Below are positions 1 through 48,941 of a stretch of 48,941 bases of DNA, in pieces. This DNA is from Promethearchaeota archaeon (GTDB lineage Archaea; Asgardarchaeota; Lokiarchaeia; Sigyniarchaeales; SOKP01), in the NCBI GenBank assembly GCA_016839585.1, contig JAEOTZ010000043.1, positions 1 to 48,941 on the forward strand, written 5' to 3'. Position 1 is the first letter of the stretch, and each line of letters begins with the position of its first letter. Both the position numbers and the translations under genes were made by a program. Below the pieces are notes generated by a model, which worked only from the letters and a program-made list of their open reading frames with translations, searched no databases and had not been told where the DNA came from.

Positions 1-331
1 AGGAAAAACAGCTGAGAAGGAATTTGTATATCAAGCAACAAATAAAGAATATAATAAAGCTTTATTTATAGCAAAAGAATTCAATTTAAAAGAAGATATA
101 AATAAAATTTCACAAAAAATTTTTGATATAGAAAGTAAATCTAAACAAATAGAATTGAATTATAACATTGAAATGGCTGAAAATACCGAAAAAAATGGAG
201 ATATTATTAATAGTATAAATTACTATCAGAAGGCTTTGAAGATCCTTGAAAGTTTTCTTATCTATAATATTGTAGATCCTCGAATTAAGAAATTCAAGAA
301 AAAAATATTAAAACTTCGAGAAGAAATTTAA
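1..331 (+). CDS. 3' end of a helical, TPR-like protein (partial, runs off the window start)
   Basis: Frame 2 is open from the window edge to TAA at 329-331: ...EYNKALFIAKEF...NGDIINSINYYQKALKIL... This has a TPR-like helix pattern. Not in the ORF track. Confidence 0.6.
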   Translation, partial: GKTAEKEFVYQATNKEYNKALFIAKEFNLKEDINKISQKIFDIESKSKQIELNYNIEMAENTEKNGDIINSINYYQKALKILESFLIYNIVDPRIKKFKKKILKLREEI

Positions 332-420
332 TATAAATCGCTCTTATTCTATAATTATTTTTGAAATATTTCAAATTCAGTCTAAGCCAATTAAACAGTT
401 AAAATTCACTAATATAAAGG

Positions 421-1305
421 TTATAAAAAAGAAGTACCATGAGAAAGCTTCTCAGATAAAGGCATATCAGCATTATAAAATCCAGAATCAAGAAACTTCA
501 GTAATTCACTAATCTTTGGATATTTATCATAAAAATATTTAAGAATTCGATGAAAAAAAATGTAAAATTTTCCATATGAAATTTTAAAATCTTTAAATTC
601 TTTGTAGTTTAAGTGAAGTATTGCTACGTTTGCAAATTTTTCTTTCACATCTTTTGGTAATTTTTCAAAGATATGGAGGAGGAAGGACTTATTATACTTT
701 AAATCAATAAATATTGCTAATTCCATTATATTATTTATCTTTAAATAGTTATGCTGTGAAAAATTCATAAATCCTTTAAGTTTGTTAACTATAATTTTAA
801 ACAATTTAGCACTTAACTGATCTAATACATATTCTCTCTCATCTTCATTTAGGTAATTTAAATATCCATTATAAAGTAAGCATTGTATAACACTTAATTG
901 CCCCTCTTCAAATCTTTTAGCGATTTCTTCTTTGAATACATTTTTTGCGATAACATCTCCTGCCTTGGTTAATCTTTTCAATAATGGAAAAGCTAAATTT
1001 GTGTGGATTAAACAAATATTATAATTATTTTCATACCAAACCTGTAGATTAGAACAATGGCCCCAGAATTGAATCTCGGGAGAAATTATATTATATTTAT
1101 TTTCTGAACCCTCTAAAGTTTTATCTAATTTATCTATAACTTCATTAATTGAAGAAATTTCTTCAAAAGATTCTATTTCATTTATGGGGATTTTTATTAA
1201 TAGGTATTTACATTGTAAAAATAGTTTATTATTCACGTATATATTTGTCCTACCACTTTCCAACCTTAACTCAAGAAATTTATTTATTGTAAATTTTAAC
1301 ATCAA
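421..1305 (-). CDS. Lokiarchaeia-expanded hypothetical family protein (domain usually found N-terminal to LRRs)
   Basis: Motifs INKFLELRLESGRTNIYVN, QCKYLL, FWGHCSNLQVWYEN and LAFPLLKRLTKAGD..AKNVFKEEIAKRF, recognised from memory of a Loki paralog family. No LRRs here. Confidence 0.6.
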   Translation of the reverse strand: MMLKFTINKFLELRLESGRTNIYVNNKLFLQCKYLLIKIPINEIESFEEISSINEVIDKLDKTLEGSENKYNIISPEIQFWGHCSNLQVWYENNYNICLIHTNLAFPLLKRLTKAGDVIAKNVFKEEIAKRFEEGQLSVIQCLLYNGYLNYLNEDEREYVLDQLSAKLFKIIVNKLKGFMNFSQHNYLKINNIMELAIFIDLKYNKSFLLHIFEKLPKDVKEKFANVAILHLNYKEFKDFKISYGKFYIFFHRILKYFYDKYPKISELLKFLDSGFYNADMPLSEKLSHGTSFL

Positions 1306-1380
1306 GGAAATTATCAGTCAGTATGTTTTTTATTTTTTTTCATTAATAAAGAAGTTTCAATGATTAATCTAATCATAATT

Positions 1381-2028
1381 TTAGGTATTACAAATTCTAT
1401 ATAACTTTTCATAAATTTTAGAAAGTCTTGATATTGCATTATAATCATTTTGCTGCAAATAATAAGAGATATAACCAGATAAACCCTGAGGATTTTTAAT
1501 CCATTCTAAAAAACCTTCAATTTCCGCCTTTAAGACTGGATCAACCGTTATAGATTTTGGAGTTAAGATAGGTGTTGTATTATGTATAATTTTAGCTTCA
1601 CTTTCGCTTGATAAATCTACTTTAGTTTCAATGAATTTTGATTTCGAACCTTTTTCAAACATTGCAGCAGCTCTAGCTATAGCAGGATAAGCCATATGAT
1701 ACCACCCTTTTGCTTTAGGTTTAATATGCGCAATCATATATTTATCTCCATCTGGTGTAGAGGCGCCAACTAAATGTCCTTTCTTATGTCGATTAGTACC
1801 AATAAAACGCTCTGGTTCTATTTGAAGGATAGAATACCTGATTTTATTCAAATTCACAGATTGTGCATTTCCACTTCCCCAACTTGAAAGTAAATCATTA
1901 ATATCACTTTTAACGCTCCAATTATCGGTTGAATATAATATTTTTCCCGATCTATTTACTACTACCACTTCTGATGCATCAGAATAATATTTTTGCAAAT
2001 CCTTAACAATAGATTTGTAATTAACCAA
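1381..2028 (-). CDS. Asgard profilin-domain protein with C-terminal extension
   Basis: VVVNRSGKILYSTDNW...IRYSILQIEPERFIGTNRHKKGHLVG resembles the Loki profilin pattern (G.I...T.NW...KY.I....ER.IGTN..GKGH). TTG start with an upstream GAGGTG SD-like motif. Confidence 0.75.
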   Translation of the reverse strand: MVNYKSIVKDLQKYYSDASEVVVVNRSGKILYSTDNWSVKSDINDLLSSWGSGNAQSVNLNKIRYSILQIEPERFIGTNRHKKGHLVGASTPDGDKYMIAHIKPKAKGWYHMAYPAIARAAAMFEKGSKSKFIETKVDLSSESEAKIIHNTTPILTPKSITVDPVLKAEIEGFLEWIKNPQGLSGYISYYLQQNDYNAISRLSKIYEKLYRICNT

Positions 2029-2375
2029 ATTTATACACCTCTTATTAATAAATGAATCGATTTTTAAGTCCTCAATCAGTTAAGATATATTCTTAATAAT
2101 ATTAAAGATTTTATATCATTTTAGTAATAATATAATAGACTATAACTTTCCTATTATTTTCTCTAAAATAATTCTTTTAATAATGTGAATTAAGATTTTA
2201 TATACAAAAAGTATACTAATTTGGACTTTTATGCCAAACTCCATAAAGAACAGACAATCTACACGAATCTTATCCAAATTTTATATCTTTTGAAAAAGTT
2301 TTTTTTTGTTCTATTATTACGGAAATCAAATTTTATTGTTATTTTTATATTTTAAACTAAATAGATAATATTATC

Positions 2376-2885
2376 ATGAGAAAAACGGTTAAAATTGTCG
2401 TTTCGGGAGATGGAGGAGTAGGAAAAACTTGCTTTTTAAATCGATTAGTTTATGATGAGTTTGACATCAACAGTGATTTAACTAAAGGGGTGGATTTTTT
2501 TTCTAAAAGTGTCTCAGTTAATGGTACGGAATACAATTTTATAATGTGGGATTTTGCTGGTCAAAACCATTTTAGAAGTTTATTAAACAGTTTTGTAGAT
2601 GGATCAATAGCTGCTTTTATTTTATTTGACTTAACGCGATTAAATACACTTGAAACAGTTTATGAATGGATTAGAAAATTATCTAATTATGGAAATATAC
2701 CTACGTTAATTTTAGGAACAAAAAGCGATATAACAAATCTCAATGATTATTCATTTCTCAATGAATATATTTCAGAAATAAGGAAATATTACAAAAATAT
2801 TATTGGTTATTTTAATATATCATCAAAAACTGGTTCTAATATTAAAAGAGTTTTTGATTTTTTGATAGAAAATATTTCAGATTAG
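2376..2885 (+). CDS. Rab/Ras-like small GTPase
   Basis: G1 GDGGVGKT, G2 TKGVDF, G3 WDFAGQ, G4 GTKSD, G5 SSKTG. Confidence 0.9.
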   Translation: MRKTVKIVVSGDGGVGKTCFLNRLVYDEFDINSDLTKGVDFFSKSVSVNGTEYNFIMWDFAGQNHFRSLLNSFVDGSIAAFILFDLTRLNTLETVYEWIRKLSNYGNIPTLILGTKSDITNLNDYSFLNEYISEIRKYYKNIIGYFNISSKTGSNIKRVFDFLIENISD

Positions 2886-2996
2886 ATCTAAAAGAATTTT
2901 ATAACCAGAACAAACATAATTAAAAGGTTTATTTTTAGACTAAAACTAAAATTATTTCTTTTAATTAACTCTTTTTATAAAAGAAAAGAAAATACT

Positions 2997-4037
2997 TCAT
3001 GATATTTTAACAATCCAACCAAACTCATCCTCGATTTCTAATCGTTGAATACTATTCAAAAGTTCATAAAGTTTTGTAGTTAATTCTCCAGGCTCCCCGT
3101 TGTTAAACACTCTTTTTTTCCCTTCTAAAAATACAGATGATATTGGAGTTATAACAGCAGCAGTTCCTGTACAGAAAGTTTCTGTGCAACTTTCTTCAAA
3201 CAATTCTTTATAGGAAATATCTCTTTCTTCAACTTCTATTCCAAGTTTTTTTGAGCAGAGTTCCAAAATAGCATCTCTTGTAATTCCTTCTAAAATTGTG
3301 CCTGTTTTTCTTGGAGTAGCTATTTTACCATTGATTAATCCGAAAAAATTAGCGGTTCCAACTTCTTCAATATATTCCATATTTATAGCATCTAAATAAA
3401 GTATTTGGGCAAAACCTTTAGCTTTCGTTTCTTTTGCTGGTAACATAGTTCCTGCATAATTGCAACACGTTTTAGCAGATCCAGTGCCTCCTGGTGCAGC
3501 TCTAGTATATTTTTTCGAAATTTCTAGATGAATTCCATTAAACCCCTCAGGAAAGTAAGGTCCTACAGGTACAGTAAAAACTATAAATTTAAATTCCTCA
3601 GCAGGGGCAACACCTACAATTGGTCCATTTCCAATCATTAAAGGTCGTATGTATAATGCTCCACCACTATCATACGGTGGAATATATTCTTCATTAGCTT
3701 TTACAACCTTCTTAATTGCTTCTAAAAATTTATCAACATCATATTCCGGCATTACCATCCTTCTAGCACTCATATTGAATCTTTTACCATTTTCTTCAGG
3801 TCGAAATAACACAATTTCTCCAGTTTTTGCTCTCAAAGCTTTCATACCTTCAAATATACCTTGCCCATAATTCAATACACATGCCGCTGGTGAGATTTCA
3901 AAATTTCCAAATGGTATTGAATTTCCATCATCCCATTTTCCATTCTTATAATCTGATACAAACATAGTTTTGGTTTCAAGATACCTGAAACCTAATGAAT
4001 AAAAATCAATATCTTTTGGATCTACCATAAACATCAA
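2997..4037 (-). CDS. ilvE: Branched-chain amino acid aminotransferase (PLP fold type IV)
   Basis: LNYGQGIFEGMKA, LYIRP, AK..NYA, LYLD, EEVGTANFF, TILEGITR and GTAAVITP motifs. Confidence 0.93.
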   Translation of the reverse strand: MMFMVDPKDIDFYSLGFRYLETKTMFVSDYKNGKWDDGNSIPFGNFEISPAACVLNYGQGIFEGMKALRAKTGEIVLFRPEENGKRFNMSARRMVMPEYDVDKFLEAIKKVVKANEEYIPPYDSGGALYIRPLMIGNGPIVGVAPAEEFKFIVFTVPVGPYFPEGFNGIHLEISKKYTRAAPGGTGSAKTCCNYAGTMLPAKETKAKGFAQILYLDAINMEYIEEVGTANFFGLINGKIATPRKTGTILEGITRDAILELCSKKLGIEVEERDISYKELFEESCTETFCTGTAAVITPISSVFLEGKKRVFNNGEPGELTTKLYELLNSIQRLEIEDEFGWIVKIS

Positions 4038-4180
4038 TTTCTTCTTTTAATTGGTAGAATTATATATGAAGCTTTTGTTAAAAAATCTTATCAATAAAAA
4101 ATGAATAAAACATAAATAAGCCAAATTAGTTTATTTATTATATTTTTAGAGAATTTAAATATACAATATAGAATATCAAA

Positions 4181-5125
4181 ATGACAAATGAATTACATAA
4201 TACAGCTGAAATCAAATTAATTATAGCAGGCCTAGATAACGCAGGTAAGACTAGTTTTTTAATTGCTTTAAGACAAAAATATAATTTCTATGAACGGGTT
4301 AAAATCTTAAAACCAACTATAAATATTGATTATAGTTCCTTTAATTTTTTAAATCTTTATCGTATAAATCTTTGGGATATGGGTGGACAAGAAAGGTTTA
4401 GAAAAATTTATACTAATAATCCTGTATATTTTACTGATACTAATTATCTTTACTATCTTATTGATGTTCAAGATGAATTAAGATTTGAGGAATCAATTCA
4501 ATATTTATCCGATCTTTTGGATATTTTTAGAAGTTTAGAATATTCGAATGAAATTATAATATGTTTTCATAAATATGACCCAAAGTTTAAAAATAGCGAA
4601 GATTTCGTTGATAGAATAGAAATGATTAAAAATTTAGTTTTAACCCGAAATAAAGATTTACAATTCAGGTTTTTTAATACATCATACTATGATATTTCTT
4701 CATTATCAAAAGCTTTATCATACTCTTTAAATACATTGTTAAATACAGAGAGAATTAACTCCAAATTGCAAACTATAGTCGTTAATTTTAATTGTAACTA
4801 TTTAACTTTATATACTAGTGATGGTCTAATTATTTCTGATTATTACAACGAAACAATGGATATAAAAGATTTTGAAGAGATAATAACTAACAAAATAAAT
4901 GATAATTTAGAATTTTTTCAAAGATTAGGTGATCGCAATGTTAATATCGATGAAAGAATGACGTTCTCTAAAGAAAATACTGAATACGTAAAAAAATTCG
5001 ATATATCAATTGGTAATGAAATTACTATCTTTTACCTAAGTATTTCAACTCCTTTAAGGAAAATTCTCGAATTAAAAAAAGAGGTAGATAAGTTAGAAAT
5101 AATTTTGGAATCTACTTTTACTTAA
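4181..5125 (+). CDS. Rag/Gtr-like (Arf-superfamily-related) GTPase with C-terminal roadblock/longin-like domain
   Basis: G1 GLDNAGKTS, G2 PTINI, G3 WDMGGQ, G4 HKYD (His-type as in Rag), G5 TSYYD (cf. Rag TSIYD/TSIWD). About 130-aa C-terminal alpha/beta domain (LYTSDGLIISD). Confidence 0.75.
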   Translation: MTNELHNTAEIKLIIAGLDNAGKTSFLIALRQKYNFYERVKILKPTINIDYSSFNFLNLYRINLWDMGGQERFRKIYTNNPVYFTDTNYLYYLIDVQDELRFEESIQYLSDLLDIFRSLEYSNEIIICFHKYDPKFKNSEDFVDRIEMIKNLVLTRNKDLQFRFFNTSYYDISSLSKALSYSLNTLLNTERINSKLQTIVVNFNCNYLTLYTSDGLIISDYYNETMDIKDFEEIITNKINDNLEFFQRLGDRNVNIDERMTFSKENTEYVKKFDISIGNEITIFYLSISTPLRKILELKKEVDKLEIILESTFT

Positions 5126-5197
5126 TTTAATAAAAAAATTAAAATTTTGCTTACATTTATATTAAATAAGTTCTAATTTCAAATCAATTTAACTTTT

Positions 5198-5273
5198 GCC
5201 AGAGTCGCCTAGACTGGCAGGGCGACAGCCTGCAGAGTTGTTTACGGGAGTTCAAATCTCCCCTCTGGCTCCA
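5198..5273 (+). tRNA. tRNA-Cys(GCA), CCA encoded
   Basis: Acceptor stem GCCAGAG/CTCTGGC, anticodon arm ACAGC-CTGCAGA-GTTGT (GCA at 5232-5234), T arm GGGAG-TTCAAAT-CTCCC, discriminator T, then CCA. Confidence 0.95.
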
Positions 5274-5420
5274 GCTTTTTAAGAGAAAAATTTTTACCAA
5301 TCGAAATCCAAATATTATATACTTTGAAATATTTATTAGCGCTTTTTTATAAAAAAAAAAACATTAATATTTAATTTGATTTTCATAAGATTTTTCAAAA
5401 TTATTAAGTTATTTGGATAT

Positions 5421-6305
5421 ATGGCTTTACAAAAAGTAACTGTTAAAGATATTATAGAGAAGAAAAAGAAAGGTGAAAAGATAGTTACAATAACATCATA
5501 TGACTATTCATTTGCTAAAATTGTCGATGCGAGTAATTTTGATTTAATTCTTGTCGGGGATTCACTTTCGATGGTTATGCTTGGATATAGAAATACATTA
5601 TCTGTCACCATGGACGAGATGATTCATCATACTAAGGCTGTAAGTCGAGCAGTCTCAAATGCATTGATAGTTGGTGATATGCCTTTCCTTTCTTATAAAA
5701 TTGATATAAAAGAAGCTGTTAAAAATGCAGGAAGATTTATTCAGGAAGGTGGTGCTGAAGCTGTTAAAGTTGAGGGCGGGACTGAAATTTGTCCAACGAT
5801 AAAAACAATGATTAATGCAGATATTCAAGTTATGGGTCATATTGGTCTTACACCCCAAGCAATCTATAAATTTGGTGGATTTTTAGTTCAAGGAAAGACA
5901 TTAGAAGCTGCGAAAAAGCTCATTTTAGATGCTAAAAATTTGGAAGAAATGGGTGTTTTTTCGATTGTTTTGGAGAGTATTCCTTGGCAAATTGCGAAGT
6001 TAATTACAAGTACTGTTGAGGTTCCAACTATTGGTATCGGTGCTGGACCATATTGTGACGGTCAGATATTAGTTATTCATGATATGTTAGGAATTTTTAC
6101 TGAATTTAAACCTAAATTTCTTAAATATTTTGGCAATATTGGAGAATCAATCTCTCAAGCATTAGATAATTATAAGAATGAAGTAATAAATGGCGTATAT
6201 CCTGATCATGAGCATTCATATGAGTTTCCTGAACAAGATTTAGATAAAATTAATGAATGGTTCGAAAGCGTCGATATTAATGAAGAAGCTCATAAATTGA
6301 TTTAG
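5421..6305 (+). CDS. panB: 3-methyl-2-oxobutanoate hydroxymethyltransferase
   Basis: TSYDY, LVGDSLSMV, DMPFLSY, VKVEGG, VMGHIGLTPQ and TIGIGAG..CDGQILV motifs. ATG 5421 (MALQKVT) is more likely than the track's TTG 5376. Confidence 0.95.
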   Translation: MALQKVTVKDIIEKKKKGEKIVTITSYDYSFAKIVDASNFDLILVGDSLSMVMLGYRNTLSVTMDEMIHHTKAVSRAVSNALIVGDMPFLSYKIDIKEAVKNAGRFIQEGGAEAVKVEGGTEICPTIKTMINADIQVMGHIGLTPQAIYKFGGFLVQGKTLEAAKKLILDAKNLEEMGVFSIVLESIPWQIAKLITSTVEVPTIGIGAGPYCDGQILVIHDMLGIFTEFKPKFLKYFGNIGESISQALDNYKNEVINGVYPDHEHSYEFPEQDLDKINEWFESVDINEEAHKLI

Positions 6306-6476
6306 AATTTATTTTTTTTTAGGAAGATAATAAAATAATATTGGAAAAATATCTGAATATAATCTATTTTTCGATATAAATAAAATTATAAATTCATATT
6401 TATAGTTATTATATATAAAAAATTGAATATTTAAAGAAGCAATTTAAAACTATTAATTTAAATAAGTGGACATGTA

Positions 6477-8205
6477 ATGGCTGAGGAATACGACTTTCTA
6501 TTTAAATCCATTGTCGTGGGAGATGGTGGTGTCGGTAAGACTGCTTTAACTCTTCGTTTTAGCAAAGGGTTCTTCACAGAAGATTACAAAATGACAATTG
6601 GCGTAGTAGCTAAGAGGAACTCCCTCTAGGAGCGCAAACTTTCACGTCAAAACAATTACTATTGATACCAATGAAGGACCAATTCGATCGAAATTACAAA
6701 TTTGGGATACTGGTGGACAAGAAAGATTTAGTTCTATAAGACCAATGTATTATCGAGGATCTTTAGGAGCTTTAATGATCTTTGATCTAACAAATTCTGC
6801 TAGTTTCGCCCATTTACCTCAATGGATCGAAGAAGTAAGAGCAAATGTAAAAAGTGAGATCCCTCTATTATTAGTCGGAAATAAGAGTGATTTAACTGAT
6901 GAAAGGTTAGTTTCAATAGAAGAAATTAACAATTTCACAAGGGATTTTAATTTGTATTATATGGAAACCTCAGCAAAAACAGGTGAGGGTGTTGGTGATT
7001 GTTTCTATATACTAGCTTGTCTAATGATAGGATCAGGAGTACCAGATCAATTAATATCCAAAAATATTGTTTATAGTCCTGGTCAAATTCTTGGTGTGAC
7101 TAAAGTTATAACTTCACCAGCTACTCTATCAGAACCAGAATATAATTTTTCTGCACCTCCAGTCCCTGAGCCAACTCCTACATTCGAGCCAGAACCTGAA
7201 TTTAAATTTGAAGCACCTCCAGTCCCTGAGCCAAGTCCCATGGAAAAATCTGAATCCCTTCACATATTTGAACCAGAATTAGAACCAGATATTCTTATTC
7301 CAGAACCAAAAATAGAAGAAAAAGGCGAAAAACAAGTTGAATTCGAGTTTAAAACTCCTGATGAAATATTATCTGAAGGAGCAGAAAAAAAGCCTGTTAT
7401 TACTAGTTCTTCAGATATTTCCACATCTACTGATAGAGAGAGTTATAAACCTAAAGCAGTACCTTTTACTTCAAGCGTTCCTATTCCAGCGCCACCACCA
7501 GAAGGATTTCAAACCCCTCAAGAAATAAAACATGTAGAAACAACTAAAGCTCCTGCTCCTTTTCTAATTACAAAGAAAGAAGAACCACCTAAACCAACAT
7601 CTATGACATTAGATATACCTGCCGAAACTATATCAGAAACATCATCAGAATCATTAATAGATTATATGCCTGAGACAATTTTATCTAAGAAAGAAAAGAA
7701 AAAATTAGCCAAACAGAAAAAGAAAGAAGAAAAAGAAAAATCTAAATTAGAGAAGGAGAAAAAGAACCAAGAAGCAAGAGAAAAGCAAGAAAGACTAATA
7801 AAAGATATGAAAACAACTAAGAAGGAAAAGAAAGAAAAGAAAGAAGAAGTTGAAGCAGAAATACCTATACCAGTACAACTTACACCATCAACTTCTACAA
7901 CATCAAAAACACCTTCACTTTTCCAAGCTTTGACCCAAAAAGCTGAAGAATCAGATCAAGCGAAAACTTCTACCTTTATACCATTTGCTGCAGCTAAAAA
8001 GTCTGAAATACAAGAAAGTAGTAAATTAAGAATAATCCCTAATGTGGCTGATATTGAAGGTACAACTCCAGCAACCCCTGTTGTACCAATTACCCAAAAG
8101 AAAGTTCAACAACCTGCAAGTAAGGAAATAATAATTTGTAAACAATGTGGTGCAATATTATCTTCAGATTATGCTTTTTGTAATAAGTGCGGAACTAAAC
8201 TATGA
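6477..8205 (+). CDS. Rab-like GTPase with Pro/Glu-rich linker, Lys/Glu coiled coil and C-terminal zinc ribbon; spliced as join(6477..6606,6638..8205), 565 aa
   Basis: Exon 1 reads MAEEYDFLFKSIVVGDGGVGKTALTLRFSKGFFTEDYKMTIGV. Exon 2 reads (D)FHVKTITIDTNEGPIRSKLQIWDTGGQERFSSIRPMYYRG..., in frame with track ORF 6745..8205, which carries G4 GNKSD, G5 ETSAK and CKQC...CNKC. Confidence 0.88.
6607..6637 (+). other. Putative 31-nt archaeal-type (BHB/BHL) mRNA intron in the Rab gene
   Basis: Sequence TAGCTAAGAGGAACTCCCTCTAGGAGCGCAA. Central helix GCGU(6601-04)/GCGC(6632-35); bulges AG^U and AA^A; internal hairpin AGAGG/CCUCU. Removal rebuilds the GAC (Asp) codon of TIGVDF and the frame. Confidence 0.8.
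7153..7234 (+). repeat. Direct repeat (22 nt x2, 60-nt period) encoding APPVPEP motifs
   Basis: gcacctccagtccctgagccaa at 7153-7174 and 7213-7234. Confidence 0.85.
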
Positions 8206-8318
8206 ATTTTACATCACCTTTTATTCCCTAATCATAAATTAGTGTAAATCCCGATCTGTATAGTCTTTTTGAAATATTATTATATTGAATAATATTTTTT
8301 TAAATACGATCAGAAAAA

Positions 8319-9101
8319 TTAAATATTTTTTCCACATATAGGACAAGTACTCCACATTTTCTTAATTTTTGAATTGCAATGAGGACAAATCTTTAAATTA
8401 GGATCGATTCTTGTTTGAGGTCTCCCAAAGATTGTTACATCATCATTAGTCTCAATTTGAGACATTTTTTGTTCCGTAGGCGCTTTCATAGGTTCTTGGG
8501 GTATTTTGACGGATTTTTCAATCATATCTCTTGCTATATAGGTTTTTGGTGGTGCTTTTTTTACTTGTGGCTTATGATATTCTTGAGGTTTAATAGATGC
8601 TTGTTTTATATTATCTTTAATAACTTTTACCTCTGGTTTTGGTGGAGATTGCTGAATCTCTTCGATTGGCTCACCTACTTTATAATAGAAATATTTGCCG
8701 TTATTATTCTCAATAATTCTTTCTCCATCTTCCAAATAGACTTCTATATAATAAATTATTATTGAACCAACTGGAACTTCAGCAATTTCCGAAATGAAAT
8801 AATCCATTTTGATATCCATTTCCATTTGATACCATGACTTCCCTCTGTCTGCACTAAAAATTAAATTAACTATTGAAATTGCTTTATTAAAATCTTCTTC
8901 AGTGATTTTAACAACAATTTTAATAGTCTTTTTTTGGGCTTCTTCAGAAGTACCAATTCTTATTGCTTCCATTTCATCCCATGCAGCTCCACATTTCGGA
9001 CAATTTGTAAACCAATTTGGATATTCAAAGCCACATTTAGTACAGTTTTTAGTAAAATACCTTGTTGTTTTAATTCCTAGTGTTTTTTTATCTTTCCCCA
9101 T
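8319..9101 (-). CDS. Protein with N- and C-terminal zinc ribbons and a central beta-sandwich (CBM21/Ig-like) domain
   Basis: CTKC...CPKC and CPHC...CPIC. Central segment VNLIFSAD.GKSW...YYIEV...ENNNGKYFYY resembles the starch-binding CBM-like 'NNNGxNY' pattern (inference). Confidence 0.6.
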   Translation of the reverse strand: MGKDKKTLGIKTTRYFTKNCTKCGFEYPNWFTNCPKCGAAWDEMEAIRIGTSEEAQKKTIKIVVKITEEDFNKAISIVNLIFSADRGKSWYQMEMDIKMDYFISEIAEVPVGSIIIYYIEVYLEDGERIIENNNGKYFYYKVGEPIEEIQQSPPKPEVKVIKDNIKQASIKPQEYHKPQVKKAPPKTYIARDMIEKSVKIPQEPMKAPTEQKMSQIETNDDVTIFGRPQTRIDPNLKICPHCNSKIKKMWSTCPICGKNI

Positions 9102-9266
9102 TATTTTAGTTCCAATATTTTTGAAATGTAAATCCCAAATAATTTATTACTAAATATTAAATAATTTTTTGTCTTTAAATATATTTTTTATTGACTTAAG
9201 TATTTGGAACAATAATTTTAATAGAATTCTGACCCTTATTTAAGATAATATAATATATAACACTAG

Positions 9267-9864
9267 TTGGAAAAAAATTAATTCTGAAGAAGTTAAAGCC
9301 TTTTTAAATGCAATTAATAATTTAATTGAAATTAAAATACTAATAAGAAATATTGCTCCCAACTTTGAATTTGATGATGTACAAAATGAAAAATTTATCG
9401 AATTGTTAAAATCTTTGTATAATAAACTTAAACCAATATTTTCTAAGTACTTAAAAGATGAAAATTCAGTATTTACAACAACTACTTTAAGAGATAACAT
9501 ACTTAAAACTCTGAATAGTAATAACTTCGCCTTAATTTCAGCTAATTCTTCAAAAAAAAAACTAAAAAATATTGGTATAGATCCTCGTCGTTTGATTGTT
9601 TCAGGGGGGCCATTATTTTTTGAAGACTATTTAGTTCTTAATCCAAACATTAAAAACGAACAACTTCAAACTATTAAAAAAAAATGTGATCGTTTAATAA
9701 ATCAAATAAAAAGTCAAACTTGGGAAGAGAAAGATTTAATATTTATTTATGAAAAAGGAAATTTCACAGATAAAATCATTTTAGATAAGATAAATAACCT
9801 TTCAGAATTAATAGGTAAACAAATAAGGGTTTTAGAACTAAAATCCTGGAAGGATTTAAGTTAA
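9267..9864 (+). CDS. DUF2100-like conserved archaeal protein; true start lies upstream of the track ORF (possible frameshift in A7 run or non-canonical start)
   Basis: SANSSKKKLKNIGIDPRRLIVSGGPL motif. The frame is open from 9244 (…INSEEVKAFLNAINNLIEIKILIRNIAPNF…) without an in-frame ATG/GTG/TTG before 9403. Confidence 0.55.
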
Positions 9865-9874
9865 TAAAAATGTA

Positions 9875-11053
9875 TTAAATAATCTTCAATTTTTTTACAA
9901 TTTTCTCTAAATCATCAATAAATTTTACTATATGCTCTCTTACAATATGTGGCATCATTACTACTCTTATCAAATTAAAATCAGTAAATTTACCTAACAT
10001 CCAATTTTTCTTTCGTAATTCGTCATCAATCTCGCATATACTTTCTCCATTTTCAGTTGTTATTCCGACTACATTCATCATAGGATCAGCAGCTAATTTA
10101 ATTCCATCAATTTCAGATATTCTTTTAGCTAAATATTGAGTGTTATCCATGCATCTCTTTACAATTTCTTTAAATCCATTAATTCCTAAAAATTTTATAA
10201 TCGCCCAAAATGCAATAATAGTACCACCTGGGCGAGTTCCTACGATATGGAAATGTTTAAAATTACCTCCTGCTAAATATGGAATCTCAAATCCAGTTTT
10301 CTGTAAAATGGACGCGTCCCTTAAAAAGAAACCACCAGATGGAATAACTCCTAATCCCATTTTATGTGGATCTGCCGTTATTGAACTAACAGACTTAACG
10401 GTGAAATCCCATGGTGGTATTTCATAATTCAATTCTTTTAAAAATGGTAATACAAATCCTCCAAATGCCGCATCAATATGAAAAAAGATGTCTCGTTCTT
10501 CAATAATTTTGCCAATATCCTCTATAGGATCTATTAAACCCAAAGAAGTTGTCCCAGCAATTCCAACAACCCCACAGGTATTTTTATTAATAAGAGATTC
10601 AAAATGGGTTAAATCTAAATCGTAATTTGCTTTAAGTTTAGCTTTTCTCAACTTAATTCCAAGCAGATCGGCCGCTTTATCAAAAGAGATATGAGCAGAA
10701 ATAGGTAAAACAACTTCTGGTTTTTTAATATCTGGTCTTAACTTTTTTACTATTCTCATTGCTATAAGATTCGCTTCAGAACCACCCGTAGTAAAAGTAC
10801 CAATTATGTTTTGTTCTCCAAAAATTTCACCAATTTCAGAAATTAATTCTTCTTCTAAAGCAGCTGTACCGAGAAACAATCCTGGATCTCCCAAATTTTT
10901 AGAAATATATTTGTTATATACTTGTTTTCCGAATTCGAGAGGCTCTGTACACATAGATCCTAAAATTGAACCAGATTCATAAGTGAAATCATTCTTCAAT
11001 TTTTTTTCGAGAATTTTAAGTATTTCTTGTTTCTTTAAGCCTTCTTCTAACAT
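9875..11053 (-). CDS. mfnA: PLP-dependent L-tyrosine/L-aspartate decarboxylase (group II)
   Basis: ILGSMCT, NLGDPGLF.GT, TTGGSEAN, HIDAAFGG, SITADPHKMG and GTRPG motifs. Confidence 0.9.
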   Translation of the reverse strand: MLEEGLKKQEILKILEKKLKNDFTYESGSILGSMCTEPLEFGKQVYNKYISKNLGDPGLFLGTAALEEELISEIGEIFGEQNIIGTFTTGGSEANLIAMRIVKKLRPDIKKPEVVLPISAHISFDKAADLLGIKLRKAKLKANYDLDLTHFESLINKNTCGVVGIAGTTSLGLIDPIEDIGKIIEERDIFFHIDAAFGGFVLPFLKELNYEIPPWDFTVKSVSSITADPHKMGLGVIPSGGFFLRDASILQKTGFEIPYLAGGNFKHFHIVGTRPGGTIIAFWAIIKFLGINGFKEIVKRCMDNTQYLAKRISEIDGIKLAADPMMNVVGITTENGESICEIDDELRKKNWMLGKFTDFNLIRVVMMPHIVREHIVKFIDDLEKIVKKLKII

Positions 11054-11152
11054 ATTTCATATAAAAAAGTATTGAGCCTAAATACCTATTCTTAGTAATT
11101 CACTAAATAGAAAAATACAAACAATTAAAATTTTTCAAATTGAAAATTTAAA

Positions 11153-11473
11153 TTAAAGAAATCTTCTTGAATCTCTTTTAGAATATTTGTCAATTATTTT
11201 CTCTAACTCATCACTTAAACCAATCTTATAGTAATTAGCAACACAAATTATTGAAAATAGAAGATCTGCAAGTTCTTCTCCTAAATTAGATTTTGCTTTC
11301 TTGTTCACTTTTCTTGGTTTATAACCTTCAAGTGAGTTAACCTCCCTTGCTAATTCCCCTAATTCTTCCATAATAGCAGTTATCATAGATAATGGAGGCC
11401 AAAATCCACCATGATCCTTTATCCATTTATTAACAATATGTTGGATTTCTTTAAGTGAGATTTCCTTTTTCAT
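11153..11473 (-). CDS. MazG-like nucleotide pyrophosphohydrolase (YpjD-like)
   Basis: EELGELAREV...EELADLLF..IC.AN...RD..RF. Confidence 0.88.
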   Translation of the reverse strand: MKKEISLKEIQHIVNKWIKDHGGFWPPLSMITAIMEELGELAREVNSLEGYKPRKVNKKAKSNLGEELADLLFSIICVANYYKIGLSDELEKIIDKYSKRDSRRFL

Positions 11474-11739
11474 AAGTTTTATAATATTTAAAAGTATTAA
11501 ACGGTGATTGTAGGTTGTAAATAAATCGTAATAAAATAAAAAAATCTTTTTTAAAGTTAAATTATCTTTTTAAAATTCAGATATAAAGTATAAGTAAAAA
11601 TTAATGTAATATATTTTCACGTTGAAATTTTAAGACTGACAGAAAAAGAGGTGAGCTATTAAAATTTGAAGGAAAGGTAAATTCAGAGTCTGATTTTAAT
11701 GAAAATTCCATGGAAAAACTAGACTAAAATCCTTTTCTT

Positions 11740-11765
11740 AAAAAAAAAAAAATTAAAAAAAAAAA
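11740..11765 (-). terminator. Oligo(T) terminator-like tract downstream of the surface-protein gene
   Basis: Two long A runs on the + strand (T runs on -) starting about 12 nt past the stop at 11777. Confidence 0.45.
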
Positions 11766-11776
11766 TTGATTAGATT

Positions 11777-14290
11777 TTAGGATTTCTTTATTTTTTTAAT
11801 TATTATAATTGCCAGAGCTATAGAAATCGCCCCAATTAACAGAAATACATTGTATCCTGTAATTATAGGGTTTTCAATACCATTACTGCAATAATTATTC
11901 TCAAAAATATTTCCTTCACACTCTTCTTCAATGATGCAATAATCATTCCCAATTAAAGTATTTCCTGAAACATTATTATGATAACTTCTACGTAAATATA
12001 TTCCACAATAATTATCTTGTGCATTATTTTCCAAAATGGTGTTATTATCAGTTAAGAATAAATAAATCCCCCAATAATTGTTTTTTACAATGTTTCCCGA
12101 AACTGTGTTATTATAATTACGCCTAAGAACCGAAGATTCACTTCTTAACATAATTCCAGATTGACTATTAGATATATTGTTATTTAATACAACCAAATTA
12201 TTACAGCGTTCAATATGTATTCCGTTATCTTCATTAGAGAATGCTGTATTATTTAGTATTTTGCAGTCTTGATCATTATAAATAAACATACCATATCCAT
12301 TACCTTGTACATAATTTAAAGAGATTGTAATATTACGACTTGCTTGCACAGCAATCCCATCTCCTACAAACGGGTAATCTCCATTATTATTTGCAGTATT
12401 ATTAACAATTTTAGTATCGTAAATATACCTTAAATCCATCCCTCTCCCTGCGTTATTACTAACATTATTACCAACAATTAAATTTCTATAGCTATTTTTT
12501 ATATTAATACCATCACCTGCAGTTGGATCTTTTGCATTAAAATTTGCTGTATTTCCTATAATTATATTATCATTACATTGATCGTATAGAGTTATCCCAT
12601 TAATAGTATTGTTATTAACGATATTTCCAGAAATAGTATTATTGTTTGAGTTTAATAAATAAATACCTTGTTGATTGAATGAACAACTATTATTGATCAA
12701 TCTTCCGTTAGTAACGTTTTCTAATCTAATTCCACCTGAATGCCAATATTCCCCTAGTCCATTTATTAATGTGCAGTTTCTAATGATAAAATAAACATCA
12801 GAGTTATCAATACGAATACAGTTATGATTGTTTAGCCCATCAATTTTTTTATTCTCAATGATATAGGGATCTTTCCACGTTCCAGACCCATTACACCAGT
12901 CATACATGCTAGCTTTCGACCAATTTTTTAAGGGATCATCATCATCAATTTCTATTGGCCCAATTTCCCAGTCTCCAGTAGCTATTCGGAATAGATATAC
13001 CTTGTTATCCATACTCCCAGCAACGAAATAAGTCCCATTAGACGAAATTGCTACAGATTCTACTTCACCTCCCGTGTTATAGCTAAAGAGAGGAGTGGAA
13101 CTATTTTTATCAAAGAGATAAACTTTATCATCAAAACTTCCAGCAACAATATATTGCCCATCAGACGAAATTGCTAAAGATCTTACGTTTCCACCAATAT
13201 TATAGCTCCAGAGTGGGGTGGAACTGTTTTTCTCAAAGAAATAGACCTGATCACCTATAGTTCCAACAACAATATACTGACCATCAGAAGAAATTGCTAC
13301 AGACCAAACAGAATCCCACGTAATATAGCTCCAGAGTGGTGTAGAATTGCCTCTTTCAAAAAAATATATACCATGAGCAGGATTGGTACCATCAGTATCT
13401 CCAACAACGATGTAATTCCCATCAGAAGAGATTGCCACATTATATGCCCAATTTGGAGTTTTATAAGTCCAAATTGGAGTAGAATTGTTTCTTCTAAAGA
13501 AATACAGATTTCCATTGTAGGCTCCTGCAACGATATAATTCCCATCAGAAGAGATTCCTACAGAATTAACATGTCCCGTGGCATATCCTGTGCCATATCT
13601 CCAGAGCGGTGTGGAACTGTTTTTTTCGAATAAATATACGCTATAATCATCTCTACCTACCCCAGCGACAAAATATTGTCCATCAGACGACATTGCTAAA
13701 GAGGTAACAATTCCTCCTGTATAGTAGCTCCAGAGGGGAGTAGAACTATTTTTCTCAAATAAATAAACTTTATTAGTATCTCTATCTGTTCCAGCTACAA
13801 TATATTGCCCATCGGAAGAAATTGCTACAGACTCTACACTTTGTCCAAGATTAGAGGTCCAAAGTGGGGTGGAATTGTCTTTTTCAAAGAAATATAAATT
13901 ACGATCATAGCATGCAACAGCAATATATTGCCCATTGGACGAGATCGCTACATTTCTATTACGTGATGATGTATCGTAACTCCAGACTGGTTTGATAAGT
14001 ATACTAGTTATTGCTAAATTTTCTATACCATAAGGAACGGAATAAGTGCCGCTCCCGGTACAATTTCCTGCAGCTTTAAAGGCAGTCCAACCAGAATTAC
14101 CGTCTATATGTAATGGGCTCGATACTACTGAAAGTTCTAAATTATCGGGTTTATTTTCAATATTGAAATTCGTAGTCTTATCACGATCTCTTGCATTAAA
14201 GCTTGAATTATTGGTAAAAATAGGTGAAAAAGCGAAAAGAATTCCTAAAATGACTAAAATTATTGTTCTTGTTTTTCGATTTGATTTCAT
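11777..14290 (-). CDS. Cell-surface glycoprotein: signal peptide, 8-blade WD40/PQQ-like beta-propeller, NosD/CASH parallel beta-helix, C-terminal Loki-CTERM-like anchor
   Basis: Basic plus hydrophobic N-terminus; 8 repeats of PLWSY...VAISSDGQYIVAG..D..VYLFEKNSST; GI.L..S.NN.I.GN repeats; ITGY followed by a hydrophobic helix and KKIKKS; many NxS/T sequons. Confidence 0.85.
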   Translation of the reverse strand: MKSNRKTRTIILVILGILFAFSPIFTNNSSFNARDRDKTTNFNIENKPDNLELSVVSSPLHIDGNSGWTAFKAAGNCTGSGTYSVPYGIENLAITSILIKPVWSYDTSSRNRNVAISSNGQYIAVACYDRNLYFFEKDNSTPLWTSNLGQSVESVAISSDGQYIVAGTDRDTNKVYLFEKNSSTPLWSYYTGGIVTSLAMSSDGQYFVAGVGRDDYSVYLFEKNSSTPLWRYGTGYATGHVNSVGISSDGNYIVAGAYNGNLYFFRRNNSTPIWTYKTPNWAYNVAISSDGNYIVVGDTDGTNPAHGIYFFERGNSTPLWSYITWDSVWSVAISSDGQYIVVGTIGDQVYFFEKNSSTPLWSYNIGGNVRSLAISSDGQYIVAGSFDDKVYLFDKNSSTPLFSYNTGGEVESVAISSNGTYFVAGSMDNKVYLFRIATGDWEIGPIEIDDDDPLKNWSKASMYDWCNGSGTWKDPYIIENKKIDGLNNHNCIRIDNSDVYFIIRNCTLINGLGEYWHSGGIRLENVTNGRLINNSCSFNQQGIYLLNSNNNTISGNIVNNNTINGITLYDQCNDNIIIGNTANFNAKDPTAGDGINIKNSYRNLIVGNNVSNNAGRGMDLRYIYDTKIVNNTANNNGDYPFVGDGIAVQASRNITISLNYVQGNGYGMFIYNDQDCKILNNTAFSNEDNGIHIERCNNLVVLNNNISNSQSGIMLRSESSVLRRNYNNTVSGNIVKNNYWGIYLFLTDNNTILENNAQDNYCGIYLRRSYHNNVSGNTLIGNDYCIIEEECEGNIFENNYCSNGIENPIITGYNVFLLIGAISIALAIIIIKKIKKS
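12986..13990 (-). repeat. Eight degenerate ~120-140 nt coding repeats (propeller blades)
   Basis: Recurrent DNA words ccatcagacg/ccatcagaag...attgcta and atagctccagag, matching the protein repeats. Confidence 0.85.
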
Positions 14291-14486
14291 TCTGATTTCA
14301 TCAAAATTTTATACTATAGTGTAAAAAAATTAGATTAGTTTAGTATTTAATTTTTATGATTTTTGCTCCTAATTAGGAGATGAATAGTTGTCCTCATAAC
14401 CAAAGACGAAAACATACGAAATAATAATCATTTTGAACACAATATCCGTTGAAAAGGTAACTTTCTCCTTGATCTGATCATAATAA

Positions 14487-14876
14487 ATGTGGGTTGAAAA
14501 TATTTTATTCGTGAGGAAAATAAGTGAAAGAAAAGAAAGAGAACGTAAAATATTGATTAGATTATATAGTCTAGCAAAAGAACTGTCAAATTTAGATTAT
14601 CCAAAGCTTTATGAATTAGGACACTATTTAACCGATAACTTAATATCTAAGATTTGTATGCTCATTGCAAAAGAGAATAACCAAAAATTTACAAAAACCA
14701 CTAAAAATGGAAATGAAAGAACACTTTCTTTTCATAAGCTATATAATGGGATATTAAAAAAAAATTATCCAGATGCGCCTGATTATAATGAGTTAGAAAG
14801 CCTTCATAACGAGAGAAATATTTATCAACATGAATTTAGCTCAATAACTGATCACTTTAATAAAAGAGATCTCTGA
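14487..14876 (+). CDS. HEPN-motif small protein, possibly truncated
   Basis: LESLHNERNIYQH contains an R-N-x3-H (RxxxxH) motif in a helical protein. Coding-like sequence (SEIIECINEKIAKGIFS) continues past the stop in another frame. Confidence 0.45.
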   Translation: MWVENILFVRKISERKERERKILIRLYSLAKELSNLDYPKLYELGHYLTDNLISKICMLIAKENNQKFTKTTKNGNERTLSFHKLYNGILKKNYPDAPDYNELESLHNERNIYQHEFSSITDHFNKRDL

Positions 14877-15022
14877 AATTATAGAATGTATTAATGAAAA
14901 GATTGCAAAAGGGATTTTTTCTTAACGACTACTTTTAAAACTCTATCATCAATTAATTATTAATTTATAATACTAATTTTTATTTCTTCAGAATTTTCAA
15001 TTAAATTATATTGAAAATTTTT

Positions 15023-17503
15023 TCACATTTTTTCTAAAAATATTAAGGAATCGATTACTTGGTATACAATCTCCGGATTTGTAAACGTATTATGAAATTC
15101 AAGTATTTGCGTTCCAATATAATGTCCGAATATCTCCCAATTTCCTTGACGATCTTCAATACAATCAAAATACTCATCCAATGGAAAAACCTTGGTTATT
15201 ATTGTTTGAATTTCAGATTTGTATTGATATGCTTTCTCTGATTTTTTATCTACTTGAGAGAATGTATCCAATAAAATTAAAGTGCCGATTGAGCATAAAG
15301 AATCGAAAATATCTTCTTTTGAGAGAATGACAGAATGTTCTTGTACCTTGAAATTAATCATTAGAAATCGTATAATTGCTAATGGTTCTAGAAGCCATTT
15401 ATAATATTCTTTTTCTGGATGAGTTCTAAATAAATTATCTCCTATCTTTAAAAGATTGATATTCAATATATTATAAATATTAATTAGATTTTCGTCTAAT
15501 TTTAACTCTTTAAATATTTCTATCAAGTAATACATAAGGTCAATGAATGTCCTATTCATTTGATTAATAAACGGATGGCTCATAGTCGATTTTTCTGTTT
15601 TCATCCTTATTGATAGTATAACTTCATATAATTTTATTAGTTCTGAAAGAAAATTCTGATATATTTTTGGATTTATTTTAAGGGAAGGGGTAAAAATTTG
15701 CGTCCAAATTTTTTGCAATATAGCAAAGAAAAAAACATGAGAGATAGAAGGTTTATGCATTTCTTTTATAAGATGATTGAGAACAATGATTAAATGTTTG
15801 AGGATTGGTGTCCTTAGTTTGAAGGGGATTGGTAATCTAAAGAGCTCACCAAGAATATAAAGTTTAACTTGTATAACAAGGGGATTAACAGTTTTGAATT
15901 TAACAGTTTGATGAACAACAAAATCTAAAATCCGTCTAAAGACCGTTGTATAAAGTGATGTAGGTTGACCTAAATCCTTAGGTGAATTTACAGCTAATTT
16001 TTGACATAATTCCAAAATGAATTGATTGGTTAAATCATAAAAGTGTGTATCTTCTTTCCTTCCAAGTGGTTTATATCCAAGATGATACAGAAATCCTAAA
16101 CCAAGTTCAATTGTATGTAGAACTGTAGAATCAAAAAATTGAGAATCTGCTAATCCTTCAATGAAGCCATGATAAAAATACGTTATACTCTCGCGAAAAT
16201 CAGGATGTGTTTCAAAATATCGTTCCAAAGTGGTTTGCACTTTATAAGAAAAAAACTCAGATTTAATATATGGAGTAGCGGTTTCCCTTCCAATTGCTTT
16301 ATATATCGACGGTGAAACAAAGCGACAACTTTCTTGAATTCTCAATGATAATGTAAACCCCTTTTTAAAAAATTCTAATATATGTTCAGATAATTGATTA
16401 AATATAGCTAAAACACATATTCTTTTAATAGAGGTTAATTGATGGGCCAACATTTCCTGAGAAATAAGAAGTTCTTCAGATTTATTTTCTGCTAATATTT
16501 TTTTTAAATATTCCATTTGAACTTGTATTTCTTGTTTTCGTTTTTCCTCAAGAATGAAAAGACGATGTTTAAAATCTTCTCTTAATTCTCCTGATTCTTC
16601 AGATAAATTACCAAGATTTTCCAGAAACTCAAGATTTAGATTTGATCCCCATTTTCTCTCCCAATAATTTTTAATATTTCTTTTTTCTAATAATGCGCTA
16701 ACATTTATATCTTGATAAAGTGTATCAGATGATATCCTACCCCCATTTTTGTTATAAAATGCACATTTCTCTAGAATATAAGTAAATAATAGAACTGCTT
16801 TTTGTGGATCATGGTTTATGACAACAGAGCGAAGATTCTCAATGGATTCTATATAGTTTTTACTGTCGGTTGAATTCAACTCTAATTCAAGAACCTTGAG
16901 ATGTTTTAAGAATTTCCAGCAATTATCTTTATCCACATGTGATAAAATTTCCTTTATCATATTAAAATAATCACGCATTTCCTGTGAAGCGTATTTTGGA
17001 GTATTTACTTTCGAAGTAAATTCAATAGAACTATTGGACGTTCTTGCCCACTGCAAGAGTTTAATAAAGTAGTTTTTTACTTTTGAATCTATTGTACCTA
17101 ACATAATTCCAATTTGATCATAACCAAGGTTAAATAATGGATTGCTGAAGGTTTGCCAACATTCCTCAATAAGGTTTGTAAATTTTGTATTAGATAATCT
17201 GAAATTTAGTCGATTTTTTATCTGCAATATTAATCTAGGATTAATGTTTAATTCAGGATTTTCAGAAATTATCTCTGCATTTCCATAAATGAGGAGATCA
17301 TCAACATCTATCCCAATCCATCTATTCTGAAAGGCTATTTCTTTAACGGTTCCAGCCTCAATATGCCCATATATCAGTTTGTCACATAGAAGTTGACTTA
17401 CATAATATGCCCCTACGAGGTTTTCAAAAGAGGCACCCCCTCCTCCAGTAGAGAAGGGATTAGAAATTTTAATTTTTTGTTTATCATTAATTTTATCATT
17501 CAT
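15023..17503 (-). CDS. Large protein with N-terminal PD-(D/E)xK (Cap4/Mrr-like) nuclease domain and helical C-terminal region
   Basis: SNPFSTGGGGASFE..V.A, FQ.....VDDLLI and LQIK motifs. No Walker A motif in the remainder. Confidence 0.6.
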   Translation of the reverse strand: MNDKINDKQKIKISNPFSTGGGGASFENLVGAYYVSQLLCDKLIYGHIEAGTVKEIAFQNRWIGIDVDDLLIYGNAEIISENPELNINPRLILQIKNRLNFRLSNTKFTNLIEECWQTFSNPLFNLGYDQIGIMLGTIDSKVKNYFIKLLQWARTSNSSIEFTSKVNTPKYASQEMRDYFNMIKEILSHVDKDNCWKFLKHLKVLELELNSTDSKNYIESIENLRSVVINHDPQKAVLLFTYILEKCAFYNKNGGRISSDTLYQDINVSALLEKRNIKNYWERKWGSNLNLEFLENLGNLSEESGELREDFKHRLFILEEKRKQEIQVQMEYLKKILAENKSEELLISQEMLAHQLTSIKRICVLAIFNQLSEHILEFFKKGFTLSLRIQESCRFVSPSIYKAIGRETATPYIKSEFFSYKVQTTLERYFETHPDFRESITYFYHGFIEGLADSQFFDSTVLHTIELGLGFLYHLGYKPLGRKEDTHFYDLTNQFILELCQKLAVNSPKDLGQPTSLYTTVFRRILDFVVHQTVKFKTVNPLVIQVKLYILGELFRLPIPFKLRTPILKHLIIVLNHLIKEMHKPSISHVFFFAILQKIWTQIFTPSLKINPKIYQNFLSELIKLYEVILSIRMKTEKSTMSHPFINQMNRTFIDLMYYLIEIFKELKLDENLINIYNILNINLLKIGDNLFRTHPEKEYYKWLLEPLAIIRFLMINFKVQEHSVILSKEDIFDSLCSIGTLILLDTFSQVDKKSEKAYQYKSEIQTIITKVFPLDEYFDCIEDRQGNWEIFGHYIGTQILEFHNTFTNPEIVYQVIDSLIFLEKM

Positions 17504-17742
17504 AGGATATCCTTAAGAAGAAGTGTTTTTATGTAATTATAATTCTAACTATTTAAATTTTTAATAGTCTAAGAAAAATAATTTTTTAATCATTGATACG
17601 TAATGAATTTCAAATGAATTTCAATAGAATTTTCATTTAATCAGATTTTGAATTTACCTTTTTTTATTGTTTTTTCAAAATGCTCTAACTTTTTATAATT
17701 CCTTCTAAACATATTGATAAAATCAAGATTTTATCTACAGGC

Positions 17743-20523
17743 ATGCTTATTTTTTCACAATATTTGTGGATTATAGTGATATTCCTTGTATTTTTAATGA
17801 TTTTCAGCCTAATTTTTCTATGGTTAGCTGAGAGGGAAGATTCGATTAAAACTGTAGAACTTTATATTGCTTCTCTAATCTCTTTGATTCTTTTGGCTAA
17901 CATTTGTGAATTAAGAATATATCAAAAATTTGGTGATTCAGAGCTTGTTTTTCTTTTTGATATTGAACTGATTTCGATTTTATTTCTTTTTACAGCACTT
18001 TATTTTATTCTTCTAAAAAATATCAAGGCAGACTATATTATTTACATTCATTCATTAATTGCGATATTAACATCTCATATTTTCATTGCAGGAGTTATTG
18101 GCATCCTATTTGTCGGGACAATTATTATCATCTTAATCGGAGCAGTAATTTTTGCTATTATCCTTCCGTACGATAATGAATATAAAATCTTAACTGTTTT
18201 GGTAATTTTTTCACTTTTAATTTATGTATCAGTTTCTATTAACACTCTATTTTTAACAATAATCCTGCTAGTAATACTAGTTCCTGTTATTTCAATTGGC
18301 AATGAATCTTTTAGAAAAAAAATAATTTCTCTTTATCACGCAACTAAATTATCAAATAAAATTAATTTGAAGATTTTAAAAGTGTTTAATAAAGAAGAGA
18401 AGGAGGAAAAGGTCTCCTATTGGCTAACTAAGGTTAAAATTTTACAAGGAGCATTAGAAAAAAAAGAAGAGACACAAAACCCTAACCAAGAAAAAGAAAC
18501 CACATGGCTTCAGGATTTTTTTTCAAATAAATCTTACTATGGTCTTGAACTTGTTTCTCAAAATGATTTTAACTGGACTTTTTTAATAAAAGCAAGAACT
18601 CAGACTCAAGCTAGAATAAATGGGGAGGCTCTTTTAACTAGATTATCAAGTATCTATCCTGGTTTAGATGGTCAAATTGAGATATTACCAATTAAAAAAG
18701 AAAAACTTCATGATAAAAAATGTATTTTGGAAATAAAGCTTCCTAAACCTCCGTATTTAGAAAACTTTACCTTAATTTCTGATTTCATCAATCTTTTTCA
18801 CAGAAATAAGCAAAAAATTACATTACATATTATTTGGAAAAAAATAGCTCCAAGAAAAATTACAAAAGTTCGAAAAAAGATTGAAAAAATGAAATACAAA
18901 GATGAAAAGGAAAAAGAACAGCTTTCTAAAATGTGGCAAGATGATCTCTTTAAGATTAGAATGTTCGTTAACTATGAAATAATTGAAGAAGATCCAAAAT
19001 TAAGAGAAAGTGCCATTCAAATCATTGAAGGAGGAATTAGAAGCTTAACAATGTCGAGTAGAAATTCTAAAGAATCAGCTCGCCTTGAAAAAATTATCTC
19101 ACAAAATTCTATGAATTTTTTTCGTTTTAACTTATTTTCTGGTCATTATGTAACTCCAAATTGCGTTGATTTCAATTTTCCTGAGGTTATCCCATTAATA
19201 AAACCTTTTACTATTGAAAAAGAAAACATTAAACATAGACCTGTTCACGAGACTGATACAAATCACATTTTAATTGGGAGATATATCTTTAATGGAAGAT
19301 TAACAGAACGAAAAATCCTTATCCCAATAAGTGCTTTTTCTCAAAGTGCGGTAATCTTTGGTCAAATAGGAACAGGAAAAACATATTTATTATCTCAAGT
19401 TGTTAATGAACTTTATAATAAAGCTCCAGATATCGGAATATTAATCATTAACTTAGGTAAAGGCAGTCAGGAGGTATTTTATCACGTAGATAGAGTCATA
19501 AAATTTGGGTCTCCTGATTTTCGAGTCCCTTATTTTTTTCAAGGACCTTATTTAGAAAAAAGCTTACAAGAAACTGCTGCATATCTTATTGCTGCTTTAG
19601 GTTTGAAAAATATTGTCGTTAAAAACATGTTAAATGTTATGAAATCATTTACTTGTAGAGGAAATTCTCTGCCAAAATCTCTGGATATTTTATTTTTTAA
19701 CTTAGAAAAATTTTTTGAGCGTTTTCCTTATCATGTTAAATTTCAAACTAATATTCTTAGAGCACTTCAAAATCGGGTTCTTTCTCTTTTAACTAATGAA
19801 GAACTAAAAAAAATATTGGAATTAACTTCTGAAGTTCCTCAGTGGTTCCAAGAATGGAGAAATGGAAAAAAAATATATCTTGACCTCTCAATGTGTAATA
19901 TTTATGTTAAACGCTTGCTAACAAATGCAATATTTCAACTTGTTCGAACTCTAACTCCGGATGTAGAAGCAGGTACATTAAGAAACATAATAATAATAGA
20001 TGAGGCTCATCAAATCTTAGAAAAATCTACTTCAAGAAATTACGATGATGATGATTTTATATCTACAGAACAATTAGAAAAGATCTTCACAGAATTAATG
20101 AGAGAATTCCGGAGTAAAGGATTGTCGTTTATAATAGTTGAGCAAATCCCTTCAAGACTATTTGAAGCTGTAATAACACTTCCCAGTTTAAAGATCCTGT
20201 TTAGACTAGGATATCCATGCAATACTCTCTTTACCGGAAATGCTAAAGAACAAGATTATTTAATCCTCCAAAAAAAAAGACAAGCATTAGTTTTGAATGG
20301 CACTAGCGGAGAAAAATACGTTATCGAAACTTTAGATACTAAAATACAACCACAAATAGCCTACATGAATGGGACCTCTAAAAAAATATGCCATAATTGC
20401 AATAGTCTTATCGATTACGAAGCAAAATATTGTATGTTTTGTGGAAAAACTTTACTTCCTGATTTAAAAATGCCTTCTGAAGAGTCATATCTTGATTTTT
20501 TTGAAATAAAGGAGGATGATTAG
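17743..20523 (+). CDS. Membrane-anchored HerA/FtsK/VirB4-like (DUF87-type) ATPase with C-terminal zinc ribbon
   Basis: About 6-7 N-terminal TM helices; Walker A GQIGTGKT; Walker B IIIIDEAH; REFRSKG...EQIPSRL; CHNC...CMFC. Confidence 0.8.
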   Translation: MLIFSQYLWIIVIFLVFLMIFSLIFLWLAEREDSIKTVELYIASLISLILLANICELRIYQKFGDSELVFLFDIELISILFLFTALYFILLKNIKADYIIYIHSLIAILTSHIFIAGVIGILFVGTIIIILIGAVIFAIILPYDNEYKILTVLVIFSLLIYVSVSINTLFLTIILLVILVPVISIGNESFRKKIISLYHATKLSNKINLKILKVFNKEEKEEKVSYWLTKVKILQGALEKKEETQNPNQEKETTWLQDFFSNKSYYGLELVSQNDFNWTFLIKARTQTQARINGEALLTRLSSIYPGLDGQIEILPIKKEKLHDKKCILEIKLPKPPYLENFTLISDFINLFHRNKQKITLHIIWKKIAPRKITKVRKKIEKMKYKDEKEKEQLSKMWQDDLFKIRMFVNYEIIEEDPKLRESAIQIIEGGIRSLTMSSRNSKESARLEKIISQNSMNFFRFNLFSGHYVTPNCVDFNFPEVIPLIKPFTIEKENIKHRPVHETDTNHILIGRYIFNGRLTERKILIPISAFSQSAVIFGQIGTGKTYLLSQVVNELYNKAPDIGILIINLGKGSQEVFYHVDRVIKFGSPDFRVPYFFQGPYLEKSLQETAAYLIAALGLKNIVVKNMLNVMKSFTCRGNSLPKSLDILFFNLEKFFERFPYHVKFQTNILRALQNRVLSLLTNEELKKILELTSEVPQWFQEWRNGKKIYLDLSMCNIYVKRLLTNAIFQLVRTLTPDVEAGTLRNIIIIDEAHQILEKSTSRNYDDDDFISTEQLEKIFTELMREFRSKGLSFIIVEQIPSRLFEAVITLPSLKILFRLGYPCNTLFTGNAKEQDYLILQKKRQALVLNGTSGEKYVIETLDTKIQPQIAYMNGTSKKICHNCNSLIDYEAKYCMFCGKTLLPDLKMPSEESYLDFFEIKEDD

Positions 20524-20524
20524 A

Positions 20525-22642
20525 ATGAGTGAATATGGAAATCAAGAAGTTCAAGATGATAATGAAGAAGTTGAAGACGAACAAGAACTTGATAAGACTA
20601 TTAGTAATAATAAAGAAATTAATTTAGAGGATTTTGAACCTATTAATAATCAAAACATTGAATTAGATGGAGAGAGTTTTAAGCCATCTTATAATATAGA
20701 AACTGATATTTATGAGTACCAGTTTGAAATATCTAACAATTTAACTATTGAAAATTCCTATAAAGAATTCGAACCAATCCACGATGAAAAGAATGTGCTC
20801 GCTTGTAACGCACCAGACATTGATAATTCATGGATTCAATCAATAGTTAACGATCCAACTTTAACGACAAATGAAAAAATTGAAAAGTTAGAGAAGAGTA
20901 AGCGTAAAGTGTCGAAGAACTCCGAATTATCGGGTATAGAAAAAAAAAAAATATCAAGTGCGATTGATGATGCTATAACTAAATTATCAAAAGGATTTGT
21001 ATTTACCAGTTCTATTCCATCAAATAGGGATGCTACAGGTAAAAATAACACATCCGACCCTAAAGATAATCAGAACTCTACTCAAAGTGAAAAAGAAGAT
21101 CTGTATCATGCAAATGAAGACTCTAAAGAATTTAAAGAAGAAGGTAAATCTAAAAATCTAGAAAAACAATCAGAAGAAATTCTTAATGAGATTGAAAAAC
21201 CAAAAACAGTTGAAAAAGAGTATGAAGATATAATAAATGCTAATGAACTCGTCTTATTACACGATAATAAATCTAATTTATATAGGTTAACTGAAATCAG
21301 AAATGCTCAAATTCAGGAATATGATTCTACTATAGGATTAAATAATTTTTCTCAAAGAGCTGAAAAAATTGATGTAGATAAATTAATGAAATTACCTGAA
21401 GATGGATCTATCAATATCATTTGTAAACATGGTGAAATATCGGTTTCAGAATCTCATTCTCTACTCTCAGTTGATAATAATTTGAATATTATCGAAATCA
21501 ATGCTAAAGAAATCAAGCCTGGCACACCTATTCTAATACCACGAATCCTAGAAGTAAAAGAAAACTCAGCTCCTTTAGATCTAAGCAATTGTGGAGAAGT
21601 TGTTAAAAAAAATAATAAAGAATATATTAGAGAAGCAAGAACAGAATGTAATCGCTTTATTGAGAAAAATTTCGAATTAGGATATATTTTGGGACAATAC
21701 TGCTCAGAAGGCTCTATGAATCTAGTAACATTAACTTCTAATAGTGATAAAAAAGTAGTAGAAAAGGTAAAAAATTTTGTAGAAAAGAACTTTGGTTTGA
21801 ATCCTAGTTTAAGCAAATATAAATCAAAAGATTATAAAACTATTTATGAATTAAATTGTAGGAGTAAATTAGCTAAAAAAGTATTTACAAAGGGTTTAGG
21901 ATTGAAACCTAAACATGCTCCATATAAAGAAATCCCCCCATTTCTTTATAATGCTCCAAAAGAATGTGTTAAAGGATTTCTTAAAAGCTACCTCAAAGGA
22001 GATGGATCAATTGGAGATTATCGCCGAAAAAATTCTCCAAAACGGGATGTATACATTAGATATAATACATCTTCTAGAAAAATGGCATTTGGATTAAATT
22101 TCTTATTTAAGAGATTTGGTATTGATGCAACTGTATTTAAAAGAGAATTTGATAATATAGAGCATCCAAATTGGCATGATAATTATAGTTTACGAATCAC
22201 AGGTAAAAGAAATTTGAATATTTTACAACAAAATATTCATAATGTTCCTGAGTATAGCAAGTTTGCACGAGACAAATCCCCAGAAATAAATATAAATCCT
22301 TGGATTAAAAAACTTGATAAAAAAATGAAGGAACAATACGGAATATCTCTAAGGATGCTTGCAGAACAACAAAAAATTCCTCATATGGCAGCAAAATGTG
22401 CCCAAGAAAATAATTTAAAAAATTTATCTGAAGGTAATTTATTAAAAACTTTAGATTATCTTAAAAAACAAAACTATAAAACACCTACAATAGAGAAATT
22501 ACAGATTTTTGAAAACAATACTTTCACCCGAGTAAAAGAAATAAAAAAAAATAATAATCAAGAGAATATTTATAATCTGTCGATTGCTGACAATAATAGT
22601 TATATCGCTGGAATAGGGCACATTTATATAAAAAAAAATTAA
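20525..22642 (+). CDS. Acidic low-complexity N-terminus fused to a degenerate intein (Hint) with a LAGLIDADG endonuclease domain
   Basis: LAGLIDADG motifs LGYILGQYCSEGS and FLKSYLKGDGS; Hint block B VSESH; block F IYNLSIADNNSYIAG; ends ...IKKN-stop. GGAGG at 20511-15 favours ATG 20525 over 20516. Confidence 0.75.
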   Translation: MSEYGNQEVQDDNEEVEDEQELDKTISNNKEINLEDFEPINNQNIELDGESFKPSYNIETDIYEYQFEISNNLTIENSYKEFEPIHDEKNVLACNAPDIDNSWIQSIVNDPTLTTNEKIEKLEKSKRKVSKNSELSGIEKKKISSAIDDAITKLSKGFVFTSSIPSNRDATGKNNTSDPKDNQNSTQSEKEDLYHANEDSKEFKEEGKSKNLEKQSEEILNEIEKPKTVEKEYEDIINANELVLLHDNKSNLYRLTEIRNAQIQEYDSTIGLNNFSQRAEKIDVDKLMKLPEDGSINIICKHGEISVSESHSLLSVDNNLNIIEINAKEIKPGTPILIPRILEVKENSAPLDLSNCGEVVKKNNKEYIREARTECNRFIEKNFELGYILGQYCSEGSMNLVTLTSNSDKKVVEKVKNFVEKNFGLNPSLSKYKSKDYKTIYELNCRSKLAKKVFTKGLGLKPKHAPYKEIPPFLYNAPKECVKGFLKSYLKGDGSIGDYRRKNSPKRDVYIRYNTSSRKMAFGLNFLFKRFGIDATVFKREFDNIEHPNWHDNYSLRITGKRNLNILQQNIHNVPEYSKFARDKSPEININPWIKKLDKKMKEQYGISLRMLAEQQKIPHMAAKCAQENNLKNLSEGNLLKTLDYLKKQNYKTPTIEKLQIFENNTFTRVKEIKKNNNQENIYNLSIADNNSYIAGIGHIYIKKN

Positions 22643-24771
22643 TTAAATAAATATCTTTTTCTTGATTCCCATTCAGCCTTTTTCCCCGGATTATACCTAC
22701 TTACATCGCTATAATAACCCGTTATCCTGGAATATACTTTTACGTCTATAGAGTTACATTGGGGACAAGAAAATTGCCCCCCTCGGAACATTCTCTTACA
22801 CGATGGACAATATGTAAAATCTATTGTATATGCAAAGTAAGCTGTGTTAGTATTAAGACAAATATTTTTTGTAAGTTCCCATAAACCATTAATATCTGGC
22901 TTTTGCTCTCCAAGCCAAATATGTGTTATAACACCACCATTTACTATAGGATGGAACTCCCCCTGTTTTATAATTCTTTCTGATAATGGAATATCAGCAT
23001 CATATCTGAAGTGATCTGAATTTGTATAATAAGCAGAATGACCTGATGATTGAACAATTGCTTTTTTTGGAAAATGTCTTAAATCCAATCTTGCTAGGCG
23101 ATTAGCTGCTTGTTCACTAGGTTGTTCCCAAAGAGAATATGATTTCCTATCTCTTTCAGTCATGGAATTACATTTTGCTACCATATAATTTAAGATTTTT
23201 TTCCCCAGTTCATAAGATGTACCATCTTCGTGTAATTCATAACCAGTTAAACTTTTAACTGCTTCATTTAATCCCGTAAATCCTATTGAAACGTTCTGAT
23301 CTTTTATATTGAAAATCGGCTTACCATTAATTTTACCACTACAGAGAGGTAAATGTCCAGTTTTCAATCTTTTTTCCATTAAATTCCATTTTTTACGTAG
23401 AATTCTAGCAGAAAGCTCCATTTTCTCATCCAATATCGTGAAATAGTGATCTTCATTTTCAGATAAATAAGCATACCGAGGAAGATTTAAACTTACACTT
23501 TGTAGTGAACCAATAGTAACATAATTGTCCCATATATTTGCTGTTTTCCTTTTTTCAGGATCAAGAATACATTGCTCAATAATTTGATTACCACTTAGAA
23601 ATTTTCTGCAACATTGACTATGAATTTCATCTGGCATCCAATCTGGACACATGTTAAGAAAATATGGAGTTCCCATTGTTGCGACTTCTTCCATAATTTT
23701 TAGATAAGATGATTCAAATTCCTTTAACCAATCCTTCTTTATTTTAATTTCATGTTTAGGAAAAGCAAAAAGCTTACCATTATAATCACCTTGAATATAG
23801 ACATCAGTTAAGGCATCAAATAATTTGAGGCATTCATCCTTATAATCCCCATATTTTCCAACTATTTCTCCATGAGGTCCAACAGCAGGAATATCTAACA
23901 AACCTTTTGGAACAGTAGGAGTACAAGAAATAGAGGTAAAAGGCACTTGACCACCTCTTGCAGCAAAAATTTGATTTGTCTCAAAAATTAAACACTGCAT
24001 AGATTGTTCAATTTCTCTATCAGAAACTTGTTTAGCATATGGTGCCAAAAAGGTTGTAATATAATCATAGCCTTGACCACCTGAAAATTCACCTTGAATG
24101 ATCCCTAACCATTTTGCCAGGTGAGTAACAGCTACCCGCAAGTTTCCTGCTGGACCAGATCTGCTACAATGGGCCCAACTATCAACTGGAGGTAAACCAT
24201 GCTCAAGAATTAACCTAGGATCCCATTCCTGACAGAATGGACGTAAATCGAAATAACGGAGCATATGAATATGAATATCTCCATAAAGATGGGCGTGAGC
24301 TTCTTCTGAATCTAAAATTCTTAATAGGGCATATTCATCTGATATTCTATTTGCTGCCCAATGATGGATACTTTCTGGATTCATATCTTGATTTGCATTT
24401 TCATTAACACCATTCTCTAAAATAGCTTCATAATCCATTAATGGCATTCCAATTCTAGTATATAACTTTCTTTCCTCTTCAAAATGTTGTTCTGATAAGA
24501 TAGAACATACTATTTCTCTAATATGAGGGCCAGAGAGAAAACGAATACCAGATGAGATAATTCTTCTCACCACAAATTCAGTGATCTTATCAGCTGACTC
24601 TTTATCTAATCCTGTTTCTCTAATAATACTTTGTTCAATTTTTAACGGATCAAAGGATACTACGTCGCCTTCAGTTCTAAAAACTCTCGGTAATAAATTT
24701 TTTAATAAATTACTTTTTAAATTTTCTTCTTTTTTATCTTTTACAGTTTCAGAATTTGGAACCAAAACCAA
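22639..24771 (-). CDS. nrdD: Anaerobic (class III) ribonucleoside-triphosphate reductase with ATP cone
   Basis: N-terminal ATP cone (VFRTEG.V..FD..KI), HLYGDIHIH, RGGQVPFTS, SLNLPR, YYTNS, CxxC...CxxC, and glycyl-radical motif YSRITGYY. Confidence 0.95.
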   Translation of the reverse strand: MVLVPNSETVKDKKEENLKSNLLKNLLPRVFRTEGDVVSFDPLKIEQSIIRETGLDKESADKITEFVVRRIISSGIRFLSGPHIREIVCSILSEQHFEEERKLYTRIGMPLMDYEAILENGVNENANQDMNPESIHHWAANRISDEYALLRILDSEEAHAHLYGDIHIHMLRYFDLRPFCQEWDPRLILEHGLPPVDSWAHCSRSGPAGNLRVAVTHLAKWLGIIQGEFSGGQGYDYITTFLAPYAKQVSDREIEQSMQCLIFETNQIFAARGGQVPFTSISCTPTVPKGLLDIPAVGPHGEIVGKYGDYKDECLKLFDALTDVYIQGDYNGKLFAFPKHEIKIKKDWLKEFESSYLKIMEEVATMGTPYFLNMCPDWMPDEIHSQCCRKFLSGNQIIEQCILDPEKRKTANIWDNYVTIGSLQSVSLNLPRYAYLSENEDHYFTILDEKMELSARILRKKWNLMEKRLKTGHLPLCSGKINGKPIFNIKDQNVSIGFTGLNEAVKSLTGYELHEDGTSYELGKKILNYMVAKCNSMTERDRKSYSLWEQPSEQAANRLARLDLRHFPKKAIVQSSGHSAYYTNSDHFRYDADIPLSERIIKQGEFHPIVNGGVITHIWLGEQKPDINGLWELTKNICLNTNTAYFAYTIDFTYCPSCKRMFRGGQFSCPQCNSIDVKVYSRITGYYSDVSRYNPGKKAEWESRKRYLFN

Positions 24772-25193
24772 TTTAAACCATCACATTTTTAATTTTTTTC
24801 TATTCTTATACAATAAAAAGGCATAATATTGGGCTAACAATCAAATAATTTTGTCGGCAATATGAACTGAATCAAAAGAATTATTTAATGTTTATTATCG
24901 TTAATATTTTACCTCTTTTGATATAAAAATTTATTTGTTTTTTCAATTTAAATTTAATTTATTAACTCCTTATTTGAAATTTGATAACTTGGCTATTTAA
25001 ATTACGAAAAAAATGTTTAATTTTCAGACTGATTCTAAAATGTTATACTGTATCTATGTGATTCCAATTTATTTGTAAATTTGTCGTTAAATTAGTATTT
25101 TTTATTGAATTATCAAAAAAAATTTTATAAGAAGTAATTATGAGTATATTTAAATAAAAAAATTTGAGAACTAATATTAAAGGTTATTCTTAC

Positions 25194-25523
25194 ATGAAGA
25201 GATATATAGTTAATAAAAATGAGGTTCAACCAATAAAAGCTTTAGAAGGAATTTACAGAAGAACATTGATATATAACGATGATATGATGCTCTGTTTATT
25301 TATACTCAAAAAAGGGGTTAAAATTCCTCTCCATAATCATAAAGAAACTCAAATTGGATATGTTATAAGCGGTAAAGTAAAATTTTTTACTGAAGAAAGT
25401 GAATTTATTGCGAAAGAAGGTGATAGCTACGTTTTTAATTCAAATGAAAAGCATGGAGCGTTTATTTTAGAAGATACTGAGGTTATTGATGTCTTTAATC
25501 CTTCTAGAGATGATTATAAATAA
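25194..25523 (+). CDS. Cupin domain protein (KdgF-like)
   Basis: PLHNHKETQIGYVISG...GDSY...NEKHG...DVFNP.RDDY. ATG 25194 preferred over TTG 25164. Confidence 0.85.
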   Translation: MKRYIVNKNEVQPIKALEGIYRRTLIYNDDMMLCLFILKKGVKIPLHNHKETQIGYVISGKVKFFTEESEFIAKEGDSYVFNSNEKHGAFILEDTEVIDVFNPSRDDYK

Positions 25524-25566
25524 AATCCTATTGATTATTAGAGGAGTAAGATTTTGAGCTATAAAT

Positions 25567-25920
25567 TTACCACACATATACTGCAACAGCAAAAATCGCA
25601 AACATACAAAGAAAGAATTCAGCTAACAACCAATCGTAAAAAAATTCCTTTTTCTTATCCCTATTATTTTTTATTTTTGTTGCCAATCCAAAACTTATGG
25701 CTGAATTAGTTCCTAAAAAAATTATTAAGCTAAACGACATAGCATCTATCGTTATGTCAATTGCTCCTAAAAGGATATCAAAAAGCATCCATACACCAAC
25801 AAATCCCCCCAAAGCGAATAGAAAAAACCATCCAGAAAATTGTATAATTTTCTCAAATCTTATATCTATTTCATACCTATTAGTTGGTTGTATAATGCGT
25901 TTTTTCTTAAATTTTGACAT
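25567..25920 (-). CDS. Small three-TM membrane protein
   Basis: Three hydrophobic segments. Confidence 0.65.
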   Translation of the reverse strand: MSKFKKKRIIQPTNRYEIDIRFEKIIQFSGWFFLFALGGFVGVWMLFDILLGAIDITIDAMSFSLIIFLGTNSAISFGLATKIKNNRDKKKEFFYDWLLAEFFLCMFAIFAVAVYVW

Positions 25921-26008
25921 TTTAGATTATGATTTATGATTATTTTATAATATAAATTTTTATGATTCTTAATTTTTATTTTTTGAGTTAATTAAATTAA
26001 ATATTCAA

Positions 26009-26497
26009 TCAAGGTCTATTCTTTAAGAACAGAATAGCTTTAGCAATATCTCCATTGCATTCTCTTAATACAGATTCTGCTTCTTTTGGATCTACATTTG
26101 CTTGTGCTGCAACTAACATTATATCATTTTCAGTTATTGTAGGTTTTATTTCAGATTCATCTAGAGGTTCTGCTTCTACTCTGTCTTCCTGTTCTGAAAT
26201 AGCTATCTCATCTGGCAAAAATTCTTCTGTTTCTCCGATTACTTGATATATTTCTTGACCAGATTGCTTCATTAATATCACTTCCGGTTGATTAATAACT
26301 AATGTTTTATTAGGACTTTCAATTATTACTCTAGTTGCATCTACCTGATCCATTTCTACACCCTGCTGTGCCATTCTTCTACGCATCTGCCTTGATCCAA
26401 ATTGTGACCCTTCTCGGTGTTTAACGGTCTGAGGTCTTTTTGGTTTACTTTTTTGCTTTTCTTGCATTTCTTTTGGTAATTTTACCATTTTTATCAC
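26009..26497 (-). CDS. nac: Nascent polypeptide-associated complex protein (NAC domain + UBA)
   Basis: RQMRRRMAQQG, RVIIE....LVI.QPEV......IYQV.G; C-terminal DIMLVA.QA.V...EA...L....GDIAKAI. Confidence 0.9.
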   Translation of the reverse strand: MIKMVKLPKEMQEKQKSKPKRPQTVKHREGSQFGSRQMRRRMAQQGVEMDQVDATRVIIESPNKTLVINQPEVILMKQSGQEIYQVIGETEEFLPDEIAISEQEDRVEAEPLDESEIKPTITENDIMLVAAQANVDPKEAESVLRECNGDIAKAILFLKNRP

Positions 26498-26539
26498 AAT
26501 ATAAGTTATTTATCTAATAATTATATAATTAATTGAAAT

Positions 26540-27046
26540 TTATATTTTTGATTTATGGACTCCTTTTCTAACATTTATAGCAATACCACTCGAAAAAGAT
26601 TTTATACAAGGAACAGGAATTTTTATTCTACCAATAGCCAATAACTCATCATTTTGATTCACAATAATAACCTCATCTAGTGGTCTTAATGTATCATCAA
26701 TCTCAACAACATGTTTACAAAAAACATTTCTACCTTTTTTAATAAATTCTGAGATATCAATTAGTACTACAACTCTTAATCTCGGAGTTATGCAGTTTTC
26801 AATTATTTTTTTAGCAGAGTATAAGCTTAATGTAAAAAAACCGTTCTTAGGCTTTAATGTGAGTAATAAGTTATTCTTATAATAAATATATCTAATTCTA
26901 TTTGTATTTTTTGATCGTTCAATGTGAATATTTTTCATATCATCGAATAAGATATCAGTTATATCGGTACCAAATTGATAATCTGAAATACCTTTAATTT
27001 TTCTTAAGTCTAGTAAAAATTCAGTTCCCATTTTAAATTCTATCAA
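26540..27046 (-). CDS. PUA domain protein (TGT C-terminal-like)
   Basis: DYQFG, SKNT.RIRY, GRNVFCKHV..ID..LRP.DEV..VN..DELLAIG. Confidence 0.85.
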   Translation of the reverse strand: MIEFKMGTEFLLDLRKIKGISDYQFGTDITDILFDDMKNIHIERSKNTNRIRYIYYKNNLLLTLKPKNGFFTLSLYSAKKIIENCITPRLRVVVLIDISEFIKKGRNVFCKHVVEIDDTLRPLDEVIIVNQNDELLAIGRIKIPVPCIKSFSSGIAINVRKGVHKSKI

Positions 27047-27102
27047 AGATTTGTTACTTTAAAAAAGAGTTTAGGGAATAAATAGTTAATATAAAAATAG
27101 AA

Positions 27103-28311
27103 TTAGGAATAAAGTCTAGACTCAATAGATGCGTCTTTAATCTTATTCATGACTTTACTTATTGCATCTAGAAAGTCGTTAAAAACAATCATTTCTGCAT
27201 CCTTTCTTATTGCAAACATTCCGGCTTCTGTAGAAATCGCTTTAATATCTGCTCCAGTCGCTCCCTCTGTTAGATTTACTAATCTTTTGAAATCTATCTT
27301 ATCTTCAGTACTTAAACCTCTTGTATGAATTTTAAAAATAGCTTCTCTAGCTCTTTCGTCTGGAATTGGAAAATTAATCATTCTATCAAATCTTCCAGGT
27401 CTTAATAGTGCGGGGTCTAATATATCTACTCTATTTGTAGCACCTATAATTTTAACATCTCCTCTCTCTTCAAACCCGTCCAATTCACTTAGTAATTGCA
27501 TTAGTGTTCTTTGTACTTCTCTATCACCAGATGTGGCTATTTTTAGTCTTTGTGAACCAATTGCGTCTAATTCATCTATAAATAGTATTGTTGGGGCTTT
27601 TTCTTTTGCTAGATTAAATATCTCTCTTACTAATCGAGCACCTTCACCAATAAATTTTTGAACTAGCTCAGATCCTATAATTCTTATAAATGTAGCTTCT
27701 GTTTCATGAGCAACTGCTTTTGCTAATAGAGTTTTTCCAGTACCAGGAGCTCCATAAAGCAAAACTCCTTTAGGAGGATCAATACCTATTCTTTTAAATA
27801 GTTCAGGTTTCTTGAGTGGTAATTCTACAGTTTCTCTTACTTCTTGCATTTGGTCTTCAAGTCCACCAACATCTGTATATGATATATCTGGAATTGAATC
27901 TATCACTTCCATACCTTTTACAAATGGATCCAATTTTGTAGGCAAAATTTCCATAATAGCAAATGTTCTTTGATTTAAAGCGACTCTCATACCAGGAGTT
28001 AATTTTTCATTTCTTACTTTTCTGCTGGCATTAACAACAAAACTAGGCCCAGTTGAACTCTTGACTATGGCTCTTCCTTTATCATCTAAAAAATCGATAA
28101 TAGTTGCTGATACCAGTGGTGGTTCTCTTAATCTATCGATTTCATTTCTTAAACTATGTAATTCTTGTTCTAATCTTAAGCGTTCAGCATCTAGCAGCTG
28201 CTTTTCTGTTTCTAAATTTCGAAGTCTTTTTTCTAGATGTCTTGTATAAGTAATTAGATATTCTCCATCTTTAGTTTCTTCTTTTTTTCTTTTATCTTTT
28301 GTTGTTGTCAA
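27103..28311 (-). CDS. pan: Proteasome-activating nucleotidase
   Basis: N-terminal coiled coil and OB domain; GAPGTGKT; FIDELD; DPALLRPGRFDR; C-terminal HbYX motif LYS. Confidence 0.96.
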   Translation of the reverse strand: MTTTKDKRKKEETKDGEYLITYTRHLEKRLRNLETEKQLLDAERLRLEQELHSLRNEIDRLREPPLVSATIIDFLDDKGRAIVKSSTGPSFVVNASRKVRNEKLTPGMRVALNQRTFAIMEILPTKLDPFVKGMEVIDSIPDISYTDVGGLEDQMQEVRETVELPLKKPELFKRIGIDPPKGVLLYGAPGTGKTLLAKAVAHETEATFIRIIGSELVQKFIGEGARLVREIFNLAKEKAPTILFIDELDAIGSQRLKIATSGDREVQRTLMQLLSELDGFEERGDVKIIGATNRVDILDPALLRPGRFDRMINFPIPDERAREAIFKIHTRGLSTEDKIDFKRLVNLTEGATGADIKAISTEAGMFAIRKDAEMIVFNDFLDAISKVMNKIKDASIESRLYS

Positions 28312-28320
28312 ATAGAATAT

Positions 28321-28327
28321 ACCCCTT
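28321..28327 (-). promoter_or_regulatory. Shine-Dalgarno-like AAGGGGT upstream of pan
   Basis: Lies 9 nt before the TTG start. The same GAAGGGGTATA precedes tfe. Confidence 0.5.
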
Positions 28328-28563
28328 CATTTCTTTCAATAATTTTAATTTTTTAAGAAAATTTCTTAAAATATTAATAAACTTTTAATCATTTAAATTT
28401 AAGGTTGTAACTTTATTATCGTAGAGAAATCTCGATTTTTAAAAAATTTATATATTATATTTTATAATGATTACCCATTAAAACAATAAATTATAAGAAT
28501 TCTTGTTCCAATTTTATAAGTATAATATTCATGTTTAATTTTAAAATCATTTAAGGTTCAAAT

Positions 28564-29097
28564 ATGGCGAAAAAAGGATCTAGTAATTACAGTAAGGAAT
28601 GTCCCATTTGTGGAGGTATAATATGGGGAAAAGGACAATATGTTTTGCTTGAGGGTGCAAAGATCGTTGTATGCCAAAGCTGTGCTCAATACGGTACTAA
28701 AATCTATGAAAGGCCAAACATATCTCATTTAAAAAAATCAAATTATAATCAATCAATAACCAATTCTAAAAAATCCAAACCTAAACAAGATTTATTTGAT
28801 AATGTTGATATAGTTCCGGATTATGCTAAAAGAATCAGAAACACCCGAAATTCCCGTAATCTTAATCAAGAACAATTTGCCCAGAAGTTAAATGAAAAAC
28901 CCTCACTATTACGTAGAATTGAAGCTGGGAAAGTTGAACCTACAATAAAATTAGCAAAAAAAATTGAACAAATTTATCATATAAAATTATTAAAAAAAGT
29001 TGATGAAATCGAAGCAAGTGTAAATAGTAGTAAGTATATGAAAAAGTTAGATGGTTCTTCGCTTGGAAATATTGCTTTTATTAAAAAAAAGAAGTAG
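28564..29097 (+). CDS. mbf1: Archaeal multiprotein bridging factor aMBF1
   Basis: CPICG...EGA...VCQSCAQYG zinc ribbon; HTH LNQEQFAQKLNEK.S..RRIEAG; SLG terminal motif; divergent from pan. Confidence 0.9.
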   Translation: MAKKGSSNYSKECPICGGIIWGKGQYVLLEGAKIVVCQSCAQYGTKIYERPNISHLKKSNYNQSITNSKKSKPKQDLFDNVDIVPDYAKRIRNTRNSRNLNQEQFAQKLNEKPSLLRRIEAGKVEPTIKLAKKIEQIYHIKLLKKVDEIEASVNSSKYMKKLDGSSLGNIAFIKKKK

Positions 29098-29175
29098 AAA
29101 TTATTTAAAAAGAAATTAATACGTTTAAAATTTAAAATCTTATTATTTTTTATCATTATATCTGAGATTATTAAT

Positions 29176-31221
29176 TTATAATATTTTTTTGTGAAGCTTT
29201 TTAATTGTGACAATAGCGGAATTATACGCTCCTGACAATCCTGATTCTTCAGGAATATCAGGTGTTAAAAAATTTACATTCAAATTCTTTTTAGATGCTG
29301 ATGGTGAACCTGAATATATCAATGCCATACCTTTTTTCAGTGACATTAATTCTCCAAGAAAATATTTACATTTTCCATACTTATTTGAAACTAATACTTC
29401 TTCGCCTATTTCTAAACCAAGATTTTCAATATCAATTTTGTTTAAAAATATTTTATTAAAAACTTCTAAATACTGATAATTTATTTGTCCAAGCTGCGAA
29501 TGTATAAAATATTTATGAGATGGAGAGATTAAGAAAAATTCATTTTCCTTTCGGTTAAAAAATTTATTTTTCCCAAATTGAAAGTAGGAACCAGATGCTT
29601 GTATTCTCCCATTTGAGGTTGGAAAAGATAAATCCTTAAAAGGGATATCATTTTGATTAAATAATAGATGAAATCCTTGAGCTCTTATGTTTTTTTGTAT
29701 ATTTGAAGGTAATAATTTTAAACAATTCTGTATTATAGATTTCTCATCCTCTTGAAAAATAGAGTCATTTAACCATCCGAATTTCCAGGCTAAGCGTTGA
29801 TAGAGCTCGTAATTTGATAAACAATCGGGGTATGGACATGGACCTGCTTCATTGATAGAAAGCCCTGGAATATAATAAGGAGTGATTAGATCATGAGACT
29901 CTAAGTCAAATTTTGAAGGGATAACAATATCGGCATATTTTGTGGTTTCATTGAAAAATAATTCTTGTACAACAACAAATAAATCTTCTCTAGATAAAGA
30001 TTGCCTTATTTGATTTTGATTTGGAAGTGAACTTGCTGGATTAAAATTGTATATAAAAAGCAATTTATATTCTTCAGAAATTAATGCATGACCTAAATTT
30101 ATTAAATTTGTTCCTGGGATAGCTGAATGCTTAGAAGATTGGGTAATATATTCTAGAAGTGGAGGAATAAAACAATTATTAAAATCACTTTGGGAGTAAA
30201 TCAGGCCAGTACCAGGTTTTCCAAAATTACCAAGGATTATTGGAATTAAAGCAATGGTTTGGACTATTCTCCCTCCGTAATAGTCCTTCTGAACGCCATA
30301 CCCAACATTAAAAATTGTATGATGTCTATTTTCGACTAATAATTTTACAAAATCATTAATGGATTGAATTTTATTCCCAAATTGGGATAAAATCCTGCTC
30401 TCATCTATATTTAAAACTTCTTCTATTATTAAATTGTAATTATCAACATTTTGTATCAAAAATTTTTTATCATAGTTATATGAGCTGACCAAATATTTAA
30501 TTATAAGTTGAGCTAACAGATGATCAGTGCCGGGATATGTGTGAATGAAGAGATCAGATTTTTGAGCTATCTGTGTAAAGCGAGAATCAATAACGACTAA
30601 TTTTGCTCCGTTCTTAATGGCTTTTTTGACAAGATAGTATGCATGTATATTTCTATTAGAAAGATCACTCCCCCAAACTACAATTAATTTGGTTGAAGGA
30701 TTAAATAATTGAAAAGGATTTGTAGTTGAGTAAGTTCCAAATAATTTAGTAAGTCCAGCGCAACCTCCTTCATTACAAATTCCTCCATATGTAATCTTGG
30801 CCCCCAATTTTCCAAAAAATCTTAATGGAGCATATCTTGATAATAATCCATAATTTCCTGTACTAAATGCAGCAATAATAGAAGTTGATCCATATTTATT
30901 TTTTATATCACATACTTTTTTGTTAATTTTGTCTAATGCCTTTTCAAGAATTATTGGTTTAAAATTATTTTCTCCTTTTGGACCATCACGGATAAATGTT
31001 TTTTTTAACCTTTTTGAATGGTAAACTAATTCTTCCCTATGATTTAATTTAGAGCAGAAAAACCCATTTGTAAAAGGATGAGTTTTTGATGGTTTAGCAT
31101 ATAAGAATTTACGTTCAGGAGCAAAATCGTTCCATACACCTTGAAATACACATGATCCATAACAATCCTTTGAGCAGGTTCCAAATCTCTTTCTAATTGA
31201 GAGATCTTCATGAGAATTCAT
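29176..31221 (-). CDS. Molybdopterin-dependent oxidoreductase catalytic subunit (DMSO reductase family, YoaE-like)
   Basis: CSKDCYGSC...HPFTNGFFCSK Fe-S motif; PGTD; NPA.S.PNQ; ETTKYADIV.P; HSQ; C-terminal molydop-binding domain. Confidence 0.85.
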   Translation of the reverse strand: MNSHEDLSIRKRFGTCSKDCYGSCVFQGVWNDFAPERKFLYAKPSKTHPFTNGFFCSKLNHREELVYHSKRLKKTFIRDGPKGENNFKPIILEKALDKINKKVCDIKNKYGSTSIIAAFSTGNYGLLSRYAPLRFFGKLGAKITYGGICNEGGCAGLTKLFGTYSTTNPFQLFNPSTKLIVVWGSDLSNRNIHAYYLVKKAIKNGAKLVVIDSRFTQIAQKSDLFIHTYPGTDHLLAQLIIKYLVSSYNYDKKFLIQNVDNYNLIIEEVLNIDESRILSQFGNKIQSINDFVKLLVENRHHTIFNVGYGVQKDYYGGRIVQTIALIPIILGNFGKPGTGLIYSQSDFNNCFIPPLLEYITQSSKHSAIPGTNLINLGHALISEEYKLLFIYNFNPASSLPNQNQIRQSLSREDLFVVVQELFFNETTKYADIVIPSKFDLESHDLITPYYIPGLSINEAGPCPYPDCLSNYELYQRLAWKFGWLNDSIFQEDEKSIIQNCLKLLPSNIQKNIRAQGFHLLFNQNDIPFKDLSFPTSNGRIQASGSYFQFGKNKFFNRKENEFFLISPSHKYFIHSQLGQINYQYLEVFNKIFLNKIDIENLGLEIGEEVLVSNKYGKCKYFLGELMSLKKGMALIYSGSPSASKKNLNVNFLTPDIPEESGLSGAYNSAIVTIKKLHKKIL

Positions 31222-31279
31222 TTAAGGACAATAAAAGTTTTTTTTAAAAGTGATACGAGAAGTTAAGTACTGGAAATGA

Positions 31280-31864
31280 TTAAGTCTTTCTATCTATAGC
31301 AATTTTAGTTTTTTGGTTAAGTACAACTTTTTCCTTTAAGAAAGTGATAATCTTTTGATTATCCTGAGCTTCTAAAGAACCTCCACAGTTAGGGCATCTA
31401 AAATTAAGCTCAAAGGCTTCATCAAAATTATATTTAATATTTTGATCATTACAATTTTTGCAAACGAAAAAATAATTATTTTCTTCAAATTGTAATCTAT
31501 CTCTAAGTTTTCTTTCAAGTCGTTTTCTTTTTTCTATTAAAATTTCCTCTAATAAATCAAATTCATGCCACCAATAATAAATAAACCAACCAGTACTTTT
31601 ATCACGAATTCGTCTAAATTGTGCTAACTTTTCAGAATATAATTTATATAATGTTTTACGAACAGTATTGAGTTTTAAAATTTCACTGTCATCAGGTTCA
31701 AAATCAATATTTTTCCCCTCAATACGATCTTTAATATTTTCTGTTATATCTTCATCAGTTATATCCTGAGATTCAGAATTCAAAAGCTCGAGACCAACTT
31801 CAATGGCGATATCTCCTCCAATGATATATAAAAACGAACGTAAAAAAGGATTTAAATTCTTAAT
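31280..31864 (-). CDS. tfe: Transcription factor E (TFE alpha); probable non-canonical ATT start at 31864
   Basis: ITDED, LNTVRKTLY.L, RD..TGWF.YYW and FFVC..C...FDEAFE.NF.CP.CG motifs. In-frame N-terminal helix (FLRSFLYIIGGDIAIEVGLELL) lies upstream of the track start. Confidence 0.88.
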   Translation of the reverse strand: MKNLNPFLRSFLYIIGGDIAIEVGLELLNSESQDITDEDITENIKDRIEGKNIDFEPDDSEILKLNTVRKTLYKLYSEKLAQFRRIRDKSTGWFIYYWWHEFDLLEEILIEKRKRLERKLRDRLQFEENNYFFVCKNCNDQNIKYNFDEAFELNFRCPNCGGSLEAQDNQKIITFLKEKVVLNQKTKIAIDRKT

Positions 31865-31955
31865 TAAAGTATACCCCTTCTTAATTTAGTCGTATTTTGA
31901 TATATTTAAATTTTTTATGAAAATTAAATTTTTTTAAAATATAAAAATAAAATGA

Positions 31956-32738
31956 TTAAACAACCATATTATATTGCTTTTCTATAATCTCACCATCTAC
32001 CTTAATAGATCGTAGTAATTTACCTTTTCTCGTCGCCATGATCCGTAATAAACGCGAATCTTTAACATTTTTTGGAATATCAATATCTGTTATTTTGTAA
32101 TTATTAAATATAGTAATAGATTTCCAAATACCGGGAAGTTCTGATTTGAAATCAGGCATAGAAAGGTTTAATACTGTATCTAAATTTTTTTCTGTATTAC
32201 TAATATATCCTGTACAGAATTGAATTCTGGCGTTCACATCATCATCTTCAATTTTTTTCTTAGATGGTTGAGGAATTTTTTTTTTTGTTGTTACTCTGCA
32301 ATTTGGGTTTAAATTTAAAGATAATAAAAAATAACTATTTTCTCGAAATGCTTGAATACTTTCGAGTAACTTGTCTTTGACGGTCTTATCTAAAATATTG
32401 ACTTTATAATTTTTAGTTTGACCGGTAGATTTTTTCAAATTCCAATTATATCCTAAATTAGAAATGATTTCACTGATTTCAACACCTGATGTTAATGTAC
32501 CTTTTATTTCAAAAATTTCATTTGGATTTGAAATAGATTTTGTGACAATTTCAAGAATTAAATCTTCATACTCATGACTTCCTTTTAACGTAATTTTTGC
32601 TTTTGTTTTAGAAATCTTCATCGCAGGACCTATAAAATCACCTTTAGAATACCTATAGAAATGACGATGTATACTCTTATGGTTATTTGCTGGATCCTCT
32701 AAAATTGGAGACTCAATTACTTTTTGTAAGAAATGCAT
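31956..32738 (-). CDS. Conserved hypothetical protein
   Basis: 260-aa ORF with normal composition; HRHFYRYSKGDF.GP motif; family not recognised. Confidence 0.7.
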   Translation of the reverse strand: MHFLQKVIESPILEDPANNHKSIHRHFYRYSKGDFIGPAMKISKTKAKITLKGSHEYEDLILEIVTKSISNPNEIFEIKGTLTSGVEISEIISNLGYNWNLKKSTGQTKNYKVNILDKTVKDKLLESIQAFRENSYFLLSLNLNPNCRVTTKKKIPQPSKKKIEDDDVNARIQFCTGYISNTEKNLDTVLNLSMPDFKSELPGIWKSITIFNNYKITDIDIPKNVKDSRLLRIMATRKGKLLRSIKVDGEIIEKQYNMVV

Positions 32739-32889
32739 TTTTTATTCAGTATTTATTTTCTTAAATTATAAAGTAAAAAATATTTTAATATTTATCAATA
32801 GATCATAATTTTAAATATTATTCATTGATAAACTTAAAAAATAAATCATATTTTTAAATACTAACCACAAAACTTCAAATCAATAAGAT

Positions 32890-33090
32890 ATGCCAGCAAT
32901 CCCTTCATTAGCATTATGGGTCCTAGCTTGGATTTTTCTTTTCATCGGATTAACATCATTAATAGTTTTAGTTATATATACAAAATATGGTAGAGAAATA
33001 TCAATTCGATTATCATTAATAAGTATTGTATTTGCTGCAGTATTTTTAGGATTCTCTCTTCATTTCTTTTTATTAAATTGGGGAATTTAA
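32890..33090 (+). CDS. Small two-TM membrane protein
   Basis: Two hydrophobic helices; ATG start. Confidence 0.65.
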   Translation: MPAIPSLALWVLAWIFLFIGLTSLIVLVIYTKYGREISIRLSLISIVFAAVFLGFSLHFFLLNWGI

Positions 33091-33253
33091 TAGAAAATTG
33101 AACTCTTCTTTTGGTAATTTACTAAATTTGTCAATTTGAAGATGAGGAATTTTTCATTTACAATTTATTCAGTTAACATTTAAAAAAGAAGAAATCTAAT
33201 ATTCTTATTACTATATATTTAATTTTATAATAAGAAAAAATTGAAGTATTAAT

Positions 33254-33715
33254 ATGATATTTAATAACGATTCAGAACCTGTGTTTTTTATAATATGGTT
33301 AATACTGGCAACAATCATCGTAGCGTTGATAATTTATATCGTGGTAATTCTATTAGAATCCAAAACTAAAGCTTCAGATAAAAAGTTTATGATTCTTATA
33401 TTAGCATTTCTTATAGTTTTAATTTTACCAATTGTTTTGAACGCTGTTACTGCAGTATTGGCTGCAATAGGAGATGCTCTAGCAGATATGAGAAATGCTA
33501 TTGATGATGGGGGAAGAAATTATTTAATATTACTTTCACCAGTTATTGGATTTTTATTTCTTTTATTCTTAGTGAAATATTTAATTGATATACCATGGGA
33601 TCATGCAATCTGGGTATCTTTGTTGCTTTTATTCATATTATATGTACTATTTACACTAGTACCAGAATTATACACATTTATCTTTGAATATGAAATAGTA
33701 ATTACATATGATTAG
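33254..33715 (+). CDS. Four-TM membrane protein
   Basis: Four hydrophobic segments. Confidence 0.7.
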   Translation: MIFNNDSEPVFFIIWLILATIIVALIIYIVVILLESKTKASDKKFMILILAFLIVLILPIVLNAVTAVLAAIGDALADMRNAIDDGGRNYLILLSPVIGFLFLLFLVKYLIDIPWDHAIWVSLLLLFILYVLFTLVPELYTFIFEYEIVITYD

Positions 33716-33762
33716 AGTATAACTTAGTTTATTTTTTAAAATTAATATTTAAAAAATTTTTT

Positions 33763-36700
33763 TTATATTTTTTCTTTTAATTTAAGCCTTGGTGCCAAAC
33801 CTAATGACATCATTTCCTGTAACAATAATTTGAATGCATAAGAACATACAACTTTAGAAATTACAGTACTTTCTCCACATACCGGACAATATCTTTTATC
33901 ACGATTGCGATCATATACAGCTAAAAGTCCGCATTTTTCACAAACTAAAATAACAGTTCTATCAGATTCATCTAATAACCGTTCTTTTAATAACAATGCT
34001 GATCCATGACCAACTAGACAATCACGCTCCATTTCACCAAATCTCAATCCACCTTCTCTAGCTCGACCTTCTGTTGGTTGTCTTGTTAATATTTGGACCG
34101 GACCACGTGCTCTTGCATGAAGTTTATCTGCAACTAGATGATAAAGCTTTTGATAATAAATAGGAGCGCAATATATCCCAGCTTCATATTTTTCTCCTGT
34201 AATTCCGTTATACATTACTTCTCTTCCATTAAATTCGAAGCCCTCATCAACTAATTGTTCTTGGAGTTTTGTGATATCTGTCCATTCGAATGCCGTGGCA
34301 TCGCCTAATTTTCCATTACTACATGCTATTTTTCCACTAATGCCTTCAAAAAGTTGTCCTAAAGTCATTCTTGATGGCATGGCATGGGGGTTAACAATAA
34401 TATCAGGAATTACGCCCGATGAGGTAAATGGCATATCACATTCGGGTTGAACAAGACCTAAAACACCTTTTTGTCCATGTCTAGAAGAAAATTTATCTCC
34501 TAATTCAGGTATTCTTAAATCTCTTACTTTAATCTTAACTAATTTATTTCCATCCACAGTTTCAGATATAATAACCGTATCAACTATTCCCTTCTCATTG
34601 TGGCGCATATTTTTGGAAGTTTCTCTTCTATTTGGTTGCATTAATTCAAATTCTTCATAGGATTTTATGAATCTAGGTGGAGAAGTACGACCAATAAGCA
34701 CGTCTCCGCCATTTACTTGAGTTTCTGGCTCTATTATCCCATCAACCTCAGATAGTAATCGATATGATTCCGCAGATTTGAATCCTCTAACCCCTCTTTC
34801 TGGAATTTCAAATTTATCTACTTCTCCTCCTGGATATTTTCTTTCCTCTGCATCATAAGTTCTAAAGAAATGACTACGAGCAAGTCCACGTTCAATTGAT
34901 GCTTTATTGATTATTATCGCATCTTCTATATTAAATCCTTCAAAACTCATCATTGCAATAATAAAATTTTGACCTGCTGGACGTTTGTTAATCCCAATTA
35001 TCTCCATTGGACTCGTTTTCACTAGTGGTTGTTGAGGATAATGTAATGTATGGCCTCTTGTATCAAGTCGCAAATGCATATTTGCAGCAAATAAGCCTAA
35101 AGCTTGTTTAACCATCCCTGCCTCATAAGTATTTCTTGGAGATTGATTATGCTCTGGAAAGGGAATAATAGACGCACAAATTCCCAAAATGGCAGCCGGA
35201 GAAATTTCTAAATGAGTATATTCTGGTGTAATATCTTCTTCAAACATAGCAATATAAGCATTTTCTTCTTCTTCAGCATCTAAGTATTCAATCACACCTT
35301 TTTGAATTAAATCTGACCAAATATATTTTTGCAGTACAAGTTTTTCTATATCTTCTTTCATTATGAGTAATTTGCTATTCTTTAGAACAAAAAGAGGTCT
35401 AGTTGCTCTTCCAGCATCACAATTAATTTGGATTTCTTTTGAATCATGGTAATAACCAATATTTACATGTTGTCCAATTTCACCCTTCCTTCGTTTTTCT
35501 CTAATTTGGTGAATAAAAGGATTATATTGTTGATGAACACCTACTAGTTTTCCATTTAAAAAAACCTTTACCTTATCACCTCTAATATTTTTAACCTCAT
35601 TTATAGGTATTACACCTAAATCGATTAGAATATTTTCAATGATATTTTCATCTGCACCTACAGAAATTATTGATGCTAAGCCAAGGTTTTTAACTAAACC
35701 ACAATTTGGGCCCTCGGGAGTTTCAGCGGGACAAATTTTTCCCCATTGAGTAGGATGTAAATCTCTGGCTTCAAAATGAGGTTGACTTCGACTTAAAGGT
35801 GATATAACTCTTCTTAAATGACTTAAGGTTCCAACATGATTAGTTCTATTTAATAACTGACTTACTCCTGCTTTACCCCCTACCCAATTACCAGTAGCTA
35901 GAGCATGTCTAATCCTTTCTGTAATTACATCTGCTCTTACTGCTGTTTTGATGTTAGGGGCTCTTCCTCGAACTGCGGTTCTTTCTAACTGGTATTTAAT
36001 ATCTTTTACAAGATTCAAGAATGCTACCCTAAATAGTGATGTGAATAACTCTCCCGCTAATTTTAATCTTTTATTTGCATAATGATCTTTATCATCTGGT
36101 TCTCTAAAGCCTAAGGCAAGCTCCATTACCTTCTGCGCCATTTGTCCTAAATAATATGCTTTTTTAATTCTGTCTTCTTCAGAATTTCCTATATGTGGTA
36201 AGAGATATCTGTCTAAAACCTGAAGTGCCCTTCTAATACGATAATCCTTCGTTTGTCCAATCGCAACTCTTTTCCCAATATAATCAAGAGCATTTTGTTG
36301 TGATTTCTCAGGGTCTTTTAATACTTGAATTTCAGTTGCAACATCTATTACTGGAATCAATTCTTTTTGAATTTCATCATTCTCTGATATTGCTTCAAAT
36401 ATTTCTTTATCTGAATGCAACCCTAAAGCTCGCATAAGAATCGCTAAGGGAATTTTACCCGGAACAGATGGGAAAGATACTCTTAAATTTCCATCCTTTT
36501 TTCGTTCAATAGTAACAGGAGCTCTAAATCCACTTCTAGTCGAAAATACTTTTGCTTGATGAGTTGCGCTGGAACTTCTACTTGCTTCTTCTGCTAAAAT
36601 CCTATTAGGTGCTAAGTCTTCTTGGGTCACGAGAACACGTTCTGTTCCATTTATAATGAAGTATCCTCCTGGATCTAATGGATCTTCACCCCGATTAATT

Positions 36701-37134
36701 AATTCTTGTTCAGATAAACTCTCTAGGGGGCATCGACAACTTTTTAACATGATTGGAATTTTTCCAATATATATATCAAGTGTTTCTTCAGCTTCTTCTC
36801 TCTGAGTTCGCTCATCTATAGTAATTGGAGTCATTTCCAAAGTAATATCGGCAGCATAACTTAATTCCCTGATCCGTGCTTCTATTGGAGTAATCTCCAT
36901 AGTAGCACCATCTGCTTCGCGTACTTTAGGCACTCCAACCTTGATTTTTCCAAACTTTATCTTAAAACCAGGTATATCAGGAATTACTTCACCAGACTCA
37001 TCGACGATAGTTTGCATTTCATATTCAACAAAGCTGTTGTACGAATCAAGATGTTGCCGAACAAGCCCTTTTTCATCAAAAAGACTTTTTAAAATAACCC
37101 ATTTATCTTCATTCGTTAATTTTTCCGTACTCAA
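33763..37134 (-). CDS. rpoB: DNA-directed RNA polymerase subunit B (Rpo2, unsplit)
   Basis: GGYFIINGTERV, CPAETPEG.NCGLVKN, GDKFSSRHGQKG, RQPTEGRAREGGLRFGEMERD and C-terminal Zn site. Confidence 0.98.
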   Translation of the reverse strand: MSTEKLTNEDKWVILKSLFDEKGLVRQHLDSYNSFVEYEMQTIVDESGEVIPDIPGFKIKFGKIKVGVPKVREADGATMEITPIEARIRELSYAADITLEMTPITIDERTQREEAEETLDIYIGKIPIMLKSCRCPLESLSEQELINRGEDPLDPGGYFIINGTERVLVTQEDLAPNRILAEEASRSSSATHQAKVFSTRSGFRAPVTIERKKDGNLRVSFPSVPGKIPLAILMRALGLHSDKEIFEAISENDEIQKELIPVIDVATEIQVLKDPEKSQQNALDYIGKRVAIGQTKDYRIRRALQVLDRYLLPHIGNSEEDRIKKAYYLGQMAQKVMELALGFREPDDKDHYANKRLKLAGELFTSLFRVAFLNLVKDIKYQLERTAVRGRAPNIKTAVRADVITERIRHALATGNWVGGKAGVSQLLNRTNHVGTLSHLRRVISPLSRSQPHFEARDLHPTQWGKICPAETPEGPNCGLVKNLGLASIISVGADENIIENILIDLGVIPINEVKNIRGDKVKVFLNGKLVGVHQQYNPFIHQIREKRRKGEIGQHVNIGYYHDSKEIQINCDAGRATRPLFVLKNSKLLIMKEDIEKLVLQKYIWSDLIQKGVIEYLDAEEEENAYIAMFEEDITPEYTHLEISPAAILGICASIIPFPEHNQSPRNTYEAGMVKQALGLFAANMHLRLDTRGHTLHYPQQPLVKTSPMEIIGINKRPAGQNFIIAMMSFEGFNIEDAIIINKASIERGLARSHFFRTYDAEERKYPGGEVDKFEIPERGVRGFKSAESYRLLSEVDGIIEPETQVNGGDVLIGRTSPPRFIKSYEEFELMQPNRRETSKNMRHNEKGIVDTVIISETVDGNKLVKIKVRDLRIPELGDKFSSRHGQKGVLGLVQPECDMPFTSSGVIPDIIVNPHAMPSRMTLGQLFEGISGKIACSNGKLGDATAFEWTDITKLQEQLVDEGFEFNGREVMYNGITGEKYEAGIYCAPIYYQKLYHLVADKLHARARGPVQILTRQPTEGRAREGGLRFGEMERDCLVGHGSALLLKERLLDESDRTVILVCEKCGLLAVYDRNRDKRYCPVCGESTVISKVVCSYAFKLLLQEMMSLGLAPRLKLKEKI

Positions 37135-37180
37135 TATTCATTAAACCGCATTAATTATTATTTTTATAAAAGAATATTTG

Positions 37181-37456
37181 TTAGACTTTTTCCTTTTTCA
37201 CATATCGATAATAATCAACAAATTTTACCGTAGTATTTGATTTTCTAACTATTTTTACTATGTCTCCTTCTTTTGCCCCTATTGCAATAGCAACTGGATC
37301 TTTTTCAAACATCTGAGGCAGATCATTAACATCTATTCGGTATTTTTGTAAAAGCTTCTGAGATTCTTCTTTAGTTAGGAGGACATGTTGAGGCACAAAT
37401 TTATGAAGTAAAACATCTATCCGCTTTTTAGTCAAGAAAAAATCCTCTTTACTCAC
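37181..37456 (-). CDS. rpoH: RNA polymerase subunit H (Rpo5)
   Basis: HKFVPQH.LL, LP.M...DPVA..IGAK.GDIVKI.RKS...YYRYV. Confidence 0.95.
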   Translation of the reverse strand: MSKEDFFLTKKRIDVLLHKFVPQHVLLTKEESQKLLQKYRIDVNDLPQMFEKDPVAIAIGAKEGDIVKIVRKSNTTVKFVDYYRYVKKEKV

Positions 37457-37526
37457 AACTAATAAATAAAAAAATCATACTTTTCTAAAAAATTTTTCTA
37501 TTTTTTCGTTGTTTCTTCAAGAACTT

Positions 37527-38186
37527 TTAAAAGTTTTTTGGGTTTGAGTATTTATAATTGTTTTTAATACTCAAAACCCAATACCCACTTCTTTTGCATA
37601 AAATATCGATTTTCTTATCCGGATAAGAGTCCTTAAGAAACTTGAACATATATAGAGCGCCCATCTTTTTTTTCATTACAAACTGGAAAAATCCATTTGG
37701 TTTTAAATAATCTAGAATTTCACATAATAGCTTAATAAATGCTTTTCTCCCTTCTCTCAAGGGGGGATTCATATAAATTCCATTAAATTTTAAATCCTTA
37801 TTTTCTAATGGTTCAAAATAATTCCCTGATAATACTTTTACACGTTTCTTACTGTCTGCTAAGTTAATTTTTAAATTTTCTTTGGCACACCAAATAGCAT
37901 TTTTATTAATATCAATTAAATACACTACACTATTAGATGATTCATATGCTAATACAATTCCTATAGGTCCATACCCACATCCCAAGTCGAGTAGATCACT
38001 TGGTTCCTTAGGAATAAACATATGTTCAATTAAAATTTTTGTTCCTAAATCTATCTTTTTAAAAGAAAAAACTCCGGTTAAAGTTTTAAATATGTAAAGA
38101 TGTCTTCTTAAACTTTCTGAAATAGTATACACCTTTAATTTAACATCTGGAAAATGAGTGGAATAATGTTGATTTTTTCTTTCCAT
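37527..38186 (-). CDS. RsmC/MTS-like class I SAM-dependent methyltransferase
   Basis: GVFS...IDLGT, LDLGCGYGPIG, DIN, NPP and GYWV motifs. Confidence 0.88.
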   Translation of the reverse strand: MERKNQHYSTHFPDVKLKVYTISESLRRHLYIFKTLTGVFSFKKIDLGTKILIEHMFIPKEPSDLLDLGCGYGPIGIVLAYESSNSVVYLIDINKNAIWCAKENLKINLADSKKRVKVLSGNYFEPLENKDLKFNGIYMNPPLREGRKAFIKLLCEILDYLKPNGFFQFVMKKKMGALYMFKFLKDSYPDKKIDILCKRSGYWVLSIKNNYKYSNPKNF

Positions 38187-38215
38187 GATAAAAGAAATTC
38201 TTATTATATCTTTTC

Positions 38216-39220
38216 CTATTTTATTTCATTCCAACGAGGGTAAATACTACGCTCCATGAAAATCTTATTTGTTTTTACCATAATACCTGATTTTGCTTTA
38301 TAAATCTCCATTGAATTTTTCTCTGCAATTCCAAATCCTATTAATTCTCTTTTAAGAGTCATATATGCTACTTGCATATCTTTTTTAATTCTTGCATCTA
38401 TGAAACAAACTCCAGCGGCCGCTAAATTCGCACCGTGGCATAAGGCATCAACAGCAGAGTCTCTAACATAAATTTTTGGCATATGAGAAACCATCTTTTC
38501 CATTGGAAATATTATCTTTCTTAAATAATATTCTTCTCCTTCTTCTTGATATATTGTAAATGCATCTTTCAGATTTTGGAGAGTAATTAAATTATTATCT
38601 TCAATAAAATTACCTACTCTAGTTCTTCTTAGTTCAAGCATATGAGCACCAGAACACAGAACTTCACCTATATCAAAACACAATTTTCTAATATAAGTTC
38701 CAGCTTCACACCCAACTCGGAATAAAACATGATTTTTACTTACTTCAAGTATTTTAATATAATATATTTCTCTTACTCTTAATTTTCTTACAACAGAAGA
38801 TTTAATTGGTGGTCTTTGATAAATCTTTCCGGTAAATAATTTGAAAACTTTTTCAATTTTTTTTATTTTTTCATGAGTGTGTAAAAACATAATTCCTATA
38901 TATTCTTTACCAGCACTTAACAGAGCAGATAATACACGTGTAGCTCTTCCCAAAGCACATGGTAAAACCCCAGTTACTTTAGGATCTAATGTTCCCCCAT
39001 GACCTGCACTTGATATTCCTAAAATTTTGCGAACCCATGATACAACTTCATGACTAGTGGGACCACTTGGTTTGTCCAAATTTATAACTCCATATTGTAA
39101 AAGTGTTTCTATGTCTCTTTTATCTGGTTCACAGCCATAACCAGGGTTAGTACTATCTTGGGATTTCACCAAAAGTTGTTCAGGTTCATCAGAGGGCAAT
39201 CTGAATTGTATGGTTTCCAT
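38216..39220 (-). CDS. cbf5: H/ACA RNA-guided pseudouridine synthase Cbf5
   Basis: DKPSGPTSHEV, GHGGTLDPKVTG, CEAGTYIRKLC, ELRRTR and PUA domain. Uninterrupted. Confidence 0.96.
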   Translation of the reverse strand: METIQFRLPSDEPEQLLVKSQDSTNPGYGCEPDKRDIETLLQYGVINLDKPSGPTSHEVVSWVRKILGISSAGHGGTLDPKVTGVLPCALGRATRVLSALLSAGKEYIGIMFLHTHEKIKKIEKVFKLFTGKIYQRPPIKSSVVRKLRVREIYYIKILEVSKNHVLFRVGCEAGTYIRKLCFDIGEVLCSGAHMLELRRTRVGNFIEDNNLITLQNLKDAFTIYQEEGEEYYLRKIIFPMEKMVSHMPKIYVRDSAVDALCHGANLAAAGVCFIDARIKKDMQVAYMTLKRELIGFGIAEKNSMEIYKAKSGIMVKTNKIFMERSIYPRWNEIK

Positions 39221-39327
39221 ATTATCAATTTAGTTAAATTCTATTGTAATTTATAAATCTTTTTATATTTAATTATGCCAGACAATTTCAAGGTTTTTGT
39301 TTATTAAAGTACGCATATAAAAATAAA

Positions 39328-39401
39328 CGGGCTATAGGGGAATTGAACCCCTGACCGTCAGGTTAAAAGCCTGCTGCGCTACCTGCCTGCGCCAATAGCC
39401 C
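39328..39401 (-). tRNA. tRNA-Lys(UUU)
   Basis: Reverse complement GGGCTAT...CAGG-CTTTTAA-CCTG...AGGGG-TTCAATT-CCCCT-ATAGCCC-G. Confidence 0.93.
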
Positions 39402-39501
39402 TTAAACATTATTTCATATCATCTTTACAATAGTTAATAGTTGCTTAATGTGATGTTGCTTAATATGAATAGTTTAAATTTACTATAATATAAGAATTCT
39501 T

Positions 39502-40515
39502 CTATTTAAAATGTTCAAATCCAAAGTATTTTAATTCTTTTTTTTTTCCTTTAGATAAAAAGAAAATCTTACCATCTGAAATCACTTTTCCTATTAAATA
39601 AATTTGACCATTGCTTTCTCTAATTAATTTCTTGGCAGTATCATAGTCTTTTGGGTCGATTGTAAAAAGATGTATAAATTCCTCACCTGCATTAAAAACT
39701 AAGTCTTCAAGAGATATTTTAAACTTATTAGAGTAATTTTTAGCCTCTTCATCAATTAATTGGTCATTAAATTCAATTTCGAAACCTATATTTTGATTAG
39801 AATACATTAAATCAATTAAAGATTTTGCTAATCCGTCAGACGAATCTATACTTGCGGTAGCTAAGTTATTTTCAGATAAAATAAAAGATTCATAACCTGT
39901 ATCTTCAGGTTCTAAAATACTATTTATGGATCTCCGGTATAAGGCAAAATTTTTAATATTACCATTTTTAGAGAGTAATATATCAAATCCAACTCCCGTT
40001 AGACCAAATTTACGATTTGCAACTAAATAATCCCCAGCTTTTATTCCAGTTCTATATATTAATTTAGAAGGATCTTGAATTCCAAATACAGTCGGATTAA
40101 TAATAATCTCTTTAGTTTCATTAAGATCTCCTCCAATATATTCTATATTCAATTTTTTACAATAATCAATGATACCAGAGATTAAATCTCTAAAATTTTT
40201 TAACAACATATCTTTAGGCAACCCTAAAGAAATAAAAATTCCGAGTGGTTCAACACCTTTTACTATTAAATCGCTAATATTCATAAGAACAGCTTTTCGA
40301 CCGATTTGATAAGATTTCATTTGAGAAGGTACATCAGTTGTCGATACTAGCATATCAGAATTAAAAATTAAAATATTTTTTTCATTATGATCAAGCGAGA
40401 AAAAGAATGAATCGTCTCTGATTAAATGACTTCCTGTCTTTTCATAAACAGTCTCTTCAATAATCTTAATCAGTTTAAGTTCTCCTAAATTCCCTAACTT
40501 ATCATTATTTCTCAT
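39502..40515 (-). CDS. thiL: Thiamine-monophosphate kinase
   Basis: LGEL.LI, DD, DML...TD.P, N.SDL..KG..P, GGDLNE, DSSDGLA and GEEF motifs. Confidence 0.88.
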   Translation of the reverse strand: MRNNDKLGNLGELKLIKIIEETVYEKTGSHLIRDDSFFFSLDHNEKNILIFNSDMLVSTTDVPSQMKSYQIGRKAVLMNISDLIVKGVEPLGIFISLGLPKDMLLKNFRDLISGIIDYCKKLNIEYIGGDLNETKEIIINPTVFGIQDPSKLIYRTGIKAGDYLVANRKFGLTGVGFDILLSKNGNIKNFALYRRSINSILEPEDTGYESFILSENNLATASIDSSDGLAKSLIDLMYSNQNIGFEIEFNDQLIDEEAKNYSNKFKISLEDLVFNAGEEFIHLFTIDPKDYDTAKKLIRESNGQIYLIGKVISDGKIFFLSKGKKKELKYFGFEHFK

Positions 40516-40568
40516 AAGATAAAATTTAAAATTTGTTTCGAATTATTATTTAATGAATCGTATGAAAA

Positions 40569-40667
40569 GCCTCTGTGGCTTAGCGGTATAGCAACAGATT
40601 CGTATGTGTATCAATAAAGATTTACAGAAATATCTGTAGATCGGGGGTTCAATTCCCCCCAGAGGCT
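40569..40667 (+). tRNA. tRNA-Thr(CGU) with 27-nt intron at canonical 37/38 (40605..40631)
   Basis: Acceptor GCCTCTG/CAGAGGC; anticodon arm ACAGA-TTCGTA[intron]A-TCTGT; T arm GGGGG-TTCAATT-CCCCC. Confidence 0.9.
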
Positions 40668-40671
40668 TTCT

Positions 40672-41682
40672 TTATACTTCTTCAGTGGTAAAATACCGCT
40701 TTATCATTTGTAAAGCAAGTATTCTAAAAGCATCATCAATATTTTCTCCTGTAAGAGCTGATGTTTCTATATAAGATAATTCTAATTTCTGTGCTACTTC
40801 TTCTCCCTCTTCAGTTGAAACTAATCGTTCATCTTCTAAATCTATCTTATTTCCAACTAAAATAAGAGAAATATTTTCTGAGGCTTTAATAAATTCATTA
40901 TACCAATTATCAATATTTTCAAAAGTTCCTCTTCTAGTTACATCAAAAACTAAAATTCCTGCTTCTGCTTTTGCTAAATAAGATTGTCTAACTCGTTTAA
41001 ACTGGGATTGACCTGCTAAATCCCAAATGACAAACCGAACTACACTACTTAACCCTTCGAAACTACATTCTTTTTTCATTATTGAAGTTCCAATCGTAGA
41101 CTTATAATCTTTCGCGAATTTGTCTTCTACAAAACGATGTACCATACTTGTTTTTCCAACAGCACCATCACCACCTAAAATTAATTTATAAGCGTATTCT
41201 CCTGATTTAACATTAATTTTTTGGAGTGCATCCACTTTCCTCTCAATATTTTGATCTTCTTTTGCAGTAAATAGTTTAGGAATTACCGGGCTTACTGTTC
41301 GCCCATCAAAAATTCGAGCTATTTTCTCTGCTGTCAGATAAGCATAAGGAAATACTGGATCCACCATCGCTATGGCATCTAATACAGTCACTAAAATTGC
41401 TTCTGGTCCTGCTTCACAAAAAATGAATCTATGTTCTTCGGTATCAAAAGTGCCTGTTCCAAAAGAACCTGAACTAAATTCTTCTGTAATTCTATTTAAC
41501 ACGGGCTCTACTAAAGCACTAATACCCCCAACTATCTCTTCTTCAACAGATTTTTCTGGTGATCTTGTTAAAGCATCAATCACTAAACCATGTCTATTTA
41601 ATACTAGGACTGCTATTACATTTTTAACTGATTGACTATACCATTTAAGTAGCGCTGTTAATTTCTTTCTATCAACAGACAC
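40672..41682 (-). CDS. Roadblock/MglB-like domain fused to a Rab-like GTPase
   Basis: N-terminal AVLVLNRHGLVI...ISAL roadblock pattern; GDGAVGKT, KSTIG, WDLAGQ, GNKID and ETSA motifs. Confidence 0.88.
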   Translation of the reverse strand: MSVDRKKLTALLKWYSQSVKNVIAVLVLNRHGLVIDALTRSPEKSVEEEIVGGISALVEPVLNRITEEFSSGSFGTGTFDTEEHRFIFCEAGPEAILVTVLDAIAMVDPVFPYAYLTAEKIARIFDGRTVSPVIPKLFTAKEDQNIERKVDALQKINVKSGEYAYKLILGGDGAVGKTSMVHRFVEDKFAKDYKSTIGTSIMKKECSFEGLSSVVRFVIWDLAGQSQFKRVRQSYLAKAEAGILVFDVTRRGTFENIDNWYNEFIKASENISLILVGNKIDLEDERLVSTEEGEEVAQKLELSYIETSALTGENIDDAFRILALQMIKRYFTTEEV

Positions 41683-42012
41683 GAATTTTTTACCTTGTAA
41701 ATTTATACTTTTTATTTAATATTATATCTAGCATACTAATTTAAATAATTAGTATATCTTTTATTATTCTAAGCGAAATCTTTATTGAAAATAAAAATCT
41801 TTTTCTTAAACATATCAGATGAACCTATTATTATCCTTTAAAATTTAGATTTCTGTTCTCTATAAGCACCCTATAACGTTTTTTAAATTTGATTCGGAGT
41901 ATTAAATATTAAAAATTATGAAAATTAAGAAAAAAGATTTTAAAAATTAATTACTTTATCTTTAATTGTTCTCTCAAGAGAATTAAAATAATTAAAAATA
42001 CAAAATAATACT

Positions 42013-42135
42013 GCAGGAGTTGCCAAGCCTGGTCTACGGCGCTAGACTGAGGCTCTAGTGACATAGGTCTTCGTGGGTTCAAAAATTCGATATAGATCTC
42101 CTCGATCTCGGTGGAATATCCCACCTCCTGCACCA
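42013..42135 (+). tRNA. tRNA-Leu(GAG) with 35-nt non-canonical intron in the T loop (59/60; 42084..42118), CCA encoded
   Basis: Acceptor GCAGGAG/CTCCTGC; anticodon arm CTAGA-CTGAGGC-TCTAG; long variable arm; T arm GTGGG-TTCAAA[intron]T-CCCAC; ends ACCA. Confidence 0.9.
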
Positions 42136-42233
42136 ATAATTGAAATGTTAAGATATTTAAGTAAAATATTATTTATCATATTTGAACTTAATAAGGATAT
42201 TAAATAGACTAACCCAAACAAACAACAATTAAT

Positions 42234-43430
42234 GTGATTCCTATTTCAAATTTATTATTAATCGATGAATTGTCTACCATAGAACATGTTAAATCTTTAT
42301 CATTTAATCGCTCAGCCGCTTCTACTGGAGAAACACAAGCAAGAATGTATATTGAGAAAGAATTGGCTAAAGAACAAATCGATTCTAAGGTTGAATATTT
42401 TTCTTGGGCTGGCGCTACTAGAATATTAATGAGAATGAGTTATTTAATTATAATTATTTATCTTCTCATTTCACGGTTATTTCTAGTTTTAATAGTATAT
42501 TATGTAATAAAACATTTATCCGAAAGAACACGTAATCTTTCTTTGATAAAAAAAGAACAATCAAAAAACATTTTAGCTGAAGTATTGGCTAATGAAGAAA
42601 GTCAGAAAAGACCGTTAGTAATTTTTTCTGCACACTATGATTCAATTTCAGCAAATATTTCATATAGAGTCCAATGGTTGATTTTCCTTATATACAAAAT
42701 ATTAATTGGATTTTATGTTTTTTTAATAGTGGTTTTTTCTGCATGGCTTACTCTTGATTTTCTATTAATTTTTCTTATTCCTGAGGATATTATTATAATA
42801 ATCTCCTACTTATCATTGATTGGAATCGTTTTATCAATACCAATATTATATCTTGTATTTAATGAAAGTCCATCATCTGGTTCGATTGATAATGCAAGCG
42901 GAGTTTCTATTTTGATTGAATTATCAAAACTTTTCCAAAGAAATCCGCTTGAAAAAACGGATATTTTATTTCTATGGCCTGGGGCTGAGGAATGGGGTTT
43001 GAAAGGATCAAAAAAATTCTGCAAAAAACACTTTAATTATTTAGATCAAAAATATGACCTTAATAGATCTATATTAATCAATATTGATATGGTAGGGTCT
43101 TATATTGGACTGATAGATAGAGTTGGTTTATTTAGAAGAAGATTTAATCACAATTTAAACGATGTTATAGAGACTACAGCAAGAAATCTTAATATCCCTC
43201 TGATTAGATACAATAAATTAATTGAACCAAACAGTGATCACAAAATATTTCGAAAATATGCTAAAAGAGCTAAAAAAAAGCTTCAAATAGTTTGTTTTCA
43301 TTCACATAAAGACACTAAATATATTCATTCAACAAAAGACACTCCTGAAAAATGTTCTGTTGAGAATCTAAATGGTTGTTTGAATATTTGTTATCAAGCC
43401 TTAAGAAGTGTAGATTTAAGAGTAGAATAA
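42234..43430 (+). CDS. M28 family metallopeptidase with inserted transmembrane segments
   Basis: SAHYDS, G.IDNASG, GAEEWGL.GS, INIDMVG, SDH and IHS.KD motifs, with hydrophobic insertions. Confidence 0.85.
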   Translation: MIPISNLLLIDELSTIEHVKSLSFNRSAASTGETQARMYIEKELAKEQIDSKVEYFSWAGATRILMRMSYLIIIIYLLISRLFLVLIVYYVIKHLSERTRNLSLIKKEQSKNILAEVLANEESQKRPLVIFSAHYDSISANISYRVQWLIFLIYKILIGFYVFLIVVFSAWLTLDFLLIFLIPEDIIIIISYLSLIGIVLSIPILYLVFNESPSSGSIDNASGVSILIELSKLFQRNPLEKTDILFLWPGAEEWGLKGSKKFCKKHFNYLDQKYDLNRSILINIDMVGSYIGLIDRVGLFRRRFNHNLNDVIETTARNLNIPLIRYNKLIEPNSDHKIFRKYAKRAKKKLQIVCFHSHKDTKYIHSTKDTPEKCSVENLNGCLNICYQALRSVDLRVE

Positions 43431-43431
43431 A

Positions 43432-46400
43432 TTAGAAAAAGTCTGATAATTTATGTTGTTTAATTTTTGGATTATTAGTTAAACTTTCTACATATTCTTC
43501 TATTAATTTCATACGTTGCTTAGTATAATCATCCAAATGAAAATTTTCGCAAATCTTAAGGGCTCTAGGAATATATTTTTTAATTCCTCCTCTATTTACT
43601 GTCAATATTACACTATTTCCACATCTAGGACATTTGCCATTGTTAGACAGTGGAGGACGTCTGAATTTTTCATTGCATTTAACACATCTAAAACCTTGTA
43701 TACCAAACTTTCTTAAATTTCCTAAAATATCAGGATTGAAATGAGTAGTTATAATTTTCTCGGCAACATTCCTTGCTTTTACAGGTTTTATAATTTTTGC
43801 TAAATGTAATTGTGCATCAATTTTTTCATCCATACTTTCGTATTTCTTATAAGCTGATGTTATTGGCCCCTCATTTATGTTATCTGTAGGAATATTATAG
43901 CCTAAATTTTCGTATTGGTATGGGGTTCCTAGGCGACTTTTAACTAACTTCATGATATTTTCCATTTTTGAAGGAGCTGCATATCGTTCCGTAGCTTTAT
44001 AAAACTCTAAGGGGTATTTAGATAAAGTATCGACATTATGAGCTTCCACATCTATTTCATTTGGATCTAAAATTGTACCTATTACTAAAGTTGCATCCAT
44101 TCTTCCACCTATTTTACTTGGAAGATAATGTCTAGAAAAGTTCAACAAAGGATCTAAGAGAAGCATAATACCATCCTCATCACCATCGCAATTTCGTCTT
44201 TTTGCAGCATGCCAGTAAGGATGAGCATAAATAGAACGTGCAGAGGTAAAACCAATGATTCTACCAATTATTCCAGCACTAGTATGAGGAGCTAGACCTA
44301 CAACGAGATTTCCTATTAAATCTTCTTTGGTAGAAACATTATAAAAGCGTTCCATTTTATAAAAATATTCAAGTTCATCGTCCAAAAAATTAGCAACTCT
44401 AATAAAATATGTCGCGCAATCATTTGATAATAATAGATCTTGAACTTTGAGTTCTAAAATTTGATTATCCTCTTGAAGGATATTGCCATAGAAATCTTGA
44501 TTATATCCTAGTTCCTTCAATACCTTAATAGGGGTTCCTATTTCTTTTGGATTGAAATGAGTTAAAGGAATATCGGTAGCATCATATCTTATTTCAGCTG
44601 TCTTATAAACTAAAACGTTGTTTTTAGCTCTTAAAATCCCTTTTTCAATAGGTTCAGGAACTTTTAATTTATTTGTAAGGCCAAATATTCCTTTCAGTTT
44701 TTTAGGCATTGGTAAATTTAGGGTTTTTAATGTTGAGTTCAGATGGTTTTTTATATTAAATAATGCTTCTTTAGAATTTTTTAATGGAAGCCCACATAAA
44801 GAACAAATTTCATCATATATTGGATATAACTTTTTACATTTTTCGCAGATTTTTTTAAATTGTGTGGGAGTTCCACATTTGGGACATGAATTAAAAATGG
44901 TTACTATTCCACATTTAGGACATTGCTTTCTACAAACATCAATCTTCACTTTTTCAAATTCAATTGCTTTTTGCACAGATCTCGTATTTCCTACTTTATC
45001 ACTTAATGGAAATAAAACATGAATTCCCTTCATACTTTTTCTTTCAGATTTTTCAGGCCGCCCCATTCGTGTTCCTATAAAAAATGGTGCTTTATTCCTA
45101 ATCTCAATAGAAGAAATTTTATAAAAAAGAGTAAATACATCATCTTCTTTTTCAATTTTAATTGGATCTTTTTTGTTTAAATTGAATATTACTCTATAAA
45201 TATATTCCATAGCATTACTAAATCTTATTTTATTATCTCTTACCTTATGAATTACGAATGCTTTCTCTAAGATTTCTTTAATATCTTTATTAAAATTTAA
45301 AATAAGCTTATTTTCTGGGGTGTTAATAGCTTTTATAAAAACATCCCGTAAAGTTACTAAGTCTTCTACTGAAATGTTTCCCCAGTAATCTGTATAAGTA
45401 GGATGTAAAGGTACTTTATATTTTCGAGAAATTTTAATTGCTTCTTCAGCAGCAGGTATATTCTGAAAAGGATTTTCTATATATTTCATTATTTTGGGAT
45501 TCAGATTATTTTGTATTTTTGCAGCTCTTTCTAATTCTAAAGCCCAATATTCCTCAACATAACCAGAAGGAACTAATTTATGGTTATTTTCAGCAAATTC
45601 ACCAAATCCAAAAAGAATATCTCCCAAAAATAAAATTTTTTCAATTTCAGGAAATAATTCCTTAGCAATTCTTACATTTGAAACTTTGATAACATCTCCG
45701 TTTTTCAATTTTATGATGGGTGGTTCAATACTGCTTACAGGACATATACTTGCACTTTTTCCTGGTCTTTCTATTCTAAGTTGAGTCCCGATTGCTATGA
45801 AATCATCCAATATTGCCATTGTTGCTGGATGAACTCCTGCTGCTGCTAATCCAGTATTACGTGAGCGGCCATATCTAATTCTATGACCTCCAACCATAGA
45901 GGGATGACTAAATACAGGTCTCCCTCCTATGATATCAGAAATATATTTAGAATTTGGAGTGATTTTTTCTTTTTCATTATCGTTCGTTTTTTCTATAATT
46001 TCTTCCTTTTGGGCAACTTTTTTCAAATCAGCTAACCAATCCCATCCATCTAAGCGCATATTCTTTGCAATTCTATGTAATTTGGGTGCTTTAAGTAGTA
46101 TTCCATCATTCAAAACTAAACAAGCACCCCCTCTAATATGATTTGTTTCAATTCTAGGGAGATCTCTAAAAGCCGAAACTTCTTCATCCTCAGTAGAATC
46201 ACCATTAATTTCAACAGATAAGTGTTTTACAGCATAACGTATTTCACGGTTAGATGAAGGATACTGTAAATGGACTCTTCTATCATAAAGCTTAACTTCT
46301 TCTACATATCTACCAATTTCTGCTTCAGTAGCAACATATTTAGGAATGTTAGATCTTTTCCTAACATAATCAGCAATTAATACACATAAAGCTGCAGTCG

Positions 46401-46857
46401 TTCCTCCAGCAGCTCTAATTGGACCTGCAAAATACAAAGATAAATATTTATTACCATGTTGATCTTGTCGAATTAAAATTTTTGATATTCCTTCAAGTGG
46501 GGCACTAACAACACCCATTGTTTTTATAGCTAATCCAACTCTTATTGCTCTTTCTACCCTTTCCTCCAAGGATTCTATCTTTCCAATTTTTTTATCTAAA
46601 ATATCTGAAACTACTCTAAAAACTATTTCATCTTCTGTTAATACCTGCTTCTTTAATTCTCTTATAACTTGAGCTACACCATCAGGACCGACTAATTTTT
46701 CTACTCTTCCTGCCAAATCTTTAGCTTGGGGAGACTCAACAAATAGTTCGGGATCAAGTCCTTTTTGACGTGCTTTTTCAGCAACACTATAACATTGATT
46801 GACTTTCTTTTGTATAGCATTAAAATAATCTTCCATTTTCTTACTCATTTCCATCAT
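43432..46857 (-). CDS. polC: DNA polymerase D large subunit DP2
   Basis: YFAGPIRAAGGT, RYGRSRNTG, GTRMGRPEKS, IRYDATD, HAAKRRNCDGDED and Zn fingers. No intein. Confidence 0.97.
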   Translation of the reverse strand: MMEMSKKMEDYFNAIQKKVNQCYSVAEKARQKGLDPELFVESPQAKDLAGRVEKLVGPDGVAQVIRELKKQVLTEDEIVFRVVSDILDKKIGKIESLEERVERAIRVGLAIKTMGVVSAPLEGISKILIRQDQHGNKYLSLYFAGPIRAAGGTTAALCVLIADYVRKRSNIPKYVATEAEIGRYVEEVKLYDRRVHLQYPSSNREIRYAVKHLSVEINGDSTEDEEVSAFRDLPRIETNHIRGGACLVLNDGILLKAPKLHRIAKNMRLDGWDWLADLKKVAQKEEIIEKTNDNEKEKITPNSKYISDIIGGRPVFSHPSMVGGHRIRYGRSRNTGLAAAGVHPATMAILDDFIAIGTQLRIERPGKSASICPVSSIEPPIIKLKNGDVIKVSNVRIAKELFPEIEKILFLGDILFGFGEFAENNHKLVPSGYVEEYWALELERAAKIQNNLNPKIMKYIENPFQNIPAAEEAIKISRKYKVPLHPTYTDYWGNISVEDLVTLRDVFIKAINTPENKLILNFNKDIKEILEKAFVIHKVRDNKIRFSNAMEYIYRVIFNLNKKDPIKIEKEDDVFTLFYKISSIEIRNKAPFFIGTRMGRPEKSERKSMKGIHVLFPLSDKVGNTRSVQKAIEFEKVKIDVCRKQCPKCGIVTIFNSCPKCGTPTQFKKICEKCKKLYPIYDEICSLCGLPLKNSKEALFNIKNHLNSTLKTLNLPMPKKLKGIFGLTNKLKVPEPIEKGILRAKNNVLVYKTAEIRYDATDIPLTHFNPKEIGTPIKVLKELGYNQDFYGNILQEDNQILELKVQDLLLSNDCATYFIRVANFLDDELEYFYKMERFYNVSTKEDLIGNLVVGLAPHTSAGIIGRIIGFTSARSIYAHPYWHAAKRRNCDGDEDGIMLLLDPLLNFSRHYLPSKIGGRMDATLVIGTILDPNEIDVEAHNVDTLSKYPLEFYKATERYAAPSKMENIMKLVKSRLGTPYQYENLGYNIPTDNINEGPITSAYKKYESMDEKIDAQLHLAKIIKPVKARNVAEKIITTHFNPDILGNLRKFGIQGFRCVKCNEKFRRPPLSNNGKCPRCGNSVILTVNRGGIKKYIPRALKICENFHLDDYTKQRMKLIEEYVESLTNNPKIKQHKLSDFF

Positions 46858-47100
46858 ATAGCATCAGAATCCAATACAATTTTTCAAAAGAAAACTAAAG
46901 AGAAAATGTATTATAATACATATTTTTAAGAATTAAATTAAATTGATTTATTAATCTACTATTTCATTAATAAATTAATAGAGAATGTTAATTTATCACA
47001 GTCTTTTTATATTAAAAGTAAAAATGTTTTTACTTTAATAATAAATAATTTAATTTTATCCTTCAATAATTATAATAATTTAATCTTAAACTGTATAATA

Positions 47101-48888
47101 TTGAAAGTAGATAATTTAGATACAAAAAAAATCATTTTAAGAAAATTAATTAATTCGGGGATAAATGTCAGTCCCCCTATATTGGATTTTTTCCTAAATC
47201 TAGATGATCCAATAAAAAGTGTTGATCAGATCATTAAAGATACAAGTTTTATTCCCAATTTTAATAGTCATTTAACCAAAAATATTTTAAAAAAAATTTC
47301 AAATACCGAAATTCAAAATGTTTTAAAAAGAACACTATTAAAGGCAAAAATTTTACCAAATAAAGATAATTTAACTTTGCAAGAATCTAGTGGCATAAAA
47401 TCTTCAAGCGAATTTAATAAATATCAAACTAGTGAAAAATTAATAGAGATTAAAGAAACTACTGAGAGTCTTCAGGGAATTAAGAATAATCAAGAAGTCC
47501 CTAAAATTGAACCTATATCTCATGATTACTCTAAAGTAATCCCCAAATTTATTGAAAAGAAAAGAAAAAAAACATTCGAAAGCACAAAATCATCATTAGG
47601 AATTTACCCAATTGCGAAAGAATATGATTCTAACTATGAAATTTTAAAAGATCCAACCGGAAAATTATATACAAACGGAGAGTATAAAGATTTTTATGAT
47701 CTTACGGTGGATAAATTTAATCAACTACGAACTTTAATGAAAAAAAGACCAGATGTTTCATCAGCACATAATATTAACAATATATTAAGATTATCTAATA
47801 AAGTCGAAGTATCAGTTATAGGCTTAGTAAATGAAATCCGCAAAACTAAAAATGGAAATTTTTTTTTAGTTTTAGAAGATCTTACTGGTCAAATTAACGT
47901 TCTAATCAAAAATGATTCTGAAAATCGAGATAATGTGAAAATTGCTGAAAGAATTCTAAATGATCAATTAATATATGTTGAAGGGACTTATAATCCTAGA
48001 GAAAAAGGTAAAAGTGGCATAATTTATGGTGTATATGTTGCAAAAATAGATATACCAACTGATTTCGAGCCAAATAAAGCACCTGTTCCATTATCAATTG
48101 CTTTAATTTCAGATACTCATATTGGAAGCAGGGAATTTGAAGAATCATTATTAAAAAGATTCATAGATTTTCTGAATGGTAAAATTGGGAATAAAAATTT
48201 AAGAGAAATTGCAGGAAAAATAAAATATATCATTATTAATGGAGATTTAGTTGACGGGATTGGAGTTTATCCATCACAACGAGATGATCTTATAATACCA
48301 GACATTTATAATCAATTTAAAAAAGCTTCAGAATTATTTTCAGAAATTCCAGAATATATAGAAATATTTTATAGTCCAGGTAACCATGAACCTGTAAGGA
48401 ATGCAATTCCTAGACCTTCAGTCCCTAAAAAATATGTGGAAGATTTAATTAATATTGGATTTAAAACTATAGGAAATCCTTCTATTATTCAAACTCATAA
48501 CGTAAATACATTAATATATCACGGAGATAGTATACTTGATTTGAATGTATTGATACCAGAACTTGAAAACAATAAACCTATTGAAACCATGAAAGAATTA
48601 CTTAGATGTAGGCATTTAGCTCCAACTTATGGAAAAAAGACGCAAATTGCACCGATTAATAAAGATTGGCTAATAATTGATAAAATTCCTGAAATATTTC
48701 ATACTGGTCATGTACATATCAATGGAATTGGTAAATACAGGAATGTTACTTTAGTTAACTCTGGTTGTTTTCAAGCTCAAACTGATTTTATGAAAAGTTT
48801 TGGAATTAATCCTACTCCTGGAATAGTTCCTATTATTGAACTTGACACTTTTAAAAGTATTGAACTAAACTTAAAAAATAATAATTAA
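47101..48888 (+). CDS. polB: DNA polymerase D small subunit DP1 (proofreading exonuclease)
   Basis: OB fold (LEDLTG); ISDTHIGS, GDLVDGIGVYP.Q, PGNHE, YHG, RHLAPTYG, HTGHVH and NSGCFQ.QT motifs. Confidence 0.96.
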   Translation: MKVDNLDTKKIILRKLINSGINVSPPILDFFLNLDDPIKSVDQIIKDTSFIPNFNSHLTKNILKKISNTEIQNVLKRTLLKAKILPNKDNLTLQESSGIKSSSEFNKYQTSEKLIEIKETTESLQGIKNNQEVPKIEPISHDYSKVIPKFIEKKRKKTFESTKSSLGIYPIAKEYDSNYEILKDPTGKLYTNGEYKDFYDLTVDKFNQLRTLMKKRPDVSSAHNINNILRLSNKVEVSVIGLVNEIRKTKNGNFFLVLEDLTGQINVLIKNDSENRDNVKIAERILNDQLIYVEGTYNPREKGKSGIIYGVYVAKIDIPTDFEPNKAPVPLSIALISDTHIGSREFEESLLKRFIDFLNGKIGNKNLREIAGKIKYIIINGDLVDGIGVYPSQRDDLIIPDIYNQFKKASELFSEIPEYIEIFYSPGNHEPVRNAIPRPSVPKKYVEDLINIGFKTIGNPSIIQTHNVNTLIYHGDSILDLNVLIPELENNKPIETMKELLRCRHLAPTYGKKTQIAPINKDWLIIDKIPEIFHTGHVHINGIGKYRNVTLVNSGCFQAQTDFMKSFGINPTPGIVPIIELDTFKSIELNLKNNN

Positions 48889-48941
48889 CTATTATGATAT
48901 CATAAAAGAAATTGAATTCTAATGAAATTTACAATTCCTCG

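What the first reader, a model, noticed from the sequence alone, without database searches (positions are those of the whole stretch)
6477..6745. Candidate BHB-type mRNA intron splitting switch I of an Asgard Rab GTPase
Seen: the ORF track misses the N-terminal half of the G domain. ATG 6477 encodes MAEEYDFLFK...GDGGVGKT...YKMTIGV, runs into a 31-nt insert (6607-6637; 16/31 GC in a very AT-rich genome) and stops at TAG 6627-6629. The G domain resumes in the +1 frame. Excising 6607-6637 joins G|AC into Asp and gives the canonical TIGVDF. Independently, the RNA forms a bulge-helix-bulge-like motif: 4-bp central helix GCGU(6601-04):GCGC(6632-35), 3' bulge AA^A closed by G6600-C6639, and a relaxed 5' bulge/loop AG^U. 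There is also an intron hairpin AGAGG/CCUCU and exon-exon pairing UGAC(6592-95):GUCA(6646-49). Cutting after the second bulge nucleotide, the established EndA rule, gives exactly those junctions. Established: archaeal mRNA introns of this type are rare, and the classic case is crenarchaeal cbf5. Inference: EndA/RtcB splicing gates production of a eukaryote-like Rab (50-aa dead peptide versus 565-aa protein). This parallels the non-spliceosomal, frame-switching XBP1/HAC1 introns. Such genes would be systematically mis-annotated as truncated or pseudogenes.
Basis: partly seen in the sequence, partly recalled or inferred. Interest (0 to 1): 0.95.

Follow-up and report, generated by a model that had tools for sequence, protein, structure and literature searches.

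The report
tRNA-type mini-intron in Asgard Rab gene
A Rab-like GTPase gene of an uncultured Asgard (Promethearchaeota) archaeon is broken by a 31-base insert shaped like a tRNA intron, and comparison with about 80 related genomes indicates it is cut out of the mRNA by the tRNA-splicing enzymes, which published work documents inside an archaeal coding sequence only for the gene cbf5.

Summary
ATG 6477 opens a Rab-type G domain. A 31-nt insert (6607-6637) shifts the frame and brings a stop at 6627. Removing exactly these bases gives TIGVDF and a 565-aa protein.

The insert is real DNA. Independent metagenome contigs carry it, and three other species have a homologous 31-nt insert at the same site. 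Forty-six genus orthologs (77 of 80 public loci) lack it precisely.

In the carriers both exons stay under strong purifying selection: exon 1 shows 15 synonymous and 0 non-synonymous changes within the two carrier pairs. So the gene is expressed across the insert.

The ortholog-defined borders match the EndA cutting rule on a 4-bp helix that shows one compensatory change. The genome has two EndA paralogs and RtcB. The single-copy dnaG gene has a sister intron with the same geometry.

I read it as a bulge-helix-bulge mRNA intron (about 85%). There is no RNA evidence: no RNA run holds this organism. The claim that splicing gates Rab production (XBP1/HAC1-like) has no support. The intron is absent from most species and looks like a passenger that moves by recombination.

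This scan has flagged the same phenomenon on other Asgard DNA and on other genes of this genome.

The parts
6477..6606 (+). Exon 1: start codon, P-loop, switch I up to Val43, plus the first base (G) of the Asp44 codon
   Evidence: Pfam Ras profile positions 1-34. Synonymous to non-synonymous differences are 9:0 and 6:0 within the carrier pairs and 24:1 between them.
6607..6637 (+). 31-nt BHB-type intron (phase 1, inside the Asp codon of TIGVDF)
   Evidence: Absent exactly here in 46 of 50 genus orthologs and 77 of 80 public loci. A homologous 31-nt insert sits at the same site in G033, G013 and G015. Single copy in the genome.
6638..8205 (+). Exon 2: the rest of the Asp codon, G3-G5 motifs, about 390 aa of Pro/Glu-rich linker, a C-terminal zinc ribbon and the stop codon
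   Evidence: Pfam Ras positions 38-157 and Zn_Ribbon_1. G-domain omega about 0.03.
6601..6604 (+). 5' strand (exonic) of the central 4-bp helix, GCGU
   Evidence: Pairs with 6632-6635. 100% paired in the four carriers, and RNAalifold finds it unprompted. Position 6602 (Gly codon third base) is C where the intron has G, and U where it has A.
6632..6635 (+). 3' strand (intronic) of the central 4-bp helix, GCGC
   Evidence: A metagenome variant reads GCGU here, which keeps a G-U pair (loose end of X5 at 6627).
6605..6607 (+). 5' bulge AG|U; predicted cut after G6606
   Evidence: A strict 3-nt bulge in G013 and G015. In G000 and G033 it widens to a 5-nt/1-nt internal loop, because the two intron pairs next to it are lost.
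6636..6638 (+). 3' bulge AA|A; predicted cut after A6637, closed by G6600-C6639
   Evidence: The second bulge base varies (A, A, G, C) among the carriers, while the spliced codon stays GAC.
6610..6630 (+). Intron hairpin (helix h'): core 6613-6617 with 6623-6627
   Evidence: The conserved CUA...UAG pairs explain the invariant in-frame TAG.
6485..6669 (.). Divergent DNA patch around the intron site between carriers (G000, G033) and their intron-less sister pair (G050, G048)
   Evidence: 24-26 differences in 154 spliced nt, against 14-23 in 378 nt for the rest of the G domain; Fisher p from 7e-6 to 2e-4.

Best explanation
Positions 6607-6637 are a bulge-helix-bulge (tRNA-type) intron inside the coding sequence of a Rab-like small GTPase gene. 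The proposed steps, all inferred, are as follows. The pre-mRNA folds so that exon bases 6601-6604 pair with intron bases 6632-6635, leaving a bulge on each side. The splicing endonuclease EndA cuts after the second base of each bulge (after G6606 and after A6637). In this genome EndA is probably a two-subunit, broad-specificity type. RtcB joins the exons, re-creating the Asp codon GAC and the motif TIGVDF, and probably circularises the 31-nt intron. Only spliced mRNA gives the 565-aa protein; unspliced mRNA gives a 50-aa peptide. Shown here: the insert is real DNA; its borders; its patchy but homologous occurrence; purifying selection on both exons in the carriers; the helix, with one compensatory change; and the presence of the enzymes. 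Not shown: cutting, joining and any control of them. The intron looks dispensable and appears to move between related species by homologous recombination of a short patch.
For: (1) Precise presence or absence. Four of 50 genus orthologs carry a 31-nt insert at the same base. The other 46 read GGN GTN GAY TTY with nothing extra. Among 80 public Promethearchaeota loci the split is 3 with and 77 without.
(2) With the insert removed, all four carriers give full-length proteins of 531-565 aa with the same N-terminus and C-terminal zinc ribbon.
(3) Selection. Exon 1 shows 9:0 synonymous to non-synonymous differences for G000/G033, 6:0 for G013/G015, and 24:1 between the clades. Exon 2 G-domain omega is 0.02-0.04.
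(4) Borders defined by the orthologs coincide with the rule 'cut after the second bulge base' on a 4-bp helix. By chance this happens at 2.6% of positions, and at 0.02% for a helix this G+C-rich. The same rule is described for cbf5 (PMC2738675).
(5) RNAalifold finds the central helix unprompted, with a C-G to U-A double change. The helix is paired in 16 of 16 cells.
(6) G013 and G015 show a textbook 3-4-3 BHB with a 10-position intron stem.
(7) The genome has two PF01974 EndA paralogs. One has Tyr/His/Lys and is closest to crenarchaeal EndA chains. The other lacks the His. There is also one RtcB.
(8) The single-copy dnaG gene of the same genome has a 40-nt insert with the same layout: GGCC [AG|A] ... 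GGCU [AA|A]. It is present in 10 of 30 genus loci. The exonic Gly codon is GGC in 10 of 10 carriers and in 0 of 20 non-carriers.
(9) The insert is present in DNA contigs of other samples and of another study.
Against: There is no RNA-level evidence of any kind. In G000 and G033 the motif is relaxed: the 5' bulge is a 5/1 internal loop, and the outer helix is one G-C pair followed by U-U mismatches. The BHB fold is the minimum-energy fold only in G033. In the other three carriers it lies 3-5 kcal/mol above a competing fold, and the G000 region folds no better than shuffles at the usual threshold (z = -1.8). Covariation rests on a single event between two clades. With four sequences the shuffle controls are not significant.
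Confidence: 0.85

Rival explanations
1. Programmed +1 ribosomal frameshift at the conserved in-frame UAG (6627-6629). The ribosome reads into the insert, slips +1 at CUC-UAG (CCU/CCC-UAG in G013 and G015) and continues in the exon 2 frame. The result is a Rab with 10 extra residues in switch I.
For: A +1 shift at exactly this stop would restore the downstream frame. The TAG is invariant in all four carriers. In G000 the downstream frame is open from 6610.
Against: The invariant Asp of TIGVDF would become Asn (G000, G033), Asp (G013) or His (G015), and the 10 inserted residues differ strongly between the clades. Meanwhile neighbouring codons evolve at omega about 0.03. Three of 5 within-clade changes in the insert would be non-synonymous. 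The P-site codon is not conserved. The invariant TAG is explained by the CUA/UAG pairs of the intron stem.
Confidence: 0.04
2. The RNA is spliced at these borders, but not by EndA/RtcB. Another nuclease and ligase would do it, or a self-processing RNA.
For: The motif in G000 is relaxed and is not the minimum-energy fold. No enzyme test was possible.
Against: 31 nt is far too small for a group I or group II intron. Rfam finds nothing here. The geometry and cut positions fit EndA in all four carriers and in the dnaG sister intron. EndA and RtcB are present.
Confidence: 0.05
3. Dead or dying gene: the insert is a disabling mutation and the locus is a pseudogene, or is translated as separate pieces.
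For: As annotated, the gene is truncated (50 aa plus a 486-aa ORF from ATG 6745). The genome has about 50 other Ras-family paralogs that could compensate.
Against: The same insert is kept in four species over dS 0.25-0.4 within pairs, and to saturation between clades. There are no non-synonymous changes in exon 1 within the pairs and no second lesion in 531-565 codons. No start codon lies at the start of exon 2; the first ATG comes after the G3 motif.
Confidence: 0.03
4. Translational bypass (hopping) over the insert, as in phage T4 gene 60.
For: A stop codon and a hairpin lie just after the break.
Against: No landing codon matching the take-off codon GUA lies before 6640. A hop cannot build the Asp codon from G6606 plus A6638-C6639.
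Confidence: 0.01

Closest known systems
cbf5 pre-mRNA intron of Crenarchaeota (Watanabe 2002; Yoshinari 2006; Yokobori 2009, PMC2738675)
   Same: A short BHB intron inside a coding sequence, often with a relaxed motif. The cut falls between the second and third bulge bases. The intron sits between the first and second base of an Asp codon. Its distribution is patchy, with gain and loss. The host has a hetero-oligomeric, broad-specificity EndA.
   Different: A different gene (a Rab-like GTPase, a eukaryotic signature protein) and a different phylum (Promethearchaeota). Splicing is not shown experimentally here. A recombination patch is tied to presence or absence.
BHB intron in the 5' UTR of HVO_1309, Haloferax volcanii (PMC7714728)
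   Same: EndA substrate within an mRNA; the circular excised intron was detected, and the BHB sites were cut by EndA in vitro.
   Different: That intron lies in the untranslated leader and does not interrupt a reading frame. It is 46 nt long.
Archaeal tRNA BHB introns, including the heavily interrupted tRNA genes of Asgard archaea (bioRxiv 10.64898/2026.10.13.758758)
   Same: The same motif and the same enzymes. That preprint reports two EndA paralogues in most Asgard genomes. This genome also has many interrupted tRNA genes, one of them in the window (40568-40668).
   Different: The host RNA here is a translated mRNA. No tRNA body helps recognition, and translation competes with folding.
HAC1/XBP1 unconventional mRNA splicing (Ire1 plus tRNA ligase or RtcB); recalled from general knowledge
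   Same: A non-spliceosomal, frame-changing mRNA intron, with exons joined by a tRNA-type ligase.
   Different: The nuclease there is Ire1, acting on twin stem-loops, and the event is stress-regulated. No regulation and no Ire1-type sites are shown here. This is an analogy of outcome only.

Membership tests
Archaeal BHB (EndA-type) intron | [quoted passage not shown] | tested here: met
   The helix and the 3' bulge are present in all four carriers. The 5' bulge is strictly 3 nt in G013 and G015 and widens to a 5/1 loop in G000 and G033, that is, a relaxed motif.
Archaeal BHB (EndA-type) intron | Cutting after the second base of each bulge yields the functional exon junction | tested here: met
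   The predicted junction equals the sequence of the 46 intron-less genus orthologs (77 of 80 public loci) and restores GAC/TIGVDF. Chance expectation is 2.6%, or 0.02% for a helix this G+C-rich.
Archaeal BHB (EndA-type) intron | Flanking helices h (exon side) and h' (intron side) | tested here: inconclusive
   Helix h' is present (72% of cells paired). Helix h is weak: one invariant G-C pair, then mismatches, with 60% of cells paired. The BHB is not the minimum-energy fold in 3 of 4 carriers.
Archaeal BHB (EndA-type) intron | Base-pair covariation supporting the helix | tested here: inconclusive
   There is one compensatory pair (C-G to U-A), a single event, and the shuffle controls are not significant with four sequences. 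The sister dnaG intron shows exon codon GGC only in carriers, 10 of 10 against 0 of 20.
Archaeal BHB (EndA-type) intron | The host encodes the splicing endonuclease and RtcB ligase | tested here: met
   Two PF01974 paralogs (103 and 69 bits) and one RtcB (561 bits) in G000. One paralog lacks the catalytic His by eye.
Archaeal BHB (EndA-type) intron | Cleavage and ligation observed: spliced RNA and a circular intron | not testable with these tools
   No RNA run holds this DNA.
Rab/Ras small GTPase (Pfam PF00071) | A complete G domain with G1-G5 motifs | tested here: met
   The intron-less ortholog scores 179 bits over profile positions 1-157. Exon 1 covers positions 1-34 and exon 2 covers 38-157. 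The best solved relatives are Rab8A, Rab1 and a Thorarchaeota Rab. There is no prenylation end; the protein ends in a zinc ribbon.
Programmed +1 frameshift site | A conserved slippery or hungry-codon context, and a product under selection across the shifted stretch | tested here: not met
   The P-site codon differs (CUC against CCU/CCC). The implied residues, including the invariant Asp, vary among the carriers.

The most novel reading that the evidence does not exclude
The intron is more than a passenger. Splicing by EndA/RtcB would be slow or conditional and would set how much Rab-like GTPase is made, as an XBP1/HAC1-like gate. The relaxed motif of G000 and G033 would be tuned for that. More broadly, mobile tRNA-type introns would spread by recombination into eukaryote-like genes of the closest archaeal relatives of eukaryotes.
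Probability: 0.1. Interest if true: 0.9.

Novelty: new member of a known kind. Interest (0 to 1): 0.7.

Why it matters
In the papers I could search, splicing of an archaeal coding sequence by the tRNA machinery is documented for one gene, cbf5 in Crenarchaeota, plus one 5' UTR case in Haloferax. Here the same kind of intron sits in a eukaryotic signature gene of Promethearchaeota, the archaeal lineage nearest to eukaryotes, and in at least one core gene (dnaG) of the same genome. If confirmed by RNA data, this would have three consequences. mRNA splicing would be a routine part of gene expression in these organisms. Gene callers would be systematically truncating such genes or calling them pseudogenes; this one appears as a 50-aa ORF plus a 486-aa ORF. 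The presence/absence polymorphism with a recombination patch would give a tractable case of how such introns are gained or lost.

Tried and rejected
- RNA evidence: no RNA holder was listed for window 6300-8300, so only DNA contigs could be laid.
- More alleles: a scan of JGI metagenome contigs with a junction pattern gave two hits, both unrelated G+C-rich sequences.
- Repeat or mobile-element origin: the insert and its core have no other copy in the 3.45-Mb genome at up to 8 and up to 4 mismatches respectively.
- Genome-wide census by motif plus ORF fusion. A strict hBHBh' scan gave 12,817 hits. It missed this intron and the dnaG and GAPDH ones. A relaxed scan gave 793 hits in the 49-kb window alone. 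Motif-only searches are useless here, and homology is needed.
- Other split Ras-family genes: tblastn of the spliced G domain found about 50 paralogs, and only this one is split in this way.
- Thermodynamic support: the BHB is the minimum-energy fold in one of four carriers. I do not count folding energy as evidence for the motif.
- Literature: four searches found no paper on BHB introns in Asgard protein-coding genes.

Full report
**What is there**

The window is contig C27 of a 3.45-Mb, 99%-complete genome with 29% G+C. Public records of its relatives are titled Promethearchaeota (Asgard) MAGs from marine sediments.

From ATG 6477 the + strand encodes the N-terminal 43 residues of a Rab-type G domain (P-loop GDGGVGKT...YKMTIGV). 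It then runs into extra sequence and stops at TAG 6627-6629. The rest of the G domain and a long tail are open in the +1 frame to 8205.

Removing exactly 6607-6637 (31 nt, 16 G+C) joins G6606 to A6638-C6639 as an Asp codon. This gives TIGVDF and a 565-aa protein. Pfam places exon 1 on Ras profile positions 1-34 and exon 2 on positions 38-157. A zinc ribbon lies at the C-terminus. The nearest solved structures are Rab8A, Rab1 and a Thorarchaeota Rab.

**The insert is real DNA**

Contigs from another sample of the same study span the insert without a difference. Contigs from a different study carry variant copies of it. A third study has an intron-less relative. The insert has no second copy in the genome.

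**Comparative evidence**

Fifty of the 54 genomes of the genus have the ortholog.

- Forty-six read GGN GTN GAY TTY with nothing extra.
- Four (G000, G033, G013, G015) carry a 31-nt insert at the same base.
- In a second, named collection the split is 3 with and 77 without.

The four inserts are clearly homologous. With the insert removed, all four genes give full-length proteins with the same ends.

Within the carrier pairs, exon 1 has 9 and 6 synonymous differences and no non-synonymous ones. Between the two carrier clades the count is 24 to 1. The G-domain part of exon 2 evolves at omega 0.02-0.04. A gene kept this way across a frame-breaking insert must be expressed across it.

**Why a BHB intron**

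The borders fixed by the intron-less orthologs fall after the second base of two bulges, AG|U and AA|A. The bulges lie on opposite strands of a 4-bp helix (6601-04 with 6632-35). This is the cutting rule of the archaeal splicing endonuclease, as also described for cbf5.

For two fixed borders 31 nt apart in this genome, such a helix occurs at 2.6% of positions. One as G+C-rich as this occurs at 0.02%.

RNAalifold finds the helix unprompted. The only exonic helix position free to vary is the third base of the Gly codon. It is C where the intron has G, and U where the intron has A.

G013 and G015 show a textbook 3-4-3 motif with a long intron stem. G000 and G033 have lost the two stem pairs next to the 5' bulge and have a weak outer helix, so their motif is relaxed.

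The genome has two EndA paralogs. One has Tyr/His/Lys and is closest to crenarchaeal enzymes. The other lacks the His by eye. This fits the two-subunit, broad-specificity type. There is one RtcB. ARAGORN calls introns in 18 of the 29 tRNA genes it finds.

**A sister case in the same genome**

The single-copy dnaG gene (contig C61) carries a 40-nt insert between ...AIFGQ and TEGLL... It has the same layout: GGCC [AG|A] ... GGCU [AA|A].

Ten of 30 genus loci carry it, and the rest lack it precisely. The exonic Gly codon is GGC in all 10 carriers and in none of the 20 non-carriers, as expected if it must pair with the intron. A 30-nt insert near the 3' end of the GAPDH gene has the same geometry.

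So this organism very probably splices several mRNAs. Among about 50 Ras-family paralogs, only this one is split in this way.

**Weak points**

- There is no RNA run for this organism, so cutting and joining are inferred.
- The BHB is the minimum-energy fold in only one of the four carriers, and lies 3-5 kcal/mol above a competing fold in the others.
- Covariation is a single event and is not significant in the shuffle controls.
- Motif-only scans are hopelessly unspecific. The case rests on the comparative data, not on the fold.

**Rivals**

- A +1 frameshift at the conserved UAG would restore the frame. But it would replace the invariant Asp by Asn, Asp or His in different carriers, and would insert ten unconserved residues into switch I. 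The invariant TAG is explained by the intron stem.
- Pseudogene or split-protein readings conflict with the selection data and with the lack of a start codon at exon 2.
- Ribosome hopping cannot rebuild the Asp codon.

**Function and history**

Nothing supports a regulatory gate. The intron is absent from most species, and close sister pairs differ in it.

Around the intron site (6485-6669), the carriers G000 and G033 differ from their intron-less sisters G050 and G048 about 3.5 times more than in the rest of the G domain (Fisher p from 7e-6 to 2e-4). No such excess appears within either pair.

Against the outgroup G057, the intron-less pair shows normal divergence in this patch, and the carriers show somewhat more. 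This suggests that a short intron-bearing patch was imported by homologous recombination. Loss by an intron-less patch is not excluded.

**Known or new**

In the searchable literature, BHB introns in archaeal mRNAs are documented for cbf5 (coding sequence, Crenarchaeota; PMC2738675) and for the 5' UTR of HVO_1309 (PMC7714728). A 2026 preprint treats Asgard tRNA introns only.

Earlier notes of this scan report the same phenomenon on other Asgard DNA, on other genes of this genome, and on the G033 copy of this very intron. I used them as leads and tested the dnaG and G033 cases myself.

I class the finding as a new member of a known kind, well supported by comparison but not yet by RNA.

Noticed in passing
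L059:1472-1511 (- strand) = G000 contig C61 45771-45810: A 40-nt BHB-type insert in the single-copy dnaG gene, between ...AIFGQ and TEGLL... Its layout is GGCC[AG|A]...GGCU[AA|A]. It is present in 10 of 30 genus loci. The exon Gly codon is GGC in all carriers and in no non-carrier.
   Followed up: yes
L060:952-981 (+) = G000 contig C90 43551-43580: A 30-nt in-frame insert with a TAA near the 3' end of the GAPDH gene. Its layout is GUGG[UA|A]...CCAU[AU|U]. Removal restores ...SWYDNEWGF. It was not compared with relatives.
   Followed up: partly
window 6485-6669: This patch is 3.5 times more divergent than its flanks between the intron-bearing pair (G000, G033) and the intron-less sister pair (G050, G048). 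It looks like a short recombination tract tied to intron gain or loss.
   Followed up: partly
window 40568-40668 (+): A tRNA-Thr(CGU) gene with a 27-nt intron at position 37/38. Plain ARAGORN missed it; Rfam and ARAGORN with introns allowed found it. By hand, its central helix has three pairs and a G-A mismatch. Genome-wide, ARAGORN calls introns in 18 of 29 tRNAs.
   Followed up: partly
window 7000-8205 (+): This Rab-like protein has no prenylation end. Instead it has about 390 aa of Pro/Glu/Lys-rich linker and a C-terminal CxxC...CxxC zinc ribbon. This architecture is conserved in all 37 full-length genus orthologs translated.
   Followed up: partly
G000 contig C89 43502-43825 (-) and contig C38 19291-19614 (-): Two Ras-family paralogs match the Rab query only from residue 71 onward. 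They may have a divergent N-terminus or another interruption. I did not examine them.
   Followed up: no
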